A stretch of 64,000 bases of DNA, taken from the NCBI GenBank assembly GCA_043740415.1, contig JAYUCJ010000152.1, positions 2,758-66,757 of the forward strand, given 5' to 3'. Made by a program: the position numbers and the translations under genes. The stretch comes from Polaromonas sp. GTDB lineage: Bacteria > Pseudomonadota > Gammaproteobacteria > Burkholderiales > Burkholderiaceae_C. Each line of letters starts with the position of its first letter. Positions within the stretch are counted from its first letter, which is position 1. Shown piece after piece: positions 1-64,000 of this stretch. A model generated the notes under the pieces. It had not been told where the DNA came from, ran no database searches, and saw nothing but the letters and a program-made list of their open reading frames with translations.

Positions 1-294
1 AATGACTGCCGCCATTTCGATTTTTTTCTAAATTTGTTTACTTCTAGCCTACATACAAATTCAGTGCGGTTTGCATGCATTCAAATTGGGCCAAGAACTG
101 GAAAGCTAAAGTTCTCAACAGCGGCTTTTCCCGCTCACTGTTACATATTTATTTATAAGTTATGGCTAAAAATATTTCAGATTAAAGTTCTGAAGCCTAT
201 ATTAAATCAAGTTTTGTTTTTTTGTGTAAAAAAATGTCACGCAAAAATTCGATGCTGAGTCCGTTTTTTTAATTGAATATTTTTTGGAGTTCGC

Positions 295-2304
295 ATGAAA
301 TATCTAACCATGTATCGGCTATTGGTCATTATTTTTATAAGCATGCTTTTGGCCGCTTGTGTGCCATGGGCGGAATTTACGGTGGAACCAACACCAGTCG
401 TTGCAGGGAAAGTTGCAACTTTTGATGCCTCACCCAGCTTGGTTTCAGAAAAAGAGCATGGGCAAGTGACGTACTCATGGAACTTTGGTGACGGCACGCC
501 CGTGGGCAGCGGAAAAATTGTTGAACACACTTTCGTTGCCAAAGGAAATTACAGCGTCACTTTGACCATCACGCCTTCAAAAGATAAAACCAAAGGCAAA
601 ATCGGTACAGTGACAAAAACAGTTAATGTGGCTACTTCTGCGACCGAAGGCGTGCTGTCCGCTCAAGTTCAAGGCTCGGATGGTGTGTTGATTCCGAACG
701 CCAACGTTGCAATTGCTACGCTCAATGTCAAATCCGATGCCAAGGGTATGGCGGTAGTCGCGAATGTGCCGGCAAGCGCCGATCAAGTCATCACAGTTAC
801 AAAAAAGGGCTACGTTTCGCAAACGACCCGCGCAACGATAGCGCCAGACAAAACCACTAAATTGCTCGTCACGCTGCTGCCTGTCAAAGAAACACGCTCG
901 ATTTCACGGGCAGAGGTCGCTCAAGTCATCGCAACCACGACCTTGGGGGCTTCCGTAACTCTGCCGGCCAATGCCCTGGTCAATGCAAACAACCAAATCG
1001 CCACATCTGCGATTTCCGCACATCTTTCACCGTTCAATGTCAACAGCCAAGACATGACTGCCATGCTCGGCAACGGCCGCGGGCGAGATGCCACCGACAA
1101 GATGGTTAACTTGATCAGCGCAGGCGTTTTCAGTATCGATTTTTATGACGCACAAAATGGTCATTTGCAACTGGCAGCCGGCAAAACGGCAGATATCCAG
1201 GTTGATTTACCCTATGCCAGCATCAACGGCAAAGTTCTTGTCGTAGGCACAGCGATTCCGCTGTGGCATTTCGATGTCGCGCAGGGTGTATGGCTTGCTG
1301 AAGGGTCGGGAACCGTGGTCGCCTCACAAACATCTAGCGTCGGCTTGGCAGTCAAGGCAACCGTGTCGCATTTTTCCACCTGGAGTTGGAATTTTCCGAT
1401 TGATAATTTGGGTAGCGTCACGGTGAGCTGCGTTGATGCCGCGCTGCAATTAACCGCGTGCGACTTAACTGCCGTTGTCGTGCTGCCTGACAATTCTTAT
1501 TACTTCAAATACGCAAGCATTGCGGCGGAAGTTACCACCGTTATAGACATGCCGTCCGTAGGCAATGTCAGTTGGATTGGATCTACCAATCAAGGCCAAC
1601 TCGGCAACGCACAATCAACCACGACGGGTGATGTGGTTGTGCCATTGGCAGCACCGCAAACCGATAACTTTGTGCAATGCAAGTTGACCGATCTAAGCCC
1701 AACAGACTGCAATGTCGTTGCCAACATCGCATTTAGCAATGGTGGCGGAACATTAGCACGGCCGTACTACATCCCAGCAGATGGCGCATGGGTGCGAACC
1801 GCTTTCTACACAACCAGCCCCATAGCATGGCAAGCATCCAGCGGCTTTTCAATCAATGGCACGGGTCAACTTGTTCGCTATGAGGGCAATGCCACATCGG
1901 CAGCGACTGGCAATATCAACATACCACTGAACACCGAAGTAATTTCAGCAAACAAGTTGTTGGTGATTTCATGTGACAGCACCGCTGACATCTACCCCGT
2001 TGGCGTCTATTTAGAACAACCCAACCTCCCCACACCTGTGACGGAAACTGTGGCAACTTGCAACATTGGCGTGAGTGTCATTGGAACGAATACAAGTTTC
2101 AACTATGTCAGTCCTTCCATCCTACCTGGCGTGGTCATCAATTTAGCCATGCCACCGTTGGCATTCATGGATACGGTTTATATAGGCGCCAGAGGAAAGA
2201 CGTCTCAAAATACCTTTGTCAACTTTTACACCTTGTCCGCAGCCAGTGCATTGACAAATTTACAAACCTTCTTACTTAGGTTGCACAATTTGACACCAAC
2301 ATAA
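295..2304 (+). CDS. Secreted protein or lipoprotein with a PKD domain and a carboxypeptidase-regulatory-like domain
   Basis: 669-aa ORF. Hydrophobic N-terminus ends in lipobox-like LLAAC. PKD signature VTYSWNFGDGTP...GNYSVTLTITP. Followed by VQGSDGVLIPNANVAI...VTKKGYVSQT (CarboxypepD_reg-like). Confidence 0.7.
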   Translation: MKYLTMYRLLVIIFISMLLAACVPWAEFTVEPTPVVAGKVATFDASPSLVSEKEHGQVTYSWNFGDGTPVGSGKIVEHTFVAKGNYSVTLTITPSKDKTKGKIGTVTKTVNVATSATEGVLSAQVQGSDGVLIPNANVAIATLNVKSDAKGMAVVANVPASADQVITVTKKGYVSQTTRATIAPDKTTKLLVTLLPVKETRSISRAEVAQVIATTTLGASVTLPANALVNANNQIATSAISAHLSPFNVNSQDMTAMLGNGRGRDATDKMVNLISAGVFSIDFYDAQNGHLQLAAGKTADIQVDLPYASINGKVLVVGTAIPLWHFDVAQGVWLAEGSGTVVASQTSSVGLAVKATVSHFSTWSWNFPIDNLGSVTVSCVDAALQLTACDLTAVVVLPDNSYYFKYASIAAEVTTVIDMPSVGNVSWIGSTNQGQLGNAQSTTTGDVVVPLAAPQTDNFVQCKLTDLSPTDCNVVANIAFSNGGGTLARPYYIPADGAWVRTAFYTTSPIAWQASSGFSINGTGQLVRYEGNATSAATGNINIPLNTEVISANKLLVISCDSTADIYPVGVYLEQPNLPTPVTETVATCNIGVSVIGTNTSFNYVSPSILPGVVINLAMPPLAFMDTVYIGARGKTSQNTFVNFYTLSAASALTNLQTFLLRLHNLTPT

Positions 2305-2308
2305 TGCA

Positions 2309-2356
2309 TTTATCCGGCGTATTTATTGCCTAAGGCGCTATTTTATTGATAGCAAT
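2309..2356 (+). repeat. Dispersed ~45-bp repeat, family R45 (CCGGCGTATTTATTGCC-N5-GCTAT-AT loop-ATAGC), intergenic copy
   Basis: tatccggcgtatttattgcctaaggcgctattttattgatagc. Matches the other R45 copies listed below. Confidence 0.8.
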
Positions 2357-2407
2357 TATCGACCGCAAGCGTAACCAGGTCGATTTTGCTATCATGTAGA
2401 AAATGCC

Positions 2408-2731
2408 TTGAGGAGCAGGGTCATGCCTCTGTCAAAGTCACACAAACAAGCCGCGCTGAAAGCGGTTTTAGCCATCGTCATGCTCGCAGCATTGGCAGGT
2501 GTCGCCGGTTCGCAGATTGCGCCCCATGTGCCGCTACAAACCGTGTTGCTCTATTGTGTTATTGGGGCAGCGATCTTGTTTGCTGTCCTCGTTTTTGCAG
2601 CCATTGTGATGCTGGTGTTCAACCAGTTCATCCTGCGCCACGGCGGCACTGACCCGACGTGGTTTTGGTTCAAAGCCGACCCGCCGGGGTTGGCGGAACA
2701 AAGAGCGCGGTTAAAGGCGCATGGCGAGTGA
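2408..2731 (+). CDS. Hypothetical small membrane protein
   Basis: 107-aa ORF with two hydrophobic spans (AVLAIVMLAALAGVAG; LLYCVIGAAILFAVLVFAAIVMLVF). No family recognised. Flanked by two direct R45 copies. Confidence 0.4.
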   Translation: MRSRVMPLSKSHKQAALKAVLAIVMLAALAGVAGSQIAPHVPLQTVLLYCVIGAAILFAVLVFAAIVMLVFNQFILRHGGTDPTWFWFKADPPGLAEQRARLKAHGE

Positions 2732-2760
2732 AATCCTGCCATTTTAATATATAAATATGG

Positions 2761-2807
2761 CTCTAGCCGGCGTTTTTATTGCTTAAGCTGCTATTTTATT
2801 TGTAGCG
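2761..2807 (+). repeat. R45 repeat, intergenic copy
   Basis: ctctagccggcgtttttattgcttaagctgctattttatttgtagcg. Confidence 0.75.
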
Positions 2808-2988
2808 TTTTTTAGCTGCGCGTAGCTGGTTTGTTTCCCCCACTCACCCCCAACCCCTCTCGCCCCGCCGGGCGAAATGGGAGCTTTCATTTGATGGTTG
2901 GCTGTAAAGTTTTGACCGAACGGCTTGCAGGTTTTGTATGAATTGAGATTGCCAGATAAAGTAGCTTAATGACTTAAACTCGACATTC

Positions 2989-3342
2989 ATGAAACAAACA
3001 TCATTGCTGGATCGCCTAATCTACGGTGGATTGATGCTCTTTTTCGGTGCAGCAATCGGGTGCATAGTAGGTATTGCTGGTTTTGGCCTATCTAAACCAC
3101 CTCACTTTAATGTCGCCGCACTACTGTTTACATTAATAGTGTTCTTTGTCGTCGGATTTGTATTTCTTGACCGTGGCTCAGACTTTGTTGCAGTGCGCTT
3201 TGTCTCGTTACTACTAATATTTAGCATTGCTTCAGAAACTGTACTGCACGAGCCAAAGCGTGAGGATTTTTCACCAAAGTGGTGTCTATTTGCACTTATC
3301 ACTTGGTTAGCTACGATTGTGTATATCTTGCTTAACTTCTAG
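2989..3342 (+). CDS. Hypothetical multi-pass membrane protein
   Basis: 117-aa ORF with 3-4 hydrophobic segments in an AT-rich stretch. The 3' end overlaps the pyrF stop by 11 nt (convergent). No family recognised. Confidence 0.4.
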
Positions 3343-4192
3343 CAGCCTGCAACACATCCCGAGTCTGAATCGCCACTTGCCGCGCTGCAGCCGCAAAATC
3401 AGCCCCACTCGACGCATACAACACCGCCCGTGATGAGTTGACGATGATGGGGGCGGTGGTTTGGCCGTTTTGCTGTTTCCAGCCGGCTTTGACTGTGGCT
3501 ACCGCATCACCGCCCTGAGCGCCTACGCCGGGGATGAGTAAGGGGACGTGGGGGGCTACTTTTCGGACGCGTTCTATTTCAGCCGGATACGTTGCGCCTA
3601 CGACGAGGCCGAGCTGGCCGTTGGTGTTCCACTCGCCTTGGGCGAGTTTGGCGATGTGTTCGTACAACAGCGGCTCGCCGGGGACGGAGCTGAGGCGCTG
3701 GGCCTGGAGGTCGTCGCCGCCGGGGTTGGAGGTGCGGCAGAGCAGGAAGGCGCCTTTGCCGTGGTAGGCCAGGTAGGGTTGCACGGAGTCAAAACCCATG
3801 AAGGGGGACAGGGTGACGGCGTCAGCACCGTAGCGCTCGAAGGCTTCGATGGCGTATTGCGCGGCTGTTGAGCCGATATCGCCGCGTTTGGCGTCCAAAA
3901 TCACGGGAACGTGGGGTGCGGTGGCGCGCATGTGCTGCATGAGCTTTTCCAGCTGGTTTTCGGCGCGGTGGGCGGCGAAGTAGGCGATTTGGGGTTTGAA
4001 GGAGATCACCAGGTCGGCGGTGGCGTCCACAATCGCGGCGCAAAAGTCGTAGATTTTGCTGGCATCGCCCTGCAAGTGGGCGGGGAACTTGGCCGGCTCG
4101 GGGTCTAGGCCGACGCAGAGCATGGATTGATTGCTGCGCTCGGCTTCTTTGAGTTGTTCTAAAAAGGTCATGGGGGGATTGTAAATTAGCAC
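3332..4192 (-). CDS. pyrF: Orotidine 5'-phosphate decarboxylase (type 2)
   Basis: [11 protein letters not shown]...[10 protein letters not shown]...[11 protein letters not shown]...PGVGAQGG are typical PyrF motifs. The true start is possibly the internal ATG at 4171. Confidence 0.9.
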
Positions 4193-4207
4193 CCAACTTA
4201 CAAAAAT

Positions 4208-4267
4208 CCGTTCGGACTGAGCCTGTCGAAGTCATCAAGAACCCTTCGACAGGCTCAGGGCGAACGG
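4208..4267. repeat. GC-rich palindromic element (family PAL: CCGTTCGnnCTGAGCCTGTCGAAG...CTTCGACAGGCTCAGnGCGAACGG)
   Basis: Near-perfect inverted repeat ccgttcggactgagcctgtcgaag / cccttcgacaggctcagggcgaacgg, between pyrF and the EamA gene. Confidence 0.85.
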
Positions 4268-4287
4268 AAAACGCTTACTATCCATCC

Positions 4288-5199
4288 ATGCAAAAACTCT
4301 CCGCAAAACAACTCTGGCTCTTGGTCGTTCTTACCGTGGTGTGGGGCTTGAACTGGCCGGTGATGAAGCTGGGGGTCACGGGCATGCCACCGCTGCAGTT
4401 CAGAACCCTGTCAATGTGGCTGGGGCTGCCGGTGCTGGCGCTGGCGTTGGTGTGGCTGAAAGTGCCGTTTGCCATGCCGCGCAAGCATTGGCGGGAGCTG
4501 CTGTTGCTGGCGGCGACCAATATGTTCATCTGGCATGTGTGCATTATTTTGGCGATTCAGTCGCTCTCCAGCGGGCGGGCGGCGATTTTGGGCTATACCA
4601 TGCCTATTTTTTCAGCCATTCTGGGGGCGATCTTTTTTGCCAGCGTCATGACCAAGCGCAACTGGCTGGGCGTGGCTGCTGCTGCCTTGGGCGTGGCGCT
4701 GCTGCTGTGGCATGAAATGACAGGCTTGAGCGGCAAACCCCTGGGCGTGGCTCTGGCTTTGACGGCGGCAGCCACTTGGGCGCTGGGCACGCAGCTGCTG
4801 CGCCGCACCAAGATTGACACCCCCACCTTGGCGATTTCGTTTTGGATGACGGTTTTGGCCTGCATGGTGATGACGGCGCTGACCGTGACATTTGAGCGTG
4901 ACGCCTGGGTTATGCCCTCACAAATTTCTGGCAACTCGTGGTTTGCGATTGTTTACAACGCGGTGCTGGTGTTTGGCTTCGCCCATGCGGCGTGGTTTTT
5001 CCTGGCACGCACCCTGCCGCCCGTGGCGTCTACGCTGTCGGTGATGATGATTCCGATTTTGGGTGTTTTTGCTGGCGCTTACTGGCTGGGCGAAGTCTTG
5101 CATTGGCAAGACTGGGCGGCGGTGGCGCTGATGGTGGTGGCGATTGCGTCGGTTTTGGCACCGACGAAGACACCACCGATTCGTCCAATTGAAAAATAA
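4288..5199 (+). CDS. EamA/DMT-family transporter
   Basis: 303 aa with about 10 TM segments in a duplicated EamA-like layout. Confidence 0.75.
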   Translation: MQKLSAKQLWLLVVLTVVWGLNWPVMKLGVTGMPPLQFRTLSMWLGLPVLALALVWLKVPFAMPRKHWRELLLLAATNMFIWHVCIILAIQSLSSGRAAILGYTMPIFSAILGAIFFASVMTKRNWLGVAAAALGVALLLWHEMTGLSGKPLGVALALTAAATWALGTQLLRRTKIDTPTLAISFWMTVLACMVMTALTVTFERDAWVMPSQISGNSWFAIVYNAVLVFGFAHAAWFFLARTLPPVASTLSVMMIPILGVFAGAYWLGEVLHWQDWAAVALMVVAIASVLAPTKTPPIRPIEK

Positions 5200-5200
5200 A

Positions 5201-5250
5201 CCGTTCGCCCTGAGCTTGTCGAAGGGTTTCGACAAGCTCAACCCGAACGG
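5201..5250. repeat. PAL palindromic element
   Basis: ccgttcgccctgagcttgtcgaagggtttcgacaagctcaacccgaacgg, immediately after the EamA stop codon. Confidence 0.85.
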
Positions 5251-5253
5251 AAA

Positions 5254-6126
5254 TTATTTGGACACTAAAGACGCCTTAGCCAAACACAAATCCGCCCACG
5301 CTTTGGCTTTGTCCGCTGGGTTGCGCAGCAAATTGGCGGGTGAATAGGTCACGACAACGGGAATGCCTTGGTAGCTGTGAACGGTGCCGCGCAGCTGACC
5401 CAGCGGTGGCACGGGGTTGCTGACAGTTTGCGCCAGCAACGCCTGCGCGGCGTAGCGTCCCATCGCCAAAATCATTTTCGGACGCGTCAATGCCACTTGG
5501 CGGCGTAAAAAAGTCTCGCACTGCGCCAGCTCTTGCGCGCCCGTGCTTTGCCCTTCAGTGCGGCATTTGACGGCGGGGGTTAATGTGACTTTTTGGGTAA
5601 CTTGTTCTGTGCTTAAACCCATGGCTTTGAGCATATTGCCCAGTAAGACACCCTCATCGCCCGTGAACGGTGCACCGGCGGCTTCGTCAGACTCGGTCGG
5701 TGGGTCGCCGACGATGAACCAATCAGCTTGCTGCGCAGATGCTGGCGTGCCAAAAACAATGCCATTTCGACCTGCGCACAGCTGGCAGGCTTGGCAGGTT
5801 TGCGCGGTTTGCTGCAGGGTTGGCCAATCCATCTCTTGCAGGCCTGCGGGCATGGCTTGCAAAACCAGCTCGGGACGATCGATTTTCGGTGAATTTGGTT
5901 TAACAACCGCATTTTGAGGCTGTTTTAGGGGTTTAGCCGGCGTATTTATTGCCTGAAGTGCTATTTTATTTATAGCAATTTGTGGTTTTTCAACAACTTG
6001 CGCGGTCTGAGAGCTAGCGGCAACAACGGCAACTTCATCCAGAACGTAAACCGTTTCAGGCTGCCAAACGGTGATGCCCATTTCTTGCAGCATGGCGCGT
6101 TGGCGGGTGTCTAAAGCTAGGCTCAT
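5254..6126 (-). CDS. Uracil-DNA glycosylase, family 4
   Basis: C-terminal domain has CQLC..., FIVGDPPTESDEAAGAPFTGDEGVLLGNML and VVTYSPANLLR. The N-terminal extension contains an in-frame R45 copy. Confidence 0.8.
   Translation of the reverse strand: MSLALDTRQRAMLQEMGITVWQPETVYVLDEVAVVAASSQTAQVVEKPQIAINKIALQAINTPAKPLKQPQNAVVKPNSPKIDRPELVLQAMPAGLQEMDWPTLQQTAQTCQACQLCAGRNGIVFGTPASAQQADWFIVGDPPTESDEAAGAPFTGDEGVLLGNMLKAMGLSTEQVTQKVTLTPAVKCRTEGQSTGAQELAQCETFLRRQVALTRPKMILAMGRYAAQALLAQTVSNPVPPLGQLRGTVHSYQGIPVVVTYSPANLLRNPADKAKAWADLCLAKASLVSK
5932..5980 (+). repeat. R45 repeat, inside the udg CDS (in frame)
   Basis: tttagccggcgtatttattgcctgaagtgctattttatttatagcaatt. Read on the minus strand as ...IAINKIALQAINTPAKP... 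Confidence 0.8.
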
Positions 6127-6136
6127 AGATGCAAAC

Positions 6137-6655
6137 TCATAGCTTCAGACTCATCACAATCGCGTCTTCACGGCCATTGGCTTTGGGACCTTTGGGGTAG
6201 TAATCTTGCCGAACGCTCACCAGTTTGAAGCCCTGCGCTTTGTAGACTTGCAGCGCCCGCTCATTGTTAGCGCGCACCTCTAGCCACAGCCACGCGGCAC
6301 CCTGCCCGCGCGACCAGACGGCCAGCGCATCCAACATCAGCTTCGCCCAGCCTTGGCGTTGGTTGGGCTCAGCGACTGTGATGTTCAGCAAATGCACCTC
6401 TTCAAAGCCTTTCATGGCGATGAAATAGCCCAAAATGTCTGCCTTAGTTGAAGAATCTGTCGTTAAACCTGCAGTTAAGACCTGCATTTGGTAGCCGGTT
6501 TGAATCGAATCTTCGAAATTAGCGCGGCTCCACGGGTGTGGGTAGACGGCGTTTTCGATGTCGAGGACGCAGTCAAGCCAATCTGCCGTCAAAGGCTGAA
6601 ATTCAACCTCTGGCTGGTTTACCAAAGGAGGTATAGGCTTCAAAATCGCGTTCAT
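6137..6655 (-). CDS. rimI: Ribosomal-protein-alanine N-acetyltransferase (GNAT)
   Basis: GNAT core HLLNITVAEPNQRQGWAKLMLDAL. Overlaps the stop of upstream tsaB by 4 nt (conserved tsaB-rimI pairing). Confidence 0.8.
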   Translation of the reverse strand: MNAILKPIPPLVNQPEVEFQPLTADWLDCVLDIENAVYPHPWSRANFEDSIQTGYQMQVLTAGLTTDSSTKADILGYFIAMKGFEEVHLLNITVAEPNQRQGWAKLMLDALAVWSRGQGAAWLWLEVRANNERALQVYKAQGFKLVSVRQDYYPKGPKANGREDAIVMSLKL

Positions 6656-7311
6656 GTCGCTGATTTTAAGGCTTGGCGTTCTGCCGTGGTTTGCGCCACT
6701 TTGTCGCGTATGTAGAGTGGCAGGGCTTGGTCAGCAGGCACACCCAAACCTGCTGTCAACATGGCCGGCGCTAGCCGCAGCATGGCGGTAGCGGTGGGCA
6801 AAGCGTCAATACGATTGGCATCGTCCAAACAGTTGCCCGCCAAGCTGAAGCCAGCTTCAACTTGCAATTGATCTGCTTTGCAGAGCTTAATGTCAGAATT
6901 TGCCTGCCAAAAGCCGTCTTTGTAGGTATAACTTGAGACATAGACCTCGCCCATACGGGCATCTAAAACGGCTTGGATGTGAATAGAACCAGAGTTAAAC
7001 CGCGCCTCTTCAGCCACCGCCAAGAGCGTATCGACAGGTAAAACCGAGATATTTCCAGCCCCAAACGCCAAACCTTGCGCCACCGAACACGCCGTGCGCA
7101 GCCCCGTGAACGAACCCGGCCCGCGCCCGAAAACGATGGCATCTAGCTGTTGCAGCGTTAAATCAGCCTCTTTGAGCAGCGCCATGATGGCAGGAATCAA
7201 GGCGGCGGAGGTTTTAGCGCCGCCTTCAGCCATGTGTTGCCAAGTTTGTTGGCCGTCAGTGACGGCGATGAACATGGTTTCTGTACTGGTATCGAAAGCC
7301 AAGAGCTTCAT
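6652..7311 (-). CDS. tsaB: tRNA threonylcarbamoyladenosine biosynthesis protein TsaB
   Basis: MKLLAFDTSTE...GRGPGSFTGLRTACSVAQGLAFG. Confidence 0.85.
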   Translation of the reverse strand: MKLLAFDTSTETMFIAVTDGQQTWQHMAEGGAKTSAALIPAIMALLKEADLTLQQLDAIVFGRGPGSFTGLRTACSVAQGLAFGAGNISVLPVDTLLAVAEEARFNSGSIHIQAVLDARMGEVYVSSYTYKDGFWQANSDIKLCKADQLQVEAGFSLAGNCLDDANRIDALPTATAMLRLAPAMLTAGLGVPADQALPLYIRDKVAQTTAERQALKSAT

Positions 7312-8354
7312 TTTCCCACCTCAACAGAGGGAATAGTTATGGGTTTAGATGGGGGTTTAGCTGGGGATTTAACGGCTCGAACGCCAAACAAAATACCCAC
7401 AGTGACCAATGCCAAACCTAACATTAAATTGGTATGCAAGGGTTCGCCCAAGAAAAACACCGCGCCCAATGCCGACAAACCGGGCACCAAGGCCGTCATC
7501 ATGGTGCTGCGTACGGGGCCAAAATATTGGATCATTTTGGTAAACGAAATGCCCGAAATAACCACAGAGCCAACACCTTGAAAAACCGCTTGGAAAGCCA
7601 CTTCACCCCACGGCGCCGTCGCTAGATGGCTTTTGATCGCGCCAAAAGCCAGCAGCGCTGCGTAAACCGGCACATACGTCACAGCTGTGAACACGGTGAT
7701 GGCGATGGTTGCTTTGACAGCATCCAGTGCATTTTTACGGGCGATGACCGAGTAAAACGCCCAGCAGGTGGAGGCAGATAAAAAGAGCAGGTCGCCCTTC
7801 CAGGTTTCGCCGCCGTCAAACGCTTTGAGCAAGCTGGTGCCGCCGACCAGCAGATCGCCACAAAAAATCAGCCCCAAACCGACCGCGCGGGCGGGGGTGA
7901 TGCGGTCTTTCAACAGCCACACCGCCACCAAGGCGGTAGACAAAGGCAATGTACCCGGCAGCAGCACACTGGCATGCGCAGCAGGTGCAAAGAAAAACCC
8001 GCTGTAAGCCAGCATGGCATAGCCCACGCCACCTATGGTTCCCACCAGCGCGGTAAGCTTAAAGGCATAAGGCGACAAACCAAGCCAAGAGATGCTGCGA
8101 CTGAGCTTTTGCGACCGCACCAACCACCAGCCCCAAGGCAAGAGCACCAAACCTGCGCCTATAAAGCGCAAGAAAACCATGTCCAAAGGCAGCAAACTGC
8201 CTTTGGCCGATGCGCGGGCGATAACAATGAAGGAGGACCAAATTAAGATGGTAACCACAGCAGCCAAAATGCCCACCGCTTTGGGTGACAGTTGACGGGG
8301 CGCTGAATGTAACGAATTGAGTGTTGACATGCCTCTATTATCAAGGCACAGCAT
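7308..8354 (-). CDS. EamA/DMT-family transporter
   Basis: 348 aa with about 10 TM segments. The start may be the internal MSTLNS. Confidence 0.7.
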   Translation of the reverse strand: MLCLDNRGMSTLNSLHSAPRQLSPKAVGILAAVVTILIWSSFIVIARASAKGSLLPLDMVFLRFIGAGLVLLPWGWWLVRSQKLSRSISWLGLSPYAFKLTALVGTIGGVGYAMLAYSGFFFAPAAHASVLLPGTLPLSTALVAVWLLKDRITPARAVGLGLIFCGDLLVGGTSLLKAFDGGETWKGDLLFLSASTCWAFYSVIARKNALDAVKATIAITVFTAVTYVPVYAALLAFGAIKSHLATAPWGEVAFQAVFQGVGSVVISGISFTKMIQYFGPVRSTMMTALVPGLSALGAVFFLGEPLHTNLMLGLALVTVGILFGVRAVKSPAKPPSKPITIPSVEVGK

Positions 8355-8360
8355 AATAGC

Positions 8361-9848
8361 TTGATGAATGTGTTTTTTCGATGGCGCGGTTTGTGTGGCC
8401 TCTTAGGTCTGTTTTGGTTTCATCCGCTAGCGGTAGCGGCGACGGAAACCTCTGCACAGCTGCCGACTATGGTGGCACAAGCTCTTGCGCGCGCGGGCGT
8501 GCCGCGCGATGCGGTGAGTTTTGAGGTGAGATCGGTATCTGGCGACGCAGCACCGCGTTTGAGCTACAAAGCCGGCGTGGCGATGAACCCGGCTTCGGTC
8601 ATGAAACTGGTCACCACGTTTTCCGCTTTGGACATTTTGGGGCCCAATTTCACCTGGAAAACCGGGTTTTACACCGATGGCAGCTTGGGCAAGGGTGTGT
8701 TGAATGGCAATTTGATCATCAAAGGCGGCGGCGACCCGAAGTGGGTGCTGGAGCGGATTGAGGAAAACTTCAAAACTCTGCAAACGCTGGGTGTGCAACG
8801 CATCACGGGTGATATTGTGTTGGACAACAGCGTGTTTGACCTGCGAACACGTCATGCTGCTGACTTTGATGGCGAACCCATGCGCCCCTACAACAGCGCA
8901 CCTGATGGTTTGCTGGTGAATTTCAAAGCCTTGATTTTTAAGTTTGTGCCGGATCCACAAACGCAAACCATCCGCGTCGTAAGCGAGCCGCCTATGGCCG
9001 ATGTTGCCATTGATACCCAAGTGACTGCGACAACCGATGGCTGTGGCGACTGGCGCAGCACGCTCAGAGCAGATTTTTCCAACCCCAACAAAGTGCATTT
9101 CAGCGGCAGCTACAGCGTGCGCTGTGGGGAAAACACCTGGCCGGTGGCCTACATTGAGCCGGCGAGCTATGCCATGCGTGTGGTCAAAGCCATGCACAAA
9201 GCGTCGGGCGGCGTGTTGGACGGCAAGGTTCGGTACGGCACCTTGCCGCAAAATGCGCTGTTGTTATGGCAAGCGCCATCGTTACCGCTGTCGCAAATCA
9301 TTGCAGACGTGAACAAATTCAGCAACAACGTGATGGCGCAGCAGGTTTTTTTGACGCTGAGTGCCCAGTATTCAACATTCAACACGTCGCTGCACTTGCC
9401 GGGCGCACCGCGCACGGGCAATTTTGTCAGATCCGCGGCCACCGTGCAGCACTGGTGGCGCGAGCGGTTTGGGCGCGCCGTCAAAGCGCCGACGTTAGAC
9501 AATGGCTCTGGGCTGAGCCGCAGCGAGCGCATCACGGTGCAAGCATTGAGTGAGCTGCTTAAACTGGCGGCTAGACACCCCAGCGCTGAGGTTTTTGCCA
9601 ATTCTATGTCTGTAGCGGGCGTCGATGGCACAGCAGCCAACATGGTCAAACGCGGCATTGCGGTCAACGCCATTGGCAATGCACAACTCAAAACCGGCAC
9701 GCTGCGCGATGTGGCCGCCGTTGCCGGCTATGCCACCGGCAAAAGTGGCCGGCGCTACAGCGTGGTCGGCTTGATCAACCACCCCAATGCAGGTGCGGCA
9801 CGGCCGGCGCTGGATGCCTTGGTGGAATGGGCGGTGTTAGATGACTAA
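8361..9848 (+). CDS. dacB: D-alanyl-D-alanine carboxypeptidase/endopeptidase (PBP4 family)
   Basis: Signal peptide, SxxK motif in PASVMKLVTT, and the KTGTL motif near the C-terminus. Confidence 0.85.
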   Translation: MMNVFFRWRGLCGLLGLFWFHPLAVAATETSAQLPTMVAQALARAGVPRDAVSFEVRSVSGDAAPRLSYKAGVAMNPASVMKLVTTFSALDILGPNFTWKTGFYTDGSLGKGVLNGNLIIKGGGDPKWVLERIEENFKTLQTLGVQRITGDIVLDNSVFDLRTRHAADFDGEPMRPYNSAPDGLLVNFKALIFKFVPDPQTQTIRVVSEPPMADVAIDTQVTATTDGCGDWRSTLRADFSNPNKVHFSGSYSVRCGENTWPVAYIEPASYAMRVVKAMHKASGGVLDGKVRYGTLPQNALLLWQAPSLPLSQIIADVNKFSNNVMAQQVFLTLSAQYSTFNTSLHLPGAPRTGNFVRSAATVQHWWRERFGRAVKAPTLDNGSGLSRSERITVQALSELLKLAARHPSAEVFANSMSVAGVDGTAANMVKRGIAVNAIGNAQLKTGTLRDVAAVAGYATGKSGRRYSVVGLINHPNAGAARPALDALVEWAVLDD

Positions 9849-9866
9849 CTCAGATGAGTAATTTAT

Positions 9867-11951
9867 ATGACTAAGCCGCACAAGCGTGATTTAGCCGAAC
9901 TGCTAGAAGCCGTTGATCTAGAAGCGCCACTGGCGCAGCGGCATTTGTGGTTGATAGCATTGTTCACGTGGATTCGTGGTGATGCCAAATCGGTCAGTGC
10001 TGCCATCAACCGCTTGCACTTGCTGCTGGATGTGGCGCAATCGCGCCCACAGCTGCAAACGCGTTTACGCCAGTGGTGGCACCAGCTGCTGCAAATTGTT
10101 GATGCTTCCAGTTTGCTAGCGGATTATGGTTTTGCACAACGCAGCGCCTTTGTGAGTGAACTGACCGAGCGTATACGCTTGAAACTGCTGCCTGCCACGC
10201 CTGAGACGACAGACGCTGCGGTGCTCTTCTCCCTCGTTTTATCCCATAGTTTTGACCAGCTGTGGCTGGCCGAACTGGATGAAGCGACGTTGGCTCGCAT
10301 TGCGGACTTGTTAGAGACACCCGACATTGGCGACAGTGCCAGCACCCAAACCAGCTATTGGCAAAACACGGTGCTGGAAGCCATCACTTTTTGTGTGGGC
10401 CACATTCGATCCAGCGGTTTTTCTCCCGAGCTGCGCACGCGCATGAGCCCCGCTGCCGTACAAGACAGGCCTTTTCATTGGCTGGATGCAGAATTGGATG
10501 CCTTGCGCGCTGCTTTTTTAGCGACCCGTACGGGTGCAGCGGAAGATGCAATGGCCAATGCCGAGGCGCTGCAACACGCTGTCACCGAATTTCGTAACTG
10601 CTTAGACGCCTGCCGCCAAGCTGCAGGCACCGTGTACACGCATTTGGACGAACACGGCATTTCCGTCAGCCTGGTTTTCCGCCTGCGCGAGATGCGGGCG
10701 CGGGTGCTGCGCGTGCGTGAGTTGTTGGATTGTTTGCTGTCAGACCGACCCAACAGCTACACCGCCAAGCTGCTGTCGCACTTGGTCAAAATTGGCGTGC
10801 ACAGGCGCAGTGTGCGCGATTTGATCACTTCGAACACCACGCTGTTGGCCGCCAAAATGGCGGACCGCAGTGCCGAGACGGGTGAAAACTACATCACCCG
10901 CAACCGCGCCGAATACTGGGACATGCTGCGCAAAGCGGCAGGCGGTGGCGGCATGGTGGCCATCACCATTTTGGTGAAATACCTGCTGCTGGCTATGGGC
11001 TTTTCCGCCTTTTGGGGCGGCTTTTTTGGCGGTGTGAATTACGCGCTGAGCTTCATCGCCATCCAATTGTTGCACTGGACGCTAGCCACCAAGCAGCCCG
11101 CCATGACCGCGCCCGCCATGGCCGCCAAGCTGAAAGACTTGAGTGGCGACAACGAGGTGGCGTCTTTCGTCGACGAAGTCACCCACGTGGTGCGCTCCCA
11201 AGTCGCCGCTGTGTTGGGCAACTTGGCTTTGGTCGTTCCTTGTGTACTGCTCATCAGCTATTTGATGCAGCTGGGCTTGGGCAAACCATTGATTGACCAA
11301 GCCGAAGCGAAGCATGCTTTGGCATCACTCACGCTGCTGGGACCCACGGCTTTGTTTGCCGCAGCAACGGGTGTGGTGCTGTTTTTATCCAGCATTTTTG
11401 CGGGCTGGGCGGAAAACTGGTTTGTGCTGCACCGTTTGGACTCGGCCATGCGTTTTAACCCGCGCATCACGGCGGCCATTGGCGAGACGCGGGCGGAGCG
11501 CTGGGCGCAGTTCATGCGTAAAAACATATCGGGTTTTGCCGCCAGTGTGTCCTTGGGCATGATGCTGGGTTTGATACCTGCGATTTCCGGGTTTTTGGGC
11601 TTCGGGCTGGAGCTACGCCATGTGACCCTGTCCACCGGGCAGATCGCAGCAGCCGGTGCATCGTATGGCTGGGATGTGCTGCATGTGCCCGAATTGCGTG
11701 AAGCTTTGTTGTGGGCGATTGCGGGTATTTTCGTGATTGGGCCGCTCAATGTGGGTGTCAGTTACTATTGTGCTTTTAGATTGGCATTGCGGGCGCACAA
11801 TGTCAGCGTGGGCGAGCGCAAACGTATTCGCAGCGCCGTGTGGGAACGCTTGAATTATTTTCCACTGAGTTTTTTATGGCCGCCAAAAGAAGCTAAAAAG
11901 CCAGAAGCTATACCACCAGAAGACAAGCAGCCGGAAGAAACGAATACTTAA
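9867..11951 (+). CDS. Membrane protein of the family nominally called site-specific recombinase (SpecificRecomb/Gcr-like)
   Basis: 694 aa. N-terminus resembles family members (DLAELLEAVDLEAPLAQRHLWLIALFTWIRGD). Several TM segments in the C-terminal half. No Tyr/Ser recombinase motifs seen. Confidence 0.5.
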   Translation: MTKPHKRDLAELLEAVDLEAPLAQRHLWLIALFTWIRGDAKSVSAAINRLHLLLDVAQSRPQLQTRLRQWWHQLLQIVDASSLLADYGFAQRSAFVSELTERIRLKLLPATPETTDAAVLFSLVLSHSFDQLWLAELDEATLARIADLLETPDIGDSASTQTSYWQNTVLEAITFCVGHIRSSGFSPELRTRMSPAAVQDRPFHWLDAELDALRAAFLATRTGAAEDAMANAEALQHAVTEFRNCLDACRQAAGTVYTHLDEHGISVSLVFRLREMRARVLRVRELLDCLLSDRPNSYTAKLLSHLVKIGVHRRSVRDLITSNTTLLAAKMADRSAETGENYITRNRAEYWDMLRKAAGGGGMVAITILVKYLLLAMGFSAFWGGFFGGVNYALSFIAIQLLHWTLATKQPAMTAPAMAAKLKDLSGDNEVASFVDEVTHVVRSQVAAVLGNLALVVPCVLLISYLMQLGLGKPLIDQAEAKHALASLTLLGPTALFAAATGVVLFLSSIFAGWAENWFVLHRLDSAMRFNPRITAAIGETRAERWAQFMRKNISGFAASVSLGMMLGLIPAISGFLGFGLELRHVTLSTGQIAAAGASYGWDVLHVPELREALLWAIAGIFVIGPLNVGVSYYCAFRLALRAHNVSVGERKRIRSAVWERLNYFPLSFLWPPKEAKKPEAIPPEDKQPEETNT

Positions 11952-11972
11952 GAAAGAACAGTTAAGCATCGC

Positions 11973-12983
11973 ATGGGTGAATTTGACCTGATTGAACGCT
12001 ATTTCAAAGCACCCGCGCGCGCCATGGCTCAACAAAACAGTGCTGTAGCTCAGGGCATCGGCGACGACTGCGCTTTGTTGCAGCCCGCTGCTGGCATGCA
12101 ATTGGCCATTTCCAGCGACATGCTGGTGGTAGGCCGGCATTTTTTCGCAGATGTTGACCCGTTCAAACTCGGCCACAAATCACTCGCCGTCAATTTGAGC
12201 GACTTGGCCGCCTGCGGCGCGAAACCACTGGCGTTTACCTTGGCTTTGGCATTGCCCCAAGCCGATGCAGCTTGGCTGGCGCCCTTCTCACGCGGTTTGT
12301 TGGCCATGGCAGCAGAGCACAATTGCGCGCTGATCGGCGGCGACACCACGCAAGGGCCGCTGAACATTTGCATCACGGTGTTTGGCGAGGTGCCTAAAAA
12401 TGCGGCATTGTTGCGATCTGGTGCAAAAGCGGGGGATGACATCTACGTCAGCGGCACACTGGGGGATGCGCGCTTGGCGTTGGAAGCGATGTGCGGCAAC
12501 TTGGCGCTTGCGACCGAAGCGTTTACCGTAGCAAAAGCGCGTTTAGAAACACCCACGCCGCGCGTGGCACTCGGCATGGCTTTGCGCGGCATTGCCAGCA
12601 GCGCGATTGATGTGAGTGATGGTTTGCTGGGTGATTTGGGGCACATCTTGCAGCAATCTGGGGTCGGCGCAGTTCTCGATACCGCTCTTGTTGTTCAATT
12701 ATTAGCTATATATTCAATAGCAACTCAGGCAATAAATACGCCGTCTAATGGTCAATTTGACCATGTCAATCTTCTAAAATACGTGCTTTCTGGCGGGGAT
12801 GACTACGAACTCGCTTTCACCGCGCCCGTGGGCAAACGCCAGGCCGTGCAAGCCGCCGCCCTAGCCAGCAACACGCCGGTGACCCGCATCGGACAGATTG
12901 AAGCAGAACCAGGTCTTAGACTCACAGATGCGCAAGGCCAGACCGTGCCGAATAACTTTGCGTCGTTTGACCACTTTCAATAA
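11973..12983 (+). CDS. thiL: Thiamine-monophosphate kinase
   Basis: GEFDLIERYF...GIGDDCALL...GGDTTQGP...SGGDDYELAFT. Confidence 0.9.
   Translation: MGEFDLIERYFKAPARAMAQQNSAVAQGIGDDCALLQPAAGMQLAISSDMLVVGRHFFADVDPFKLGHKSLAVNLSDLAACGAKPLAFTLALALPQADAAWLAPFSRGLLAMAAEHNCALIGGDTTQGPLNICITVFGEVPKNAALLRSGAKAGDDIYVSGTLGDARLALEAMCGNLALATEAFTVAKARLETPTPRVALGMALRGIASSAIDVSDGLLGDLGHILQQSGVGAVLDTALVVQLLAIYSIATQAINTPSNGQFDHVNLLKYVLSGGDDYELAFTAPVGKRQAVQAAALASNTPVTRIGQIEAEPGLRLTDAQGQTVPNNFASFDHFQ
12702..12749 (-). repeat. R45 repeat, inside the thiL CDS (in frame)
   Basis: ttagctatatattcaatagcaactcaggcaataaatacgccgtctaat. Read as ...LLAIYSIATQAINTPSNG... Confidence 0.8.
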
Positions 12984-13000
12984 AGTCCCCCTACAGCTAT

Positions 13001-14638
13001 ATGCCAGAACTCTCCCCCGAAACTGAGCCAAAGCCTTCTCGCATCAAACACGCAGACGACGACCTCTCACCCCTCGCGCCGTTTCACAAACCCGTGTTTC
13101 GCATGCTGTGGACGACGTGGCTGATGGCCAATGTTTGCATGTGGATGAGCGACGTGGCGGCGGCCTGGATGATGACCTCGCTGACCACCACCCCACTGTG
13201 GATTGCGCTGGTGCAAACAGCGGCAAGTTTGCCCGTTTTCCTGTTGGGCATTCCCAGCGGTGCTTTGGCAGATATTTTGGACAGGAAGCGGTACTTTTTA
13301 ATGACGCAAATCTGGATCGCCGTCGTGGCCAGTTTGCTCAGTACCACGGTGTTTTTAGGCTGGATTTCGCCGCCACTGCTCTTGGCCTTGGTCTTTGCCA
13401 ATGGCATTGGCTTGGCGATGCGCTGGCCGGTGTTCTCCGCCATCGTGCCCGAGCTGGTGCCGCGCCCGCAGCTGCCGGCCGCCTTGGCGCTGAATGGTGT
13501 CTCGATGAACGCCTCACGCATCATCGGCCCGCTGGTGGCCGGTGCCTTGATTGCCAGCGTCGGCAGTGCGTGGGTGTTTTTGCTCAACGCCGTGCTGTCA
13601 CTGGCGGCAGCCGTCATCATCACCCGCTGGAAGCGCGAGCACAAACCGCATCCGCTGGGGCGCGAGCGGCTGGTCAGCGCCATGCGGATTGGGCTTCAGT
13701 ACGTCGCGCAGTCGCATCACCTCAAAGGCGTGCTGGTGCGGATTTCGATTTTCTTTTTCACCTCGACCGCCCTCGTCGCTCTGATGCCTTTGATCGCCCG
13801 CAACCTGCACGGCGGTGGTGCCGGCACCTTCACGCTGATGTTGGCTTCTATGGGCGCAGGGGCGATTGTCTCCACCGCCTTTTTACCGCAGCTGCGACGC
13901 GCGCTGTCGCGGGATGCTTTGGCACTCAGCGGCGCGGCGGTGCAGTCCCTCGCCATGCTGGTGATGGCGTTTACCAGCAACAGCGGCGTCGCCGTGCTGG
14001 CCATGCTGTTTGCTGGTGCGGCGTGGATCACCACAGCCAACACGCTCAGCGTTTCCGCGCAAATGGGCTTGCCCGACTGGGTGCGGGCGCGTGGCATGTC
14101 GATGTACCAAATGGCCATCATGGGCTCGAGTGCCGCTGGTGCGGCGGTGTGGGGCCAGGTGGCGACGGTCGCCGATGTGCAAATGAGCCTGATCGTTGCA
14201 GCCTGCAGCGGCTTGCTCGCCATGGCCTTGGCCAACCGCTTCATGCCCGGCCAAGGCATGGTCGAAGACCTGACGCCTTCAACCGCTTTCAACATCCCGC
14301 AAGCCGACGAACCCCCCAAACACGGCAATGTGATGATCATGATCGAATACCGCATAGCCCCAGCCCGCGCCGCCGAATTCCGCGCCCTGATGCTAGAAGG
14401 CCGCCGCAGCCGCCTCTCGCACGGTGCGCTGTCGTGGGAGCTGCTGCACGATATCAACGAGCCCAGCCGTTTTATCGAAATGATCGTCGACGAATCTTGG
14501 AACGACCACCTGCGCCGCTTCGACCGCGTCACGACAGCCGACGTCGCCCTGCGCGACCGCAAACTGGCGTTTCATATTGGGGAGTCACCGCCAGTGGTAA
14601 CGAGGAGTTTGATGGAGACGACGGTGAAGGCGGGTTAA
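13001..14638 (+). CDS. MFS transporter (MFS_3/EntS-like) with a C-terminal ABM/Dabb-like extension
   Basis: 545 aa with about 12 TM segments. N-terminus FRMLWTTWLMANVCMWMSDVAAAWMM. Soluble C-terminal tail of about 100 aa, IEYRIAPARAAEFRALM... Confidence 0.75.
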   Translation: MPELSPETEPKPSRIKHADDDLSPLAPFHKPVFRMLWTTWLMANVCMWMSDVAAAWMMTSLTTTPLWIALVQTAASLPVFLLGIPSGALADILDRKRYFLMTQIWIAVVASLLSTTVFLGWISPPLLLALVFANGIGLAMRWPVFSAIVPELVPRPQLPAALALNGVSMNASRIIGPLVAGALIASVGSAWVFLLNAVLSLAAAVIITRWKREHKPHPLGRERLVSAMRIGLQYVAQSHHLKGVLVRISIFFFTSTALVALMPLIARNLHGGGAGTFTLMLASMGAGAIVSTAFLPQLRRALSRDALALSGAAVQSLAMLVMAFTSNSGVAVLAMLFAGAAWITTANTLSVSAQMGLPDWVRARGMSMYQMAIMGSSAAGAAVWGQVATVADVQMSLIVAACSGLLAMALANRFMPGQGMVEDLTPSTAFNIPQADEPPKHGNVMIMIEYRIAPARAAEFRALMLEGRRSRLSHGALSWELLHDINEPSRFIEMIVDESWNDHLRRFDRVTTADVALRDRKLAFHIGESPPVVTRSLMETTVKAG

Positions 14639-14670
14639 GATAAGCGCAACAAATACCGCTTGCTTAACAA

Positions 14671-15306
14671 ATGAATCAACAACTTGGCACCTGGATAGTA
14701 ATTGGCTTCTCGATATTGGGCATTTCAGCCGCAATCATTGCATTTTTGAGGACACCAAAAGAAAAACGAGGACTTAAAGCTTCATTTAGGCGTGCCATTT
14801 CAATTGAAGAACGTTTGCTAGAGTACCCAACTAAAGCGGAAGCCGTCATTATCAAAGGTAATAAAAAACTGGCGCTTATCAAATTTGCACCTGCACTAAT
14901 CTTTTTTCTGTTCTTTATCGGATTGGCAGAATGGCTAAAAGACTTAGTTGCTTTACATTGCACGAGAGTTTTCGATATAAATACCGTTCAACTTGCATTG
15001 TTTGTAGCCTGCTATGCAATCCCATTCGGAGTTTTAATAATAAGTTTATTTTTACTAAGAACTGGAATTAAAACCCTCAAAACTGGCTACTACCCACCGC
15101 TTGAAACTGTTGTGTTCGCGGATACGATTGCAACGAAAGGACTTTTCTCTCTGAGTCGCGGTGTTATTGCTGTTTTATTCCCATTTTTTGCGATTTACTT
15201 CATAAATATTGGAAACGATTTATATCAAGGATTTACGCAGGGTTCAGCCACTGAAATGACAAAACGCATAGAGTCAAAATGCACAAACATAGTTCAACTG
15301 CCTTAA
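14671..15306 (+). CDS. Hypothetical membrane protein (AT-rich islet)
   Basis: 211-aa ORF with about 5 TM segments in a locally AT-rich region where long random ORFs are unlikely. No family recognised. Confidence 0.5.
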   Translation: MNQQLGTWIVIGFSILGISAAIIAFLRTPKEKRGLKASFRRAISIEERLLEYPTKAEAVIIKGNKKLALIKFAPALIFFLFFIGLAEWLKDLVALHCTRVFDINTVQLALFVACYAIPFGVLIISLFLLRTGIKTLKTGYYPPLETVVFADTIATKGLFSLSRGVIAVLFPFFAIYFINIGNDLYQGFTQGSATEMTKRIESKCTNIVQLP

Positions 15307-15316
15307 AAGTAGCAGA

Positions 15317-15616
15317 ATGAAGTTTCGAAATCAACGCCCCGACGCCCTCATTACTTGCCTGTGTGTTGCATGGATAGTCATACTTGGTGGTTTGGGACTT
15401 TCCGCAATCATTTTCGAAAGCGTAACAATCTCTACCAAGGTTGGGCTATCTCACTCTGAAGGCTTAGCCGCAATCGTTCAAGGTTGTTTCTTTATCGGCT
15501 TTGCTCTGATTGGATTTTTGCCATTTTTGGCTAGCAATCCCTTTAGACGACTCCTAATTGCCTTGCTATTTGGTTGTTGGCTCGCGGGGTCAATTATTTA
15601 CCTACTTACGCGCTAA
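15317..15616 (+). CDS. Hypothetical membrane protein (AT-rich islet)
   Basis: 99-aa ORF with 3 TM segments, 10 nt after the previous ORF. No family recognised. Confidence 0.45.
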   Translation: MKFRNQRPDALITCLCVAWIVILGGLGLSAIIFESVTISTKVGLSHSEGLAAIVQGCFFIGFALIGFLPFLASNPFRRLLIALLFGCWLAGSIIYLLTR

Positions 15617-15624
15617 AAATCACT

Positions 15625-15666
15625 ATTTAGTTGATAGCGTCTTAGGTAATAAATACGCTGGCTACA
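15625..15666 (-). repeat. R45 repeat, intergenic copy
   Basis: atttagttgatagcgtcttaggtaataaatacgctggctaca. Confidence 0.7.
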
Positions 15667-15676
15667 GCTCTATTAA

Positions 15677-16072
15677 TCACCCTATCAGCACCATTCCCGC
15701 CAACTTGGCAGCCGCTTTGTCAAATGTCATCGTGCGATGACAACCTGCATGAGCGCATAAACGCTCGATCAAACAATCTGAAAAATCTGCCTTGCTGTCG
15801 GCATACATACGTACTGCGCTAGCGACAACTGCTACGCGGTCAAGCTTGATACTATCTAGTGACATCAAGGTTTGCATCACCTCTACAAATTGCTGACGAG
15901 TGACGCCATACACCGATTCAAACACCCAGTTCAACTCAGCGACAGTCGCCAAAGTCACATAGCCAGGTGACGATTCATCCAAGCTATCAATGAGCGAATT
16001 AGACAGTGCGGACTGCTTGTCGTCGTCTTGCGTGATGTAGCGTACAAGGACGTTGGTGTCTAGACCGATCAT
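15677..16072 (-). CDS. vapC: PIN-domain toxin (VapC family)
   Basis: MIGLDTNVLVRYITQDD.... 131 aa. Overlaps the upstream antitoxin gene by 4 nt. Confidence 0.85.
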   Translation of the reverse strand: MIGLDTNVLVRYITQDDDKQSALSNSLIDSLDESSPGYVTLATVAELNWVFESVYGVTRQQFVEVMQTLMSLDSIKLDRVAVVASAVRMYADSKADFSDCLIERLCAHAGCHRTMTFDKAAAKLAGMVLIG

Positions 16073-16341
16073 TTGGCAGTGCCAGTACCTAAACCTAATC
16101 CAGCAGCTGCGCCGCGCTTGGCGATTGCGGCATTCATCTCCTCTATGGATACAGGCTTTGTGGGTTTAGCAATCATGCCTTTGAGTGCGGTAACTGGTAA
16201 TTTTTGCTCGGTTTTAAACGTAAATCCCCCCGTAGGTGAGACTTCAAACGCAATCCGATCACCCGCGCCCAGCTTGAGTGCGAACCGAATTTCTGCTGGA
16301 ATGGTGATTTGACCTTTGGATGTGATGGTTGCGGTGATCAT
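16069..16341 (-). CDS. vapB: AbrB/SpoVT-type antitoxin (VapB/MazE-like)
   Basis: TITSKGQITIPAEIRFALKLGAGDRIAFEV is a swapped-hairpin AbrB-like motif. Confidence 0.85.
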   Translation of the reverse strand: MITATITSKGQITIPAEIRFALKLGAGDRIAFEVSPTGGFTFKTEQKLPVTALKGMIAKPTKPVSIEEMNAAIAKRGAAAGLGLGTGTAK

Positions 16342-16396
16342 GGCGAGACTCCTATTTGCTGCATTTTCCTTACTTTAATGTAAGGCAAAACAATTG

Positions 16397-16804
16397 TCAA
16401 GCCGCCGCAATCCGCGCCGCCACATACCGAAACTCCTGCGTCTGCCCGCCATAGCCATAGGCATCGGCCCGCACGTCGTGCACAAAAATGTAGCTTTCTT
16501 GGTGCAAATTGGGCAGCAACTGCGCCATGACCTCAAAGCAAGCCGCCACGTAGGCGGCTTTTTCGTCTTTGGTATTTGTGCTGTCTGTGACCTTGATGTC
16601 AAAGTAAAAGCTGTTTTTGCCCTGCTCGGCCAGCGTCTGGCCAGCCACCACCCATTGCTCGGGCGGCACATAGCTCACGGTGATCGCCGTCACATCGCGT
16701 GCTTTGCGCAAAATGCTCGTGGTTAAGTCCAGCAAAGCGTTGGCGACCTGTTGTGTCATCTGTGCGCTGGCGGGTTGACTGATTTTGACGTTGAGGATGG
16801 GCAT
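16397..16804 (-). CDS. Tautomerase-family protein (4-oxalocrotonate tautomerase-like)
   Basis: Probable start MPILNVKISQ (Pro-1 after Met). Divergent from a LysR regulator gene. The track ORF extends to 16828. Confidence 0.6.
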   Translation of the reverse strand: MPILNVKISQPASAQMTQQVANALLDLTTSILRKARDVTAITVSYVPPEQWVVAGQTLAEQGKNSFYFDIKVTDSTNTKDEKAAYVAACFEVMAQLLPNLHQESYIFVHDVRADAYGYGGQTQEFRYVAARIAAA

Positions 16805-16892
16805 ATAGTTTCTCCAAAAATTGAACAAGCTGTTGATGGTATGAACTATATTGATTTAGCTAATTTCTTGAAACTGCTAATATTTCAAATTT

Positions 16893-16913
16893 GTTTTGCA
16901 AAATTTGCAAAAC
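16893..16913. promoter_or_regulatory. Putative LysR-type operator (perfect 10-1-10 palindrome containing a T-N11-A core)
   Basis: gttttgcaaa-a-tttgcaaaac, 18 nt upstream of the LysR start in the divergent intergenic region. The core TGCAAAATTTGCA fits T-N11-A. Confidence 0.5.
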
Positions 16914-16930
16914 AAAGCATAATTTGAGAC

Positions 16931-17833
16931 ATGCAAAACTTGAATCACTTGCGGCTGGATGACCTGCTTTTGTTCAACCGCGTGGCTGAATTGGGCACGC
17001 TGTCGGCAGCGGCGCGGGAGCGCGACATCCCCGTCAGTCAGGTCACCCGCACCTTGAACCGCATTGAAACCGACTGCGGAGCGCGCCTGCTGCACCGTAC
17101 TACCCATGGACTAAGCCTGACCGATGAAGGTGACACGTTTTTGGCCTACTGCCGACAGATGCAAGACCAGATGGCCGAGTTGTCCAGCGAACTGAGCGGC
17201 AAAATCAGCGGCCCCAGTGGCTGGGTGCGTATCAGCGTGAGCGCCTTGATCGCCCAAGCGGTGATCGCTCCCAGCCTGATGGGTTTGTACGCCAGCTACC
17301 CAGATTTGCGTATCGACATCAATGCCGACGACCGCATGGCCGACATGGCGCGCGACGGCATCGACATCGCCATCCGTTCGGGTGAACTGGGCAGCGACAC
17401 CATGGTGGCCAAGCAACTTGGCGAAATACAACGTGGTCTTTACGCTGCGCCTTCGTACCTAGCCAATGCAGGTATGCCTCAGCACTTAGATGAGCTACAC
17501 AAACACCACTTGATTGGCAACAGCGCCATCCCCGCTGGAAGCCGTTGGCCTGTGAAATTGACCAGCAAACTCGCATCCCACCAAAGCCAAACCATCACCG
17601 ACAATTCGGCCTTGGTATTGTCCTTAACACTGGGTGGCCTGGGCATCGCACAACTGATCGACCTGACGGCACGCCCGCTGGTTGCGAGCGGTCAGCTCAT
17701 CCCCGTTCTCGCCGGTCATTTTGTAAAACCCAGTATCCCCATCTACGCCGTCATGCTGCAAGAACGCCACCGGCTGCCCAAAATTCGGGCATGCATTGAC
17801 TACTGGGCTGGGTGGATTGGAAAAATGCGGTAA
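16931..17833 (+). CDS. LysR-family transcriptional regulator
   Basis: N-terminal wHTH LLLFNRVAELGTLSAAARERDIPVSQVTRTLNRIE. 300 aa. Confidence 0.9.
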   Translation: MQNLNHLRLDDLLLFNRVAELGTLSAAARERDIPVSQVTRTLNRIETDCGARLLHRTTHGLSLTDEGDTFLAYCRQMQDQMAELSSELSGKISGPSGWVRISVSALIAQAVIAPSLMGLYASYPDLRIDINADDRMADMARDGIDIAIRSGELGSDTMVAKQLGEIQRGLYAAPSYLANAGMPQHLDELHKHHLIGNSAIPAGSRWPVKLTSKLASHQSQTITDNSALVLSLTLGGLGIAQLIDLTARPLVASGQLIPVLAGHFVKPSIPIYAVMLQERHRLPKIRACIDYWAGWIGKMR

Positions 17834-17845
17834 ACGCTCAATCCA

Positions 17846-19288
17846 TCAAGCTTGAAAGTCTTGCCGCCGCAATTGCTGCAAGGTTTTATCCAACCAGCTG
17901 AGCATGGCGGGGTGCTGGCTGGTGGCGATATTCATGCGCATCCAGGTGCTTGGCGTTTGCTGCGGCGAAAAGAGCGCGCCCGGTGCCAGCAGGTAACCGG
18001 CCTCCAACGCAAGTGCGGCAAGCATGATGGTGTCCACGCCGGTGTCAAACCAGCCCAGAAAACCAGCTTGTGGTCGGCAATATGGTTTCAAACCCAGTGA
18101 CTCCAAGCGTTTGAATGCAGGTTCGCGCAGCTCATCCAACGCGGCTTGTACGCGCAGGCAATGTTTGCGGTAGCTGCCTTCGGTGAGGGCGCGGTGCACG
18201 ATGCGCTCATTGATTTCGGGGGTTGCGAGTGAGGTGAGCAGTTTTTGATTGCCCAGCGATTCGGCAATATCCGCCGTTGCCACCAAAAAGCCAACCCGGA
18301 TATTCGGCACCAGCATCTTGGAAAAACTGCCCAGATAAATCACCCGCTTCAGCTGATCCAGACTACTCAGACGGGCGGCCTGCACGCCGCTGGGCAAAAA
18401 GTCGGCATAGATGTCGTCTTCAACAATGATCATGTCATGCGCTTCGGCGATGCGCAAAATCTGATAGGCCGCCGCGCCGCTGAGCAGGGTGCCGGTCGGG
18501 TTGTGCAAGACCGAGTTGATGATCAACATTTTGGGCTTGCAACTGGCCGCGAGCTCGGCCAAAGCCTGCACATCGGGCCCCTGCGGTGTGTAGGGCATGC
18601 TGACCAGATTCACCCCCATCATCGCCAGCGTCCCCAGCTGGGCCGACCAGGCCGGGTTGCCCACGATCACGGTGTCGCCGGGTCGTAAGAACTGGCGCAC
18701 GATGAGGTCGATGGCCTGCGTCCCACCGGAGGTGGTGAGGATTTGTGCCGGCGACGCGGCTATTTCAATCTCGGCAAGTTTGCGTGCGATTTGCTCCCGC
18801 AAGGGTGCGTAGCCTTGCGCCAGGGCGGCATGGGCGAGCTGCATGCTGGGCATGGCGGCGACCGAGCGCAGGCCGACCTTGATCAAATCGCCCCCGCACA
18901 GCGCCGGCGGCAGATAGCCAAAGCCGGGCGACATCTCGGCCGGTATGCCGCTTTGCATATTGCGGATCAACCAGCCCATATCGATGGTTTGCGGGCGCGC
19001 AGGTGCCGCCTTTTGCCGCTTCACCGGTGTGGCCGTGGGTTCGCGCACAAAAAAACCCGAGCCGCGCCGCGCCTGCAAATGCCCGCGCGCCACCAGCCGC
19101 TCGTAGGCCTCCACCACCGTGAAGCGCGACACGCTGCGGTCGGTGGCCAATTGCCGCACCGAGGGCATGCGCATCCCTGGTCGAAACACCTGCTCCTGGA
19201 TGCGGTGTTCAGCCCAGGCGACCAGCTGGTCGACCAAGGTCATCTGTCCACCCAGGGCAACACCGGAGCCAAGTAAAGTCTGCGTCAT
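17846..19288 (-). CDS. MocR/GntR-family regulator with a PLP-dependent aminotransferase-like domain
   Basis: GntR wHTH (MPSVRQLATDRSVSRFTVVEAYERLV) followed by an aminotransferase fold-type I body (SFSKML). Confidence 0.85.
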   Translation of the reverse strand: MTQTLLGSGVALGGQMTLVDQLVAWAEHRIQEQVFRPGMRMPSVRQLATDRSVSRFTVVEAYERLVARGHLQARRGSGFFVREPTATPVKRQKAAPARPQTIDMGWLIRNMQSGIPAEMSPGFGYLPPALCGGDLIKVGLRSVAAMPSMQLAHAALAQGYAPLREQIARKLAEIEIAASPAQILTTSGGTQAIDLIVRQFLRPGDTVIVGNPAWSAQLGTLAMMGVNLVSMPYTPQGPDVQALAELAASCKPKMLIINSVLHNPTGTLLSGAAAYQILRIAEAHDMIIVEDDIYADFLPSGVQAARLSSLDQLKRVIYLGSFSKMLVPNIRVGFLVATADIAESLGNQKLLTSLATPEINERIVHRALTEGSYRKHCLRVQAALDELREPAFKRLESLGLKPYCRPQAGFLGWFDTGVDTIMLAALALEAGYLLAPGALFSPQQTPSTWMRMNIATSQHPAMLSWLDKTLQQLRRQDFQA

Positions 19289-19437
19289 AGATTAAATTGT
19301 ATTGGTCAAACAACAGGCCAGTTGATCCAACTATCTGGACAACTGTACCGGAACTGTCATGGCTTATAGCTTACATTGTTTAGGCTGGCATGGCAATGGC
19401 GCTGTGCCAGGTCCCCGACGTCAACAAGGAGGCTACG

Positions 19438-19770
19438 ATGTACCAGATTGAGCATTTTGAATTGAACTCAGCGCGCGCTATCGCGTTTCAGCTGAAGACA
19501 GACTGCATCATTCGGGTGACAACGGGGCGTCTGTGGTTGACCATGCAAGGTCGGCTCACCGATGTCTGGCTGCACGCTGGTGACGACTGGACCATGCCGT
19601 CGAACGGCAAGCTTTGGCTGAGCGCCGAACCGCTGGCTATGTTCCAAATCGCGCGACCCATCGCTGTGCCAAGGCGGCTCAGCCTGCTCAAGCCGCCGCC
19701 CGCGTCAGCCGATCCCGCACGCCATCCCAAACCACATCTTCAGGCGGCGTTTCTACCCAAATTAACTTGA
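19438..19770 (+). CDS. DUF2917-like small protein
   Basis: GRLWLTMQGRLTDVWLHAGDDW...KLWLSAEP. Divergent from the MocR gene. Start chosen at MYQIEH (track ORF begins 19390). The 3' end overlaps convergent tsaC by 83 nt. Confidence 0.55.
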   Translation: MYQIEHFELNSARAIAFQLKTDCIIRVTTGRLWLTMQGRLTDVWLHAGDDWTMPSNGKLWLSAEPLAMFQIARPIAVPRRLSLLKPPPASADPARHPKPHLQAAFLPKLT

Positions 19771-20797
19771 TATCCGGTTGATCCAACTCGCGCAGAATGG
19801 CGAAGAGCTGCTGTGCGGCTAGGCCTGCATCTTCGGGCATGCGGCGAAAAATTAGGGTGGTGGAGGCGCTGTGCATTTGCTGGCGCGAGTAGACGGCGAT
19901 GTTTTTAGCGTCGGCATCCAAAATATCCAGCGCGGTTTGCAGGGCTTTGGCGTCCATCAGGCGGAGCTTGGCTTTGGGGGCGTAGTGGGATTCCAGCATG
20001 CCCGACGCTCTGGGAGCGTCTCCCAACGTAGCGCGTGGCGCTTCTGCCAATACATCTCGGGGGGCGTCTTCCAACAGCTCGCTTGGGGTAACTTCAACGG
20101 GTATTAAATCAGCATCTAGTCGGCGTATTGATTGCCTAGACTGCTCATTATTTAATAGCAAATTTTGGCCACAAGCGTATTCAATTTGAATGGCCGTCAG
20201 CACCCCTGGACGCAACAATACGGGCACGCCACGGCTGCAGTCAACTATTGTGGACTCGATACCAACGCTGCAAGCTCCGCCGTTCAGAATCAATAGTTCA
20301 TCCCCGAACTCGCCTTGGACGTGCTGCGCAGTGGTTGGGCTGACGCGGCCAAACTGATTCGCGCTGGGGGCGGCTAGGCCGTGGATGCCGCGTGTGGCGC
20401 AGTATTTGAGCAGCGCCAGTGCGACGGGATGCGACGGACAGCGCAGACCGACGGAGTTTTGCCCACCGGCGGCGGCGGCGGCCACTTCAGGGCGGCGCGG
20501 CAAAATCAATGTGAGCGGGCCGGGCCAGAAGGCGTCCATCAGCTTTTGGGCGAAAGCGGGAATGTCAGCCGCAAAACGGCTGGCACTGGCGGCATCAGCC
20601 ACGTGGACGATGAGTGGGTGCTCACTGGGGCGGCCTTTGGCGGTGAAAATTTTGGCGACGGCGGCTTCGTTGGCGGCGTCTGCCGCTAGGCCGTAGACGG
20701 TTTCAGTGGGCAAACCGACCAAGCCGCCTGCGGCGATGACGTCTGCCGCTTGGTCTATGGATGCGGAATTTGAACCATCAATAATCATTGAGAACAC
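19688..20797 (-). CDS. tsaC: L-threonylcarbamoyladenylate synthase (Sua5/YrdC long form)
   Basis: GGLVGLPTETVYGLAADA...SAPSANQFGRVSPT, plus a Sua5 C-terminal domain. The interdomain linker carries an R45 copy. Confidence 0.85.
   Translation of the reverse strand: MFSMIIDGSNSASIDQAADVIAAGGLVGLPTETVYGLAADAANEAAVAKIFTAKGRPSEHPLIVHVADAASASRFAADIPAFAQKLMDAFWPGPLTLILPRRPEVAAAAAGGQNSVGLRCPSHPVALALLKYCATRGIHGLAAPSANQFGRVSPTTAQHVQGEFGDELLILNGGACSVGIESTIVDCSRGVPVLLRPGVLTAIQIEYACGQNLLLNNEQSRQSIRRLDADLIPVEVTPSELLEDAPRDVLAEAPRATLGDAPRASGMLESHYAPKAKLRLMDAKALQTALDILDADAKNIAVYSRQQMHSASTTLIFRRMPEDAGLAAQQLFAILRELDQPDIKLIWVETPPEDVVWDGVRDRLTRAAA
20115..20160 (+). repeat. R45 repeat (diverged), inside the tsaC CDS (in frame)
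   Basis: tctagtcggcgtattgattgcctagactgctcattatttaatagca. Read on the minus strand as ...LLLNNEQSRQSIRRLDA... Confidence 0.65.
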
Positions 20798-20820
20798 TTC
20801 GACAAGCTCAGTGCGAACGG
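20797..20820. repeat. PAL half-element
   Basis: cttcgacaagctcagtgcgaacgg. Only the right arm of the palindrome is present, between tsaC and purK. Confidence 0.6.
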
Positions 20821-20859
20821 AGAATGAAGCGCGAACGGTGTCTTTGTCATATCAAAAGA

Positions 20860-22050
20860 TCAATACTTTGCAATTCCGAGTATTTGCGCAGCCTGCGCCG
20901 TCGTCGTTTTCACAGCGTCAACCGTCGCGCCAGTCAGCGTCAAATGCCCCATCTTGCGGCCTTTTTTGGCTTCTTTTTTGCCGTACAGGTGCAAATGCGC
21001 GCCTGGCAAGGCCAACACCTGCGCCCAGGCTGGGGTTTGAGATTCGGTTGAACCGTTTTGAAACCACAAATCGCCCAGTAAATTGAGCATGATCGCTGGG
21101 CTGTGTTGGCGTGGCTGGGTCAGCGGCAGGCCGCACAGGGTGCGCACTTGCAGCTCGAATTGCGAGACATCGCAGGCGTCCAAGGTGTAATGACCGCTGT
21201 TGTGCGGACGCGGCGCGATTTCGTTGACCACCAGTGAATCGTCATGCAGCAAGAACAGCTCAACACACAGCACACCCACGTATTGCAGCTCATTTGCTAC
21301 AGATATTGCAGCAGCTGTGGCACGTTTTACGCCGGCTACCGATAAATTATCCTCATAAACAGAGGTTGTCGCCAAAATACCATCGACATGTACATTCAGC
21401 TGCGGCGGGAAGTGGACAACCTGCCCATCTGCGCCGCGCGCCAAGATGACGGAATACTCCGCTTTGAGCGGCAGCATCTTTTCTAAAACGCAGGTGACGC
21501 CACCTAATTCTGCAAATGCATCGGCTAATTCCGCTTGCGTTTTGACGCGGATTTGGCCTTTGCCGTCGTAACCCATGCGGGCGGTTTTGAGGATGCCGGG
21601 GAGCAAATCGGCTGAGACATCTGCAATTTGGGCGGCTGTTTCAATCACCGCATAGGGCGCAACGGTGATGGCATCAGCCCCACCTTTTGCAGCACAGGCG
21701 ACGAAATGCGCTTTCTCGGCCACGCGGTCTTGCGCAATGGCGACGGACGCGGCACTGGGCGACACCGGGCATGTGAGCGACAAGGCTTGCAAGGCGCTGG
21801 CGGGCACGTTTTCAAATTCGGTGGTGATGGCCGCGCAGCGGCTGGACAGCTCGGCCAAGCCGGCGGGGTCTAAATACGCGGTTTGGATGTGGTCGTGGCT
21901 GACCAAGCCAGCGGGGCTGGAATCATCCGGGTCCAATACCACCGTGTTGTAACCCATGCTTTGCGCAGCGTGGATGAACATGCGCCCAAGCTGACCGCCA
22001 CCTAAAACGCCCAAGCTGGCATCTGGCAAAATCGGATTCAACACAATCAT
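20860..22050 (-). CDS. purK: N5-carboxyaminoimidazole ribonucleotide synthase
   Basis: ATP-grasp protein of 396 aa ([10 protein letters not shown]...). Overlaps purE by 4 nt. Confidence 0.9.
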
Positions 22051-22589
22051 CCCGCGGCTTGAGGAACTGGCGGCACAACCATACCACGCGCCGTTTCGGT
22101 CTGTTTGGCGCGGAAAGCGTCGAGTTTGACGCGCAGAGCCATGTCGTTGTTCGCCAACATCGCCACAGCAAACAAAGCCGCATTCGCTGCCCCCGCTGCG
22201 CCAATGGCAAAAGCCGCTACCGGTATGCCCTTGGGCATTTGCACAATGCTGTGCAGTGAATCAACGCCCTGCAAATGGTTGCTCGCCACCGGCACGCCCA
22301 GCACCGGCACGCTGGTTTTGGCCGCCAACATGCCCGGCAAATGCGCCGCGCCGCCGGCTCCGGCGATGATGACCTGCACCCCGCGCCCGCTGGCCGTTTC
22401 GGCGTAGGCAAACATGTCGTCGGGCATGCGGTGCGCGGAAACGACGCGTGCCTCGTGCGCGATGCCAAATTCCTCCAAAATCGCCACGGCGTGCTGCATG
22501 GTGGCCCAGTCTGAGCTGGAACCCATCAAAACGCCGACTTGGACGGCGGGGCTCGAATCGTTATTTCTATCGTTTGTTGTGTTTTGCAT
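22047..22589 (-). CDS. purE: N5-carboxyaminoimidazole ribonucleotide mutase
   Basis: [11 protein letters not shown]...SAHRMPD...[14 protein letters not shown]. Confidence 0.9.
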
Positions 22590-22674
22590 AAGTATGAGTG
22601 CGTGGATAATGTCATTTTACGTTTTTAAACCCCAGTTTTTACATTCCTCCATTCCTCCCCATGATTGATCTGCC

Positions 22675-23613
22675 ATGCTCGATATAACCCGCGCCACTTT
22701 TGAAACCGACATCGTCCAAGCGTCGATGACCACGCCCATTTTGGTCGATTTTTGGCACCCCAAGAGTGAACAATGCGCGGTCATCGTCCCGCTGTTGGAA
22801 AAGCTGGAAGCTGACTATGCGGGTCGCTTCATGTTGGCGAAAGTGGACGCCAGCCAAGAGCAAGAAATTGCGGGCGCATTTGGCGTGCAGAGCATTCCGA
22901 CCTGCATTTTGATGATGGGCGGCAAGCCGGTGGATGGTTTTCAGGGTGCGCAGCCAGAGGACAAACTCAGAGAATTTTTGGACAAGCACCTGCCACCAGC
23001 TTTAGAGTCAGAACCCGAAGAGCCAGAAACCGCTGAATTTGCTGAAATAACCCCAGAAATGGCGCTGAACAAGCTGGTAGAAAAACTCAAAGCCGCCCCC
23101 GAAGACGAAACCGCCCGATTCGATTTGGTCAAGCTGCTGATGATTTTAGGCCGCGACGACGACGCCAAAATCGCCTTCGCCCCCGTGATCGCCAAAACCA
23201 GTGTGGTGCGCAAATTTGACTCACTCAAACGTTGGATGGATGCTGTAGACACTATACATTTGATAGCACCTCAGGCAACAAATACGCCGGCTACAGTCGA
23301 AAATAAGGCATTAAATGACCATGCAGACCAACTGGAAGCCAAAATCATCGCCAACAAACGCGATTTTGAAGCCCGTTTCGCCAAAACCCAGCTTTTGATG
23401 GCGCAACAGCGTTGGACAGAGGCGATGGACGAGCTGCTAGAAATCTTGATGCGCGACAAAACCTGGAACGACGACCAAGCCCGCAAAACCTACATCGCCA
23501 TTCTGGACATCATCGAACCCGCCCCCGTGAAAGTGGCAGATGGACAGATTCCGCCTGTAGATGCGACGGTGGCGACGTATAGGCGGAGGTTGTCTAGTGT
23601 GGTTTTGAGTTAA
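22675..23613 (+). CDS. Thioredoxin-fold plus TPR co-chaperone (YbbN/CnoX-like)
   Basis: Thioredoxin-like N-domain with SEQC in place of CxxC (VDFWHPKSEQCAVIVP). TPR-like C-terminal half. Contains an in-frame R45 copy. Confidence 0.75.
   Translation: MLDITRATFETDIVQASMTTPILVDFWHPKSEQCAVIVPLLEKLEADYAGRFMLAKVDASQEQEIAGAFGVQSIPTCILMMGGKPVDGFQGAQPEDKLREFLDKHLPPALESEPEEPETAEFAEITPEMALNKLVEKLKAAPEDETARFDLVKLLMILGRDDDAKIAFAPVIAKTSVVRKFDSLKRWMDAVDTIHLIAPQATNTPATVENKALNDHADQLEAKIIANKRDFEARFAKTQLLMAQQRWTEAMDELLEILMRDKTWNDDQARKTYIAILDIIEPAPVKVADGQIPPVDATVATYRRRLSSVVLS
23252..23296 (-). repeat. R45 repeat, inside the ybbN-like CDS (in frame)
   Basis: ctatacatttgatagcacctcaggcaacaaatacgccggctacag. Read as ...TIHLIAPQATNTPATV... 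Confidence 0.75.
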
Positions 23614-23719
23614 GCTGTGGGTAATGTTGCAATGTTTACCGTATAAATTGAGTGATCTCGTACATACCCTATATTGACTGATTCACATATAAAGCCCAGA
23701 TTCATTTAGAAAGATATCC

Positions 23720-24469
23720 ATGCGTCTTCAAATTGCGATTTACTCACTTTTGATCCTAGCTCTTGCCGCTTGCAAGCCTAGCAACGAAATAGTGACAACT
23801 AAGGCTACTACTGAGCTAAAACCCGCGGCTTTGCCTACGGCGCCAATAAAAAAATCGGATTGGGAGAATGCAATAAAGGCGACTTACGAAAAAAGTCAAA
23901 TTAATACTGATAAAGAGGGTGTGACTGAGTTTGTGGCTTGCTTCCAAACCAAAGATGGAAATAAATGTACTGGGTCTGTGTTTGGAAAACACGATGTATT
24001 TCGTCACCTCACAATCTTTACACCAGCAAATTCGGAAAGTGCAGCTCTTGGCATATGGAAGTATCTTCATTCGTATGTATCGCTTATTGATTGCAAGCGT
24101 CCTAGTGTTCTACTATCACCTCATATCTTTTCGAAAGAAGGATGGCTATTTATGGATAAGGTGTCAGTTTTAGCTGACGGTGAATTACTTTTGGAACACA
24201 AATTCACAAGTACTGAGGTTGATCGCGATAACAATACATGGGGAATTGACGAAAGAGCGCATTGGGTAGCGTCAGACAATGATCTTAGCGCGTTAAAGCG
24301 AATTGCCAGTGCCAAAGTAATTATCGTCCGCCTTTCGGGTGCCAAGGGCTACGTCACTGTTGCTGAAAAAGATATTAGCCGCATTAAAGAAGACTTCAAA
24401 AGCGTACTAGCAATATATAGCGTGCTCGATGCCGCCGCAGCTAGTAAAGAACCAGCTGAGTGTATTTGA
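23720..24469 (+). CDS. Hypothetical lipoprotein (AT-rich island)
   Basis: 249 aa. Signal peptide with lipobox LALAAC. No family recognised. Confidence 0.55.
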   Translation: MRLQIAIYSLLILALAACKPSNEIVTTKATTELKPAALPTAPIKKSDWENAIKATYEKSQINTDKEGVTEFVACFQTKDGNKCTGSVFGKHDVFRHLTIFTPANSESAALGIWKYLHSYVSLIDCKRPSVLLSPHIFSKEGWLFMDKVSVLADGELLLEHKFTSTEVDRDNNTWGIDERAHWVASDNDLSALKRIASAKVIIVRLSGAKGYVTVAEKDISRIKEDFKSVLAIYSVLDAAAASKEPAECI

Positions 24470-24650
24470 TTGGTTATCTTCTATAACTCAGAGCTTAATC
24501 TCAATTTTGCTGATCAACCTAGTTCAAACCGCGTAACACTTGGTGGCAGGTTTTTTTTCGCTAGAAATCTTGATACGCGAAAAAAACCTAGAGCGACGAT
24601 TACATTAATCGGTAAAGCTCAGGCTTTCATTTCTTGTGTGAGGTGTATTT

Positions 24651-25667
24651 ATGATTTTTTATAAATATTACAGTTTTAGCTCAGGAATAGCTGCCCTTAG
24701 CAGCCAAAAGCTCGGTTTTCGGGAACCCAAATACTTCAACGACCCATTTGAGCTAAGTTACCTTAACAACTCCAGTGACTCAAATTTTATTGAAGACAAG
24801 ATGAACTCGCTAAAGAAGAGCCTAGTCATACTTTCATTAACTAAAACCTATAGCAACCCATTAATGTGGGCTCATTATGGAGAGGATCATAAGGGTTTCG
24901 TAATTGGTTATGACATTGACGATGATTTTTTTCTTTCTCAAAAATACAACGTTATTACAGCAGCCGAAGGTAAAGTTTCATATACCAATAAGAAAGAAAA
25001 AATCATAATTTCCGAAAAATTAAAAAATGTTTTACACGAAATTTACTTGATAGGAGAAGGCAAGATATCCAGCCACCTTAAATCGAAATTATTATTATCC
25101 ATTTTGAAGAAGGCACTTTTATACAAACACTCGTCATGGGCTTATGAAGAGGAAGTTAGAGTTATCAAAGTCTTAGATTCCAAATTCAAAGAATCTGAGG
25201 AGTGGCAATCCGACCCAAACAGAGCTTTTTCTTCATTTAGCAAATCTGTGGCTCCAGGAATTGAAACGATTTCAATTCCTGGACTTTACTTATTTAACAA
25301 GGAGGTAAAAATTAAAGAAGTCTACCTTGGCATGCGTAATCCTTTATTGAGTCCTCATATTCAAACAAGTGATCCGATTGAAAGTCGTGATATCTACGAA
25401 CAGTCTAAAAAGCATTCGTGGTGCGTAAAAAAAATGTCTATGGCTAGCGGCTCTTGGGAGCTTGAAGGCCATGATATAAATCGTGAACTATTAATGATTC
25501 GAAAGCAGACTAGAGGCCTTATTAGGTCATTGGCTTTTAGCGGCTTAGAGGCTGAGTACCTATGCAGGACTCTTCCGCTAAACTTGGATAGCGTTGAAGA
25601 TAGATATGAATTAACCAACTGGTATGACAGAATCGAGCTTAAAAGAAATGGTGAGTTTGTCACCTAA
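24651..25667 (+). CDS. DUF2971-family protein
   Basis: N-terminus FYKYYSFSS...LGFREPKYFNDPFE and SLTKTYSNPLMWAHYGEDHKGFVIGY are signatures I associate with DUF2971. Confidence 0.7.
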   Translation: MIFYKYYSFSSGIAALSSQKLGFREPKYFNDPFELSYLNNSSDSNFIEDKMNSLKKSLVILSLTKTYSNPLMWAHYGEDHKGFVIGYDIDDDFFLSQKYNVITAAEGKVSYTNKKEKIIISEKLKNVLHEIYLIGEGKISSHLKSKLLLSILKKALLYKHSSWAYEEEVRVIKVLDSKFKESEEWQSDPNRAFSSFSKSVAPGIETISIPGLYLFNKEVKIKEVYLGMRNPLLSPHIQTSDPIESRDIYEQSKKHSWCVKKMSMASGSWELEGHDINRELLMIRKQTRGLIRSLAFSGLEAEYLCRTLPLNLDSVEDRYELTNWYDRIELKRNGEFVT

Positions 25668-25880
25668 AAAGGCCTTAGTTTGTAAATTCTCACTCCGTCA
25701 ACCACCTCCTAGCCTCTTCTCTTTCTACTTAGTAAATAGCGTTTTTTTTGATCACACAAGTTAGCATGTACGTACTGATACTGACACTGACACTGACAAT
25801 AATATAAGTCCCCTTAAAAGTTCTAATCTTTATAAAAAACTACAATTGCTCGATAAGTTTTTAATAACCCAAGGATAATC

Positions 25881-26357
25881 ATGAAAATATTTGCAGGCAT
25901 CGTTGGCGGTCTAATTTTGGCCATCCTCGGAGCAATCTTCTTTACAGTTGGTGGCGCATCAAGCCCTGGACGCGGTAGTGGATTTGGTGCAATCGCATTC
26001 TGTGCATTCTGGATAGTTGGAATAATTGTTGCTGTAAAGGCCCCATCTCCAGCGAAAGCTTGGCGAAGATTACTGATAACATCTGCAATCGCTTCATTTA
26101 TGCTGCCACTAGCAGGAATCATATTTACGAGTTCACAAGTCGCAAATACTATCGAGAAAGGCGGCGAGTACGTTGAAGCAGCAGCAACTGGAGCCGCAAT
26201 TGGTGGAACACTTATCTCTGGTTTTATGGGATTTGTAGGTTTTTTTCTAGGATCAGTATTTCTAATTATTGGGTTACTCGTAGGTCGAGATAAACAGATA
26301 ATCTACATCCAATCGCCTCCGCAAAAACCAGATACTGAACCCGTCAATCACGTCTAA
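25881..26357 (+). CDS. Hypothetical 4-TM membrane protein (island cassette)
   Basis: 158 aa, Gly-rich TM segments. RBS-like aaggataatc lies before the ATG. No family recognised. Confidence 0.5.
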   Translation: MKIFAGIVGGLILAILGAIFFTVGGASSPGRGSGFGAIAFCAFWIVGIIVAVKAPSPAKAWRRLLITSAIASFMLPLAGIIFTSSQVANTIEKGGEYVEAAATGAAIGGTLISGFMGFVGFFLGSVFLIIGLLVGRDKQIIYIQSPPQKPDTEPVNHV

Positions 26358-26361
26358 ACTC

Positions 26362-26394
26362 CTTGATACTTCACGCCGCCTTCTCAATCACCTT
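26362..26394 (+). repeat. Decayed copy of the purC 3'-terminal sequence (copy D)
   Basis: cttgatacttcacgccgccttctcaatcacct, versus the purC end cttgatacttcgccgccgtcttctcaatcacct. Confidence 0.65.
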
Positions 26395-26451
26395 TGATTG
26401 AATACAAGCGCATTGACAAACTTATAAAGTGAACACATAATATGTGCAAAA

Positions 26452-26691
26452 ATGGAGTTTGCAATGAACATCACCTTATCAATCGACGAACGCGTGGCTG
26501 AAAATGCGCGTGAGGCTGCTCGCAAAATGGGGAAAAGCTTGAACCAAGTGGTGCGTGACTATTTGGAGCAATTGGCCGGCACGGCGCATGCTGAGCAAGA
26601 CTTTGATGCGTTTGAACAGCGTTGCTTGAACACCAAAGGACGCTTGAACCATTGGACCTTCAACCGCGAAGAAGCCAATGCCCGCCATTAA
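26452..26691 (+). CDS. Ribbon-helix-helix-type antitoxin (VapB-like)
   Basis: NITLSIDERVAENAREAARKMGKSLNQVVRDYLEQLAG. Overlaps the downstream PIN gene. The start may be at 26464. Confidence 0.7.
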   Translation: MEFAMNITLSIDERVAENAREAARKMGKSLNQVVRDYLEQLAGTAHAEQDFDAFEQRCLNTKGRLNHWTFNREEANARH

Positions 26692-27178
26692 TACAGGCAG
26701 TGCCAAGCCGCCTACCGCGCAAGAAGCAAGCGCAGCGTATTTGGCTATATACCAGCCACTGGCAAAAGAACGCTGCTTCATAGACACCAATTTGCTGATT
26801 TATGCAGACAGTGGGGACGAGCCCGTCAAACAGCGCATCGCCTTGTCTTTGCTTAAGCAGCTTAGACTGAATCAAACAGGCGTGTTGTCAACCCAAGTGC
26901 TGAACGAATACTGCAACGTAGCGCTCAACAAACTGAAGCTACCACATGCCGATATTCGTGAGCAAATGCAATTTTGGGAGCAATACGAAGTTGTCCAAGT
27001 GACCCCAGCCATCATCCACATGGGGCTAGACTTGCACCAAACCCGATCTCTAGGTTTTTTTGACGCGCTGATTGTCGCTGCCGCCAAAACCAGCGGCTGC
27101 ACCGTTCTGTATTCTGAAGATATGAATGCGGGTGAGATGGTGAACGGGGTACGGATTGTGAACCCGTTCAGGCTTTAG
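26678..27178 (+). CDS. PIN-domain toxin (VapC family)
   Basis: CFIDTNLLIYADSGDEP...FFDALIVAAAKTSGCTVLYSEDM. The start codon is uncertain. Confidence 0.75.
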   Translation: MPAINTGSAKPPTAQEASAAYLAIYQPLAKERCFIDTNLLIYADSGDEPVKQRIALSLLKQLRLNQTGVLSTQVLNEYCNVALNKLKLPHADIREQMQFWEQYEVVQVTPAIIHMGLDLHQTRSLGFFDALIVAAAKTSGCTVLYSEDMNAGEMVNGVRIVNPFRL

Positions 27179-27218
27179 TTAGCCACTTTAGAGCGTCAAC
27201 TCGTCAACGCTTCAGCCC

Positions 27219-27279
27219 GTCAACCGCGTCCAAGCCTTTAGATACTTCGCCGCCGTTTCTCAATCACCTCGCGTGGCAC
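27219..27279 (+). repeat. Copy of the purC 3'-terminal sequence (copy C)
   Basis: gtcaaccgcgtccaagcctttagatacttcgccgccgtttctcaatcacctcgcgtggcac. Confidence 0.8.
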
Positions 27280-27322
27280 ACAATTTCTTGCATCAAGTTA
27301 GCATTTATGCTAACATTTACCT

Positions 27323-27649
27323 ATGGCATTTGCAATCAACTACTTTCATGCACGTGTGCTGGCAGAAATTGAATCTTGGCCTGTGGATGTTGTTGCTGAC
27401 TATGCCCGCCTTGTTGAATTGCTGATTGAACATGGCCCAAGTCTGCGGTTGCCGCACTCGCGGGCTTTTGGTGATGGGCTTTTTGAGCTTCGACCCAAAG
27501 GCAGATCAGGCATTGGGCGAGCGTTCTACTGTTACATGCAAGGTAAACGGGTCATCGTTTTGCATGCCTTCATCAAGAAATCTCAACAAACGCCTGACAA
27601 CGATCTAAAACTTGCCCGCAAACGCTTAAAAGAGGTGCAACATGGCTGA
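27323..27649 (+). CDS. RelE/ParE-superfamily toxin (HigB / phage Gp49-like)
   Basis: LFELRPKGRSGIGRAFYCYMQGKRVIVLHAFIKKSQQTPDNDLKLARKRLKE. Confidence 0.8.
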   Translation: MAFAINYFHARVLAEIESWPVDVVADYARLVELLIEHGPSLRLPHSRAFGDGLFELRPKGRSGIGRAFYCYMQGKRVIVLHAFIKKSQQTPDNDLKLARKRLKEVQHG

Positions 27650-27956
27650 ACTGAAATATGAACCTGTAACGCATAACCATAAACAATTTTTGGCGAAGGC
27701 TAACGAGCGCAAAGGCTTTCAAGAGGCCTACGACGCGCTAGAGTTGGAATACAAGGTTACCAACCAAATGCTGAAAGCGCGTTCACGTGCAGGGCTGACG
27801 CAAGATGCTGTTGCCGAGCGCATGGGCACGACCAAAAGTGCCATTTCAAGGCTTGAAGCGGCGGGAAAACATGCGCCATCTTTATCAACCTTGAAGCGCT
27901 ACGCGCAAGCTGTGGGCTGCGAGCTGCAAATTAGACTTGTGCCGCAAAAGGCGTAA
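27642..27956 (+). CDS. XRE-type HTH antitoxin (HigA-like)
   Basis: LKARSRAGLTQDAVAERMGTTKSAISRLE. Overlaps the toxin gene by 8 nt. Confidence 0.8.
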   Translation: MAELKYEPVTHNHKQFLAKANERKGFQEAYDALELEYKVTNQMLKARSRAGLTQDAVAERMGTTKSAISRLEAAGKHAPSLSTLKRYAQAVGCELQIRLVPQKA

Positions 27957-28022
27957 GTCAACCGCGTCCAAGCCTCTTGATACTTCGCCGCCGTTTTCTC
28001 AATCACCTCAGACAGCACGCGG
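27957..28022 (+). repeat. Copy of the purC 3'-terminal sequence (copy B)
   Basis: gtcaaccgcgtccaagcctcttgatacttcgccgccgttttctcaatcacctcagacagcacgcgg. The 45-nt core differs from the genuine purC end at one position. Confidence 0.85.
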
Positions 28023-28104
28023 AGTTCGGGGCTGATTTATCCGATTTGACATCTACGTTGTAATTCATACAATGCAATGTATTACAACGCAATGGATTTC
28101 TACC

Positions 28105-28353
28105 ATGACAGCACTTGCACAAACGCGGACAATCAATGTACGTGTGCCTATCACCGTATTCGACCAATTGGAAGAGCTCGCGAAAGCCACAGCACGAACG
28201 AAGAGCTTCGTCACGGTTGAAGCCCTCTCCAGCTACTTGGATGCGCAAGCTTGGCAGATTCGAGAGGTCACGGCGGCGCTTGAAGAAGCAGAGAGAGGCG
28301 AATTTGCCACTGACGAAGAGGTAAACGCGGTATTTGCGAAATATGGCGCTTGA
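28105..28353 (+). CDS. CopG/RHH antitoxin (ParD-like)
   Basis: RTINVRVPITVFDQLEELAKATARTKSFVTVEAL. Start taken at MTALAQ (track ORF begins 28072). Confidence 0.75.
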   Translation: MTALAQTRTINVRVPITVFDQLEELAKATARTKSFVTVEALSSYLDAQAWQIREVTAALEEAERGEFATDEEVNAVFAKYGA

Positions 28354-28369
28354 ATATTCAGCTTAAAGA

Positions 28370-28648
28370 ATGGAGCTTAAATTACGTTGGTCAAAACGAG
28401 CACTAGGCCGCCTCGACACCATCACCGCCTACATCGCCAAAGACAACCCTACACGCGCCGAGAGCTTTGCAAAGGAGCTTAGGAAAAAAGTGACTATTTT
28501 GAAGTCACATCAACTCGGAACAGCTTGGCAAGTTTTTGGCACTAAACAATATGTGCTACATCCGAACTACATTGCGATCTACCGAGTCGTGCGAGATGAA
28601 GTCCAGATATTGACGATTTTGCATGCAACGCAGGAACGGCAAGATTAG
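28370..28648 (+). CDS. RelE/ParE-family toxin
   Basis: [33 protein letters not shown]...[22 protein letters not shown]. The stop codon overlaps the convergent purC stop. Confidence 0.8.
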
Positions 28649-29550
28649 CCTGTCAGCCTAGTCCAAGCCTCTTGATACTTCGCCGCCGTCTTCTCAATCA
28701 CCTCGCGCGGCACGCGGGGGGCTGGGGGGGTTTTGTCCCAGGTTTGGGTTTCTAACCAGTCGCGGACGAACTGTTTGTCGAAACTTGGGGGATTTTTGCC
28801 TTCTACATAACTCTCCAGCGGCCAGAAGCGGGATGAATCTGGCGTTAGCACCTCGTCCATCAGGGTCAGCGTGCCATCCGCGTCTAAACCAAACTCAAAC
28901 TTGGTGTCGGCGATGATGATGCCTTTGGTCAAGGCGAATTCATAGGCGGTTTTGTAGATGGCGATGCTGAGGGTTTTGATTTTCTCGGCCAAATCGACAC
29001 CGATTTTGTCGCACATCTGCTCAAAAGTGATGTTTTCGTCGTGCTCGCCCACAATCGCTTTGGCGGCGGGGGTGAAGATGGGTTCGGGGAGTTTGGAGGC
29101 ATTTTTTAGATTAGCGGGCAGTTTGACGCCGCAAACCGATTGCGACACTTGGTATTCTGCCCAGCCGCTGCCCGCCAAATAGCCGCGCACCACGGCTTCC
29201 ACAGGGATGGGTTTGAGACGTTTCACCAGCATGGAACGACCGGTGACGTAAGGGACTTCGCTAGGTAAGACGGCGCTTTCAGGCGATTCGCCCGTCAAAT
29301 GATTTGGGCACAGATTCGCGCCGTTTTTACCCAGCTTTTCAAACCAAAACAGCGCCATTTGCGTGAGCAATGCGCCTTTACCCGGAATCGGCTCACCCAT
29401 GATGACGTCAAACGCGCTCAGGCGATCGCTGGCGACCATCAAAATGCGGTCGCTGCCGACGGCGTAGTTGTCGCGGACTTTGCCTCGAGCCAGAAGGGTC
29501 AGAGAAGTCAGATTAGAAGTGTGAACCGAAGTAGGCTGCGCTGAAGTCAT
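28645..29550 (-). CDS. purC: Phosphoribosylaminoimidazole-succinocarboxamide synthase
   Basis: GKVRDNY...[10 protein letters not shown]...[10 protein letters not shown]. 301 aa (long form). Confidence 0.9.
28655..28717 (+). repeat. Genuine purC 3'-terminal segment that is the template of repeat copies B-D (copy A)
   Basis: agcctagtccaagcctcttgatacttcgccgccgtcttctcaatcacctcgcgcggcacgcgg. Encodes ...[19 protein letters not shown] on the minus strand. Confidence 0.85.
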
Positions 29551-29780
29551 GGTTTGGCACTGGGTAGTAATTCAAATACCTGATTATCGCCTTCTGGCGA
29601 GCTCTGTGATGCTCAGACGTGTCAAATTAAGCATTGCACCAAACCATACGGGCTATTTGCAGCATTTACTGTTGCAGTTATAGGTACTCTCCTACAGACA
29701 GGCAGCATTTGCAAGTCGATAATGAAATGGATAGCAACGCTATTCCTACTCAAGGCAACACAACACATACGGAGGCAGAG

Positions 29781-30377
29781 ATGCAACAATCAACTCAATC
29801 AACCGCCCTAGTTTCACTCGCAGCACTTTGCATGCTGGTAGCCTTTAGCACCGTTGCTGTCGCGCAACCAATCGAACCGAAAATCAAGCTGCTTACGACA
29901 GCGGCCGACCCTTTGAAAGACGCTGTACTCATAGGCCGCGTTATGACCGGAAACATGATTTTTCAATTGGAAATTGAAGGGTCAGAGCCGATGTGGATGC
30001 AAATGGGCAATCCACCGACTTGGGGCGAGCATAAACCGGCGGCAGACGAACGCTTTCATGTTGAGTTGAAACTGACAGATCCGAAGTCCAAAACGCGTAT
30101 TCCTTACGCAGGCGCCGCTTTCATGGCGACCAACCAAGATACCGGCAAAAGCATGACCTTGCCTTTGCCGCCCATGTGGGGCAGCAGTGGCCTGCACTAC
30201 TCGGCGAACAGCGCACTATTGGGTGACGGCGCTTATGCCGCGACGGTAACGATTGCTGTACCGACGTTTGAGCGTGAATTGAAAGACAAGGATCTGTGGG
30301 CCAAGCCTGTGAGCGCCAAGTTCCATTTCAAACTTAAAAACGGCAAACTGACCGAAGTGTCCCAGGCGAGCCGCTAA
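29781..30377 (+). CDS. Periplasmic metal-binding protein (Iron_transport/P19-like fold, tentative)
   Basis: Start at MQQSTQ, preceded by ggaggcagag. Signal peptide ...TVAVAQP. ERFHVELKLTD...LPLPPMWGSSGLHYS resembles the Fe2+/Cu-binding P19 family. Sits upstream of a multicopper oxidase gene. Confidence 0.45.
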   Translation: MQQSTQSTALVSLAALCMLVAFSTVAVAQPIEPKIKLLTTAADPLKDAVLIGRVMTGNMIFQLEIEGSEPMWMQMGNPPTWGEHKPAADERFHVELKLTDPKSKTRIPYAGAAFMATNQDTGKSMTLPLPPMWGSSGLHYSANSALLGDGAYAATVTIAVPTFERELKDKDLWAKPVSAKFHFKLKNGKLTEVSQASR

Positions 30378-30433
30378 GCAGCGGTCTTTGTCAAAAACAA
30401 CGCACATATCAACTATTTTTTTAGGAGAAAACC

Positions 30434-30646
30434 ATGAAGACTTTGTTTGTTGTAGCCCTAATTGCAGCATCTGTATTGAACAGCGGCGCCGCTTTAGCGC
30501 AGAGCGGAAACATGATGAATGGCGGCATGTGGGGAGGTGGCATGTGGAGCGGTGGCTGGATGGGGGGTGGATATTGGCCACTGATTTTGCTGTGCATTGC
30601 CGTTATAGGCTTAGTCGTATGGATCATCACAAAAAAGGGGAAGTGA
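30434..30646 (+). CDS. Small secreted Met/Trp/Gly-rich protein with a C-terminal TM anchor
   Basis: 70 aa. RBS aggagaaaacc before the ATG. Signal MKTLFVVALIAASVLNSGAALA, then QSGNMMNGGMWGGGMWSGGWMGGGYW, then TM PLILLCIAVIGLVVWII + KKGK. Confidence 0.6.
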   Translation: MKTLFVVALIAASVLNSGAALAQSGNMMNGGMWGGGMWSGGWMGGGYWPLILLCIAVIGLVVWIITKKGK

Positions 30647-30724
30647 TTGTGATGTCGAAAGCAGTGGTGCACTGCAGGGTCTGATGCATAACTAACGCAT
30701 TTTAGAAATAACAAGGAGAGCGGC

Positions 30725-32353
30725 ATGTTAAGCAGAAGACAGTTGTTTCAGTTTGCTGGCGTGGCTGCTGTGGCTGGTGCTGGGGGAGCCGCTTGGATGT
30801 ATTTCGGAGCGCCTAGGTCGAATGCGATGGCTGGTGGCGCGTTTCGACACTACCCGTTTGACCCGGTGGCCGCTGAGAATTTTCAGCAAAAACTGTTCAT
30901 CCCGGTGGACAGTGGACCGTTCGGGGTGCTGGATGTGACCGGGCCGCTGAAAATTCGCGCTACGGCTGCGAGCTTCCCGCTACTGCCCGGCCGCGAATCG
31001 CCTTTCTTGCTGTACCAGACCGAGCAGGCGGGCAAGGCCTACCAAAACCCTATTCTGCGGATGGAGAGTGGCTCGCGCTTCACAGTTAGCCTGGACAACG
31101 CGCTTACGCAACCGACCATCATCCACTGGCACGGCCTGCACACGCCCGCCGCCATGGATGGCCACCCCGTCAACACCATCGCCCCCGGCGGCCGTTATGA
31201 CTACGACTTCACGGTGCGCAACCGCGGCGGCACCTACTGGTACCACACACACGCGCACGAATTGACCGCCGAGCAGGCCTACAACGGTTTGGCCAGCTTC
31301 TTTTTGGTGGACGACAACGACCAGCGCAACTTGGCCAAAGCGCTCGATCTACAGCTAGGTGTGACCGACCTGCCCCTTGTCATCCAGGACAAGCGGTTCG
31401 ATGCGCAGGGCAAACTGCTGTACCGACCGAGCATGCATGACGCCATGATGGGCTGGCTAGGCGACATCATCCTTGCCAACCTGACACCCAATGCGGTGCA
31501 GACCGTCATGCCGCGCAGCTACCGTCTGCGGCTGCTGAATGGTTCCAACGCGCGCATTTACCGGCTCGCCTTCGTCGCTGGCAACACGCCGCTGGGTTTC
31601 ACCGTCATCGGCACCGACGGCGGCTTGATTGAGCGGCCAGAAGCGGCGACCGAGGCCTTTTTGGCACCGGGTGAGCGTCTGGACATCCTGTTTGACGCGG
31701 GGCAGGCACAGCCCGGCACAGACATTTTTCTGAAAAGCTTGGCCTTTGATCCGATGGAGAACGAGGGTGGCATGGGTGGCATGGGTGGTATGGGTAATAT
31801 GGGCGGCATGGGCTCGTCACGGCTGGCCCTAGGCGAAGCGTTCAATATCTTGAAGTTGTCCGTGGTGGCTGGAGAGCGTGTTGTTGCAAAGCTGCCAACG
31901 ACGCTGTCAACGATCAAGCCCATCGCCACCACCGGCGCTGTGCTGCGCAAGATTGAACTGTCGATGCAGCAAATGCGCTTTCTGATCAACGGGCGCAGCT
32001 TTGTCATGGACGAGATCGCGTTCAGCGTGCAGCGCAATACGGTAGAAATCTGGAGCATCAGCAACCCCGTTCTGGGCATGCCGCACCCGATACACCTTCA
32101 TGGCTTTTCGTTTCAGGTACTGGAGCGGCTGAACAGCCCGTCGCCGTTGTCGGCGCTGGCGCGTTTTGGCAAGGGGCGAACCGTCAGCGACTTGGGGTGG
32201 AAAGACACCGTGCTGGTCTGGCCCGGAGAAACGGTGCGAATCGCCATCGACTTTAGCCACGACTTCCCAGGTGATCAGACCTACCTCTTACACTGCCACA
32301 ATTTGGAGCACGAAGACGCGGGCATGATGATCAATTTTCGCGTTCAGGCGTGA
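30725..32353 (+). CDS. Multicopper oxidase (CueO/CopA-like), Tat-exported
   Basis: Tat motif SRRQLFQF. Copper ligand motifs HWHGLH, HTHAH, HPIHLHG and HCHNLEHEDAGMM. Met-rich insert GGMGGMGGMGNMGGMG. Confidence 0.9.
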   Translation: MLSRRQLFQFAGVAAVAGAGGAAWMYFGAPRSNAMAGGAFRHYPFDPVAAENFQQKLFIPVDSGPFGVLDVTGPLKIRATAASFPLLPGRESPFLLYQTEQAGKAYQNPILRMESGSRFTVSLDNALTQPTIIHWHGLHTPAAMDGHPVNTIAPGGRYDYDFTVRNRGGTYWYHTHAHELTAEQAYNGLASFFLVDDNDQRNLAKALDLQLGVTDLPLVIQDKRFDAQGKLLYRPSMHDAMMGWLGDIILANLTPNAVQTVMPRSYRLRLLNGSNARIYRLAFVAGNTPLGFTVIGTDGGLIERPEAATEAFLAPGERLDILFDAGQAQPGTDIFLKSLAFDPMENEGGMGGMGGMGNMGGMGSSRLALGEAFNILKLSVVAGERVVAKLPTTLSTIKPIATTGAVLRKIELSMQQMRFLINGRSFVMDEIAFSVQRNTVEIWSISNPVLGMPHPIHLHGFSFQVLERLNSPSPLSALARFGKGRTVSDLGWKDTVLVWPGETVRIAIDFSHDFPGDQTYLLHCHNLEHEDAGMMINFRVQA

Positions 32354-32378
32354 AACTGGCTCAACAGCCGCAGTAGCC

Positions 32379-33815
32379 TCAACCCACGCGACAAATCTTC
32401 AGCATGTTCGTGCCGCCTGGCGTGCCCATGGGCTCGCCGCAGGTGATGGCGTAAACGTCGCCTTTTTGGACGATGCCACGGGCTTTTAGGTGGGCTTCGG
32501 CTTGCGCGAGAGCGGTGTCGCGGTCGCTGTCGGTGTCCATCAACAAGGGTTGCACATTGCGGTACAGCGTCATTTTGCGCTGGGTGGCGATGCGGGCCGT
32601 CAACGCGTAGATAGGAATATGGATGCGGTGACGGCTCATCCACAGGGCGGCGCTGCCGCTTTCAGTCATCGCCACGATGGCTTTGGCGCCCAGGTGGTGC
32701 GCGGTGAACAAGGCGCCCATGGCGATGGATTGGTCGATGCGGTCCAGCTTCATGTCGGCGAAATCAGCGTCCAGCTTGACGTCTTCGGCGCTTTCGGCAG
32801 CGGCGCAGATGTTGGCCATTTCGATGACGGTTTCGACAGGGTATTTGCCGGCTGCGGTTTCGGCGGACAGCATCACGGCGTCCGTGCCGTCCAAAACTGC
32901 ATTGGCGACGTCGCTCACCTCGGCGCGGGTCGGCACGGCGTTGTTGATCATGGATTCCATCATTTGGGTGGCGGTGATGGTGGTTTTGTCGTGCTTCAAG
33001 GCCAGCTTGATCATGCGTTTTTGCAGCGCAGGAACAGCGGCGTTGCCGACCTCAACCGCCAAATCGCCCCGGGCGACCATGATGCTGTCGCTGGCGATGA
33101 TGATTTCTTCCAACTTAGGAATCGCCTCGGCACGTTCGATTTTGGCGATCAAATGCGGCTTGTGGTTGAATTCTGCTCCGGCGACGTTGGCCAATTGGCG
33201 CGCCAGCTCCATGTCTGAGCCATTTTTAGGGAAGCTGACGGCCAAATAATCGGCCTGGAAGCTCATGGCGGTTTTGATGTCGTCCATGTCTTTGGCGGTC
33301 AGCGCAGGGGCGGTCAAGCCGCCGCCTTGTTTGTTGATGCCTTTGTTGTTGGACAAATCGCCGCCCATTTTGACGGTGGTGTGTACGGCTTGGCCGACGA
33401 CTTTGTCCACGGTCAGCACGATCAAGCCGTCGTTCAACAACAGCACATCGTCTGCTTTGACTTCGCTGGGCAGGTTTTTGTAGTCCAAGCCGACAGCGTC
33501 TTGGTCGCCCAGCTCGGTGCGGCCGGCGTCCAGGATGAATTTAGTGCCGACTTCAAGCACGATTTTGTTGTTCACAAAACGGCTGATGCGGATTTTGGGG
33601 CCTTGCAAATCGGCCATGATGCCGACAACGGTGCCAGCGCGGGCTGCTGCTTCACGCACCATTTTTGCGCGGTCGCAATGGTCTTGGGCCGAGCCGTGGC
33701 TGAAATTCAGGCGCATGACGTTGACGCCAGCGCGTATCATTTGCTCCAAAATGGCGGGGTCGCTGGAGGCTGGGCCTAAGGTGGCGACGATTTTGGTGGC
33801 TCTGCGTGACGACAT
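32379..33815 (-). CDS. pyk: Pyruvate kinase
   Basis: TKIVATLGPAS...MRLNFSHG...MVARGDLAVE. 478 aa. Confidence 0.9.
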   Translation of the reverse strand: MSSRRATKIVATLGPASSDPAILEQMIRAGVNVMRLNFSHGSAQDHCDRAKMVREAAARAGTVVGIMADLQGPKIRISRFVNNKIVLEVGTKFILDAGRTELGDQDAVGLDYKNLPSEVKADDVLLLNDGLIVLTVDKVVGQAVHTTVKMGGDLSNNKGINKQGGGLTAPALTAKDMDDIKTAMSFQADYLAVSFPKNGSDMELARQLANVAGAEFNHKPHLIAKIERAEAIPKLEEIIIASDSIMVARGDLAVEVGNAAVPALQKRMIKLALKHDKTTITATQMMESMINNAVPTRAEVSDVANAVLDGTDAVMLSAETAAGKYPVETVIEMANICAAAESAEDVKLDADFADMKLDRIDQSIAMGALFTAHHLGAKAIVAMTESGSAALWMSRHRIHIPIYALTARIATQRKMTLYRNVQPLLMDTDSDRDTALAQAEAHLKARGIVQKGDVYAITCGEPMGTPGGTNMLKICRVG

Positions 33816-33952
33816 GAAGATATCTCCGTTGTAATTTAGTAAACCGGTAACTCAGTAACTTAGTTTTTATGTATCTTCGCTGATTTTAGTTACAAAACGA
33901 TGAGAAAAACGTGTTTGTAAGTTACTAAAGGGTTACGAAAACGCAGACTGAC

Positions 33953-34294
33953 CTACCAGCCCAACCCCAAATGTAGCGGCAAATACACCAGCATGCCCAA
34001 ACTCATGGTGAACAGCACACTTTTACGCCAAAAATAAACCGCTGCGCCTCCCAGTGCCGCGAGCAATTTGGCGTCATGCCAAGACGTCAGCAACTGCCCC
34101 TGGGTCACCAAAATCTCAGGCAAGATGACGGCGGACAAGGCGGCAATCGGGGCGTAATGCAAGCCCCGACTGACCCAATTCGGCAGCTGCCACGACTTGC
34201 TGGAATACAAGAAAAAACACCGCGTGATGACCGTCACCAATGCCAAGCCAGCGATGGTGATGAGCGTCCAGGCGTCGGTGATATTGGCGGTCAT
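33953..34294 (-). CDS. azlD: Branched-chain amino acid transport protein AzlD
   Basis: 113-aa 4-TM protein immediately downstream of the azlC-like gene. Confidence 0.7.
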   Translation of the reverse strand: MTANITDAWTLITIAGLALVTVITRCFFLYSSKSWQLPNWVSRGLHYAPIAALSAVILPEILVTQGQLLTSWHDAKLLAALGGAAVYFWRKSVLFTMSLGMLVYLPLHLGLGW

Positions 34295-34309
34295 ATTTGC
34301 TAAGTTGGC

Positions 34310-35056
34310 TTAGTTTGCTTGCTTGGGTTGCCTGGGTTGTATAACGCGCTGCGTTTTATCTAGCAGCAAGCACATAGCTACAGCGGCTGAAATCGCGACG
34401 ACAATGTTCATTTTGAGCGGTAAGGCATATGCCGCAACCGCCACGGCACTCGACACGGCGGCGGCCACAATGCGCAGCTTGCTGGTCGCCAAAGAGCACA
34501 AAATACCCAGCAACGACAAAATACCCGCAAAACCCAGCCCCCAATGCACGGGAACTTGGTGCGCTAGCGCGATGCCCAGCAGACTAGCCCCCATCCAAGC
34601 CACCCAAGTCAAACCCGTGTTACCCGCTAAAAAAGCGTCTTGCGCTTGCTGCTGCGCTGCTGTTGCGCCAGGTTTCGGAAACTTGCTAACAAACTGCACG
34701 TAGCTTAAATCTGCCGTCAAATAGCCACTTAACAGGCGCTTCCACCGCGGTAAATGCATCAAATACGGTCGCAAATGCGCGCTAAACACGACAAAACGCA
34801 GGTTCACACACAAACCGGTCAGCAAAATCACCCACATGGGCGCACCCACAGCAATCAGCGGAATGGCGGCCAGCTGTGAGCTGCCGGCGAAAACCAGCAG
34901 CGTCATCGCGACCGATTCGACCACGCTCATACCGCTGTTGACCATGGAAACGCCCATCGTCAGTCCCCACGCCACCATGCCGGGCAGCATGGGGATGCAG
35001 TCTTTCGCGCCCTGTAAATAGGCGGGGTGGGTGTAATTGCTGCGGCTTAAAAACAT
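34310..35056 (-). CDS. azlC: AzlC-family branched-chain amino acid permease component
   Basis: 248 aa, multi-TM, FAGSSQLAAI motif. Confidence 0.75.
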   Translation of the reverse strand: MFLSRSNYTHPAYLQGAKDCIPMLPGMVAWGLTMGVSMVNSGMSVVESVAMTLLVFAGSSQLAAIPLIAVGAPMWVILLTGLCVNLRFVVFSAHLRPYLMHLPRWKRLLSGYLTADLSYVQFVSKFPKPGATAAQQQAQDAFLAGNTGLTWVAWMGASLLGIALAHQVPVHWGLGFAGILSLLGILCSLATSKLRIVAAAVSSAVAVAAYALPLKMNIVVAISAAVAMCLLLDKTQRVIQPRQPKQAN

Positions 35057-35065
35057 AAGCCGCGA

Positions 35066-36082
35066 TTAAACCAGTTCGCCGAAACACATACCGACCTGCA
35101 CGTCACAGCCGTGCACAAAGTCCGCCACTTTGAGGCGTTTGCCGCCTGGGCGCTGCAATTCAGTCAAATAAACGACGCTGTATGCTGGGGTTTCAGTATT
35201 TTCAATTGCTATATTATTAATAGCAATACAGGCAATAAATATGCCGGATATATCCAATATTTGCCCTTTTTTATAGGTTTTATCGGCTTCTATGAGGTTT
35301 TGATCGCCCAATTCTGCGTTCCACACCTTGATCTGCTCGCCGTTCAGCGATGTCACCGCGCCCGGGAAGGGGTTGAAAGCGCGGATGCGGCGGGTGATGA
35401 CCTCGGCGCTTTGTGACCAGTCGATCTGCGCTTCGGCTTTTTCGATCTTGCTGGCGTAAGTCACCCCTTCGATGGGCTGCTTGGTTGCGGTTAATTGCGA
35501 CAGCGTTGACAAAGTTTGGAGGATCATCTTGCCACCCATATCGGCCAATTTGTCGTGCAAAGAACCCGTGGTGTCCGACTCCGAAATCGGCAATTCGTCG
35601 CGCAGCAACATGTCACCGGTGTCCAGCCCCGCGTCCATTTGCATGATGGTGACGCCAGTGGTGGCATCGCCCGCTTCGATAGCGCGGTGAATTGGCGCTG
35701 CGCCGCGCCAGCGTGGAAGTAGCGACGCATGGATGTTCAAACAGCCGAGCCTAGGCGAAGTGAGCGCCCACTCAGGCAAGATCAAGCCGTAGGCGGCGAC
35801 GACCATCACTTCAGCGCCGTCTTCAATGGCTTTATCGATAGCCGCTTTCCCAAGGGCGGCTTCATCGGGGAATTTACCGTCCAAGCGCAGTCTGCGTGGC
35901 TGGGCGACAGGGATGTTGTGGTCTATGGCGAATTGTTTGACAGCCGAGGCCTGCAGCTTCATGCCACGCCCTGCGGGGCGGTCGGGCTGGGTCAGCACCA
36001 GTACGATCTCGTGCGCTGCTGCAACCAAGGCTTGCATCGCCACACTGGCAAATTCTGGCGTGCCAGCGAAGATGAGTTTCAT
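35066..36082 (-). CDS. fmt: Methionyl-tRNA formyltransferase
   Basis: [12 protein letters not shown]...QPDRPAGRG...[16 protein letters not shown]...LQRPGGKRL. Contains an in-frame R45 copy in the C-terminal domain. Confidence 0.9.
35205..35250 (-). repeat. R45 repeat, inside the fmt CDS (in frame, opposite relative orientation)
   Basis: attgctatattattaatagcaatacaggcaataaatatgccggata. Read on the minus strand as ...[17 protein letters not shown]... Confidence 0.8.
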
Positions 36083-36100
36083 TGAACGTGTATTTGAGTT

Positions 36101-36643
36101 TTAGAGTCTAGGACGGCTCAATTTGTCATATTCAGCGTCTTTTTCATCTTCGCGCTTGAGTTTGAGCATTTTGGTTTTGATACGGTTGAATTTAAGTTTG
36201 GACAAATACTCCACAAACACCTTGCCCAACAGATGGTCCAGCTCGTGCTGGACACAGACGGCCAGCATCTCCTCAGCCTCCAGCTGCTGCGGTTTGCCCT
36301 TGGCGTCTAAATACGTCACTTTGACGGCAACAGCGCGTTCCACTTTGTCGTAAATCTCAGGCACGGACAGGCAGCCTTCTTCGCCGATGTGCTTTTCAGG
36401 GCTGTACCAGGTGATTTCGGGGTTGATGAGCACCAAAGGCTGGTCACGCTCATCAGACACGTCAATCACCACCAAGCGCTCATGCACGTTGACCTGTGTG
36501 GCGGCCAAACCGATGCCTTTGGCCTCGTACATGGTCTCTAGCATGTCGGCAATCAGGGTGGAGATGCGATGATCGACCTCGGCTACGGGCTTGGCAACCG
36601 TGTTCAGGCGTGGGTCTGGGAAGGAAAGGATGGGTAATATCAT
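36101..36643 (-). CDS. def: Peptide deformylase
   Basis: [13 protein letters not shown]...EGCLSVP...HELDHL. The track ORF extends to 36667. Confidence 0.9.
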
Positions 36644-36748
36644 GGTGTAGAGGGGAAAAGACAACATATATTTTACTATTCCTGCCTAATTGGTGTGATT
36701 TGTGGCGATTTAGTTAGAGAATTATCTGAATTCGCGGAAAATAACTAA

Positions 36749-38005
36749 ATGTTACTTATGCACAAAACACTGAATTCTCAAGCACTTAGCGCAACAACCA
36801 CGTTGCTGGCTAGTGCGCTATTCGTAGCCCTACCATTGTCAACCGCGCTGGCGGCAACAGCCCATCCCCTGACGGTGAGCCCTGCGCAGCAAAAAACAGC
36901 GACGCAAGTCGCGAACGATGGCGTTCCCTTGAGCGAACTGGCGCCGAACGCACCAGATAGCCACACGGTCAAACGGGGCGACACGCTGTGGGCGATTTCC
37001 AAAATCTTCCTGAAAAGCCCCTGGCGCTGGCCTGAGCTGTGGGGCATGAACATGGCGGATATCAAAAACCCGCATTTGATCTACCCAGGCCAAATTTTGT
37101 ATTTGGACAAATCAAATGGTCGGGCGCGCTTGAGCAGCCGACGTGGCGGTGTAGGCTTAGACGCGAATGGCTTGGAAACGATCAAGCTGTCACCACGCAC
37201 ACGCAGCAGCAATTTGCCAGATGATTCCATTCCGACTTTGCAAAACAGCTTGATCGAGCCGTTTTTAACCGAGCCCATCATCGTTGAAGAAGCCACCTTG
37301 CAAGCCGCGCCGCGCTTTGTCGCAACCCAAGAGGGCCGCGTCTTGCTCAGCGAAGGCGACCGTGCCTATGCACGCAGTGCGGATGGCGCAACCCTCAGCA
37401 TTGCAGCGGGTCAACCGCGCGACTTTAGAGTTTTCCGCAATGCAACGGCGTTGAAAGACCCGGGAACCGGTGAAGTATTGGGCTACGAAGCGCAATACGT
37501 GGGCCGTGCCAAATTGATTCGCGGTGAGTCTGTGACGGTTGTTCGCGGTGCAGAAGTCAAAGCTGGTGATGTTGCCAAGACTGAAATCATCCCAGCCACG
37601 CTAGACATTACTCGCTCCAAAGAAGAAATTCGCACGGGTGACCGCCTGTTACCTGAGCCGCCCTTGGAGCTACTGACTTACACACCCCGCGCACCTGCAA
37701 ACGCGGTTGAGGCACGTATTGTGTCTGTCTACGGCAGCGCCGTGGCGAATGTGGCGCAAAACCAAGTCGTCGTCATCAACCGGGGCACCAAAGATGGCAT
37801 GGAACGTGGCCACGTCTTGGCGATTCAAACCAATGGCGAACGCATTGTAGACAAGACTGGCACCAGCTTTCAGGATATCAAATTGCCGGATGAGCGCAAT
37901 GGTTTGCTGATGGTGTTCCGCCCTTTTGAGCGTGTTTCTTACGCCTTGGTGTTAAACGCCACGCAAGCAGTGCGTGTGGGCGATTGGTTGATTAATCCGC
38001 GTTGA
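36749..38005 (+). CDS. LysM-domain peptidoglycan-binding protein
   Basis: Signal peptide. LysM motif HTVKRGDTLWAISKIFL...W..LW. Conserved position between def and dprA. Confidence 0.8.
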   Translation: MLLMHKTLNSQALSATTTLLASALFVALPLSTALAATAHPLTVSPAQQKTATQVANDGVPLSELAPNAPDSHTVKRGDTLWAISKIFLKSPWRWPELWGMNMADIKNPHLIYPGQILYLDKSNGRARLSSRRGGVGLDANGLETIKLSPRTRSSNLPDDSIPTLQNSLIEPFLTEPIIVEEATLQAAPRFVATQEGRVLLSEGDRAYARSADGATLSIAAGQPRDFRVFRNATALKDPGTGEVLGYEAQYVGRAKLIRGESVTVVRGAEVKAGDVAKTEIIPATLDITRSKEEIRTGDRLLPEPPLELLTYTPRAPANAVEARIVSVYGSAVANVAQNQVVVINRGTKDGMERGHVLAIQTNGERIVDKTGTSFQDIKLPDERNGLLMVFRPFERVSYALVLNATQAVRVGDWLINPR

Positions 38006-38026
38006 TTTTTAAGCCAAGTTGCTAAA

Positions 38027-39259
38027 TTGCTAACCCGAGTAGAACTCGCCACATGGCTTAGGCTGTGCATGACGCCTGGCGTGGGTAACCAGCACGCGCG
38101 CAAGCTGCTGACGGCGTTTGGCTTGCCGCAGGCGATATTTGCGCAACCACAGCTGGCGCTGAAACAAGTCGTCAGCGCCGCAATGGCACGTGCTTTGCAA
38201 GTTGTTCCTGACAACTTTGAAGCGCAACTGCAAACCACCTGGAACTGGCTGGAAGCTGGCACGGTTGACCCCGCCACCGGACAAAACAACCGCGTCTTTT
38301 TAACGCTGGCAGATGCGCGTTACCCAAGCTCCTTATTGAACATTGAAGACCCGCCGTTGGTGCTGTACCTGCAAGGCCATGTTGATTTGATCTGGCAGCT
38401 TGACCACAAAGAGAACCCTACAAACGGCGCTCTGCAAGGTAAATCAACCTACAAACACGCCAAAGACGGCATCGCCATGGTGGGCAGCCGAAACCCTACG
38501 CCGCAAGGTTTGGCCACTGCGCATGCGTTTGCCCAATCGTTCACGCAAGCGGGCTTGGTCGTCGTTTCTGGGCTAGCGCTGGGTATCGACGGGGCAGCGC
38601 ATGAAGGCGCCATGGAAGGGCAACAAAACAATGACGAAGGCTGCACTATTGCGGTGATTGGCACGGGATTAGACCGTGTGTACCCGAGCAAGCATCTGGC
38701 GTTGGCGCACCGCATCGTGCAACATGGTTTGATGATCAGTGAATTTCCGCTAGGCACACCACCTTTGCCAGCAAATTTCCCAAAGCGCAATCGCATTATT
38801 TCTGCGTTGAGCTTGGGCACACTGGTGGTGGAAGCAGCCGTTAAATCTGGCTCGCTCATCACCGCACGATTAGCCAGTGAACAAGGCAAAGAAGTTTTCG
38901 CGATTCCTGGCTCTATCCATTCAACGCAATCACGTGGCTGCCATGCCTTGTTGAAACAAGGTGCAAAGTTGGTGGAATCTGCGCAAGATGTTTTGGAAGA
39001 ATTGCGGTTGCAGCTGACACCGCCTGTGCTGCCGCCTTCGAAACTATTGCGGACACACAATGCCGCAACCGCTATTGAAGATGTAGAACCCGACGATTTG
39101 GTGAAATCGCTGGGTTACGACCCAGTCAGTTTAGATGCTTTGGTCGCCCGCACCGGCTGGGATGCCGCCACCTTACAAGTGCGTTTAATGGAGCTTGAAC
39201 TGGATGGACAAGTCGCCCGATTGCCGGGTGGCTTGTACCAACGGGTTGTTGTTGGCTAA
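38027..39259 (+). CDS. dprA: DNA-processing protein DprA (Smf)
   Basis: MVGSRNPTPQGLATAHAFAQSF...VVSGLALGIDGAAHEGA...SGSLITARLA. Apparent TTG start. Confidence 0.85.
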   Translation: MLTRVELATWLRLCMTPGVGNQHARKLLTAFGLPQAIFAQPQLALKQVVSAAMARALQVVPDNFEAQLQTTWNWLEAGTVDPATGQNNRVFLTLADARYPSSLLNIEDPPLVLYLQGHVDLIWQLDHKENPTNGALQGKSTYKHAKDGIAMVGSRNPTPQGLATAHAFAQSFTQAGLVVVSGLALGIDGAAHEGAMEGQQNNDEGCTIAVIGTGLDRVYPSKHLALAHRIVQHGLMISEFPLGTPPLPANFPKRNRIISALSLGTLVVEAAVKSGSLITARLASEQGKEVFAIPGSIHSTQSRGCHALLKQGAKLVESAQDVLEELRLQLTPPVLPPSKLLRTHNAATAIEDVEPDDLVKSLGYDPVSLDALVARTGWDAATLQVRLMELELDGQVARLPGGLYQRVVVG

Positions 39260-39293
39260 TTACTAACCGTAGAGCCGCTTTAAACAGCGTTGA

Positions 39294-40250
39294 TTAAACG
39301 ACCGCACCGTCGTTTTCGTCGCCAGGATCGCCCGCTTTTTTAACGGGTGCGACCTTGATCAAATCTTCGCGCTTGATGCCCAGCCACATGGCAATGGCTG
39401 CGGCGACGAACACAGACGAGTAGATACCAAACAAAATACCAATGGTCAGCGCCAGCGCAAAGTAAAACAGCGTTTGGCCACCAAACAGCAGCATCGACAA
39501 CACCATGATCTGCGTGCTGCCGTGCGTGATGATGGTACGGCTGATAGTCGAAGTGATGGCGTTGTCGATGATTTCGACCGTGTTCATTTTGCGATAGCGC
39601 TTGAAGTTTTCGCGAATTCGGTCAAAAATAACCACCGATTCGTTCACCGAATAACCCAAAACAGCCAACACCGCAGCCAGTACTGAGAGCGAAAACTCCC
39701 ATTGGAAGAAGGCAAAAAAGCCCAAAATAATGACCACGTCATGCAAGTTCGCAATGATGGCGGCAACCGCGTATTTCCACTCAAACCGAATCGCCAAATA
39801 AATCATGATGCCCAGCACCACGAAACCAAGCGCTTTGAGACCGTCGACCACCAGTTCACCACCGACTTGTGGGCCCACAAAGTTGGTACGGCGTAAGTTG
39901 GCATCTGCAGAATCCGCTTTCAGTGCCGCCATGACCTTGTCACTTTGCTGCGCCGAGCTCACACCCTTTTGAGCGGGCAGGCGAATCATCACATCGCGTG
40001 CTGTACCGAAGTTTTGCACTTGCACATCGGTAAAGCCCAAGCTGGATACTTTGTTGCGTAATTTTTCCAGATCAGCCGGTTGTGAGTAGCTTACTTCCAT
40101 CACCGTGCCGCCAGTAAACTCAACTGACAAATGCAAACCGCGCGAGAGGAGGAAAAATACCGCGAGCAAGAAAGTAATCAACGAAATGGCATTGAAAATC
40201 AATGCATGGCGCATGAACGGAATGTCTTTGCGAATCTTAAAAAATTCCAT
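39294..40250 (-). CDS. secF: Protein translocase subunit SecF
   Basis: 318 aa, 6 TM, FTGGT motif region. Downstream of secD. Confidence 0.9.
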   Translation of the reverse strand: MEFFKIRKDIPFMRHALIFNAISLITFLLAVFFLLSRGLHLSVEFTGGTVMEVSYSQPADLEKLRNKVSSLGFTDVQVQNFGTARDVMIRLPAQKGVSSAQQSDKVMAALKADSADANLRRTNFVGPQVGGELVVDGLKALGFVVLGIMIYLAIRFEWKYAVAAIIANLHDVVIILGFFAFFQWEFSLSVLAAVLAVLGYSVNESVVIFDRIRENFKRYRKMNTVEIIDNAITSTISRTIITHGSTQIMVLSMLLFGGQTLFYFALALTIGILFGIYSSVFVAAAIAMWLGIKREDLIKVAPVKKAGDPGDENDGAVV

Positions 40251-40261
40251 GATTCGTCTCC

Positions 40262-42151
40262 TTATTTTGTAGGTGTTGTTGGCGTTGTAGCAGCATTTTC
40301 AGGCGTCCAAATCGTGCCAATTGACACTGATTTGAGCTTCTTCTGCCGCCCGTACCACAAGTTGACCAAACCACGTGAAAACAGCACCGCAGAAAACATG
40401 CTGGTCAAAATACCTATGCAATGCACCACCGCAAAGCCGCGCACGGGACCTGAGCCGAATGCCAAGAGTGCTACACCCGCAATCAATGTGGTGATGTTTG
40501 AGTCAAAAATTGTTGCCCACGCACGCTCGTACCCCGTGGCTATGGCTGCTTGCGGCGAGGCGCCACCGCGCAGCTCTTCGCGCACACGTTCGTTGATCAA
40601 CACGTTGGAGTCAATCGCCATACCCAGCGCCAAGGCCATGGCAGCAATGCCCGGCAATGTCAATGTCGCTTGCAACATGGACAACACCGCTACCAGCATC
40701 AACAAATTGACACCTAGCGAGAGTGATGAAAACACGCCAAACATCATGTAATAAACGCACATGAAGGCAACAATGACCAAGAAGCCCCAAGTCACGCTGT
40801 TGAAACCTTTGTCAATATTGTCTTTGCCAAGGCTGGGGCCAATCGAGCTTTCTTCGATGATTTCCATGGGTGCAGCCAGTGAACCAGCGCGCAATAGCAA
40901 AGCTGTGTCGTTGGCTTCAGACGTGTTCATGCTGCCAGAGATCTGCACGCGGCCACCGTTGATTTCAGAACGGATGACGGGCGCTGTGACGACTTCGCCC
41001 TTGCCTTTTTCAAACAAAATAATCGCCATGCGCTTGTTGATATTTTCGCGCGTGATGTCCGCAAAAATACGCGAGCCTTTGGCATCCAGGCTCAAGTTAA
41101 CCGTGGCACCTTGGGTTTGACTATCAATGCCAGCTTGTGCATCGGTCAAATTTTCACCCGTCAGAATGACTTGTTTTTTCACAATCACGGGTCGGCCATT
41201 GCGCTCTAAGAACCGTTCTGAGCCAAACGGAACGGATCCAGAATTGGTTTCTGCCGCTTGTCCCTCAGAAGATTCATCGACCATGCGCAACTCAAGCGTT
41301 GCCGTACGACCCAATATGTCTTTGGCTTTTGCCGTGTCTTGTACACCAGGCAGTTGCACCACAATGCGGTCTAAACCCTGCTGTTGAATCACCGGCTCGG
41401 CCACACCCAGCTCGTTGATACGGTTGTGCAGCGTCACGATGTTTTGTTTCAGCGCCTGGTCCTGAATTTTCAAGGCCGCTTCCGGTTTGATGGTTGCGGT
41501 TAATTTGTACTCTGTGCCTTCAGGCGCATCGCTGGTCGTTAATTCCGAGAATTGATCAGCGAGCACTTTTTTAGCTGCCGCCAATGTTTCTTGGTCACGG
41601 AATCTGATTTCAATGTTTGAGCCATTGCGCGACACACCACCATGACGCGCATTTTTTTCACGCAAGGCAGAGCGAATATCACCTGTCAACGACTCTGTCT
41701 TTTTAGTCAGCGCAGCTACCATGTCCACTTGCAGCATGAAGTGAACACCGCCGCGCAAATCCAAGCCCAAGTACATGGGCGCAGCACCCAGCGCATTGAG
41801 CCACGCGGGTGAACGGCGTACCAAGTTCAACGCCACCACATAATTCGGCGCGCCGGCATCAGGCACCAAGCTTTTCTGAATCGCGTCTTTCGCTTTTAAC
41901 TGCGCGTCCGTGTCTTTGAAAAGTGCTTTGATGGATTTACCATCGAAAGTGACACCATCTGGCGTTAAACCGGCGGTTTTCAGGGCATCTTCAATTTTGA
42001 TCTGCGTCGCGCTGTCTACTTTGATGCTGGATTTGGCACTGGAGACCTGCACCGCTGGCGCTTCACCAAAAAAGTTGGGCAGTGTGAAGAGCACGGACAC
42101 CAAAAGAACGATCAAGATGACCGCATATTTCCAAACCGGGTAACGATTCAT
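40262..42151 (-). CDS. secD: Protein translocase subunit SecD
   Basis: 629 aa. LGLDLRGGVHF..., a large periplasmic domain, and a C-terminal 6-TM bundle. Confidence 0.9.
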   Translation of the reverse strand: MNRYPVWKYAVILIVLLVSVLFTLPNFFGEAPAVQVSSAKSSIKVDSATQIKIEDALKTAGLTPDGVTFDGKSIKALFKDTDAQLKAKDAIQKSLVPDAGAPNYVVALNLVRRSPAWLNALGAAPMYLGLDLRGGVHFMLQVDMVAALTKKTESLTGDIRSALREKNARHGGVSRNGSNIEIRFRDQETLAAAKKVLADQFSELTTSDAPEGTEYKLTATIKPEAALKIQDQALKQNIVTLHNRINELGVAEPVIQQQGLDRIVVQLPGVQDTAKAKDILGRTATLELRMVDESSEGQAAETNSGSVPFGSERFLERNGRPVIVKKQVILTGENLTDAQAGIDSQTQGATVNLSLDAKGSRIFADITRENINKRMAIILFEKGKGEVVTAPVIRSEINGGRVQISGSMNTSEANDTALLLRAGSLAAPMEIIEESSIGPSLGKDNIDKGFNSVTWGFLVIVAFMCVYYMMFGVFSSLSLGVNLLMLVAVLSMLQATLTLPGIAAMALALGMAIDSNVLINERVREELRGGASPQAAIATGYERAWATIFDSNITTLIAGVALLAFGSGPVRGFAVVHCIGILTSMFSAVLFSRGLVNLWYGRQKKLKSVSIGTIWTPENAATTPTTPTK

Positions 42152-42226
42152 GATTGCGCTTTTTAACGAATAAAACTAGAAACGAAACAACTCTTTGCAG
42201 ATTGTTTACTTGATGCGGCCTTTTGC

Positions 42227-42562
42227 TTACTTGATACTGCCTTTTGGCAGGACTTGCACAACTGCGCTGCGTTGCAACTGTACTTCCACGCCCTTAGCGA
42301 TTTCCAAGGTTAAATAACCCTCGCCCAACTTGGTAACTGTACCGAGCAAACCGCCCGCCGTGGCGATTTCGTCGCCCTTGGCCAAGGCGTCAATCATGGT
42401 GCGATGCTCTTTTTGTTTTTTCATTTGCGGGCGAATCATCACGAAATACAGCACCACAAACATCAGCACCAAGGGCAGCATGCTGGTCAATGTGGACATC
42501 ATGTCGCCACCAGTAGCGGCTGCGGCAGGGGCGGTTTGGGCGATGGCGGAAGAAATAAACAT
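42227..42562 (-). CDS. yajC: Preprotein translocase subunit YajC
   Basis: Start at MFISSA, preceded by aggaga. LVLMFVVLYFVMIRPQMKKQKEH. The track ORF extends to 42628. Confidence 0.85.
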   Translation of the reverse strand: MFISSAIAQTAPAAAATGGDMMSTLTSMLPLVLMFVVLYFVMIRPQMKKQKEHRTMIDALAKGDEIATAGGLLGTVTKLGEGYLTLEIAKGVEVQLQRSAVVQVLPKGSIK

Positions 42563-42644
42563 GGAATCTCCTGAATTGTGTAGGGTCGTCAACAACTTCG
42601 TAAACAACCAATAGGGCAAAAAAGCCAACTTAGGATTGTAGTTC

Positions 42645-43310
42645 CTAATGTTGAGACGAAATCTGGCGTTTCAACTGCGGTTTCAGCAGCACGACAAGTG
42701 CGCCAGCACCGCCCTCAGCCGGCTTGGCCTGCACAAAAGCCAAAACTTCTTGCTTTTGAATCAGCCAGCTTTTAACTTTCCCCTTCAAAACAGGCTCTTT
42801 ACCCGGTGAACCCAGCCCTTTGCCATGCACCACCCGCACGCAGCGCATGCCGTGCTTGTGTGCTTCACGGATGAAAGCACCCAGCGCCTCCCTCGCCTCA
42901 TCGGTGCGCATATTGTGCAAATCGACCTGCCGCTGGATGCTCCAAATACCTTGCCGCAGCTTTTTTGTCACGTCTGTGCCAATGCCCGGGCGTCGAAAAC
43001 TCAGGGAATCGTCAATATCAAGGAGCGATTCAACATCAAACTCGTCGCTCAAAGACTCGCGCAGCACAGCCGCATCATCGCGCTTTTGCTGCACAGGGTT
43101 GGGCTCAGGTTGCTTTGTTTTTGATAGCACCTTAGGCTTGTTTGATATCGGCTTTACGACGCCTACACTGCTTGCGAACAGGTTTTTATTGGCGAGCTTT
43201 AGCGCTGCAGCTGCCTTTTTAGCGGCTTCGTCTGCAGCATGTTTAGCCTGCTGATCAGCCAAAGTTTGCTTGACCTGGCTCAGATCAGCCAGCGTGCGAA
43301 TACTTGCCAT
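42645..43310 (-). CDS. Smr-domain protein (Smr/MutS2 C-terminal family)
   Basis: C-terminal Smr domain VDLHNMRTDEAREALGAFI...VRVVHGKGLGS. Confidence 0.8.
   Translation of the reverse strand: MASIRTLADLSQVKQTLADQQAKHAADEAAKKAAAALKLANKNLFASSVGVVKPISNKPKVLSKTKQPEPNPVQQKRDDAAVLRESLSDEFDVESLLDIDDSLSFRRPGIGTDVTKKLRQGIWSIQRQVDLHNMRTDEAREALGAFIREAHKHGMRCVRVVHGKGLGSPGKEPVLKGKVKSWLIQKQEVLAFVQAKPAEGGAGALVVLLKPQLKRQISSQH
43111..43155 (-). repeat. Degenerate R45 copy inside the smr CDS
   Basis: gctttgtttttgatagcaccttaggcttgtttgatatcggcttta. The hairpin half and the ...cggct end are retained; the middle has diverged. Confidence 0.4.
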
Positions 43311-43336
43311 GACGAATTTGTAACTTAGAAGACGGG

Positions 43337-44782
43337 CTATTTTGCGATCTTTTTAGGCCGCTGCCAGTTGGCAATGCTGACTTGCTTACCCCTTGCGACA
43401 CTGAGAGCGCCTGCAGGCGTGCTTTTGGTGATGGTTGAACCACCGCCCACCGTGCCACCCGAGCCTATCGTTACCGGAGCGACCAACACGCAGTTGCTGC
43501 CGATATGTACGTCCGCCTCGATCACGGTGCGGTGTTTGTTCGCACCGTCATAGTTGGCGGTGATGCTGCCAGCCCCAAAATTGACCCGTTCGCCCACGGT
43601 CGCATCGCCTAGATACGCCAAATGGTTGGCTTTCGCGCCATCGGCCAAAGTGGCGTTTTTAACTTCGACAAAGTTGCCGATATGCACCTCTTTGCCCAAT
43701 GTCGCACCTGGGCGAAGTCGGGCAAATGGCCCGATCAGCGCACCCGCACCGACCAAAACACCTAATGTCTCACCTTCTATGTGGGTAAATGGGTGAATCA
43801 CCGCACCATCGGCAATCACCGCGTTAGAAATCACGCAGTGAGCGCCCACTTTCACGCCAGAGCCCAAAGAGACTTGTCCTGAGAAAATACTATTGATATC
43901 GATTTCCACATCTTGACCGCACACCAAGCTACCACGCAGGTCAAAACGCGCAGGGTCAGCCAAGCGTACGCCCTGCTCCATCAGCGTTTTGGCTTGGCGC
44001 AATTGGTAAACCCGCTCCAGCTCAGCCAATTGAACGGGGCTGTTCACACCCGCCACTTGCGCTGCATCATCAATTTTGTGGGCGACGACCGTCAAACCAT
44101 CCGCCACGGCGAATTTCACAATATCCGTCAAGTAGTACTCGCCTTGGGCATTTTTGTTGTCCAAACGCGCCAGCCAGCCTTTGAGCAGCTTGGCGGGCAC
44201 CGCCATGATGCCGCTGTAAACCTCTTTGATCAACTTTTGAGCGTCATTCGCGTCTTTTTGTTCGACGATCGCTTGCACGGATTCATGACTGCGAACCACG
44301 CGGCCATAGCCCGCTGGATTCTCAAAATCAATCGTCAACAGCGCCAATTTATCGCCGCCAGACTTCTCTATCAGGTCTTGCAAAGTATCAACCTGCGTCA
44401 ACGGCACATCGCCGCTGAGCACCAACACCATGCCATCATCAGACAGAACTGGTACGGTTTGCAATACCGCATGCCCCGTTCCCAGTTGCGGCTCTTGAAT
44501 TACTGAATTTATCTTTTTATAGGTATCAAATATAACTCTAGCCGGCGTATTTATTGCCTTAGTAGCTATTAAATTTATAGCATTTTGAACCACTTTAGAT
44601 TCATGCCCCGTGATCACCACGGCGCTTCTGGCGTTCAATTGTGCTGCCGTATCGATCACATGTTCCAACAGCGGCTTACCACCCAGACGGTGCAACACCT
44701 TGGGAAGCGTGCTCTTCATCCGCGTACCCTTGCCCGCCGCCATGATCACCACATCTAGCGGCATGCTTACAGTTTTATTCAT
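43337..44782 (-). CDS. glmU: Bifunctional UDP-N-acetylglucosamine pyrophosphorylase / GlcN-1-P acetyltransferase
   Basis: VIMAAGKGTRMKS..PKVLH...QLGTGHAV, plus a C-terminal left-handed beta-helix with hexapeptide repeats. R45 copy in frame near the N-terminal domain. Confidence 0.9.
   Translation of the reverse strand: MNKTVSMPLDVVIMAAGKGTRMKSTLPKVLHRLGGKPLLEHVIDTAAQLNARSAVVITGHESKVVQNAINLIATKAINTPARVIFDTYKKINSVIQEPQLGTGHAVLQTVPVLSDDGMVLVLSGDVPLTQVDTLQDLIEKSGGDKLALLTIDFENPAGYGRVVRSHESVQAIVEQKDANDAQKLIKEVYSGIMAVPAKLLKGWLARLDNKNAQGEYYLTDIVKFAVADGLTVVAHKIDDAAQVAGVNSPVQLAELERVYQLRQAKTLMEQGVRLADPARFDLRGSLVCGQDVEIDINSIFSGQVSLGSGVKVGAHCVISNAVIADGAVIHPFTHIEGETLGVLVGAGALIGPFARLRPGATLGKEVHIGNFVEVKNATLADGAKANHLAYLGDATVGERVNFGAGSITANYDGANKHRTVIEADVHIGSNCVLVAPVTIGSGGTVGGGSTITKSTPAGALSVARGKQVSIANWQRPKKIAK
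44537..44583 (+). repeat. R45 repeat, inside the glmU CDS (in frame)
   Basis: ctctagccggcgtatttattgccttagtagctattaaatttatagca. Read on the minus strand as ...INLIATKAINTPARV... Confidence 0.8.
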
Positions 44783-44821
44783 ACTAATATTTCTACGATT
44801 TTTATATAAACTTAAGCTATG

Positions 44822-45406
44822 TCACGCTCTAGCTAACTCATCCACCGCTTTGAACAAAGCCTGCCTTGCCTGGCTGATGGTTTGCCCTTCCCACGCGTGA
44901 TCGCCAGCAGTGATGGGTTTGACTGCGGAAAACTTGCACCTTTCGGCTAGTTTAGCTACCGCCAAAGCGTCATAAACCGTGGTTTTGAGGCTATGGGCCG
45001 CCGATATATCCACCAAAATGACTTTTTTAGCCGCTGTAACGTGTTTTTTAACGACATCTGCCAGCGATGGGTCAGAGCCATGCAAATACAGCACAGACAC
45101 GCCCGCCGCGCGGACTTTTTCCATCCACTCTGCATCATGCAAGACAAACACCTGCACGCCTGATCCGCCGAAACTATCAGCCGTTTTGCTGGCAGAGTTC
45201 ACAACCAGCAGCTTTTCAGCCACTTTGGCGTTTGCAGGCTTTCGCAGCGCAGCATCCAAGGCGACGACTTCACCGTCTTTGCCCGGCAACGGGTGATTGA
45301 AAGACTCGATCTGCAAGCCCGCAGTCGCGGCGGCTTCTAAAAATTTAACGCGCGCTTGGGCATAACTGGTGGAAAACGCATCTATCACCCCGATTGCTCC
45401 GATCAT
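44822..45406 (-). CDS. Conserved hypothetical protein (N-terminus resembles DUF2817/M14-like proteins; short)
   Basis: Start at MIGAIG abuts the stop of the upstream M20 gene. FSTSYAQARVKFLEAAATAGLQIESFNHPLPGKDGE resembles DUF2817 N-termini. The protein is only about 194 aa and I see no zinc-ligand motif. Confidence 0.4.
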   Translation of the reverse strand: MIGAIGVIDAFSTSYAQARVKFLEAAATAGLQIESFNHPLPGKDGEVVALDAALRKPANAKVAEKLLVVNSASKTADSFGGSGVQVFVLHDAEWMEKVRAAGVSVLYLHGSDPSLADVVKKHVTAAKKVILVDISAAHSLKTTVYDALAVAKLAERCKFSAVKPITAGDHAWEGQTISQARQALFKAVDELARA

Positions 45407-46620
45407 TTCACCAATCCCTTCAATCCAACAGTGCCAGCTTTCAACGACTCTTCCACCAAACGCACCCAAAACGTCGCGCCCAGCGGAATCAAATCGTCAT
45501 TGAAGTCATAACTAGGGTTGTGCAACATGCATGGCCCGCCGCCGTGGCCGATGGCGCGGTGGTCGCCTTCACCATTGGCGATGAAGCAATACGCACCTGG
45601 TTTGGCTTGCAGCATGTACGAGAAGTCTTCTGAGCCCATGGTCGGCTCTTGCGGCATCACGTTGGCTGCGCCCACGATGTCGCCCATCACTTGGGCTGCA
45701 AAGTTCGCCTCTGCCGCTGTATTGATGGTTGGCGGGTAGTTGCGGTCAAACTCAAAATCGCAAGTTGCGCCGAATGCAGCACTGGTGTGCTCAGCTATTT
45801 CACGCATGCGTTTTTCGATCAGGTCAATCAATTCCACCGTGAATGTGCGCACTGTACCTTGGATTTCAACGCTGTCAGGAATCACGTTGGTGGCTTCACC
45901 ACCGTGCATCATGGTGACAGAAATCACGCCAGCATCGATCGGTTTTTTGTTACGACTGATGATGGTTTGAAACGCTTGCACCATCTGGCAAGCTGCTTGT
46001 ATAGGATCCACACCGTCATGCGGCAGCGCTGCATGGCCACCTTTGCCGTGGATGACGATTTTGAATTCGTTGCTGGATGCCATCACCGGCCCCGCACTCA
46101 CCGCAAATTTACCCACCTGCATGCCTGGCCAGTTGTGCATGCCGTAGACGGCTTCCATGGGGAATTTTTCAAACAAACCGTCCTTGATCATCTCGCGTGC
46201 GCCGCCACCGCCTTCTTCAGCGGGTTGGAAAATCAAATACACCGTGCCATCAAAATTACGATTTTTAGCAAAATGCTGCGCTGCGGCCAAAAGCATCGCG
46301 GTGTGGCCGTCGTGCCCGCAAGCGTGCATCTTGCCGGCGTTTTTACTGGCGTGCGCAAAGGTGTTGTACTCCTGCATGGGCAACGCATCCATATCCGCGC
46401 GCAAGCCAATGGCGCGGTCAGACGTGCCGTTTTTGATGATGCCCACCACACCCGTCGTGCCCATGCCACGGTGCAGGGGAATACCCCACTCCGTCAGCTT
46501 GGCAGCGACCAAATCAGCCGTTTGCACTTCGGCAAAACACAACTCTGGGTTGGCATGAATTTGCTTGCGGATGGCGGCTATGCCAGCGGCTTGGGTGGTG
46601 ATGGAATCAATGATTTTCAT
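45403..46620 (-). CDS. M20D-family amidohydrolase (N-acyl-amino acid / hippurate hydrolase-like)
   Basis: IHANPELCF.E..T...MHACGHDGH...FQPAEEGGGGA. Confidence 0.85.
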   Translation of the reverse strand: MKIIDSITTQAAGIAAIRKQIHANPELCFAEVQTADLVAAKLTEWGIPLHRGMGTTGVVGIIKNGTSDRAIGLRADMDALPMQEYNTFAHASKNAGKMHACGHDGHTAMLLAAAQHFAKNRNFDGTVYLIFQPAEEGGGGAREMIKDGLFEKFPMEAVYGMHNWPGMQVGKFAVSAGPVMASSNEFKIVIHGKGGHAALPHDGVDPIQAACQMVQAFQTIISRNKKPIDAGVISVTMMHGGEATNVIPDSVEIQGTVRTFTVELIDLIEKRMREIAEHTSAAFGATCDFEFDRNYPPTINTAAEANFAAQVMGDIVGAANVMPQEPTMGSEDFSYMLQAKPGAYCFIANGEGDHRAIGHGGGPCMLHNPSYDFNDDLIPLGATFWVRLVEESLKAGTVGLKGLVK

Positions 46621-46642
46621 AACTTTTCTTTACTGTGATGAA

Positions 46643-47554
46643 TTAAGCTTTGGTAGTTTGCACCATTTTCATGGCCGAGGCAATCAGGGCAGCGACTTGG
46701 CTCATGTCGCTGGGCACGATCAGGGTGGTGGCTGCGTCGTTGGCGACATTGCCATACGCATCCAGCGCTCTTTCAGCGACCTTGAGCTGCACCGCCTCAG
46801 CGCCGCCGGGCAGCCGAATCGCATTGGCGACCACTTGAATCGCGTGCGCATTGGCATCCGCCACCGCAGAAATGGCCGCAGCCTCACCCTGCGCTTTGTT
46901 GATCACAGCGGTTTTTTCACCTTCAGAGCGCGCAATAAAAGCTTCGCGCTCGCCAGTGGCAATGTTGATTTGCTCTTGGCGGCGGCCTTCAGAGGCCGCG
47001 ATCAAAGCACGCTTGCCGCGCTCAGCGGTGATTTGCGCTTGCATGGCATGCAAAATTTCTTTCGGTGGCGTCAAGTCTTTGATTTCATAACGCAGCACTT
47101 TGACGCCCCAGTTCAGCGCCGCTTCGTCAATCGCTGCGACCACTTGCGCGTTGATGATGTCGCGCTCTTCAAAGGTTTTATCGAGTTCTAATTTACCAAT
47201 CACGCTACGCAACGATGTTTGCGCAAGTTGAGAAATTGCAATGACATAATTGCTTGAGCCATAACTTGCGCGCATCGCGTCAGTTACTTGAAAATACAAC
47301 ACACCGTCAACCTGTAACTGCGTGTTGTCTTTGGTGATACACACTTGGCTGGCGATGTCTAGCGGGATTTCTTTCAACACATGTTTGTAGGCTACTCTAT
47401 CGACAAAAGGCACTAAAAAATTCAAACCGGGCGTCAACGTGGCGTGATATTTCCCCAGTCGCTCAACCACCCAAGCATGTTGTTGCGGCACTATTTTTAG
47501 AGTACGAACAATAAAAATAGCAGCGATGACCAGTAGAACAATGGCGATTTCCAT
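46643..47554 (-). CDS. SPFH/Band-7 (stomatin-like, QmcA-type) protein
   Basis: N-terminal TM, then IVPQQHAWVVERLGKYH...TKDN..L.VD as the SPFH core. Coiled-coil Ala/Glu-rich tail. Confidence 0.85.
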   Translation of the reverse strand: MEIAIVLLVIAAIFIVRTLKIVPQQHAWVVERLGKYHATLTPGLNFLVPFVDRVAYKHVLKEIPLDIASQVCITKDNTQLQVDGVLYFQVTDAMRASYGSSNYVIAISQLAQTSLRSVIGKLELDKTFEERDIINAQVVAAIDEAALNWGVKVLRYEIKDLTPPKEILHAMQAQITAERGKRALIAASEGRRQEQINIATGEREAFIARSEGEKTAVINKAQGEAAAISAVADANAHAIQVVANAIRLPGGAEAVQLKVAERALDAYGNVANDAATTLIVPSDMSQVAALIASAMKMVQTTKA

Positions 47555-47593
47555 GAGGATTCCTTTTAAAGTTTAAAAATCAAAGTTGAAAAA

Positions 47594-48019
47594 TCAGAGT
47601 TTTTTGACGATTAAACGACTACCGATGACTTGCTCAATACCGTAGCTACCTGCACCAGATGCGCTGCCTTCTTGCAACTGCACTGTCCAAGATGCACCAC
47701 GGTATTTGATGTTGGCTGTGCCATCGGCTTGCCAAGCATCTACCTGTACGGTTTGCCCAATGTCCATGTTCACATCGCTGTTGAACTCGGCGTTTTTCCC
47801 GACCATTTTCTTGCCGCGCAACAAGTGCCAAGCAATCACCGCGCCGCCACCAATCACAGCAGCAATCACCAATTGCGCAGTCACATTCAGCCCCATATGC
47901 GCAGCAATGGCCGCCGCCGCCAGACCCACAGCAAACATCAGCAAATAAAATGTGCCGGTCATCAGCTCAACCGCAACTGCCAAGCCTGTCAGCACCCACC
48001 AGATACTTGAATCAGCCAT
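47594..48019 (-). CDS. NfeD-family membrane protein
   Basis: Start at MADSSIWW. Two or three TM segments plus a C-terminal OB-like domain. Classic NfeD-SPFH gene pair. The track ORF extends to 48100. Confidence 0.75.
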   Translation of the reverse strand: MADSSIWWVLTGLAVAVELMTGTFYLLMFAVGLAAAAIAAHMGLNVTAQLVIAAVIGGGAVIAWHLLRGKKMVGKNAEFNSDVNMDIGQTVQVDAWQADGTANIKYRGASWTVQLQEGSASGAGSYGIEQVIGSRLIVKKL

Positions 48020-48192
48020 AAATCCCCTTTTTGTGTAACTTGCACCACATTTTGACTGAATCATGCGCGCATAACCGCCCAGATGCACGATGTGGCTCAA
48101 TATTTCCTTACACTTCCCTCCTGTTATGTGATTTCTTGTGATTTTTTTGTTTTCACGATTTTTAACTTCTACCCTCCAATCAACGCATCGCC

Positions 48193-50478
48193 ATGAAATT
48201 TCGCTTCCCCATCATCATCATTGATGAAGATTTCCGCTCTGAAAACACCTCCGGTTTGGGTATTCGCGCCTTGGCGCAAGCCATTGAGAGCGAGGGTTTT
48301 GAGGTGCTGGGTGTCACCAGTTATGGCGATTTGAGCCAATTTGCGCAGCAGCAAAGCCGCGCCAGTGCGTTTATTTTGTCAGTCGATGATGACGAATTCA
48401 CCCCAGGGCCTGATTTAGACCCCGCCGTGCTGAATTTGCGCCATTTCATTGAAGAAGTGCGACGCAAGAATTTAGAGGTGCCTATCTACGTTTATGGTGA
48501 GACCAAAACATCACGCCACATCCCCAACGACGTTTTGCGCGAGTTGCATGGCTTCATTCACATGTTTGAAGACACGCCAGAGTTTGTGGCACGTCACATC
48601 ATCCGCGAGGCCAAAAGCTATTTAGAAGGCGTGCAACCACCTTTCTTCAAAGCGCTGCTCGATTACGCCGAAGACGGCTCGTACAGCTGGCACTGCCCAG
48701 GTCACTCCGGTGGCGTGGCCTTCTTGAAAAGCCCAGTTGGCCAGATGTACCACCAGTTTTATGGTGAAAACATGCTGCGCGCTGACGTCTGCAACGCAGT
48801 AGAAGAACTCGGCCAGTTGCTAGATCACAATGGGGCGATTGGCGAAAGTGAACGCAATGCGGCGCGTATTTTCAACGCCGACCATTGCTTTTTTGTGACC
48901 AACGGCACCTCCACCAGCAACAAAATGGTCTGGCACCACACCGTCGCACCGAACGACGTGGTGGTGGTGGACCGCAATTGCCACAAATCCATCCTGCACG
49001 CCATCATCATGACGGGGGCGATTCCGGTGTTTTTGAAGCCCACACGGAACCACTTCGGCATCATCGGGCCGATTCCGAAGGAAGAATTTGAAGTCAAATC
49101 GATTCAAGCCAAAATCAAAGCGAATCCGCTCCTCAAACACCTGGAAGGTGTGGATCCCAAAACCATCAAACCCCGCGTGATGACGGTCACGCAGAGCACC
49201 TATGACGGCGTGCTCTACAACACAGAAACCATCAAAGGCATGCTCGATGGCTATGTAGAAAACTTGCATTTCGACGAAGCCTGGCTGCCGCACGCTGCGT
49301 TTCACCCGTTTTATGGCACCTACCATTCGATGGGGAAAAAACGCATTCGCCCCAAGTCAGCGGTCGTCTACGCCACGCAATCCATCCACAAGCTGTTGGC
49401 CGGTATCAGCCAAGCCAGCCATGTGCTGGTGCAGGACTCGCAAACCGTCAAGCTGGATCGGCATTTGTTCAACGAGGCGTATTTGATGCACACCTCGACC
49501 TCACCGCAGTACAGCATCATCGCCAGCTGCGACGTGGCTGCCGCCATGATGGAACCGCCGGGTGGAACGGCTTTGGTCGAAGAAAGCATTGTGGAGGCGC
49601 TTGATTTTCGCCGCGCCATGCGCAAGATTGATGACGAATACGGCACCGACTGGTGGTTCAAAGTGTGGGGGCCGGACAAACTGGCAGAAGAAGGCATGGG
49701 CCGGGCCAATGACTGGATCATCAAGGGCGAATCCAAATCAGCCAAAGCGGGCGTCAATTGGCACGGTTTTGGCAAGATGGCGACGGGTTTCAACATGCTG
49801 GATCCGATCAAAGCAACCATCGTCACACCGGGCATGGACTTGAACGGCAAGTTTGCCAAAACCGGCATTCCGGCCAGCATCGTGACCAAGTTTTTGGCTG
49901 AGCACGGCGTGGTGGTTGAGAAAACTGGTTTGTACAGCTTCTTCATCTTGTTCACCATCGGCATCACCAAAGGCCGCTGGAACAGCATGTTGACGGCGCT
50001 GCAGCAGTTCAAAGACGACTACGACAAAAACCAACCCATGTGGCGCATCTTGCCCGAGTTCTGCCAAAAGCACCGCAAGTACGAAAAAATGGGCTTGGCG
50101 GACTTGTGCCACCATTTGCACACCTTGTATGCCAAGTACGACATTGCACGGTTGACCACTGACATGTATCTGAGCGACTTGAAACCCGCCATGAAGCCCA
50201 GCGACGCATACGCCCACATCGCGCAGCGTAAGACGGAGCGCGTGGCGATTGACGACTTAGTGGGCCGCATCACCGTAGGCTTGGTCACACCCTATCCACC
50301 GGGTATTCCATTGTTGATTCCGGGTGAAGTGTTCAACAAGAAAATTGTGGACTACCTCAAGTTTTCACGTGAATTCAATGAGCAGTGCCCTGGCTTTGAA
50401 ACAGATATTCACGGCTTGGTGGCTGAAGATGGCAAAGACGGTAAAAAGCACTACTACGCTGATTGCGTGAAGTCGTAG
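48193..50478 (+). CDS. Orn/Lys/Arg decarboxylase, large biodegradative-type (wing + PLP + C-terminal domains)
   Basis: 761 aa. PGHSGG, FVTNGTSTSNK and TQSTHK-like (ATQSIHKLL) PLP-lysine motifs. Confidence 0.85.
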   Translation: MKFRFPIIIIDEDFRSENTSGLGIRALAQAIESEGFEVLGVTSYGDLSQFAQQQSRASAFILSVDDDEFTPGPDLDPAVLNLRHFIEEVRRKNLEVPIYVYGETKTSRHIPNDVLRELHGFIHMFEDTPEFVARHIIREAKSYLEGVQPPFFKALLDYAEDGSYSWHCPGHSGGVAFLKSPVGQMYHQFYGENMLRADVCNAVEELGQLLDHNGAIGESERNAARIFNADHCFFVTNGTSTSNKMVWHHTVAPNDVVVVDRNCHKSILHAIIMTGAIPVFLKPTRNHFGIIGPIPKEEFEVKSIQAKIKANPLLKHLEGVDPKTIKPRVMTVTQSTYDGVLYNTETIKGMLDGYVENLHFDEAWLPHAAFHPFYGTYHSMGKKRIRPKSAVVYATQSIHKLLAGISQASHVLVQDSQTVKLDRHLFNEAYLMHTSTSPQYSIIASCDVAAAMMEPPGGTALVEESIVEALDFRRAMRKIDDEYGTDWWFKVWGPDKLAEEGMGRANDWIIKGESKSAKAGVNWHGFGKMATGFNMLDPIKATIVTPGMDLNGKFAKTGIPASIVTKFLAEHGVVVEKTGLYSFFILFTIGITKGRWNSMLTALQQFKDDYDKNQPMWRILPEFCQKHRKYEKMGLADLCHHLHTLYAKYDIARLTTDMYLSDLKPAMKPSDAYAHIAQRKTERVAIDDLVGRITVGLVTPYPPGIPLLIPGEVFNKKIVDYLKFSREFNEQCPGFETDIHGLVAEDGKDGKKHYYADCVKS

Positions 50479-50631
50479 CGTTGCCTGTAACAAATTCAGA
50501 CAATTTTTAGACGAAATTTACGTAACTTTCAGGCTCAGTGTGCGTTGAGTAACATAAGGCAGGAGGAAAATCTGCCATTATGAAAGTGTAAATGCGTTTC
50601 AACCCATCAAAGACTTTGCAAAGGAAATTGT

Positions 50632-51003
50632 ATGAAAAAATCTCTCAAACTCGCTTTAGTTGCCACTAGCATTGCCGTTTTGAGCGCCTGCGGCGGCGGC
50701 GGTGGCGATGTTGTGGTGATAGACCAACCTCATGCTTTTTTGTCAGTTGACAACCTCAACTATGGCAATGGTGTTGTTTGCGTTGAAGACATCTTCGTTG
50801 ATGCATTTTCCGCACAAGGCCAACAAGTGGCACGTGACTTGGTAGATTTCTACGGCACCTACAACTTCTCGTTGAGCCCCATCCATCAAGCCTACTCAGC
50901 GCCTACGTATTGCGGTGGCCCGACATCAAACTTCACACCCGCACCCGGCACGATCGTTAATGCAAGCTACTACTACAACGTGATTGTTCCGCGCGTTCGT
51001 TAA
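50632..51003 (+). CDS. Hypothetical lipoprotein
   Basis: 123 aa. Lipobox AVLSAC followed by a GGGGG linker. Confidence 0.55.
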   Translation: MKKSLKLALVATSIAVLSACGGGGGDVVVIDQPHAFLSVDNLNYGNGVVCVEDIFVDAFSAQGQQVARDLVDFYGTYNFSLSPIHQAYSAPTYCGGPTSNFTPAPGTIVNASYYYNVIVPRVR

Positions 51004-51020
51004 TCATTCATCCACAACAT

Positions 51021-51066
51021 GCTATTTTAATGATAGCACTTTAGGAAATAAATACGCCGATTACAG
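51021..51066 (-). repeat. R45 repeat, intergenic copy
   Basis: gctattttaatgatagcactttaggaaataaatacgccgattacag. Confidence 0.75.
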
Positions 51067-51099
51067 ACTGGTTTACTCGATAAATCAGGTTTTTTTATC

Positions 51100-51711
51100 T
51101 TATAACTTCAAATCAGAGGCCAGAGATGTTAGCGCCTCGGGTTCGATTTGCGTGTGTGCTGGGTAGTTGGTATGGTCGCAGCCTAGCTTCACACCTGCAC
51201 CCGCTAGAACGGCTGCGCGCATCGCTGCATTCAATTCAAAACGCACAAAATGAACAGCTGAAGTTTTCTCGTCGTTCTCACGCTCCAGGTCTTCGTCGGC
51301 AATAGCGTAGACGCGGGTGTGACCTTCGACTTCCACGAACATATGGTCTGCCACCCCGATCAGGCGCGCTAATTCACGCCGGCGCTCATTTTCGTCGGGG
51401 TACTCTATCAGCATGGTGGCTTTCCAGTTGCAGCCATCGGGTACCAAAGGCGCGTAAGCCTCGATTTTTTGCAAAATACCCTCTTCTTCAAATACCTTCT
51501 CAATACGCAACATTTCTTGAATTTGGTAACGTACCGTTGTTTCAGACTCAAATTGCAAGTTAATATGCTCGCCCAAATGCACAGAGCGCAACTGCCTGTG
51601 CGCCATGATGGCGACGTGGTTGGCCTTGCGGTACTTGCTGTAGGCCTCCAAAGTCATGAGGTTTTCAGGGGTGATGTGACCGGTTAATTGCATGGTATTT
51701 CTCAGATTCAA
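51100..51711 (-). CDS. DUF3501-family protein
   Basis: IRYQIQEMLRIEKVFEEEGI...NWKATMLIEY...ADEDLERE..EKTSAVHFVRFEL. Conserved partner of the Fe-S/CCG protein and rubrerythrin. Confidence 0.75.
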   Translation of the reverse strand: MNLRNTMQLTGHITPENLMTLEAYSKYRKANHVAIMAHRQLRSVHLGEHINLQFESETTVRYQIQEMLRIEKVFEEEGILQKIEAYAPLVPDGCNWKATMLIEYPDENERRRELARLIGVADHMFVEVEGHTRVYAIADEDLERENDEKTSAVHFVRFELNAAMRAAVLAGAGVKLGCDHTNYPAHTQIEPEALTSLASDLKL

Positions 51712-51744
51712 TTCAATTCAATTATTAATTCAATAATTTTTCAC

Positions 51745-53103
51745 TTATTTCAAACCATACGCTTCACGAATCAACGTGAGCGGATGTTTTTGCGGCACGA
51801 CGTGCCCTTCTGCCAATTTGTTCACCTCAAAACCCTGCGCGATATGGTGCCCACCCAGTGGACAGTCCGAGCTGATCACATCCGGCAAGCCGCCATCTTT
51901 GTGGTTGGCCATGGCTTTGAACAATGGTTTGCCAATCTTCATAGCTTGGTCGTGGGTGCCTACTTTGACGCCAAATGTGCCGGCATGACCCGAACAGCGC
52001 TCATGCGTGTGGACGCTGGTGCCTGGCACCATTTTGAGCATTTCTTCGGTCTTTTTGCCGATTTGCTGGACACGCCCGTGGCAGGGAATTTGGTAGCTGA
52101 TTTTGCCCAGTTCAACAGGAAAATCGACCTTCAACAATCCATCGCGTTTGCGGGCCATCAAGTACTCAAACGGGTCCCACATGGCTTCTTTGACCAAGGC
52201 AACATCAGTATCACCGGGAAACATCAACGGGATTTCTTGCTTGAACATCAAGGTGCAGCTGGGCACTGCGCTCAAAATCGCAAAGCCGTCTTTGGCGTAT
52301 TTGGCCAGTGTGGGAATGTTCGCGTCTTTGCTTTTACCTACAGAATCCAAATCACCCAGCTCCAACTTGGGCATGCCGCAGCAAGATTCTTTTTCAACGA
52401 TCACATAAGGTACTGCGTTGTGGTCTAAGATTTTCAGCAAATCATGACCTATGCCTGGTTCGTTGTAGTTGATGTAACAAGTCGCGTAAATAGCGACTTT
52501 GCCGGGCGTTTTTGCACCATCCACGACCGAATGCTCTTTGGACGTTGCAGCACCTGAGCGGAATTTTTTAGCTGCAAACTCAGGCAACCAGGCGTCTTTA
52601 TCAACGCCCAATACCTTTTCCATCACCGCGCGCGCTGGCTTGGTTTTATTGACGGCGTTGACAAGCTGCGAAACGATAGGAATACCGGCAAACGAACCCG
52701 TCACATCGGTGGACGACAGAATCTTCTCACCCATGCCGACTTCACCCTTTTTGAACTTGATCGCCTTGGCGCGCAGCATGGTGTGCGGAAAGTCTAGGTT
52801 GAACTCGTGCGGCGGTACATAAGGGCACTTGGTCAGGTAGCACAGGTCGCACATATAGCACTGGTCAACCACTTTCCAGTAGTCTTTTTTATCCACACCA
52901 TCAACTTCCATGGTCTTGGACTCGTCCACCAAGTCAAACAGCGTCGGGAATGAACCGCACAAGCTCACGCAGCGCCGGCAGCCGTGGCAAATATCAAAGA
53001 TGCGCTCCATCTCGTGGAAGGTCGCTTCTTCGTTGTAGTAATCGGGGTTTTGCCAGTCAATCGCGTGACGGGTCGGGGCGGCTAGGTTGCCTTCTGTTGC
53101 CAT
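51745..53103 (-). CDS. (Fe-S)-binding protein with 4Fe-4S ferredoxin and CCG domains (HdrD/GlpC-like)
   Basis: CHGCRRCVSLCGSFP, CYMCDLCYLTKCPY, and two cysteine-rich CCG-type regions (CCGMP; CSGHAG). Confidence 0.8.
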   Translation of the reverse strand: MATEGNLAAPTRHAIDWQNPDYYNEEATFHEMERIFDICHGCRRCVSLCGSFPTLFDLVDESKTMEVDGVDKKDYWKVVDQCYMCDLCYLTKCPYVPPHEFNLDFPHTMLRAKAIKFKKGEVGMGEKILSSTDVTGSFAGIPIVSQLVNAVNKTKPARAVMEKVLGVDKDAWLPEFAAKKFRSGAATSKEHSVVDGAKTPGKVAIYATCYINYNEPGIGHDLLKILDHNAVPYVIVEKESCCGMPKLELGDLDSVGKSKDANIPTLAKYAKDGFAILSAVPSCTLMFKQEIPLMFPGDTDVALVKEAMWDPFEYLMARKRDGLLKVDFPVELGKISYQIPCHGRVQQIGKKTEEMLKMVPGTSVHTHERCSGHAGTFGVKVGTHDQAMKIGKPLFKAMANHKDGGLPDVISSDCPLGGHHIAQGFEVNKLAEGHVVPQKHPLTLIREAYGLK

Positions 53104-53124
53104 ATATGCCTCTTTAAATATTTT

Positions 53125-53250
53125 CGCTCGCTACAACCAGAGGCGTAGCGAGCAGGTGCAGGGCTAGACGCGGGTGTCGGGTTACCGGAATGTGCTTAAG
53201 GCACATGAGGATTGCCCGAACGGAACCCGCAACGACGCCCTGCGCCTGCG
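53125..53250 (-). other. Structured intercistronic element (nested stems)
   Basis: 9-bp stem gctcgctac/gtagcgagc. 13-bp stem gcaggtgcagggc/gccctgcgcctgc (one G-U) enclosing cgggtt/aacccg and tgtgc-ttaag-gcaca hairpins. Lies between the rubrerythrin remnant and the Fe-S gene. Confidence 0.4.
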
Positions 53251-53264
53251 CAGTAGCCGAACGA

Positions 53265-53534
53265 TTAATCTACCAATTCAGCCAAAGCCTTGGCATAGCG
53301 GTTCGCGTGTGAACGCTCTGCTTTTGCCAAAGTTTCAAACCAATCAGCCACTTCATCATGACCTTCGTCGCGCGCTGTTTTAGCCATGCCAGGGTACATA
53401 TCGGTGTATTCATGGGTTTCGCCAGCGACGGCGGACTTCAAATTGTCACGAGTCGCGCCAAACGGCATGTCTGTGGCAGGGTCGCCGCATTGTTCTAGCC
53501 ACTCTAAGTGGCTGAAAAATCTCTTAAATTGCAA
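53265..53534 (-). pseudogene. Rubrerythrin-family gene, 5'-truncated
   Basis: Retains only HLEWLEQCGDPAT...AGETHEYTDMYPGMAKTARDEGHDEVADWFETLAKAERSHANRY, the second half of the four-helix bundle. The first E...ExxH half is missing. The ORF opens with non-homologous QFKRFFS from a TTG. Confidence 0.7.
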
Positions 53535-53711
53535 CCAATTGAAACGAGTTTACTGTAATACTTAAGATTTCAATTTCATGCATTTACTTATGTCAATGTT
53601 AACTTTCGGGGGGGGTAGCGCAACAAGTACTTACATTTAATTCAGTTTATCTTCAAAAACTGTCTATATTTAACTCTCAATTCAAAAGTGTTCTGAAATT
53701 TTCTGAATTTC

Positions 53712-55193
53712 TTGAGGATGTCAACGCAGATGTTATTTTTTCGCCCCGAAGTCATGCAGTCACAAGCCAGCCAATGGCTAGGCGTTGTACGCTTGCACAG
53801 ACCCTTGTCGTTCGGCTTGATCACTGCAACAGCCATCGGCGTTGCACTTTTGTGCATCACATTTGCAACGTGGGGCGAAGTCAACCGTAAATCACGCATT
53901 TCTGGCTTGCTCGTTTCTTCGTTAGGCAGCCTGAATATAGCCGCACCGCTGGCCGGTGTGTTGGTCGAAAGCCGGATTTCTGAAGGCCAAACCGTACAAG
54001 CGGGTGACGTGCTGTTCGTACTCAACACCGAGCGCCAAAGCACGGCGGGCGACACCAACGCCCTGACTCTGATACACATCGAAGCCCGCAAGCAAACCCT
54101 GAACACCGAGCGCGGCCTGCGCCAGCTGCAAACCAGTCAACGCAGCCAAGTGCTAGAAGACCGCATTCGCACGCTGAATGCCGAGCTATTGCGCCTAGAC
54201 GAAGAGCAAAACCTGCTAGAAAACCGCATCACCCTGTCCAAGAAGACACTTGCACGCAGCCAAAAATTAGCTTCCGAGGGCTTTTTGTCTGAAGCTCAAG
54301 TACAAACCAACCAAGAAGAACTCATAGACCTCAACAGCCGCCAACAAGCCCAAGCCCGCAGCAAACTCAGCACCCAGCGCGACCTACGCACACTCACTGG
54401 CGAAGCCGAAGGTCTAGCCACCCAACTCAAAGCAGATTTAAACCAGCTAGCGCGCAATGTGTCGCAGCTCAACCAAGAAGCCACAGAAACCACCGCCCGC
54501 AAAAGCACCCTCATCACCGCGCCCTACGCTGGCACCATCACCGCCTTTAACCTGCAAAACGGCCAAGCCGTGCAGGCGGGGCAAACCTTGGCGACGTTGG
54601 TGCGTACAGAAACCACATCTCCGATGCTCACCACAGAAAAAGTCAGGTTGAAAATCTCCGGCTACAAGATGACGACGTTACTTTCGACGCCAAAAAATAC
54701 CGTTCGCCCTGAGCCTAACATTCCATCCGTTCGCCCTGAGCCTGTCGAAGGGTTCACCGCCAAAGCAGAGCCACAAGCCCCGCAATCCCTCCAAGCCCAC
54801 CTCTACGCCCCCAGCCGCACCGCCGGCTTCCTCAAACCCGGCCAGTCCGTCTACATGCGCTACGCCGCCTACCCCTACCAAAAGTTCGGCCTACAAACCG
54901 GCCACATCACCGCCATATCCGCCACCCCCTTCTCCGCCAGCGAGCTACCCCCCAACATCGCCCAGCAGCTCATCGCGCAATCTGGCAGCAACGAAGCCCT
55001 CTTTCGCATCAACGTGCGGCTAGACCAGCAAACGATTACCAGCTACGGCGAGCCGCTGCAACTCAAAGCAGGGCTAACGCTAGAGGCCGATGTGCTGCAA
55101 GAACGCAGAAAGATATGGGAATGGGTGCTAGAGCCGCTGCTTGCGGCTAAGGCGCAATTGAAGGTTTTGAACTCGAATCCAAATAAAAATTAA
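53712..55193 (+). CDS. HlyD/CvaA-family membrane-fusion (adaptor) protein for peptide export
   Basis: FRPEVMQSQASQWLGVVRL + TM + lipoyl-like hairpin (ISEGQTVQAGDVLFVL) + long coiled coil + beta-barrel (APYAGTITAFNL..GQAVQAGQTLATLV). Carries an in-frame PAL element. Confidence 0.85.
   Translation: MRMSTQMLFFRPEVMQSQASQWLGVVRLHRPLSFGLITATAIGVALLCITFATWGEVNRKSRISGLLVSSLGSLNIAAPLAGVLVESRISEGQTVQAGDVLFVLNTERQSTAGDTNALTLIHIEARKQTLNTERGLRQLQTSQRSQVLEDRIRTLNAELLRLDEEQNLLENRITLSKKTLARSQKLASEGFLSEAQVQTNQEELIDLNSRQQAQARSKLSTQRDLRTLTGEAEGLATQLKADLNQLARNVSQLNQEATETTARKSTLITAPYAGTITAFNLQNGQAVQAGQTLATLVRTETTSPMLTTEKVRLKISGYKMTTLLSTPKNTVRPEPNIPSVRPEPVEGFTAKAEPQAPQSLQAHLYAPSRTAGFLKPGQSVYMRYAAYPYQKFGLQTGHITAISATPFSASELPPNIAQQLIAQSGSNEALFRINVRLDQQTITSYGEPLQLKAGLTLEADVLQERRKIWEWVLEPLLAAKAQLKVLNSNPNKN
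54700..54755 (+). repeat. PAL-family element (tandem left arms) in frame within hlyD
   Basis: ccgttcgccctgagcctaacattccatccgttcgccctgagcctgtcgaagggttc. Read as ...TVRPEPNIPSVRPEPVEGF... Confidence 0.8.
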
Positions 55194-55200
55194 TAAAAGC

Positions 55201-55698
55201 ATGAAGTATTTTCAAAAAATCCGCACCATCGTATTTTCAACTGAATTGCCTTTATGGAAATATTGCTTTCTGACATTTTGGATCTTTATCAGCGTATCGG
55301 TTATAGCCAATATTTTTATAAAAACATTAGCAGTATTTTTAACTATAAATTATGGACCTGAAGAAATTAAAACTAATTTATCGGTGATTGAATCAGTTGT
55401 TGTTAGCATAATCGTACCGTTTATAGAAACACTCCTTCTTGCGGTGTTTTTAATATTATTTAAAATAATATTAAAAAATAATATGTTTATAGCAATCATC
55501 ATTGCAATAGTTGCCGGATTGACACATTCAAAACAAGATTGGACACATTTTTTTATATACGCGGCTATGTTTTATTTATTTGCACTATTTTATTTAACAA
55601 GGTCAAAAATTTCTTTTGCCAATGGATTTATAGCTGCTTTTGTTCCACATCTGTTAAACAATTCAATGATTGCTCTATTTGCATATTATGATATTTAA
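55201..55698 (+). CDS. CPBP/Abi-like intramembrane protein (putative immunity), paralogue 1
   Basis: 165 aa, about 5 TM. PFIETLLLA (degenerate EExxxR), GLTHS, and FVPHLLNN (HxxxN). Ends ...YYDI like paralogue 2. 7-nt gap after the hlyD stop. Confidence 0.65.
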   Translation: MKYFQKIRTIVFSTELPLWKYCFLTFWIFISVSVIANIFIKTLAVFLTINYGPEEIKTNLSVIESVVVSIIVPFIETLLLAVFLILFKIILKNNMFIAIIIAIVAGLTHSKQDWTHFFIYAAMFYLFALFYLTRSKISFANGFIAAFVPHLLNNSMIALFAYYDI

Positions 55699-55773
55699 AT
55701 CTAAATTATAAATTCTGTTTTTACGCATTTGGCAGTAAATTTTTTATAAATGCGGTATTTAGAAAGAGTAGTT

Positions 55774-56031
55774 ATGAAAGAATTATCGATTGAAGATTTA
55801 GCAGAAGTCGCCGGTGGAGGAGCATTGACCACAGCTGGGAAATGGATGCTAAACCAACTTGCTGGCTGGGGATTTACGGAAGCAGTTGTCGAAGGCGTTA
55901 AATATGTAATGGACAATGAGGGCGGCTGGTTTACTCCTGGCGCTGCCAACGACGGTGGCGGTTCGTCTCCGTACGTTTGCGATGCTAACGGCTACTGCTA
56001 TACCAATAATCAGTATAGCTGCTCTGCATAA
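55774..56031 (+). CDS. Double-glycine-leader peptide 1 (class II microcin/bacteriocin-like precursor)
   Basis: 85 aa. The 15-aa leader MKELSIEDLAEVAGG is spaced like the ColV leader MRTLTLNELDSVSGG. About 70-aa Gly/Trp-rich core ending PYVCDANGYCYTNNQYSCSA. RBS-like aaagag upstream. Confidence 0.75.
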   Translation: MKELSIEDLAEVAGGGALTTAGKWMLNQLAGWGFTEAVVEGVKYVMDNEGGWFTPGAANDGGGSSPYVCDANGYCYTNNQYSCSA

Positions 56032-56051
56032 TAAATTTGCTTAAATAAAAA

Positions 56052-56075
56052 TCCAAAGATGTGCACATCTTTGGA
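56052..56075 (+). terminator. Perfect 12-bp-arm hairpin after the peptide 1 gene (no T-tract)
   Basis: tccaaagatgtg/cacatctttgga, 20 nt after the stop codon. Confidence 0.35.
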
Positions 56076-56099
56076 TAATACAACTTTAATATTACCAAT

Positions 56100-56327
56100 A
56101 TGCATAGAATGATTAGTGGAGTACTGTCGTTTATTAGAAGCAGTCAAACATCACCGTACAATACTTCTAATGCTATACAAACGGCAGTCTTACAGGCATA
56201 CGCAGCGCGCGTGAAACTAAGCAATGATACACATGGCGATACCGCACTACACATCAATCAACATATTCACAAACCAGCTCTCTCTGAAAACAGTGACTGC
56301 AAGCGCTTATGGCAGCAATATAGTTGA
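56100..56327 (+). CDS. Hypothetical 75-aa ORF
   Basis: Open frame in an AT-rich region. No motif, no TM, no obvious RBS. Confidence 0.25.
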   Translation: MHRMISGVLSFIRSSQTSPYNTSNAIQTAVLQAYAARVKLSNDTHGDTALHINQHIHKPALSENSDCKRLWQQYS

Positions 56328-56382
56328 AAAACCTTGTGAGATAATATTGAATGAGCTTTTTAAGCATGCAAATATGTCCATG

Positions 56383-56426
56383 GCTAACATATTATTTGCC
56401 TGAGCAGCTATTTTAATAATAGCAAT
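56383..56426 (+). repeat. Degenerate R45 copy
   Basis: gctaacatattatttgcctgagcagctattttaataatagcaat. Confidence 0.55.
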
Positions 56427-56465
56427 ATACTAAAACAAGTACACATTAAATATTCTAAAATTACT

Positions 56466-57386
56466 ATGCGAATTTTAAATTTTTTATACATTACTTCTGC
56501 ATTAACGGTATTGGTTGGTTGTGTATCACCCATACAAACACCAGAAGAGGTTAGTAGAAATAATGACTTATTAGCTACTCAGATATTGCAATCAAAAAGC
56601 AAGAGCAGTCAAACTATACAAAATAAATCTCTCGATAATACTCCAACCATACAAAGGGTATCAGGTATTTACTTTGGATTAGCACTCGATGGTGTATCGC
56701 CAGCTTTTGAGGGTGATATTAAGCGAGTACAAAATTTATTTTTTGACGAAATTGCTAAGGGTCCTAGCTTGCTACTCAGCAATTCCGAAACAAATGAACA
56801 AATATACCCACGTGCGGATTTCAGAACCATCCCAGAGGCAGCAAAGGCTGTAGGGAATTACCGTGTTGAGCCCGATATCGGGTTAACAACACCGGGCCTA
56901 AAAGTGGTAGTTGTTTCATCACACGGCAGAGAAAAGCACTTGCGACTACGTGTAGGAAAAAATCGGATCCAAGGCGAAGTAAGTGATGCTTACCTCTTGA
57001 AACTACTTGCTGATATTGATGGCTCAAGCAAAACTCCTACGCTGTTGATTATTTCAGCCTGCCACTCGGGCTCTTTTATTCCACTTCTTGCTGCGCCCAA
57101 TAGAATTATCATGACGGCAGCAGCCAGTGATAAATTATCATTTGGCTGTGGCACAGATTCTAAAAATACGGCATTTACTGAACACTTACTAGATCAAAAC
57201 ATTGACACGAAATTATCATTGCACAATCTTTTTGATAGTGCTTTAAAACGTATTTCCGATTTTGAAATAAAAATGAAAATCGCAACCTCATCACCACAAA
57301 TATCTGTGGGTGCAAATATGCAGAGATTGTATGAAGCACGCATTGAAGAGTGGGATAAAATTTTAACCAAAGAAAGAAAAGATTAA
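56466..57386 (+). CDS. Lipoprotein, clan-CD cysteine peptidase (C13/legumain-like family)
   Basis: Lipobox LTVLVGC. His-Gly ... Ala-Cys dyad context VVVVSSHG...LLIISACHSGSFIPLL, followed by IMTAAASDKLSFGC as in bacterial C13-family proteins. Confidence 0.65.
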   Translation: MRILNFLYITSALTVLVGCVSPIQTPEEVSRNNDLLATQILQSKSKSSQTIQNKSLDNTPTIQRVSGIYFGLALDGVSPAFEGDIKRVQNLFFDEIAKGPSLLLSNSETNEQIYPRADFRTIPEAAKAVGNYRVEPDIGLTTPGLKVVVVSSHGREKHLRLRVGKNRIQGEVSDAYLLKLLADIDGSSKTPTLLIISACHSGSFIPLLAAPNRIIMTAAASDKLSFGCGTDSKNTAFTEHLLDQNIDTKLSLHNLFDSALKRISDFEIKMKIATSSPQISVGANMQRLYEARIEEWDKILTKERKD

Positions 57387-57396
57387 ATACAAATAG

Positions 57397-57645
57397 TTAA
57401 TTCCAAATTACTGTCCTATAAATGGCGGCAATACTCAATACCGAAATATACCAACCCCTGTCATTGCATCAATAGCGCAAGTATCCGCAAGAGCCCGAAA
57501 CGTGATGCCTAGTAATGATGCTAACGGTGATACCGCGCCATACTGCAACCAATACTCTCACAAAGCAGTTGCGTCTAAAAACGGTGACCGCAACGGTTTA
57601 GGTCAGCAATACAGTTGGGGAACTTGGTGGGATGATACGAATTGA
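57397..57645 (+). pseudogene. Start-less paralogue of GG-leader peptide 2
   Basis: The frame opens right after a TAG: LIPNYCPINGG-NTQYRNIPTPVIASIAQVSARARNVMPSNDANGDTAPYCNQYSHKAVASKNGDRNGLGQQYSWGTWWDDTN. The core is homologous to 58371-58631, but there is no ATG/GTG/TTG or RBS before the GG. Confidence 0.6.
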
Positions 57646-57668
57646 GTTTTTATGTGCATAAATGTGCC

Positions 57669-57714
57669 ACTAGCCGGCGTATTTATTGCCTAGACAGCTA
57701 TATTATTTATAGCA
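57669..57714 (+). repeat. R45 repeat, 24 nt after the peptide-2 paralogue
   Basis: actagccggcgtatttattgcctagacagctatattatttatagca. Confidence 0.85.
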
Positions 57715-57742
57715 AAAATTTCATCTAATATCAAATAAAAAC

Positions 57743-58237
57743 ATGCAGAGTATCGCAAAAATTTACGGTTTTTTAATTTCTAACAAAATTTCATTCCCAA
57801 AATATATCGGCATTGTATTTTTAATAGAATTATTGTCAGCCATATTTCTTGCTTTACTTGTTTTTGTTTTCATTGACATCTTTGATTTAAATTACGCCGC
57901 ATTTCCTGAGCACGATTTATCTTGGGGAACATTTTGGAAGGGAGTCGTTTTTGCACCTACTCTTGAAACCTATTTATTGATTTTAACTTTGCATATTTTG
58001 CGAAGTTTCGACATTCAAGGTTTAAAACTTGCAAGTATTGCTGCCATATTCTGGGGCGCATTACATGGGGTTCAAAGTTGGCCTTGGTTTTTTGCACCTG
58101 CATGGATATTTTTCATCTATTCAACGGCTTACGAAACATGGCGTTTGACATCTTTTAAGAAAGCTTATTTTGCCGCTGCTATTCCGCATGCTCTGAATAA
58201 TTTGGTAGCCCTGTTCGCTAATAGCTACGACATCTAA
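57743..58237 (+). CDS. CPBP/Abi-like intramembrane protein (putative immunity), paralogue 2
   Basis: 164 aa. PTLETYLLI, GALHGV, IPHALNN. Ends ...SYDI. The stop TAA overlaps an ATG (TAATG) that begins a relic of the ABC gene. Confidence 0.65.
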   Translation: MQSIAKIYGFLISNKISFPKYIGIVFLIELLSAIFLALLVFVFIDIFDLNYAAFPEHDLSWGTFWKGVVFAPTLETYLLILTLHILRSFDIQGLKLASIAAIFWGALHGVQSWPWFFAPAWIFFIYSTAYETWRLTSFKKAYFAAAIPHALNNLVALFANSYDI

Positions 58238-58313
58238 TGCGCGTCATCATTCAATCCGAAGCCAGCGAATGCGCGCTGGCTAGTTTGGCTATGGTTTGCA
58301 GTGCGCATGGGCT
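58237..58313 (+). pseudogene. 77-nt duplicate of the 5' end of the C39-ABC exporter gene
   Basis: atgcgcgtcatcattcaatccgaagccagcgaatgcgcgctggctagtttggctatggtttgcagtgcgcatgggct is identical to 59649-59725 except for one base. Homology stops abruptly afterwards. Confidence 0.85.
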
Positions 58314-58370
58314 ATCAGTCAATAAGAGAGTTTTTAAGAAAATAATCTTTATTAATCAAAGGAGGATTTT

Positions 58371-58631
58371 ATGGAGCAACTTAATAAATCAACATTGTCA
58401 TTAATATTGGGGGGCAATAACGTCCCGGGAAAAGTGCCGGCAGCTGTACTCGCATCAATGACGCAAGTATCCAGTAGAGTAAGTGATACATTACGGATTA
58501 TGAATACGCATGACGATGCCGCGCCATACTGCAATCAATATTTACACGTGGCTATTGCTCCAAAAAACGGTGACCGCAACGCCTTGGGGCAGCAATATAG
58601 CTGGGGCACTTGGTGGGATGATACACATTGA
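58371..58631 (+). CDS. Double-glycine-leader peptide 2 (class II microcin/bacteriocin-like precursor)
   Basis: 86 aa. Strong RBS aaaggagg 7 nt upstream. The 15-aa leader MEQLNKSTLSLILGG has hydrophobic residues at -4, -7 and -12. Core ends GQQYSWGTWWDDTH. Confidence 0.75.
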   Translation: MEQLNKSTLSLILGGNNVPGKVPAAVLASMTQVSSRVSDTLRIMNTHDDAAPYCNQYLHVAIAPKNGDRNALGQQYSWGTWWDDTH

Positions 58632-58654
58632 GTTTTTAGAGGCAAGAATATACC

Positions 58655-58700
58655 GTTAGCCGACGTATTTATTGCCTAATATGCTATGAACTTTAATTAT
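58655..58700 (+). repeat. R45 repeat (3' half diverged), 24 nt after peptide 2
   Basis: gttagccgacgtatttattgcctaatatgctatgaactttaattat. Confidence 0.65.
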
Positions 58701-58797
58701 TTTATTTTGTGATGTCACATATTTTTCCACTTGCATTAGCCGCGTAACGATGGTAAATTACTGTCATTAAACACAGTAGTCAACCAAGGTAATTCAC

Positions 58798-59649
58798 ATG
58801 AAAATTCTTCCAACCGATTTCGATGGTCAATCTATCCGCCGCGTGTATGACGAGGACACTGAAATGTGGTGGTTTTCTGTGGTGGACGTGGTGCAGGTGC
58901 TGACGCAGCAGGCTGATGACTTGACGGCTCGCAAGTACTGGAATCAGCTGAAACGCAGGCTTGAGAATGAAGGCAGCCAACTGGTGACAGACTGTCACCA
59001 GTTGAAAATGACAGCGGCAGATGGCAAACAACGCTTAACAGATGCTGCAAGCGCCGAAACTTTGCTGCGTCTCGTTCAATCCGTCCCCAGCCCCAAAGCT
59101 GAACCCATCAAACTGTGGCTAGCTAAAACTGGCTATGAGCGTATGCAAGAAATGGCAGACCCTGCGCTGTCTTTGAATCGTGCCCGCGAAACGTGGGAGC
59201 AACATGGGCGTAGCGACAAATGGATTCAGCAACGGATGACGGGACAGGAAACCCGCAACAAATTGACTGACTATTGGCGTGAGCACGATGTCAAACCTGG
59301 TCAAGAGTTTGCTATTTTGACCAATATCATCCACCAAGCTTGGACAGGCGTAAGCGTCAAAGAGCACAAAACTGCTAAGAATCTGACTAGCCATAACCTG
59401 CGCGACCACATGACTGAAGCAGAGCTTATTTTTACAGCTCTGGCTGAGCTATCTACGCGGCAGATTGCAGAGAACCGCCATGCAACGGGTTTACCCGAAA
59501 ATGCCACGGCCGCCAAAGTGGGTGGCAGTATTGCACGCCAAGCACGTCAGCAGCTAGAAAGCGAAACGAGCAAATCAGTGGTGACTAGCAGCAACTACTT
59601 GCCGCCAAAGAATACTAAGCTTCTCAAGCCCCAAAAACCGTCACCTTAA
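58798..59649 (+). CDS. Bro-N domain protein (DinD / phage antirepressor-like)
   Basis: FDGQSIRRVYDEDTEMWWFSVVDVVQVLT is a Bro-N signature. 283 aa. The stop overlaps the ABC start (TAATG). Confidence 0.7.
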   Translation: MKILPTDFDGQSIRRVYDEDTEMWWFSVVDVVQVLTQQADDLTARKYWNQLKRRLENEGSQLVTDCHQLKMTAADGKQRLTDAASAETLLRLVQSVPSPKAEPIKLWLAKTGYERMQEMADPALSLNRARETWEQHGRSDKWIQQRMTGQETRNKLTDYWREHDVKPGQEFAILTNIIHQAWTGVSVKEHKTAKNLTSHNLRDHMTEAELIFTALAELSTRQIAENRHATGLPENATAAKVGGSIARQARQQLESETSKSVVTSSNYLPPKNTKLLKPQKPSP

Positions 59650-61763
59650 TGCGCATCATCATTCAATCCGAAGCCAGCGAATGCGCGCTGGCTAGTTTGG
59701 CTATGGTTTGCAGTGCGCATGGGCTGCAGGTGGATTTGGCGGATTTGCGGCGGCGGTTTGTGGTGTCTATCAAGGGCGCTACCATGCAGCAGCTGGTGCA
59801 GCATGCGGATGGGCTGAACTTTAGCTCACGCCCGCTGCGGTTGGAGCTGGATGAGCTTAGCCAGCTTCAACGGCCCTGCATTTTGCACTGGGGGCTGAAC
59901 CATTTTGTGGTGTTGGTCAAGGTGCGTAAGAACCACATCGTGATTTACGACCCTGCGGTGGGTGAGCGGCGGGTGGTGATGGAAGATGTGTCGCGGCACT
60001 TCACGGGTATTGCGCTGGAATTAACGCCGAATGCCAGTTTTGAGCCTAGCGACCAGCGACAGCGGGTGTCGCTTGCGGCGCTGACTGGTAAGGTGCTAGG
60101 GCTGAAGCGTTCGATGTTTCAGATATTTGCATTGGCCATGGTGTTGCAGCTTTTTGCCATTGCCGCACCGCTGTTGAACCAGCTGGTGGTGGACGATGCG
60201 ATTGCGACGTATGACAAAGATTTACTCTCGGTGCTGATTGTTGGTTTTGCCTTGCTGATGTTGATTCAGACTTTGCTGGGCTTGGCGCGTAGCTGGATGG
60301 TGATGGCGCTGAGCATGTCGCTTAGCCTGCAGTGGACGAGCAATGTGTTTAGCCACCTGCTGAAGCTGCCGATTGAGTATTTTGAAAAACGGCATTTGGG
60401 CGATGTGGTGTCGCGCTTTGGGTCTGTCAATACGATTCAAAAAACGCTGACAAGCAGCTTGATTGAAGCGGTGCTGGACGGGTTGATGAGCGTTGCCGCA
60501 CTGGGCATGATGCTGCTATATTCGCCGCTTTTGGCCGCCGTGGTAGTGGGCGCGGTAGTTATCTATGCGCTTTTACGCTGGGCGATGTACAAACCTTTTC
60601 GTGATGCGAGTGCGGAGCGTTTAGTGGTAGCTGCTAAAGAGAATACGCATTTTCTAGAGTCGCTTCGCGCCATCACGCCGCTGAAACTCTTTGGGCGTGA
60701 AAACGAGCGCCGCGCACGCTGGCAAAACCTGCTGATTGATGTACAAAACCGCGACATCAAAACCGCCAAAATGGGCATCGCGTTCAGCACGGCAAACACG
60801 TTTATTTCTGGCATTGAAAACTTGGTGGTACTTTGGTTGGGGGCAGGTTTGGCAATGCAAAGCTCGCCACAAGGACAAAGCAGCTTCACCATTGGTATGC
60901 TGTTTGCCTTCATCAGCTACAAAGGGCAGTTTTCTAGCCGCATGGCGACCTTGATTAACTACTTTGTTGAAATCAAAATGCTGGGCTTGCATGCAGAGCG
61001 TTTGGCAGATATTGCGCTGACTGAGCCTGAAAAAGACGCCGTACCTGACAACACGTTGCAGCATCTTGAACCCAAAATTGAACTCAAAAACGTAAGTTTT
61101 CGCTACGGGGAAGGTGAGCCTTGGCTACTGAAAGAAACCAACGTGGTGCTCAACGCCGGGGAAAGCGTGGCGATTGTGGGGGTGAGTGGCTGCGGTAAGA
61201 CGACTTTGTTGAAGCTTATTTTGGGTTTGCAGCAAGTGGTGGAAGGGGAAATTTTGTACGGTGGCATCCCCGTCAAACAACTGGGATTACAAAATTACCG
61301 CAAATTGATTGGTACGGTGATGCAAGAAGATGTTTTACTGGCTGGCAGCATTGCAGAAAATATCAGCTTTTTTGATGTTCACTTTGACATGGAGCGGGTG
61401 CAAACATGTGGTCAACTCGCGGCAGTGCACGACGACATTGCGCGTATGCCTATGGGCTACCAAACTTTGGTGGGGGATATGGGTTCTGCTTTGTCGGGCG
61501 GGCAAAAACAACGTGTTTTGCTAGCCCGCGCTTTGTACAAACAGCCGAAAGTGCTGGCTTTGGATGAAGCGACCAGCCATTTAGACATCACCAATGAGAG
61601 ACGAGTGACACAAACTTTGACGCAAATGAGCTTGACCCGCATCATTGTGGCGCACAGGCCCGAGACGATTGCTGCGGCGCAGCGGGTGATTGCTTTAGAG
61701 AATGGAAAAATAATTGAGTTGCGACCGGCAGCAGCGTTTGAGAGCTTACAAGAAGCGGCATAA
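59649..61763 (+). CDS. Peptidase-C39-domain ABC transporter (PCAT, CvaB-like bacteriocin/microcin exporter)
   Basis: N-terminal C39 domain QSEASECALASLAMVCSAHG (catalytic Cys) ...HFVVL. 6-TM domain. Walker A GVSGCGKTT, signature LSGGQKQR, Walker B VLALDEATSHLD. Confidence 0.9.
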   Translation: MRIIIQSEASECALASLAMVCSAHGLQVDLADLRRRFVVSIKGATMQQLVQHADGLNFSSRPLRLELDELSQLQRPCILHWGLNHFVVLVKVRKNHIVIYDPAVGERRVVMEDVSRHFTGIALELTPNASFEPSDQRQRVSLAALTGKVLGLKRSMFQIFALAMVLQLFAIAAPLLNQLVVDDAIATYDKDLLSVLIVGFALLMLIQTLLGLARSWMVMALSMSLSLQWTSNVFSHLLKLPIEYFEKRHLGDVVSRFGSVNTIQKTLTSSLIEAVLDGLMSVAALGMMLLYSPLLAAVVVGAVVIYALLRWAMYKPFRDASAERLVVAAKENTHFLESLRAITPLKLFGRENERRARWQNLLIDVQNRDIKTAKMGIAFSTANTFISGIENLVVLWLGAGLAMQSSPQGQSSFTIGMLFAFISYKGQFSSRMATLINYFVEIKMLGLHAERLADIALTEPEKDAVPDNTLQHLEPKIELKNVSFRYGEGEPWLLKETNVVLNAGESVAIVGVSGCGKTTLLKLILGLQQVVEGEILYGGIPVKQLGLQNYRKLIGTVMQEDVLLAGSIAENISFFDVHFDMERVQTCGQLAAVHDDIARMPMGYQTLVGDMGSALSGGQKQRVLLARALYKQPKVLALDEATSHLDITNERRVTQTLTQMSLTRIIVAHRPETIAAAQRVIALENGKIIELRPAAAFESLQEAA

Positions 61764-61767
61764 AAAA

Positions 61768-62147
61768 TGTGAAGCTCGCCGATACGCCGGATTTTGTGCG
61801 GCACAACCCGAAAGCTGCGCCGTGACCGTCATTCATCTTGGCCTTGGGTCACCCCAAGGCTCGGTGCTACCTACCCGCCATCTCTCTTAGCGAACCGCCA
61901 AGTGAGACGATTCGGCGAACCTAGTCACCTCTGGATGGCCTATTTGGTATTGCTGCGCGTAGAGATTGCCCGTTTCACCCGCTATGAGTTTCCCCATAGC
62001 GACTCGTCTCTGTTGCTCTGATCCTCACCTTATATCTTTCGACTTTCAGTGGGCAGCCGTTAGCTGCTACGCTGTCCTATGCAGTCCGGACGTTCCTCCA
62101 GTGCTTGGTTTCCCAAATTGCACCAGCGACGGCCTAGCGAGCTTCAC
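61768..62147 (-). ncRNA. rnpB: RNase P RNA, bacterial type A
   Basis: The reverse complement reads GAAGCTCGCTAGG...GGAGGAACGTCCGGACTGCATAGGACAG...CAGAGCAACAGAGAC...GGTGAAACGG...CAAATAGGCC...AGATGAATGACGGTCAC...ACAAAATCCGGCGTATCGGCGAGCTTCAC. This matches the P1/P4 and universally conserved blocks of E. coli M1 RNA. Confidence 0.9.
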
Positions 62148-62153
62148 AGAGGC

Positions 62154-62159
62154 ATTATC
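62154..62159 (-). promoter_or_regulatory. Candidate -10 box (GATAAT with upstream TG) for rnpB
   Basis: Minus strand: cgTGgGATAATgcctctgtGAAGC, about 8 nt upstream of the predicted RNA 5' end. No good -35 at 17-nt spacing. Confidence 0.35.
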
Positions 62160-62206
62160 CCACGCCAAATCCAGTCCATCGTAACTCGTCTTCAGATATC
62201 CACTGC

Positions 62207-62239
62207 TTAGCCATTACTTAGCCATTACTTAGCCATTAC
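62207..62239. repeat. 3 x 11-bp perfect tandem repeat (ttagccattac)
   Basis: ttagccattac repeated three times. Overlaps the stop codon of the dehydrogenase gene. Confidence 0.9.
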
Positions 62240-63537
62240 TTTCCACTCACTCGCCAAATCCTGTTGCCAACATCATCCGCAACCAACAGCGCACCTTGTT
62301 TGTCGATAGCAACACCGACGGGGCGGCCGAGCGCCTTGCCATCGTCACTCAAGAATCCTGTTAAAACGTCAACGGGTAACCCTTTGGGTTTGCCATTTTC
62401 AAAAGGTACAAATATCACTTTATAACCGCTGTGCGGTCGTCTATTCCAGGAACCATGTTGACCAATAAACATGCCCTGCGAGAAGATTGCAGGCAGTTTG
62501 CTACCGGTTGAAAACGCCAGCCCTAGCGATGCAGTATGTGACCCTAAGGCATAGTCCGGTACCAGTGCTTCTGCCACCATCGCAGGCTGTTGCGGTTGAA
62601 CCCTCTGATCAACATGTTGGCCGAAATAACTATACGGCCAACCATAAAAACCACCACTTATGACCGATGTCAGGTAGTCCGGCACCAAATCACTGCCGAG
62701 TTCATCACGTTCATTCACCACCGTCCATAAAGCGCCACTTGTGGGCTCCCATGCCATGCCGTTCGGGTTGCGCAAGCCGGATGCAAACAGTCGATGTGCG
62801 CCGGATTTGATATCGACCTCCCAAATGGCGGCACGCTCAAACTCCGCCTCCATGCCACTTTCGGCGATATTGCTGTTTGAACCTACGGTCACATACAGCT
62901 TGCTGGCATCAGTGCTGGCGATGATGTTTTTGGTCCAATGGTGGTTTATGGGGCCTGCAGGCAAATCCAATAATTTTCTGCCTGCCACTTTGATCTGCGT
63001 ATCACCCGTGGTGTAAGGGAAGCGCAACACCGCATCGGTGTTGGCAACATAAAGTTCGTTGCCAACCAAAGCGATGCCGAAGGGTGAATTCAAGCCGCTC
63101 AAAAACACGGATCGAACATCAGCCACGCCATCGCCATTGGTGTCGCGCAACAAGGTGATGCGGTTCGGGCTTGGAACAGCAGCCCCTGCCACAGACATCA
63201 CCAGCCCGATGACCCAAGACTTGATACCCTTGTTGGCTTGTGCTTTTGGGGGTGCATTAGATTCAGCCACAAGGACATCACCATTTGGCAACACATACAG
63301 CCAACGCGGATGTTCGAGATCAGCTGCAAATGCACCAACGCTGGTGCCTGCTGCCGTGAGTGGCTGAAGACCTGTATTCCAACCTTTGGCAGGTGCGATG
63401 TTCACCGTTGGAATTAGCGACTTACTCGGAGGCGGCAAAGCTGGTTGCGGGCCATAACCCGCTTCAATCGGCAGCTTAGCCAAATCACTGCAAGCGGCAA
63501 GCAAAAATAGCAAGATTCCCATAACGAAGTTCAACAT
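62236..63537 (-). CDS. PQQ-dependent sugar (sorbosone/glucose) dehydrogenase-family protein
   Basis: Signal/lipobox LLFLLAAC. Beta-propeller motifs [12 protein letters not shown]...NERDELG.DLVPDY...GGFYGWPY. Confidence 0.75.
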
Positions 63538-63577
63538 CGATACACCTTGCCGCCATCAGCTCGACGCATGCAAAACC

Positions 63578-63736
63578 TCATAGTCGCCCCATCACCAGCA
63601 GTACCACGACGATGAGCACGATCAGCCCAATACCACCACTGGGGCCATAGCCCCAACTCTTGCTGTGGGGCCAGCTAGGCAGTGCGCCAACCAGTATCAA
63701 GATCAAAACAATCAACAGTATGGTTCCTAAGCTCAT
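63578..63736 (-). CDS. DUF3309-family small membrane protein
   Basis: 52-aa ORF not in the supplied track: MSLGTILLIVLILILVGALPSWPHSKSWGYGPSGGIGLIVLIVVVLLVMGRL. RBS-like aggagaaaatc upstream. Confidence 0.7.
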   Translation of the reverse strand: MSLGTILLIVLILILVGALPSWPHSKSWGYGPSGGIGLIVLIVVVLLVMGRL

Positions 63737-63777
63737 GATTTTCTCCTAAGGGTTGAGGCGTGTTTACTTATGCAAAT

Positions 63778-64000
63778 TTATTTTGGTGGTGGTGTTTCGG
63801 CTGGCACAACGATAACTGCGGTTCCGCCGCCTGCACCAGTTTTACCTGTATCGCCTTGGCTGCCCGTAGCACCAGTAGCACCAGTATTGCCTGTGCTTCC
63901 CGTGTTGCCACCTGCCCCTTGGCCACCGGTTGCACCCTGTGGACCAGCTGGTCCAGGCACAGCGACTGGCGTCGCAGGAACAATGACTGTGGGTCTGTCG
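63778..64000 (-). CDS. Collagen-like Gly-X-Y repeat protein (partial; continues beyond the window)
   Basis: ...PGPAGPQGATGGQGAGGNTGSTGNTGATGATGSQGDTGKTGAGG, then TAVIVVPAETPPPK stop. The frame stays open to the window edge. Confidence 0.5.
   Translation of the reverse strand, partial: DRPTVIVPATPVAVPGPAGPQGATGGQGAGGNTGSTGNTGATGATGSQGDTGKTGAGGGTAVIVVPAETPPPK

Follow-up and report, generated by a model that had tools for sequence, protein, structure and literature searches.

A candidate class II microcin-like bacteriocin gene in a strain-variable island of a freshwater Burkholderiales-type bacterium

Does the small open reading frame at 55774-56031 (+) encode an exported peptide toxin, and if so, of which kind? 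Within the 64 kb window (the whole stretch of DNA that was analysed, 64,000 nucleotides), re-translation of this frame reproduces exactly the product that the original prediction had read from it: 85 aa, composed of a 15-aa double-glycine (GG) leader and a 70-aa core. We call the gene pep1 and its family pepA. In the leader (55774..55818, +; 15 codons, MKELSIEDLAEVAGG), M stands at position -15, L at -12, I at -10, D at -8 (with E at -9), L at -7, V at -4 and the two glycines at -2 and -1. The claim that this leader is ColV-like, with 15 aa and the same hydrophobic register (M-15, L-12, I-10, L-7, V-4), holds up, and the leader is a canonical one. GG leaders generally have ~15-25 aa; this one also agrees with their structure-based consensus, L(-12)xxxE(-8)L(-7)xxxxG(-2)G(-1) (PMC6959990), with a hydrophobic V at -4, and its residues are invariant or conservatively replaced in 8/8 pepA members, M1, K2, L4, G14 and G15 being the same throughout. 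Leader positions -10 to -4 coincide with a helix (residues 6-12) in an AlphaFold2 model of pep1, which was built from an 8-sequence alignment and, at a pLDDT of 56, is good for secondary-structure hints only.

A six-frame scan of the window for ORFs of 35-150 aa with a 15-aa leader of the GG pattern matched three ORFs, against a mean of 0.2 for shuffled sequence: pep1, a second GG-peptide at 58371-58631, and an antisense artefact within the adaptor gene. The cleavage site had been thought ambiguous, as a third glycine follows the pair. Relatives carry S, N, I or K at this position; because G14-G15 is invariant and the third glycine is not conserved, the family alignment supports cleavage after G15. 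The in-frame ATG at 55750 was rejected as start of pep1: it is common only to the window and a close relative, L002, and 6/6 more distant pepA loci have a stop 0-7 codons upstream of the MK... start.

The comparison with L002, the sole close relative, also speaks for the reality of the gene. The dN/dS ratio is 0.21 (0.17 for the core alone), the two sequences differ by an in-frame 5-codon (15-nt) indel, and pep1 is under purifying selection while the region downstream decays. An antisense ORF at 55701-55949 was rejected as coding, since the pattern of substitutions, like the in-frame indel, agrees with the + frame. The gene is, moreover, flanked on both sides by conserved RNA-type elements, neither of which has an Rfam family. 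In the 5' element (55710..55771, +), two 7-bp helices, ATTCTGY/GCAGWAW and CGCATTT/AAATGCG, interleave, and a Shine-Dalgarno-like site, GAAAGAG, comes after them. In an alignment of 8 loci, 98% of the cells are paired and 4 pairs have compensatory changes, whereas controls with the 3' partner slid reach at most 48% pairing; among ~106 loci, nhmmer found the element only upstream of pepA genes. On the 3' side, a perfect 12-bp hairpin had been proposed. The hairpin is there as a perfect 26-nt palindrome (56051..56076, +), but its stem folds as 11 bp with a 4-nt loop (-14 to -16 kcal/mol; z -4.3 to -4.7). It follows pepA in 8/8 loci, with compensatory changes in 5/13 pairs and G.U wobbles on the + strand, and might act as an attenuator, a terminator or a hairpin for mRNA stability; in L002 a U-run comes after it, and in the window a terminator scan places the T-run on the minus-strand side only. 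The + strand upstream of pep1 contains no convincing sigma-70 promoter, the total count of the scan being equal to the shuffle expectation. Because of the dN/dS ratio, the in-frame indel and the conserved elements on both sides, the comparison of loci establishes pep1 as a real gene under constraint.

The core (55819..56031 including the stop codon, +) has 70 aa, a mass of 7325 Da, an acidic pI of 4.05, 12 Gly, 3 Trp and 3 Cys. Its N-domain is conserved and carries the motif VEGVKYVMDNEG; a Gly/Ser linker then leads to the three-Cys tail, which ends in ..NNQYSCSA. The earlier description as Gly/Trp-rich is right for glycine, the enrichment of tryptophan being moderate, and the proposed amphipathic N-half is weakly borne out (maximal hydrophobic moment 0.39, residues 30-47). 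The three-Cys tail is as claimed and is kept in most pepA relatives. Two very large protein searches brought the family to 8 clusters in total, whose members share the leader, the motif (V/I)EGxKYxMDxEG, the Gly/Ser linker and usually the three-Cys tail, the N-domain being conserved and the C-terminal module variable.

No recognisable homologue of the core had been claimed, and none has come to light: searches with pep1 gave no match in Pfam and NCBIfam at E<=0.01, only leader-region matches far under the cut-offs at E<=10 (Bacteriocin_IIc PF10439, Mersacidin, ComC), and chance matches in the PDB sequences. Neither homology to any validated microcin or bacteriocin nor a match to any non-bacteriocin family was found. 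There was likewise no match to pep1 in 185,579 species-representative genomes or the PLSDB plasmids, and none to pepA or pepB (see below) in the IMG/VR viral contigs. Judged by these searches, pepA is a very rare, previously undescribed family of predicted peptides, with pep1 as its founding member.

The genes around pep1 point to export by a type I system. The exporter, a PCAT with C39, transmembrane and nucleotide-binding domains (59649..61763, +; Pfam Peptidase_C39, E 7e-33, ABC_membrane and ABC_tran), has an intact triad of the catalytic C39 type, Cys12/His85/Asp101, and the PCATs closest to it, 95% and 67% identical, are from genomes of Comamonadaceae and Burkholderiales. It had been described as adjacent to pep1, but lies 3.6 kb downstream; upstream lies the gene for a HlyD-type membrane-fusion (adaptor) protein (53730..55193, +; Pfam HlyD_3, HlyD_D23 and Biotin_lipoyl_2), which matches NCBIfam type_I_hlyD and NHLM_micro_HlyD under cut-off. 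The neighbourhood of pep1 and PCAT is the same in all related loci that are long enough to show the PCAT. A TolC-type gene was not identified in the island. In known type I systems, TolC is usually unlinked.

Directly upstream of pep1 is the gene for CPBP1, a CPBP/Rce1-like polytopic membrane protein of 165 aa (55201..55698, +) and a candidate for conferring immunity to pep1. Its match to the Pfam Rce1-like model is weak (E 0.002, 18.8 bits vs a cut-off of 22.4), but the protein has the CPBP/Abi motifs, a Glu in motif 1, a His in motif 2 and HxxxN as motif 3, and the corresponding residues E76, H109, H150 and N154 are invariant in 9 homologues, with motif 1 reading ET, not EExxxR. A CPBP1 homologue is found directly upstream of every pepA-family gene. 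CPBP1 itself has a GC content of 0.277 and a dN/dS of 0.13 vs L002. Abi proteins mediate bacteriocin self-immunity in Gram-positive loci.

Class II microcins are defined by a Gram-negative producer, a mature peptide of ~5-10 kDa, a dedicated PCAT with membrane fusion protein and TolC, an adjacent small inner-membrane immunity protein, and a secreted product that acts against bacteria (PMC12219008). The predicted pep1 core is within this range of mass, and in size, charge and glycine content it agrees with the class II microcins described there. Burkholderiales-type PCATs, the HlyD-type adaptor and a lipobox-bearing lipoprotein encoded in the cassette all indicate a Gram-negative producer. Nothing suggests the siderophore microcins of class IIb: the ..NNQYSCSA tail is not the Ser-rich C-terminus of that class, and there are no glycosyltransferase, esterase or MceIJ-type genes in 53.7-61.8 kb. 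In our view, pep1 probably encodes the precursor of a new class II microcin-like bacteriocin, with immunity of the CPBP type and an activity that is predicted from its sequence and context. Signalling GG-peptides are also exported by PCATs (PMC7018657), so that pep1 could instead be an exported, non-toxic peptide, either a signal or pheromone, or a decoy or accessory for neighbouring bacteriocins. However, a core of 70 aa is long for a pheromone, the island has no gene for a sensor kinase or response regulator, pep1 has its own adjacent membrane immunity-like gene that is conserved with it, and the combination of a variable C-terminal module with a conserved N-domain is typical of toxins under diversifying target selection. 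We consider a non-toxic role very unlikely.

In all related loci, the cassette has the order adaptor, Rce1/CPBP-like protein, pepA, hairpin, 86-aa GG-peptide of a second family (pepB), C13 lipoprotein and PCAT; one of these loci is a plasmid-like contig with Rep3, ParA, relaxase and coupling protein. The C13 lipoprotein specific to the family, the CPBP-like gene, the pepB partner family and the shuffling of cassettes are the features that set this context apart most, and the original prediction did not mention them. The island is hypervariable, its cargo differing at strain level between exporters that are 94-99.7% identical, with adaptor proteins 84-89% identical between island alleles. The GC content of the cargo is 0.36, vs 0.52 for the window. 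At least 4 unrelated cargo families occupy the same island, with the leader as their sole common feature, and other cassettes encode unrelated secreted hydrolase-like proteins of the TraB/PrgY family. In the window, a second CPBP-like membrane protein, CPBP2 (57743..58237, +), is the product of a conserved gene that normally abuts the exporter gene; L098 has an identical copy, and L003 one of 80% identity that stands directly next to the exporter gene. A 79-nt duplicate of the junction between CPBP2 stop and exporter start (58235..58313, +), a direct repeat of 59647-59725 at 99% identity, forms the left boundary of a 1412-bp insertion. The truncated ORF at this repeat is an N-terminal fragment of Peptidase_C39, and the cargo of the insertion includes a Bro-N domain protein (58798..59649, +; Pfam Bro-N). 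By comparison of the alleles, pep1 sits in what is evidently a strain-variable bacteriocin island with cassette shuffling. Its host is a freshwater betaproteobacterium.

Is pep1 sufficient for activity? It may not act alone, because a pepB-family peptide always co-occurs. There is a pepB gene in every pepA locus, and in 7/8 pepA clusters an intact one follows pepA in the same cassette. In the window, the copy next to pep1 (56100..56327, +) is decayed, with the GG motif lost and the C-terminal WGxWWDD motif missing; its L002 counterpart has stop codons inside. A second remnant (57397..57645, +) is without start codon and has a stop just upstream of the leader remnant. The lineage nevertheless keeps an intact pepB gene, pep2, encoding an 86-aa GG-peptide (58371..58631, +), 2.3 kb downstream of pep1. 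Moreover, the cysteines of the two add up to an even total, with 3 in most members of pepA and 1, conserved, in most of pepB. Pep1 and the pepB peptide could thus form a two-peptide bacteriocin, as complementary subunits or a disulfide-linked heterodimer, with pep1 alone inactive. As for a common origin of the two cores, hhalign pairs the leaders only (probability 3%), and we rejected it.

The distribution of pepB speaks against such a partnership. The family has 42 clusters vs 8 for pepA and occurs in every island allele, including those without pepA (L095-L100, L103-L106), and it provides the only peptide of the minimal allele L098. Because of this, pepB seems self-sufficient and its co-occurrence with pepA is little discriminating. 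Furthermore, pepA is under purifying selection while the adjacent pepB decays in two members of the lineage, the cysteine arithmetic fails for the pepA member P0009 (0 Cys) and its partner (1 Cys), and the pep1 core has no GxxxG motif. All in all we find a two-peptide bacteriocin unlikely, and a class II microcin-like peptide with its own immunity gene remains our preferred reading.

The lipoprotein of the cassette raises a different question. Encoded at 56466..57386 (+), it belongs to peptidase family C13 (legumain-like, clan CD; Pfam Peptidase_C13 PF01650, E 1.7e-9, 38 bits vs a cut-off of 22.8) and has the lipobox LVGC. The catalytic dyad of the family is present and invariant, as H153-G154 and A198-C199 (SAC199xSGS). 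A weak legumain match covers the catalytic Cys; a single-sequence AlphaFold2 model of low confidence (pLDDT 32) did not confirm the fold. The gene is confined to pepA loci: it is found in 6/7 clusters with a long enough locus, and as a start fragment in L002, but in 0 of ~95 other PCAT loci. A scan of JGI metagenome contigs with the C13 alignment gave one distant, unrelated match only. C13 homologues in Acinetobacter baumannii and Methylobacterium have housekeeping or unrelated contexts and are uninformative on function here. None of the papers searched connects microcins or PCAT loci with peptidase C13 or legumain.

A protease tied so closely to one peptide family might process pep1 further after export, alone or with the Rce1-like CPBP protein, so that the active product would be only part of the core, or a peptide that had been cyclised or ligated. 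Candidate sites, for hydrolysis or transpeptidation, are Asp47 (MD|NEG) and an Asx 5-7 residues from the C-terminus. Besides the distribution of the C13 gene and its invariant catalytic motifs, several features of the family suit this idea: Asp47 is invariant and followed by Asn in 4/8 members, tails of the type ..Y-x-[ND]-x-G-[YF]-S-C have an Asx near the C-terminus, and the C-terminal Cys lies 3-4 residues from the end, with a CAAX-protease-like gene alongside. Plant C13 enzymes are known as peptide cyclases (PMC5834244). On the other hand, type I export normally bypasses the periplasm, where the lipoprotein would sit, which favours a C13 enzyme acting on re-imported peptide, that is, immunity. 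The TraB/PrgY hydrolase-like proteins in sister cassettes suggest a general role in self-protection, not specific tailoring. The pepA locus L089 has no C13 gene, and the first residue of the core varies within the family, although head-to-tail ligation would prefer a conserved one. Further processing of pep1 is in our judgement doubtful. The same low probability attaches to a more far-reaching proposal, that pepA may represent a novel type of ribosomal peptide toxin in Gram-negative bacteria, with maturation or self-immunity by the dedicated C13 lipoprotein, possibly together with the Rce1-like protease, with processing at Asp47 or at the C-terminal Asx/Cys-x-x tail, and with expression under the family-specific structured 5' RNA element.

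How does the locus compare with known systems? With class IIa microcins it shares the 15-aa GG leader in the hydrophobic register of ColV, a clustered PCAT and HlyD-type adaptor, a small membrane protein gene beside the structural gene, Cys in the C-terminal part, and the lack of siderophore-modification genes. Like microcin V/ColV, MccL and MccN (PMC12219008), it would also combine a Gram-negative producer with an acidic, Gly-rich mature peptide of ~7 kDa. It differs in that the pep1 core has no sequence similarity to these microcins, the number of Cys is odd, the host is freshwater Burkholderiales-type and not Enterobacterales, the immunity candidate is CPBP/Rce1-like and not Cvi-type, pepA is tied to a C13 lipoprotein and a second GG-peptide, and several cargoes share one island in place of an operon for a single toxin. 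The architecture also resembles that of Gram-positive class II loci (pneumococcal blp, plantaricin, sakacin), where, as here, one PCAT serves several GG-leader peptides that are unrelated, the peptide genes have CPBP/Abi-type membrane proteins beside them, some peptide genes are decayed, and strains differ strongly in the cargo between conserved transporter genes. Here, however, the envelope is Gram-negative, there is a HlyD-type adaptor, the peptides are acidic and not cationic, protease-like secreted accessories occur (C13; TraB/PrgY in sister alleles), and no quorum-sensing two-component system is linked.

Two-peptide bacteriocins are those whose two structural genes invariably occur together, with both of them needed. 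Those of class IIb in lactic acid bacteria also have two adjacent GG-leader genes of similar size and a membrane immunity-like gene, but here pepB lacks pepA in many alleles, GxxxG is absent, and the adjacent partner is decayed while pep1 is conserved. Bacteroidetocins (Bacteroidaceae; PMC12219008) resemble pep1 in having fewer than 100 aa, a 15-aa GG leader, a nearby PCAT and a host outside Enterobacterales; the phylum and the composition of the cassette are different, and the likeness is one of features, not sequence. Plant processing by legumain or asparaginyl endopeptidase (PMC5834244) offers a parallel of a C13 gene dedicated to a small Cys-containing ribosomal peptide with conserved Asx, but this likeness is by family only: the protein here is a bacterial lipoprotein, for which a role in immunity is at least as likely.

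Together, we infer the following model for cleavage, export, toxicity and immunity of the pep1 system and for the role of its C13 protein. The 85-aa precursor would dock via its 15-aa leader on the C39 domain of the PCAT (59649-61763) and be cut after Gly15. The 70-aa acidic core would then be exported by the PCAT and the HlyD-type adaptor, presumably via a TolC-type channel encoded elsewhere. The conserved N-domain, with a helix at ~18-32 and a beta-hairpin that carries EGxKYxMDxEG, is likely the active module recognised by the immunity protein, and the variable Gly/Ser linker with the Cys tail is likely the target-recognition module. Of the cysteines, C69 and C75 likely form a loop, and the remaining one, 3-4 residues before the C-terminal end, stands alone. 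The upstream CPBP/Rce1-like protein would protect the producer. The C13 lipoprotein would be a family-specific accessory, most likely a periplasmic protease that destroys re-entering peptide and less likely a maturation enzyme, while the 5' element and the 3' hairpin may determine how abundant or how stable the pep1 transcript is.

Class II microcins have been recognised as widespread only recently. Nearly all validated members come from Enterobacterales, apart from single examples in Acinetobacter and Vibrio, and bacteroidetocins were missed by microcin-trained pipelines (PMC12219008). Against this background, the pep1 locus adds a clearly delimited candidate with evolutionary support, from a freshwater bacterium of the Burkholderiales type, and its core matches nothing known. 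No such tie between a protease lipoprotein and the peptide characterises the microcin loci described so far, which could mean that the mature product here differs from the simple cleaved core. The confinement of the C13 lipoprotein to pepA poses a concrete question, proteolytic immunity or peptide maturation, which has no precedent in the microcin literature searched; a C13-dependent pathway, if true, would extend the microcin paradigm by a step that depends on a protease or transpeptidase. The cassette-exchange island, with near-identical exporters and different predicted toxin/immunity sets, may offer a ready-made system for the study of bacteriocin turnover in environmental biofilm communities.

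Translation of the ORF at 55774-56031 (+) gives MKELSIEDLAEVAGGGALTTAGKWMLNQLAGWGFTEAVVEGVKYVMDNEGGWFTPGAANDGGGSSPYVCDANGYCYTNNQYSCSA, which matches exactly the 85-residue double-glycine peptide of the original prediction (pep1). The 15-aa leader ascribed to it agrees with the consensus for substrates of peptidase-containing ABC transporters (PCATs): it carries L-12, D-8 (with E-9), L-7, V-4 and G-2 G-1, and a consensus of the same kind is found in PCAT-substrate structures, in which positions -10 to -4 form the docking helix (PMC6959990). Three ORFs of 35-150 aa in the six frames of the window matched the 15-aa leader pattern (mean in shuffled sequence, 0.2), namely pep1, an 86-aa ORF at 58371-58631 (pep2) and one antisense artefact. 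The predicted core of pep1 (70 aa, 7325 Da, pI 4.05) is Gly/Trp-rich with three Cys, as had been claimed (12 Gly, 3 Trp and 3 Cys on counting), and its N-half is indeed amphipathic, but weakly so. The structure prediction that had been proposed was made with AlphaFold2 and was uninformative, apart from a low-confidence helix at residues 6-12, which correspond to the docking-helix positions of the leader.

The peptide has a single close relative, P0002, which is 87% identical and encoded on a 1.4-kb Logan contig (locus L002). The two sequences differ by 10 synonymous and 8 non-synonymous changes (dN/dS 0.21; 0.17 for the core alone) and by a single in-frame 15-nt indel, and conservation collapses immediately past the hairpin that follows the gene, all of which argues for coding constraint in the pep1 frame. 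Because the MK... start lies 0-7 codons after a stop codon in six more distant loci, we place the start of pep1 at 55774, which is preceded by a Shine-Dalgarno-like site (GAAAGAG/AAAGGAAAG). An in-frame ATG at 55750, common only to pep1 and L002, was rejected as the start.

As had been surmised, searches of Pfam, NCBIfam and PDB sequences returned no family or homologue for the core; Bacteriocin_IIc, Mersacidin and ComC gave sub-threshold matches confined to the leader. A word-indexed search of 5.8 billion proteins yielded 2 clusters, exhaustive searching of 1.84 billion representatives with HMMER found 4 distant true relatives, and after a profile search the family (pepA) comprised 8 clusters with members of 77-95 aa. 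None was found in the 185,579 representative genomes, PLSDB plasmids or IMG/VR sequences searched. The members have in common a leader, MKxLS(I/F)(E/D)(D/E)..(V/I)xGG, a conserved N-domain that terminates in (V/I)EGxKYxMDxEG (with E40, G41, Y44, M46, D47 and G50 invariant) and a Gly/Ser-rich linker, followed by one of two types of tail, Cys-x5-7-Cys ... (Y/F)SC-x2-3 or ...PTGGTYG(C/H)xW. The cleavage site had been considered ambiguous; since the GG pair is invariant and the next residue varies, the family comparison favours G15|G16. In a sister allele, an 81-aa GG-leader peptide (L097:196-441) upstream of a gene of the pep2 family (pepB) aligns with the pepA profile over leader and N-domain (hhalign probability 76%); it has neither the EGxKYxMD motif nor the Cys tail, and may represent a distant branch of the pepA family.

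The pepA genes are flanked by structured elements. The perfect hairpin predicted to follow pep1 was recovered as a perfect 26-nt palindrome at 56051-56076, which folds with 11 bp in the stem and 4 nt in the loop (z about -4.5). A hairpin was present in 8 of 8 loci examined, with compensatory changes in 5 of 13 pairs; where only one side of a pair has changed, the result is a G.U wobble on the + strand. L002 has a U-run after the hairpin; because the T-run of the window lies on the opposite strand, we describe it as an attenuator or a stability hairpin and not as an established terminator. Upstream, all pepA loci share a 62-nt element (55710-55771 in the window) whose conservation exceeds that of the peptides themselves, and across ~106 loci nhmmer placed it upstream of pepA genes only. 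It contains two interleaved 7-bp helices with 98% of cells paired (at most 48% when the 3' partner was slid) and compensatory changes in 4 pairs. Rfam contained no match; the element could be a cis-regulatory RNA, forming a pseudoknot or a pair of alternative hairpins, or could comprise two operators at the DNA level.

In the window, an HlyD-type adaptor gene (53730-55193, +) and a CPBP/Rce1-like membrane protein gene (55201-55698, +) precede pep1. A peptidase-C13 lipoprotein gene (56466-57386, +) then lies between two decayed pepB GG-peptide genes. In the first (56100-56327, +), both GG and the C-terminal WGxWWDD have been lost, and its counterpart in L002 also has stop codons; the other (57397-57645, +) lacks a start codon, and a stop codon immediately precedes what is left of its leader. 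CPBP2, a second CPBP-like gene (57743-58237, +), is separated from the PCAT gene (59649-61763, +; C39 catalytic-type residues Cys12, His85 and Asp101 retained) by a 1412-bp insertion carrying the intact pep2 and a Bro-N gene. A 79-nt direct repeat (58235-58313 and 59647-59725, 99% identical) brackets this insertion and duplicates the junction of CPBP2 stop and exporter start; CPBP2 directly abuts the exporter gene in the relatives L003 and L098. The insertion looks like cassette entry through recombination at the exporter 5' end. Directly downstream of the exporter gene, a class A bacterial RNase P RNA gene (61767-62145, -; Rfam score 200 bits) delimits the island on its right-hand chromosomal side. 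GC is 0.36 in the cargo region versus 0.52 in the window. A second low-GC segment (24000-26000; 0.388 versus 0.52), with ORFs of 338 aa (24651-25667) and 249 aa (a putative lipoprotein, 23720-24469), may be another acquired islet.

The closest PCAT loci come from Comamonadaceae and Burkholderiales MAGs and Roseateles, which places the producer approximately, as the island is mobile. Between conserved adaptor (84-89% identity) and exporter (94-99.7%) genes, the island (53.7-61.8 kb in the window) holds hypervariable cargo, with at least six distinct alleles at the same chromosomal site (L095-L100, L103-L106); in one, flanking DNA is 98.5% and the PCAT 99.7% identical to the window and the cargo is wholly different. 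Other alleles encode GG-leader families (MRILTTSDLxYVSGG... and MKILTTSDLYYITGGDDGG...), TraB/PrgY/GumN-type proteins and an AAA_21 ATPase. The leader is the sole part common to the unrelated cargo families, as expected for alternative substrates of a single exporter. The adaptor also has a Pro/Glu-rich linker (54700-54830 in the window) with a duplicated VRPEP motif (..NTVRPEPNIPSVRPEPVEG..), variable in length and sequence among alleles. In all pepA loci the order is adaptor, CPBP-like gene, pepA, pepB, C13 lipoprotein and PCAT, with pepB after the C13 gene in one locus; one cassette is carried by a plasmid-like contig that also encodes Rep3, ParA, relaxase and a coupling protein. The pepB family (42 clusters) is larger than pepA and also occurs in alleles with neither pepA nor the C13 gene.

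Among ~106 fetched PCAT loci, the C13 gene is confined to those with a pepA gene, one of which (L089) lacks it; homologues in Acinetobacter and Methylobacterium have unrelated contexts. The C13 proteins retain the lipobox and the catalytic His-Gly and SACxSGS motifs, the latter aligning with the part of legumain around its catalytic Cys. They may be maturation enzymes, for which the invariant Asp47, a C-terminal Asx or the Cys-x-x tail are candidate sites. However, type I export bypasses the periplasm, where a lipoprotein would mainly meet re-imported peptide, and secreted hydrolase-like proteins of other kinds occur in sister cassettes; we therefore favour proteolytic self-protection in the periplasm. 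The literature searched held no paper linking C13/legumain to microcins.

What the sequences show directly is the gene with its leader, the genes for export, and the cassette with its co-occurrences. In the proposed mechanism, the C39 domain would cleave pep1 after G15 and the core would leave through PCAT and adaptor, with the conserved N-domain as the presumptive active part and the variable tail as the presumptive targeting part. In Gram-positives, Abi/CPBP proteins confer immunity to class II bacteriocins. By analogy, and since microcin immunity genes encode small membrane proteins adjoining the toxin gene (PMC12219008), the CPBP-like protein, which in pepA loci retains the family Glu, His and HxxxN residues, may protect the producer.

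Like class II microcins (criteria of PMC12219008), pep1 comes from a Gram-negative producer, has a predicted mature peptide of 5-10 kDa and a GG signal sequence, and is linked to PCAT and adaptor genes; as far as sequence can tell, it agrees with that class and falls in no known sequence family. Assignment to class IIb was rejected. Class II microcin-like peptides are now recognised to be diverse and to occur widely. The pep1 locus is unusual for its family-specific C13 protease lipoprotein, its candidate CPBP-type immunity in a Gram-negative locus, its structured flanking elements and its cassette-exchange island.

Follow-up and report, generated by a model that had tools for sequence, protein, structure and literature searches.

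The gene at positions 56466-57386 of the analysed stretch of Polaromonas sp. DNA (64,000 nucleotides, hereafter the window) encodes a clan-CD, family C13 cysteine peptidase of the legumain fold, which carries a lipoprotein signal and is embedded in a class-II-microcin-like PCAT/HlyD export locus. Its relatives recur beside closely related exporters, and comparison of these loci shows that the gene is a facultative member of an exchangeable cargo/immunity cassette and not a component of the conserved export machinery. The C13 family itself is already known; what is new, with respect to the literature searched, is a legumain-fold lipoprotein protease that is recurrently built into PCAT/HlyD bacteriocin cassettes. 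All the features discussed below lie on the plus strand of the window.

The open reading frame starts with ATG, ends with TAA and codes for 306 aa, and it is the sole C13-like gene of the window, as no second one was found elsewhere in it. All the strings quoted by the original prediction were located in this frame: LTVLVGC (aa 13-19, with the Cys19 codon tgt at 56520-56522), VVVVSSHG (aa 147-154, with the His153 codon cac at 56922-56924), LLIISACHSGSFIP (aa 193-206, with the Cys199 codon tgc at 57060-57062) and TAAASDKLSFGC (aa 217-228, ending in SFGC228). Direct reading of the sequence gave a signal peptide with the lipobox L-V-G-C19 (MRILNFLYITSALTVLVGC, 56466-56522), in which MRILNFLYITSALTVLVG-C19 satisfies the pattern [LVI][ASTVI][GAS]-C. 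The Cys19 column contains Cys in most of the aligned homologues, and the lipoprotein signal that had been proposed is thus upheld. The residue at +2 after Cys19 is Val, and because there is no Asp at +2, which would be the inner-membrane retention signal according to the E. coli rule, the protein is predicted to reside on the outer membrane and to face the periplasm. The signal and lipobox (aa 1-19) are followed by a long tether helix (aa 26-52) and a caspase-like catalytic domain (aa ~65-305). A dN/dS value of 0.19, calculated against an 82%-identical relative (L369), indicates that the gene is under purifying selection.

Assignment to family C13 is solid. The Pfam model PF01650 (Peptidase_C13) matched the protein with 38 bits (E 1.7e-9) against a gathering cut-off of 22.8 bits, the match spanning aa 148-267 and profile positions 113-238 of 258, and the same domain is present in all 62 homologues returned by the protein search. 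NCBIfam models gave only matches far below threshold and PADLOC gave none for this protein. A PDB search with the single sequence returned no match and legumain was reached by profile only, a profile of the homologue alignment matching it with an E value of 2.7e-8. In this profile alignment, the His-Gly and Ala-Cys motifs fall on the legumain catalytic residues H148 and C189, ISACHSGS falls on the legumain IEACESGS, and SFGC falls on SYAC. The AlphaFold2 model (pLDDT 91.1, pTM 0.89) found legumain 4n6o as its best Foldseek match in the PDB (E 6.3e-11, probability 1.0), and the best 50 PDB matches were all legumains/AEPs, PALs, caspases (caspase-7) or GPI8, with TM scores of 0.49-0.57. Alignment of 47 homologues showed that H153, G154, S197, A198, C199, S225, G227, C228 and E267 are invariant. 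Among them, the catalytic pairs His153-Gly154 (codons at 56922-56927) and Ala198-Cys199 (codons at 57057-57062) align with those of legumain. The catalytic His, Gly and Cys are kept in 18 of the 18 context-annotated loci, and Ala198 is replaced by Asp in one divergent paralogue. The original prediction had called the protein a C13/legumain-like peptidase with a His/Cys dyad, and it withstood comparison with the family HMM, which places it inside clan CD, of its predicted structure with the PDB, where legumains come first and caspases, PALs and GPI8 follow, and with the homologues, in which both dyad residues are constant. By these residues, the peptidase is apparently catalytically competent.

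The resemblance to legumain (MEROPS C13) comprises the HMM family, the caspase-like fold, and the His-Gly and Ala-Cys motifs followed by Ser-x-x-Cys. Legumain, however, is not a lipoprotein of bacteria; the present protein stops at aa 306, about 40 residues past the catalytic region, lacks the C-terminal LSAM prodomain, is just ~14% identical to legumain in the structural alignment at the TM scores given above, and would act in a near-neutral periplasm, whereas legumain acts in the acidic lysosome or vacuole. Legumain binds Asn at P1 in a zwitterionic S1 pocket formed by R44, H45, E187 and D231. In the sequence profile alignment, to which this S1 comparison is confined and which covers E187 and D231 of the four, E187 corresponds to the invariant S197, the neighboring E190 corresponds to H200, and the D231 column is variable among the C13 homologues (E, Q, K or R). 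Asn specificity as in legumain is therefore unsupported, since E187 and D231 are not kept, and the P1 specificity is probably a different one. Legumain-like here refers to fold and chemistry, not to specificity.

The locus opens with an HlyD-family membrane-fusion (periplasmic adaptor) gene (53712-55193; Pfam HlyD_3, HlyD_D23 and Biotin_lipoyl_2), for which the TIGR01843 and TIGR03794 matches fall below their cut-offs and which, when aligned with the adaptors of L001 and L198, contains ~50 extra aa (aa ~299-355) inserted in frame. It is followed by a CPBP/Abi-like (Rce1-like) polytopic membrane protein (CPBP-like 1, 55201-55698), a putative immunity protein for peptide 1. Its Rce1-like score of 18.8 bits covers the whole profile and lies just under the cut-off of 22.4, the CPBP-like homologues of other loci score 14.9-21.3 bits, and the gene adjoins pep1-type peptides in L083 and L286 as well. 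Next come the gene of the 85-aa precursor of peptide 1 (pep1, 55774-56031), recognized from its sequence and a ribosome-binding site, a decayed WWDD-family pseudogene directly 5' of the C13 gene (56211-56345), the C13 gene itself, and a copy of the WWDD peptide gene whose start codon is gone (pep2, 57397-57645). A second CPBP-like membrane protein (CPBP-like 2, 57743-58237), putatively conferring immunity to the WWDD peptide, is 100% identical to the product of the gene that lies 3' of the WWDD peptide gene in L283-L285, which are loci without C13, and its homologue in L282 scores 21.3 bits as Rce1-like. Next is the 5' stump of a second PCAT gene (MRVIIQSEASECALASLAMVCSAHGL…, 58237-58404), and it is followed by an intact 86-aa WWDD-family precursor (pep3, 58371-58631), a Bro-N-domain protein (58798-59649) and the PCAT gene (59649-61763), whose product contains C39, ABC_membrane and ABC_tran domains. 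The Bro-N protein, which matches the PADLOC candidate PDC-S13 (E 6.7e-119), is inserted directly 5' of PCAT, is missing from that site in L282, and is outside the bacteriocin machinery. All members of the PCAT clade keep the C39 residues Q6, C12, H85 and D101. Thus both the bacteriocin-locus setting that had been claimed, with adaptor, C39-ABC exporter and the double-glycine peptide genes at 55774-56031 and 58371-58631, and the claim that leader removal is already taken care of by the C39 domain, agree with what we found.

The interior of the locus differs in composition from its two ends, with a GC content of 28-44% over 55200-58800 against 52-57% in HlyD and PCAT. Over 57508-58313, the window matches the pep-CAAX2-PCAT junction of L283 at 96% identity, two metagenome contigs (L081 and L082) break at the PCAT stump, and the stump itself is a recombination scar between cassettes. 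A scan of promoters and terminators gave matches at chance expectation.

The peptides that travel with the protease fall into two types in the window. The precursor of pep1 has the leader MKELSIEDLAEVAGG, ending in …AGG, a core with three Cys and the C-terminus ...YSCSA; its match to TIGR01847 is below the cut-off, and pep1-type peptides share the C-terminal YSC followed by 2-3 residues. The homologues of pep1 (P0080/L286, L083 and L287) are each accompanied by a C13 gene, so that a pep1-type peptide and a C13 gene occur together in four of four loci (the window, L286, L083 and L287/288). The gene order is also the same in all four loci of the window's subclade (at least 53% identity): membrane protein, pep1-type peptide, WWDD peptide (intact or decayed) and C13. 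In the window, the WWDD member of this series is the pseudogene at 56211-56345, which is 49% identical to pep2 by tblastn and contains internal stop codons, and the same decayed copy is present in L286. Translation of pep2 gives a double-glycine leader ending in …LIPNYCPINGG followed by NTQY…WWDDTN, and pep2 is probably a remnant; in L369, its equivalent is an intact WWDD gene that overlaps the C13 stop. The intact pep3 has the leader MEQLNKSTLSLILGG and a single Cys. In the WWDD family, PKNGDRN…SWGxWWDD is invariant, as is the first Gly of the leader, with the second Gly nearly so, and the invariant WWDD is followed by exactly two variable residues in 17 of 17 sequences. No conserved second cleavage motif was found after the GG site in the peptides of the locus, nor was a second cleavage motif or a C-terminus common to all cargo types found among those of the window, L083, L001 and L002. 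By sequence, the peptides of the locus resemble class II peptides that carry no modification. The subclade of C13 proteins at ~40% identity has a different cargo, consisting of 141-191-aa proteins with GG leaders, one of them weakly PLA2-like. In this subclade, a conserved gene for a secreted protein of ~190 aa overlaps the C13 start; this partner has no homologue in the window and no Pfam match.

Relatives of the protease (38-58% identity) are encoded directly 5' of PCAT in L083/L084 (a Rep3/ParA plasmid-like contig), L001, L002, L166/167/170, L172 and L173, next to PCATs that are 73-94% identical to that of the window. In the window, the C13 gene lies upstream of PCAT at a distance of 2.3 kb with inserted cassettes between them, and in L165 the distance is 6 kb. 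Members of the clade (at least 38% identity) are found beside PCAT in eight independent loci, and in a neighbor-joining tree the PCAT-linked C13 sequences form one clade apart from the stand-alone members of the family. The clade is small: an exhaustive search of 1.84 billion representatives gave 2037 clusters for the family at E≤1e-3 but no more than five (at 50% identity) at E≤1e-30, and a metagenome scan added just four further close loci. The wider family is mostly stand-alone and located in housekeeping neighborhoods. Intact copies of the gene without a nearby PCAT exist in L168/169, L171 and L004, nested inside the PCAT-linked clade, and tandem paralogues exist in L165 and L004. With the exception of the divergent paralogue L004a, these orphan and paralogous copies keep the conserved residues that were examined.

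As for the co-occurrence of C13 and PCAT genes suggested by the original prediction, the association recurs in the eight loci but is not obligatory. An HMM search found a C13 gene in none of 160 other related PCAT loci, including L198-L201, whose PCATs are 69-73% identical to that of the window. L283-L285 carry a complete set of HlyD, CPBP-like protein, WWDD peptide, CPBP-like 2 and PCAT (about 96% identical) without C13. With L198-L201 and L283-L285 lacking the gene, C13 as a constant partner of its PCAT clade is ruled out. A need for C13 in making WWDD peptides is likewise ruled out, because the complete HlyD-peptide-PCAT loci L283-L285 encode these peptides without it.

Two comparisons bear on the exchange of cassettes. 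Between the window and L083, the PCATs are 94% identical, but C13 (58%), pep1 (62%) and CPBP-like 1 (CAAX1; 51%) are much less so, and it is because these three diverged together while PCAT stayed at 94% identity that we assign the C13 gene to a fast-evolving, exchangeable cassette. L282 represents the window's own chromosomal site, being 99.2% identical over 59647-64000, and has other cassettes upstream of PCAT. The locus is an example of cassette swapping in freshwater Comamonadaceae, with HlyD and PCAT as conserved anchors on either side.

Regarding the role of the protease, the original prediction had offered a second maturation step, degradation of re-entering toxin and activation of peptide 1 as possibilities, and the locus comparisons narrow this choice. 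The predicted placement of the protein offers a starting point. HlyD-PCAT type I systems export their substrates from the cytoplasm straight to the outside. Since this route bypasses the periplasm, a periplasm-facing lipoprotein would meet incoming rather than outgoing peptide. We tentatively favor a periplasm-facing protease that shields the producer from bacteriocin peptides, i.e., an immunity-type role, as a real possibility that still falls short of being probable. Sec would export the protein, Cys19 would be lipidated, and a helix plus linker, together about 40 residues long, would anchor it to the outer membrane on the periplasmic side. The enzyme would then cut bacteriocin peptides that reach the producer's periplasm, whether its own or those of related neighbors, with pep1-type and WWDD-type peptides as candidate substrates. 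It would complement the CPBP-like membrane immunity proteins and have no part in export or leader removal. We favor protection because orphan and paralogous C13 copies persist without exporter or cargo, as orphan immunity genes would be expected to do and in better agreement with protection than with maturation, because the protease is still under purifying selection although the WWDD gene on its 5' side has degenerated, as seen in the window and in L286, and because other complete loci encode WWDD peptides in the absence of C13. Several points speak against protection. A CPBP-like immunity gene is plausible for each intact peptide, and the protease would be a redundant second layer. Surface exposure would be compatible with the sequence too, the placement being derived from the E. 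coli +2 rule only, and the orphan copies could equally mean a cargo-independent housekeeping role. Moreover, because the ~40% relatives have a different cargo and a partner protein that is absent from the window, there is no obvious common substrate. Finally, proteases of bacteriocin/RiPP loci are mostly maturation enzymes (PMC10885120).

A second-step maturation or activation is a close rival of the protective role, one that we consider rather doubtful: after C39 cleavage and export, the pep1-type peptide, or the pair of pep1-type and WWDD peptides, would be trimmed or activated by the C13 enzyme, and for this the enzyme would have to be surface exposed or the peptide would have to pass through the periplasm. 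It is well established that a PCAT can be joined by a second dedicated protease, and CylA, LicP and CerP (S8 serine proteases) and MfuP (a metalloprotease) are second-step proteases of PCAT-exported lanthipeptides (PMC10885120). By analogy, the C13 enzyme might act downstream of its PCAT, as CylA does after CylB and LicP after LicT. The likeness lies in a secreted protease that is encoded beside a PCAT which has already removed the double-glycine leader. But the four known enzymes belong to other catalytic classes and folds, and they serve Gram-positive or myxobacterial lanthipeptides with a defined hexapeptide to remove, whereas the peptides of this locus seem unmodified and reveal no second site, and one of their two families can do without the protease. 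Linkage to the cargo is what best suits maturation. In its own clade, the C13 gene always follows a pep1-type and a WWDD peptide (4 loci), pep1-type peptides were never seen without a C13 gene (4 loci of 3-4 lineages, a very small sample), and the divergence of C13 tracks the cargo, not the exporter. Maturation is harder to reconcile with WWDD peptides being encoded by complete loci without C13, with peptides of unmodified class II appearance that show no conserved second motif after the GG site, with an export route that skips the periplasm, where the lipoprotein would sit, and with intact orphan C13 copies that remain without PCAT or cargo.

Those same intact orphan copies within the PCAT-linked clade would also suit a general envelope-maintenance protease that has no specific action on bacteriocin peptides and is a cassette passenger or a helper in toxin tolerance, as would the large size of the wider family (2037 representative clusters) and its mostly stand-alone, housekeeping settings. 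We regard this as unlikely, since the PCAT-linked clade is small, distinct and monophyletic, its position next to PCAT is fixed in eight independent loci, the gene shares the composition and divergence rate of the cassette, and its strain-variable presence (L282) is unexpected of a housekeeping gene. The model for such a role is Abrp of A. baumannii. An A. baumannii 'peptidase C13 family protein', which from its annotation we take to be Abrp, aligns with 73% of the query at 28% identity. It differs from the protein of the window in its length of 483 aa with a long N-terminal extension, and in being encoded as a stand-alone gene in a housekeeping neighborhood with neither PCAT nor HlyD. Loss of Abrp alters envelope permeability and antibiotic susceptibility (PMC11615727). 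In the literature searched, no phenotype of a bacterial C13 protein other than that of Abrp was found.

GPI8/PIG-K and the plant PALs (butelase, VyPAL2 and OaAEP1) share family and fold with the protease and are among its closest structural matches, but they are transpeptidases, working in known partner complexes or on Asx-Xaa-Xaa tails, and no sign of ligase chemistry is seen here. It is very improbable that the enzyme cuts off a short C-terminal tail and joins the new C-terminus to an amine, giving a cyclised peptide, pep1 joined to the WWDD peptide, or a peptide attached to an envelope molecule: the two residues that follow WWDD in every sequence and the 2-3 residues that follow YSC in pep1-type peptides would suit such tails, but C-terminal conservation can be explained in many other ways, WWDD peptides are also encoded where the enzyme is missing, and the Asx-binding S1 residues of legumain are not conserved.

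Returning to protection of the producer, proteolytic or producer-encoded defense against bacteriocins is known from Abi/CPBP-type immunity proteins, the nisin resistance protease NSR and MccF. The concept is alike, namely an envelope-associated or producer-encoded peptidase that protects against a bacteriocin, but these proteins have folds unrelated to C13 and, none of them is known to belong to clan CD or to be a lipoprotein of Gram-negative bacteria. Another periplasmic cysteine protease that is functionally tied to a type I secretion substrate is LapG, which acts on the secreted adhesin LapA. LapG has a transglutaminase-like fold (C93), is controlled by LapD and c-di-GMP, and has a giant adhesin as its substrate; it thus differs from the C13 protein in fold, in regulation, and in cleaving an adhesin instead of a bacteriocin. 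Literature searches that paired C13 or legumain with microcin, bacteriocin or PCAT yielded no relevant paper; within this scope, clan-CD enzymes have not been described in any Gram-negative microcin or PCAT system, and they are absent from a 2023 review of RiPP/bacteriocin proteases (PMC10885120).

Almost none of the bacterial C13 proteins, which make up ~2000 representative clusters, has been characterised, and through the small PCAT/HlyD-linked clade this orphan family acquires a concrete set of candidate substrates that can be put to the test. A protective role would make the protease a bacteriocin immunity factor of a new kind. A maturation role would place it in a class of second-step proteases of its own, with potential as a new sequence-specific tool enzyme, and ligation, should it prove true, would make it the first ligase of the legumain type in a bacteriocin pathway of bacteria. 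The host of the locus is a freshwater Comamonadaceae bacterium close to Polaromonas and Rhodoferax, and a decarboxylase encoded near the locus is 100% identical to one in the MAG TH-Jun18-235.

The region of the window between the HlyD adaptor gene and the C39-ABC exporter (PCAT) gene, positions 55200-58800, forms a low-GC island of 28-44% GC between neighbours of 52-57% GC, a composition that fits the entire cassette block having been exchanged horizontally. Downstream of the second CPBP-like gene (putative immunity), another PCAT gene survives as a 5' stump on the forward strand at 58237-58404, and a chimeric remnant joining a PCAT 5' end to an HlyD 3' end sits between two cassettes at L198 (8179-8562), a PCAT locus without the C13 peptidase gene. 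Toxin/immunity cassettes seem to be swapped by recombination anchored in the conserved termini of the HlyD and PCAT genes. Three metagenome assemblies (L081, L082 and L085) end at the PCAT-stump repeat. The nearest complete relative of the cassette (L083, 4693-12182) is on a 13.6-kb contig that also encodes Rep3, ParA and an integrase, and thus the bacteriocin module can be plasmid-borne. Between the intact peptide gene pep3 and PCAT, a Bro-N-domain protein is encoded on the forward strand (58798-59649), its stop overlapping the PCAT start; it is a match to PDC-S13, a candidate phage-defence system in PADLOC (E 6.7e-119), and is missing, by locus comparison, from L282, which occupies the same chromosomal site.

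The WWDD double-glycine peptides form a small family: 5.8 billion proteins yield 16 clusters. In alignment A4 of this family, whose window members lie at 58371-58631 and 57397-57645, PKNGDRN…SWGxWWDD is invariant and followed by exactly two variable residues, and a single Cys is nearly invariant. Every pep1-type peptide has three Cys, and these odd counts suggest, speculatively, that the two types could make up a disulfide-linked two-peptide bacteriocin. On either side of the C13 gene lies a decayed WWDD gene, that at 56211-56345 interrupted by internal stops and that at 57397-57645 without the start codon of its leader. The same decayed upstream copy is found in L286, a near relative carrying C13. 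A perfect palindrome with an 11-bp stem (ATCCAAAGATGTGCACATCTTTGGAT) occupies 56051-56076, 20 nt past the stop codon of pep1; the forward strand has no T-run there. As a hairpin behind the structural gene, it may act in mRNA stabilisation or attenuation.

In the ~40%-identity C13 clade, a conserved secreted protein of ~190 aa (C-terminus …WKFDRYD) is always encoded directly upstream of C13 and overlaps its start (L001 5241-5816, L002 9307-9933, L165 9376-10011, L166 9386-9970 and L004 9311-9901). It has no Pfam match and no counterpart in the window; it could be a partner, inhibitor or immunity protein. The cargo proteins of L001 (2845-3324 and 4800-5225) and L002 (8721-9296) are 141-191 aa long, with double-glycine leaders and Gly/Asp/Trp repeats, and one of them gave a weak, below-threshold match to prokaryotic phospholipase A2 (E 0.005).

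Compared with the HlyD proteins of L001 and L198, that of the window carries an in-frame insertion of ~50 aa (…VRPEPNIPSVRPEPVEGFTAK…; ~54606-54776, forward strand), present in shorter form in L283, another PCAT locus without C13. Its antisense frame reads FDRLRANG, and the insertion may be a small repeat element that entered without disrupting the reading frame.

Follow-up and report, generated by a model that had tools for sequence, protein, structure and literature searches.

The DNA analysed here is a stretch of 64,000 nucleotides from a Polaromonas sp. contig (hereafter, the window), in which positions 53712-61763 hold an island of genes that all lie on the forward strand. In order, these encode an adaptor, a CPBP-like membrane protein, peptide 1, an old remnant of a peptide 2 gene (the third copy), a C13 peptidase, a disrupted peptide 2 gene (the upstream copy), a second CPBP-like protein, a fragment of an exporter, the intact peptide 2, a Bro-N domain protein and a C39 exporter. 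The island is followed by an RNase P RNA on the opposite strand. A decarboxylase encoded nearby falls into one cluster, at 90% identity or more, with proteins from 'Burkholderiaceae bacterium' MAGs, which makes an uncultured bacterium of that group the probable host.

The exporter gene (59649-61763) encodes a peptidase-C39 ABC exporter (PCAT) that matched Pfam C39 (7e-33), ABC_membrane (1e-40) and ABC_tran (8e-31). Its NCBIfam matches were below the equivalog cut-offs, and members of its protein cluster carry the JGI names CvaB/MchF/RaxB. At the other end of the island, the HlyD-family periplasmic adaptor (53712-55193) matched Pfam HlyD_3 (4e-15) and HlyD_D23 (1e-12), as well as NCBIfam type_I_hlyD at 2e-26, under the curated cut-off. 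A dispersed repeat lies in frame inside the adaptor gene, at about 54700-54760. The stop codon of the Bro-N gene (58798-59649; Pfam Bro-N, 3e-8) overlaps the exporter start in the sequence TAATG. A 79-nt duplicate of the 5' end of the exporter gene, covering its first 26 codons (58235-58313; repeat D3; Pfam C39, 2e-4), is 99% identical to 59647-59725 and is joined at 58314 to the 3'-end remnant of another gene. Every related contig contained both this fragment and the Bro-N gene, the latter placed between the genes for the intact peptide and the exporter.

Two genes for small membrane proteins lie beside the peptide genes and are candidate immunity genes. The first (55201-55698) encodes a CPBP/Rce1-like protein (Pfam Rce1-like, E 0.002, with 18.8 bits where the cut-off is 22.4). 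The second (57743-58237), whose stop codon overlaps the start of the exporter fragment (again TAATG), has no Pfam score of its own; its product is a paralogue of the first (32% identity, E 4e-14). The second gene is the same in contig L009, and its allele in contig L002 scored as Rce1-like at 3e-4. The CPBP/Rce1-like Pfam scores obtained, 18.8 and 21.3 bits, were both under the cut-off. Peptide 1 (55774-56031), identified from its open reading frame and from a GG leader read from the sequence (MKELSIEDLAEVAGG...), is unrelated to peptide 2. The C13 (legumain-like) cysteine peptidase (56466-57386; Pfam Peptidase_C13, 1.7e-9) has a lipoprotein-type signal sequence and retains both the His (SSHG) and the Cys (SACHSGS).

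The intact peptide 2 gene with its Shine-Dalgarno sequence spans 58358-58631. The open reading frame occupies 58371-58631, and AAAGGAGG lies at 58358-58365, 5 nt 5' of the ATG. Translation gave the leader MEQLNKSTLSLILGG, in which the hydrophobic positions of GG leaders are all filled (I-4, L-7, L-12 and M-15), followed by a 71-residue core. The first-pass annotation, made from the window alone, had described a GG-leader gene with a strong ribosome-binding site here, and we verified both its translation and AAAGGAGG. Across 11 contigs with differing upstream cassettes, the gene showed zero to two synonymous differences, and the encoded protein was always the same. We predict that 58371-58631 is the functional gene of its family in the island.

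With the intact peptide as query, a search of 5.8 billion proteins yielded 16 clusters, all metagenomic, and a family profile run against 1.84 billion representatives returned nine proteins, none of which linked the family to a known one. A scan of GTDB genomes found one locus (L012), and a scan of JGI metagenomes found only L015, a spurious high-GC match. Family leaders have 13-15 residues and follow the pattern M-x3-N-x3-L-x2-I-x-GG (GS in one member). The core consists of a variable front half with one conserved Cys and the invariant tail PKNGDRNxLGQQYSWGTWWDD. The core matched no Pfam or NCBIfam family and no PDB sequence, and the leader alone weakly matched TIGR01847 (best E 0.016). The family motif was not found in a literature search, and the predicted structure was too poor to use (mean pLDDT 50, pTM 0.11). 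As judged from these searches, the family is rare and unannotated, and its core fits no described microcin or bacteriocin family.

The upstream copy presents an open core frame at 57397-57645, with 82 codons and a TGA stop. It aligns with the intact gene without gaps from GG to the stop, at 68% nucleotide identity and with 42 of 73 residues identical, and the alignment runs on past the stop into the R45 repeat described below. The likeness therefore covers the whole core and is not confined to the C-terminal motif, which bears out the earlier description of a diverged copy sharing the core. Pro64, invariant in 16 of 16 family members, is Ser in the upstream copy (ASKNGDRN). The core frame begins directly 3' of a TAG (57394-57396), 10 nt past the C13 stop codon (57384-57386), and has no ATG, GTG or TTG 5' of GG; the first such codon in frame is the GTG at 57502. 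The first-pass annotation had recorded this position and the missing canonical start correctly. It had also held that both start and leader were lost. The start is indeed gone, but the leader persists out of frame at 57387-57429.

Two lesions account for this state of the leader. The codon equivalent to the start, at 57387, is ATA, whereas homologues have ATG or TTG there, and the leader is 43 nt long as against 45 nt in homologues, with the 2-nt deficit placed by alignment in codon 11, at about 57417/57418. After the C13 stop, frame 0 (the frame of the C13 gene) reads IQIVNSKLLS, and ..INGG then follows in the core frame. Because the leader is 2 nt short, leader and core lie in different frames, and the core frame is blocked by the TAG 11 codons 5' of GG. 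As it stands, the upstream copy has no continuous GG leader. With ATA changed to ATG and 2 nt added, the leader reads M-Q-I-V-N-S-K-L-L-S-x-I-N-G-G, in which every conserved family position fits.

This region of the window is identical to L001, which is the window's own contig. The same lesions were found in four further contigs (L013, L014, L017 and L018) from at least three other samples. The C13-peptide junction was 100% identical over 391-461 nt in L013, L014 and L017 and over 370 nt in L018; L014 is a contig seen in five samples, and two different C13 alleles occur among the four. Since contigs from other samples agree across the junction, the TAG, the start lesion and the 2-nt gap are not sequencing errors, and a sequencing error at the TAG, which the first-pass annotation had named as a possible objection, is ruled out.

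Related contigs carry intact genes in the upstream slot or as close relatives of the upstream core. In L016, a homologue of the C13 gene (70% amino acid identity, last 44 residues) overlaps an intact, ATG-started peptide gene by 14 nt. In DNA alignment, the leader of that gene (MQTINSKLLPNISGG, belonging to P0017) lines up with the ATA...IQIVNSKLLS remnant of the window plus the 2-nt gap. Because this intact homologue has no strong ribosome-binding site either, the missing site in the window is not itself a lesion, and, given the overlap with C13, coupling to C13 is plausible in the upstream slot. We also considered whether the arrival of the C13 gene by recombination had cost the copy its leader, and rejected this because the leader is intact in L016 at the same C13-peptide junction. 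The disrupted core is closest to P0005 in L011/L012 (57 of 73 residues), whose leader, MEQLNKSKLSSIAGG, is intact. L009 shares the CPBP-like gene, the exporter fragment and the intact peptide with the window, and its upstream slot holds a different allele of full length that starts at a TTG and has GGAG as ribosome-binding site. A survey of leaders in relatives, as the first-pass annotation had proposed, thus found intact starts and leaders in the homologues of L016, L011/L012 and L009. Relative to these homologues, the start and frame of the upstream copy are reproducibly disrupted, as in a pseudogene. L002/L003 hold a further upstream allele together with other membrane-protein genes, and L002 also holds a frameshifted 3' remnant with R45.

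L009 also revealed a recombination junction. Its sequence matches the window exactly to the right of about 57620 and departs from it more and more towards the left, with a longest concordant run of 45 polymorphic sites (p<0.0002), the sole strongly significant tract among 15 pairs. This run therefore places a crossover within the peptide gene, at its conserved 3' end. Between the intact and upstream copies of the window, the longest concordant run covered 12 sites (p=0.02, without correction), a length in line with unrelated pairs; this test for gene conversion between the two copies found no tract linking them.

The third copy, an old pseudogene at 56100-56360 identified from repeat family D2 and alignments, still shows a start and the remnant of a leader, with SS in place of GG. 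The conserved Cys is gone, a 6-nt deletion is present, and two Trp codons now read TGA. Each of the three copies is followed by an R45 repeat. The repeat is degenerate after the third copy (56383-56425, by alignment), complete after the upstream copy (57671-57713, with the 22-mer and a GCTAT-N7-ATAGC hairpin) and present as the 22-mer with an incomplete hairpin half after the intact copy (58657-58685). The core 22-mer, TAGCCGRCGTATTTATTGCCTA, normally followed by the GCTAT-N7-ATAGC hairpin, occurs 12 times in the 64-kb window as against zero expected, and R45 is therefore a genome-wide dispersed element. In a scan for promoters and terminators, sites were no more numerous than in shuffled sequence, and none lay at R45.

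Divergence between the intact and upstream copies is deep, with a dS of about 1.3 and a dN/dS of 0.21 (0.07 in the C-terminal half); this is the comparison of cores that the first-pass annotation had called for. A recent duplication in place was rejected on the basis of this dS. The observation that both copies are followed by R45 at equal spacing stood, but the conclusion that peptide plus R45 had been duplicated as a unit did not, as a dS of about 1.3 marks the copies as old alleles. Given this dS and the low dN/dS, the copies are old alleles that were constrained for nearly all of their divergence. Pairwise dN/dS was 0.19-0.23 for pairs that include the disrupted copy and 0.16-0.17 for pairs of intact genes; because the former values are low, either the inactivation is recent or some selection on the core persists. 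Changes on the copy's own branch were 8:2 nonsynonymous to synonymous, compared with 7:7 on the L011 branch, a difference that is not significant, with small numbers and mosaicism as a confounder. The Pro-to-Ser change and the 8:2 branch changes hint at decay of the upstream copy.

Taking these results together, we consider it quite probable that the island at 53712-61763 varies among strains, is of the class II microcin type and holds functional, recently inactivated and old, decayed members of one peptide family. By what is known of C39 exporters and class II microcins (PMC12219008, PMC9746304), the intact peptide would be cut after GG, exported through the C39 exporter-adaptor pair and act on competitors. 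The upstream allele would have lost its start and leader frame recently, and the third copy would have been inactivated much earlier. Most likely, to go by its two lesions, the upstream copy is neither translated nor exported. The first-pass annotation had offered a decaying allele as the first of three readings, and this one gained support from the ATA start, the 2-nt deficit, the Pro-to-Ser change and the intact homologues elsewhere. Speaking against a pseudogene is the core, which is still open for 82 codons. CAAX/CPBP proteins have been treated as bacteriocin immunity genes (PMC4860687), and the CPBP-like gene at 57743 is probably kept as an immunity gene beside the disrupted copy. With this intact candidate immunity gene retained, the strain would be an immune non-producer for the upstream allele. 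Alleles would be gathered and exchanged by homologous recombination, with the conserved 3' coding end and R45 as one junction.

The island resembles class II microcin loci such as that of microcin V (cvaA-cvaB-cvaC-cvi) in its Gram-negative host, its small peptide with a 15-residue GG leader, its adjoining C39-peptidase ABC exporter and HlyD-type adaptor, and its small membrane-protein genes beside the peptide genes. A wider range of class II microcins has recently been reported across bacteria (PMC12219008, PMC9746304). Unlike these loci, the island encodes a core outside the described families, has CPBP-like candidate immunity proteins, contains Bro-N and C13 peptidase genes, and comes from an uncultured freshwater bacterium. 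It also resembles the "bacteriocin immunity region" of the pneumococcal blp locus, where strain-variable GG-leader peptides and CAAX/membrane immunity-type genes lie beside the exporter, alleles are shuffled at shared sequences and non-functional genes are common (PMC4860687). The blp cassettes are shuffled by recombination, and short repeats have been proposed as the crossover sites (PMC4860687). By contrast, the blp host is Gram-positive, with quorum-sensing regulation and different peptide families, and the shared crossover sequence of the island is the conserved 3' coding end together with R45.

The exported peptides may instead have a role other than killing, as signals or otherwise, in which case the CPBP-like and C13 proteins would process rather than protect. 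This reading is unlikely; it would keep the upstream copy as a pseudogene and drop the immune non-producer. In its favor, the core is without a match in Pfam, NCBIfam or PDB, the invariant C-terminal 22 residues could serve to bind a receptor, and C39 exporters export pheromones too (PMC7018657). On the other hand, unrelated GG-leader peptides together with small membrane-protein genes in a strain-variable island form a typical bacteriocin layout (PMC4860687), and no sensor kinase or regulator gene was found adjoining the island.

A second possibility, also raised by the first-pass annotation, is that the start-less copy is a silent donor that feeds the expressed gene by conversion or is revived by incoming DNA. 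A precedent exists in Neisseria, where start-less silent pilS copies lie near the expressed pilE, with repeats nearby, and pilS feeds pilE. The island shares with that system start-less paralogous copies near an expressed gene and nearby repeats; its upstream core is open with a low dN/dS, conserved 3' coding ends and R45 border all copies, and there is a genuine recombination junction in the conserved 3' end. We nevertheless regard this reading as very unlikely. A switching system predicts an expressed gene that varies by copied tracts, whereas the intact gene of the island is constant among strains despite differing upstream cassettes, and its longest run shared with the upstream copy is like that of unrelated pairs. 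Because these two observations are the opposite of the prediction, a reservoir is disfavored. Moreover, the silent copy is full length, and its lesions are two point-type events rather than a systematic 5' truncation, it lacks the invariant Pro, and the third copy is plainly in decay. A related idea, that the upstream core is under selection as an archived allele and that recombination at the 3' end or R45, with DNA from its own genome or from neighbors, restores or swaps it, earns very little credence from us. If it were true, the cell could switch its secreted toxin with the matching immunity gene already on board.

Orphan toxin modules of CDI/Rhs systems lack their 5' ends, having been cut at a conserved junction, and are found downstream of the main gene. 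Like these modules, the upstream copy is a probably non-expressed toxin-type piece with an intact candidate immunity gene behind it, and in both cases the locus is diversified by recombination. By contrast, 57387-57645 is neither truncated nor displaced downstream; it lies upstream of the intact gene and is full length, with a frameshifted leader.

Translation of the upstream copy by an unconventional route, the third option of the first-pass annotation, is highly improbable, whether initiation is at the ATT at 57400, at the ATA at 57387 followed by a frameshift, or through coupling to C13, and with or without export. The frame 57397-57645 is open, and the intact L016 gene, which overlaps C13 without a strong ribosome-binding site, makes coupling plausible. 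However, the closed frame before GG and the absence of an in-frame ATG, GTG or TTG before 57502 count against such expression. Hydrophobic residues at positions -12 and -15 of the leader have a role in C39 recognition; a leader starting at the ATT would have ten or fewer residues, too short to include these positions. An ATA start combined with a programmed shift would demand a pair of rare events, and we saw no slippery motif. Finally, the source is a metagenome assembly and the samples contain several island variants, but an artefact of sequencing or assembly, whether in the start codon, the TAG or the 2-nt gap, is practically excluded by the long identical junctions found with two C13 alleles, barring a systematic error common to all of these assemblies.

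For the disrupted copy, being a pseudogene is an ordinary fate for genes of this kind, and the accepted view of these systems is unchanged. The analysis adds a rare GG-leader family (16 clusters in 5.8 billion proteins) from uncultured freshwater bacteria, with an invariant, Trp-rich C-terminus of 22 residues, and it maps the crossover of a cassette exchange to a conserved 3' gene end. These results may be of use for microcin mining and for the annotation of such islands. If the island is of the class II microcin type, as we consider quite probable, it displays three stages of a bacteriocin-type gene side by side: working, just disabled and decayed.

Upstream of the disabled peptide-2 copy, we identified a third, heavily decayed copy with its own R45 repeat (window 56100-56425). 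Its leader has SS in place of GG, 6 nt have been deleted, the Cys is missing and TGA stands at two Trp codons; its R45 is degenerate. R45 itself consists of a 22-mer followed by a GCTAT-N7-ATAGC hairpin, and the window holds 12 copies, at 2311, 2764, 5934, 12726, 15643, 20117, 23272, 35229, 44539, 51042, 57671 and 58657. The repeat is a genome-wide element, and in the related contigs that were checked (L009, L011, L012, L016 and L002) peptide genes of the family are likewise followed by R45. R45 may serve as a terminator, a REP-like element or a recombination site.

Comparison within the island revealed, in the segment 58235-58404, a 79-nt duplicate of the 5' end of the C39-peptidase ABC exporter gene, with 99% identity to 59647-59725. 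This duplicate starts a 55-codon open reading frame that extends across the intact peptide gene's ribosome-binding site and start. The duplicate joins, at 58314, a 3'-terminal remnant of a membrane-protein gene; the gene behind this remnant, of about 105 residues, is intact in L011. The arrangement of exporter duplicate and remnant is kept in all related contigs. Between the intact peptide gene and the exporter gene lies a gene for a Bro-N domain protein (58798-59649), whose stop overlaps the exporter start in TAATG, and the same overlap joins the CPBP-like membrane-protein gene (57743-58237) to the exporter fragment.

A dispersed repeat, GTTCGCCCTGAGCCTGTCGAAGGG, was found at 54690-54760, inside the HlyD-family adaptor gene (53712-55193), where it is translated in frame as ..VRPEPVEG.. 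and the reading frame remains open across it. Further copies of this repeat occur in the window at 4242 (-), 5203 (+) and 20795 (-), and L002 carries the same insert. The islands differ from strain to strain in their GG-leader peptides outside the peptide-2 family, which are encoded at 55774-56031 in the window, at 55-345 in L009, and at 5999-6280 and 7118-7411 in L002. Directly 3' of the exporter gene is the gene for a class A bacterial RNase P RNA (61767-62145, minus strand; 200 bits).

The C13 (legumain-like) lipoprotein encoded at 56466-57386 has kept both its His and its Cys. In L016, the 3' end of its homologue (2-157) overlaps an intact peptide-2 family gene by 14 nt. Because legumains cleave after Asn and the KNGDRN motif is invariant across the peptide-2 family, it is conceivable that the C13 protein processes or degrades the family's peptides, although its gene is missing from most islands that carry the peptide-2 family.
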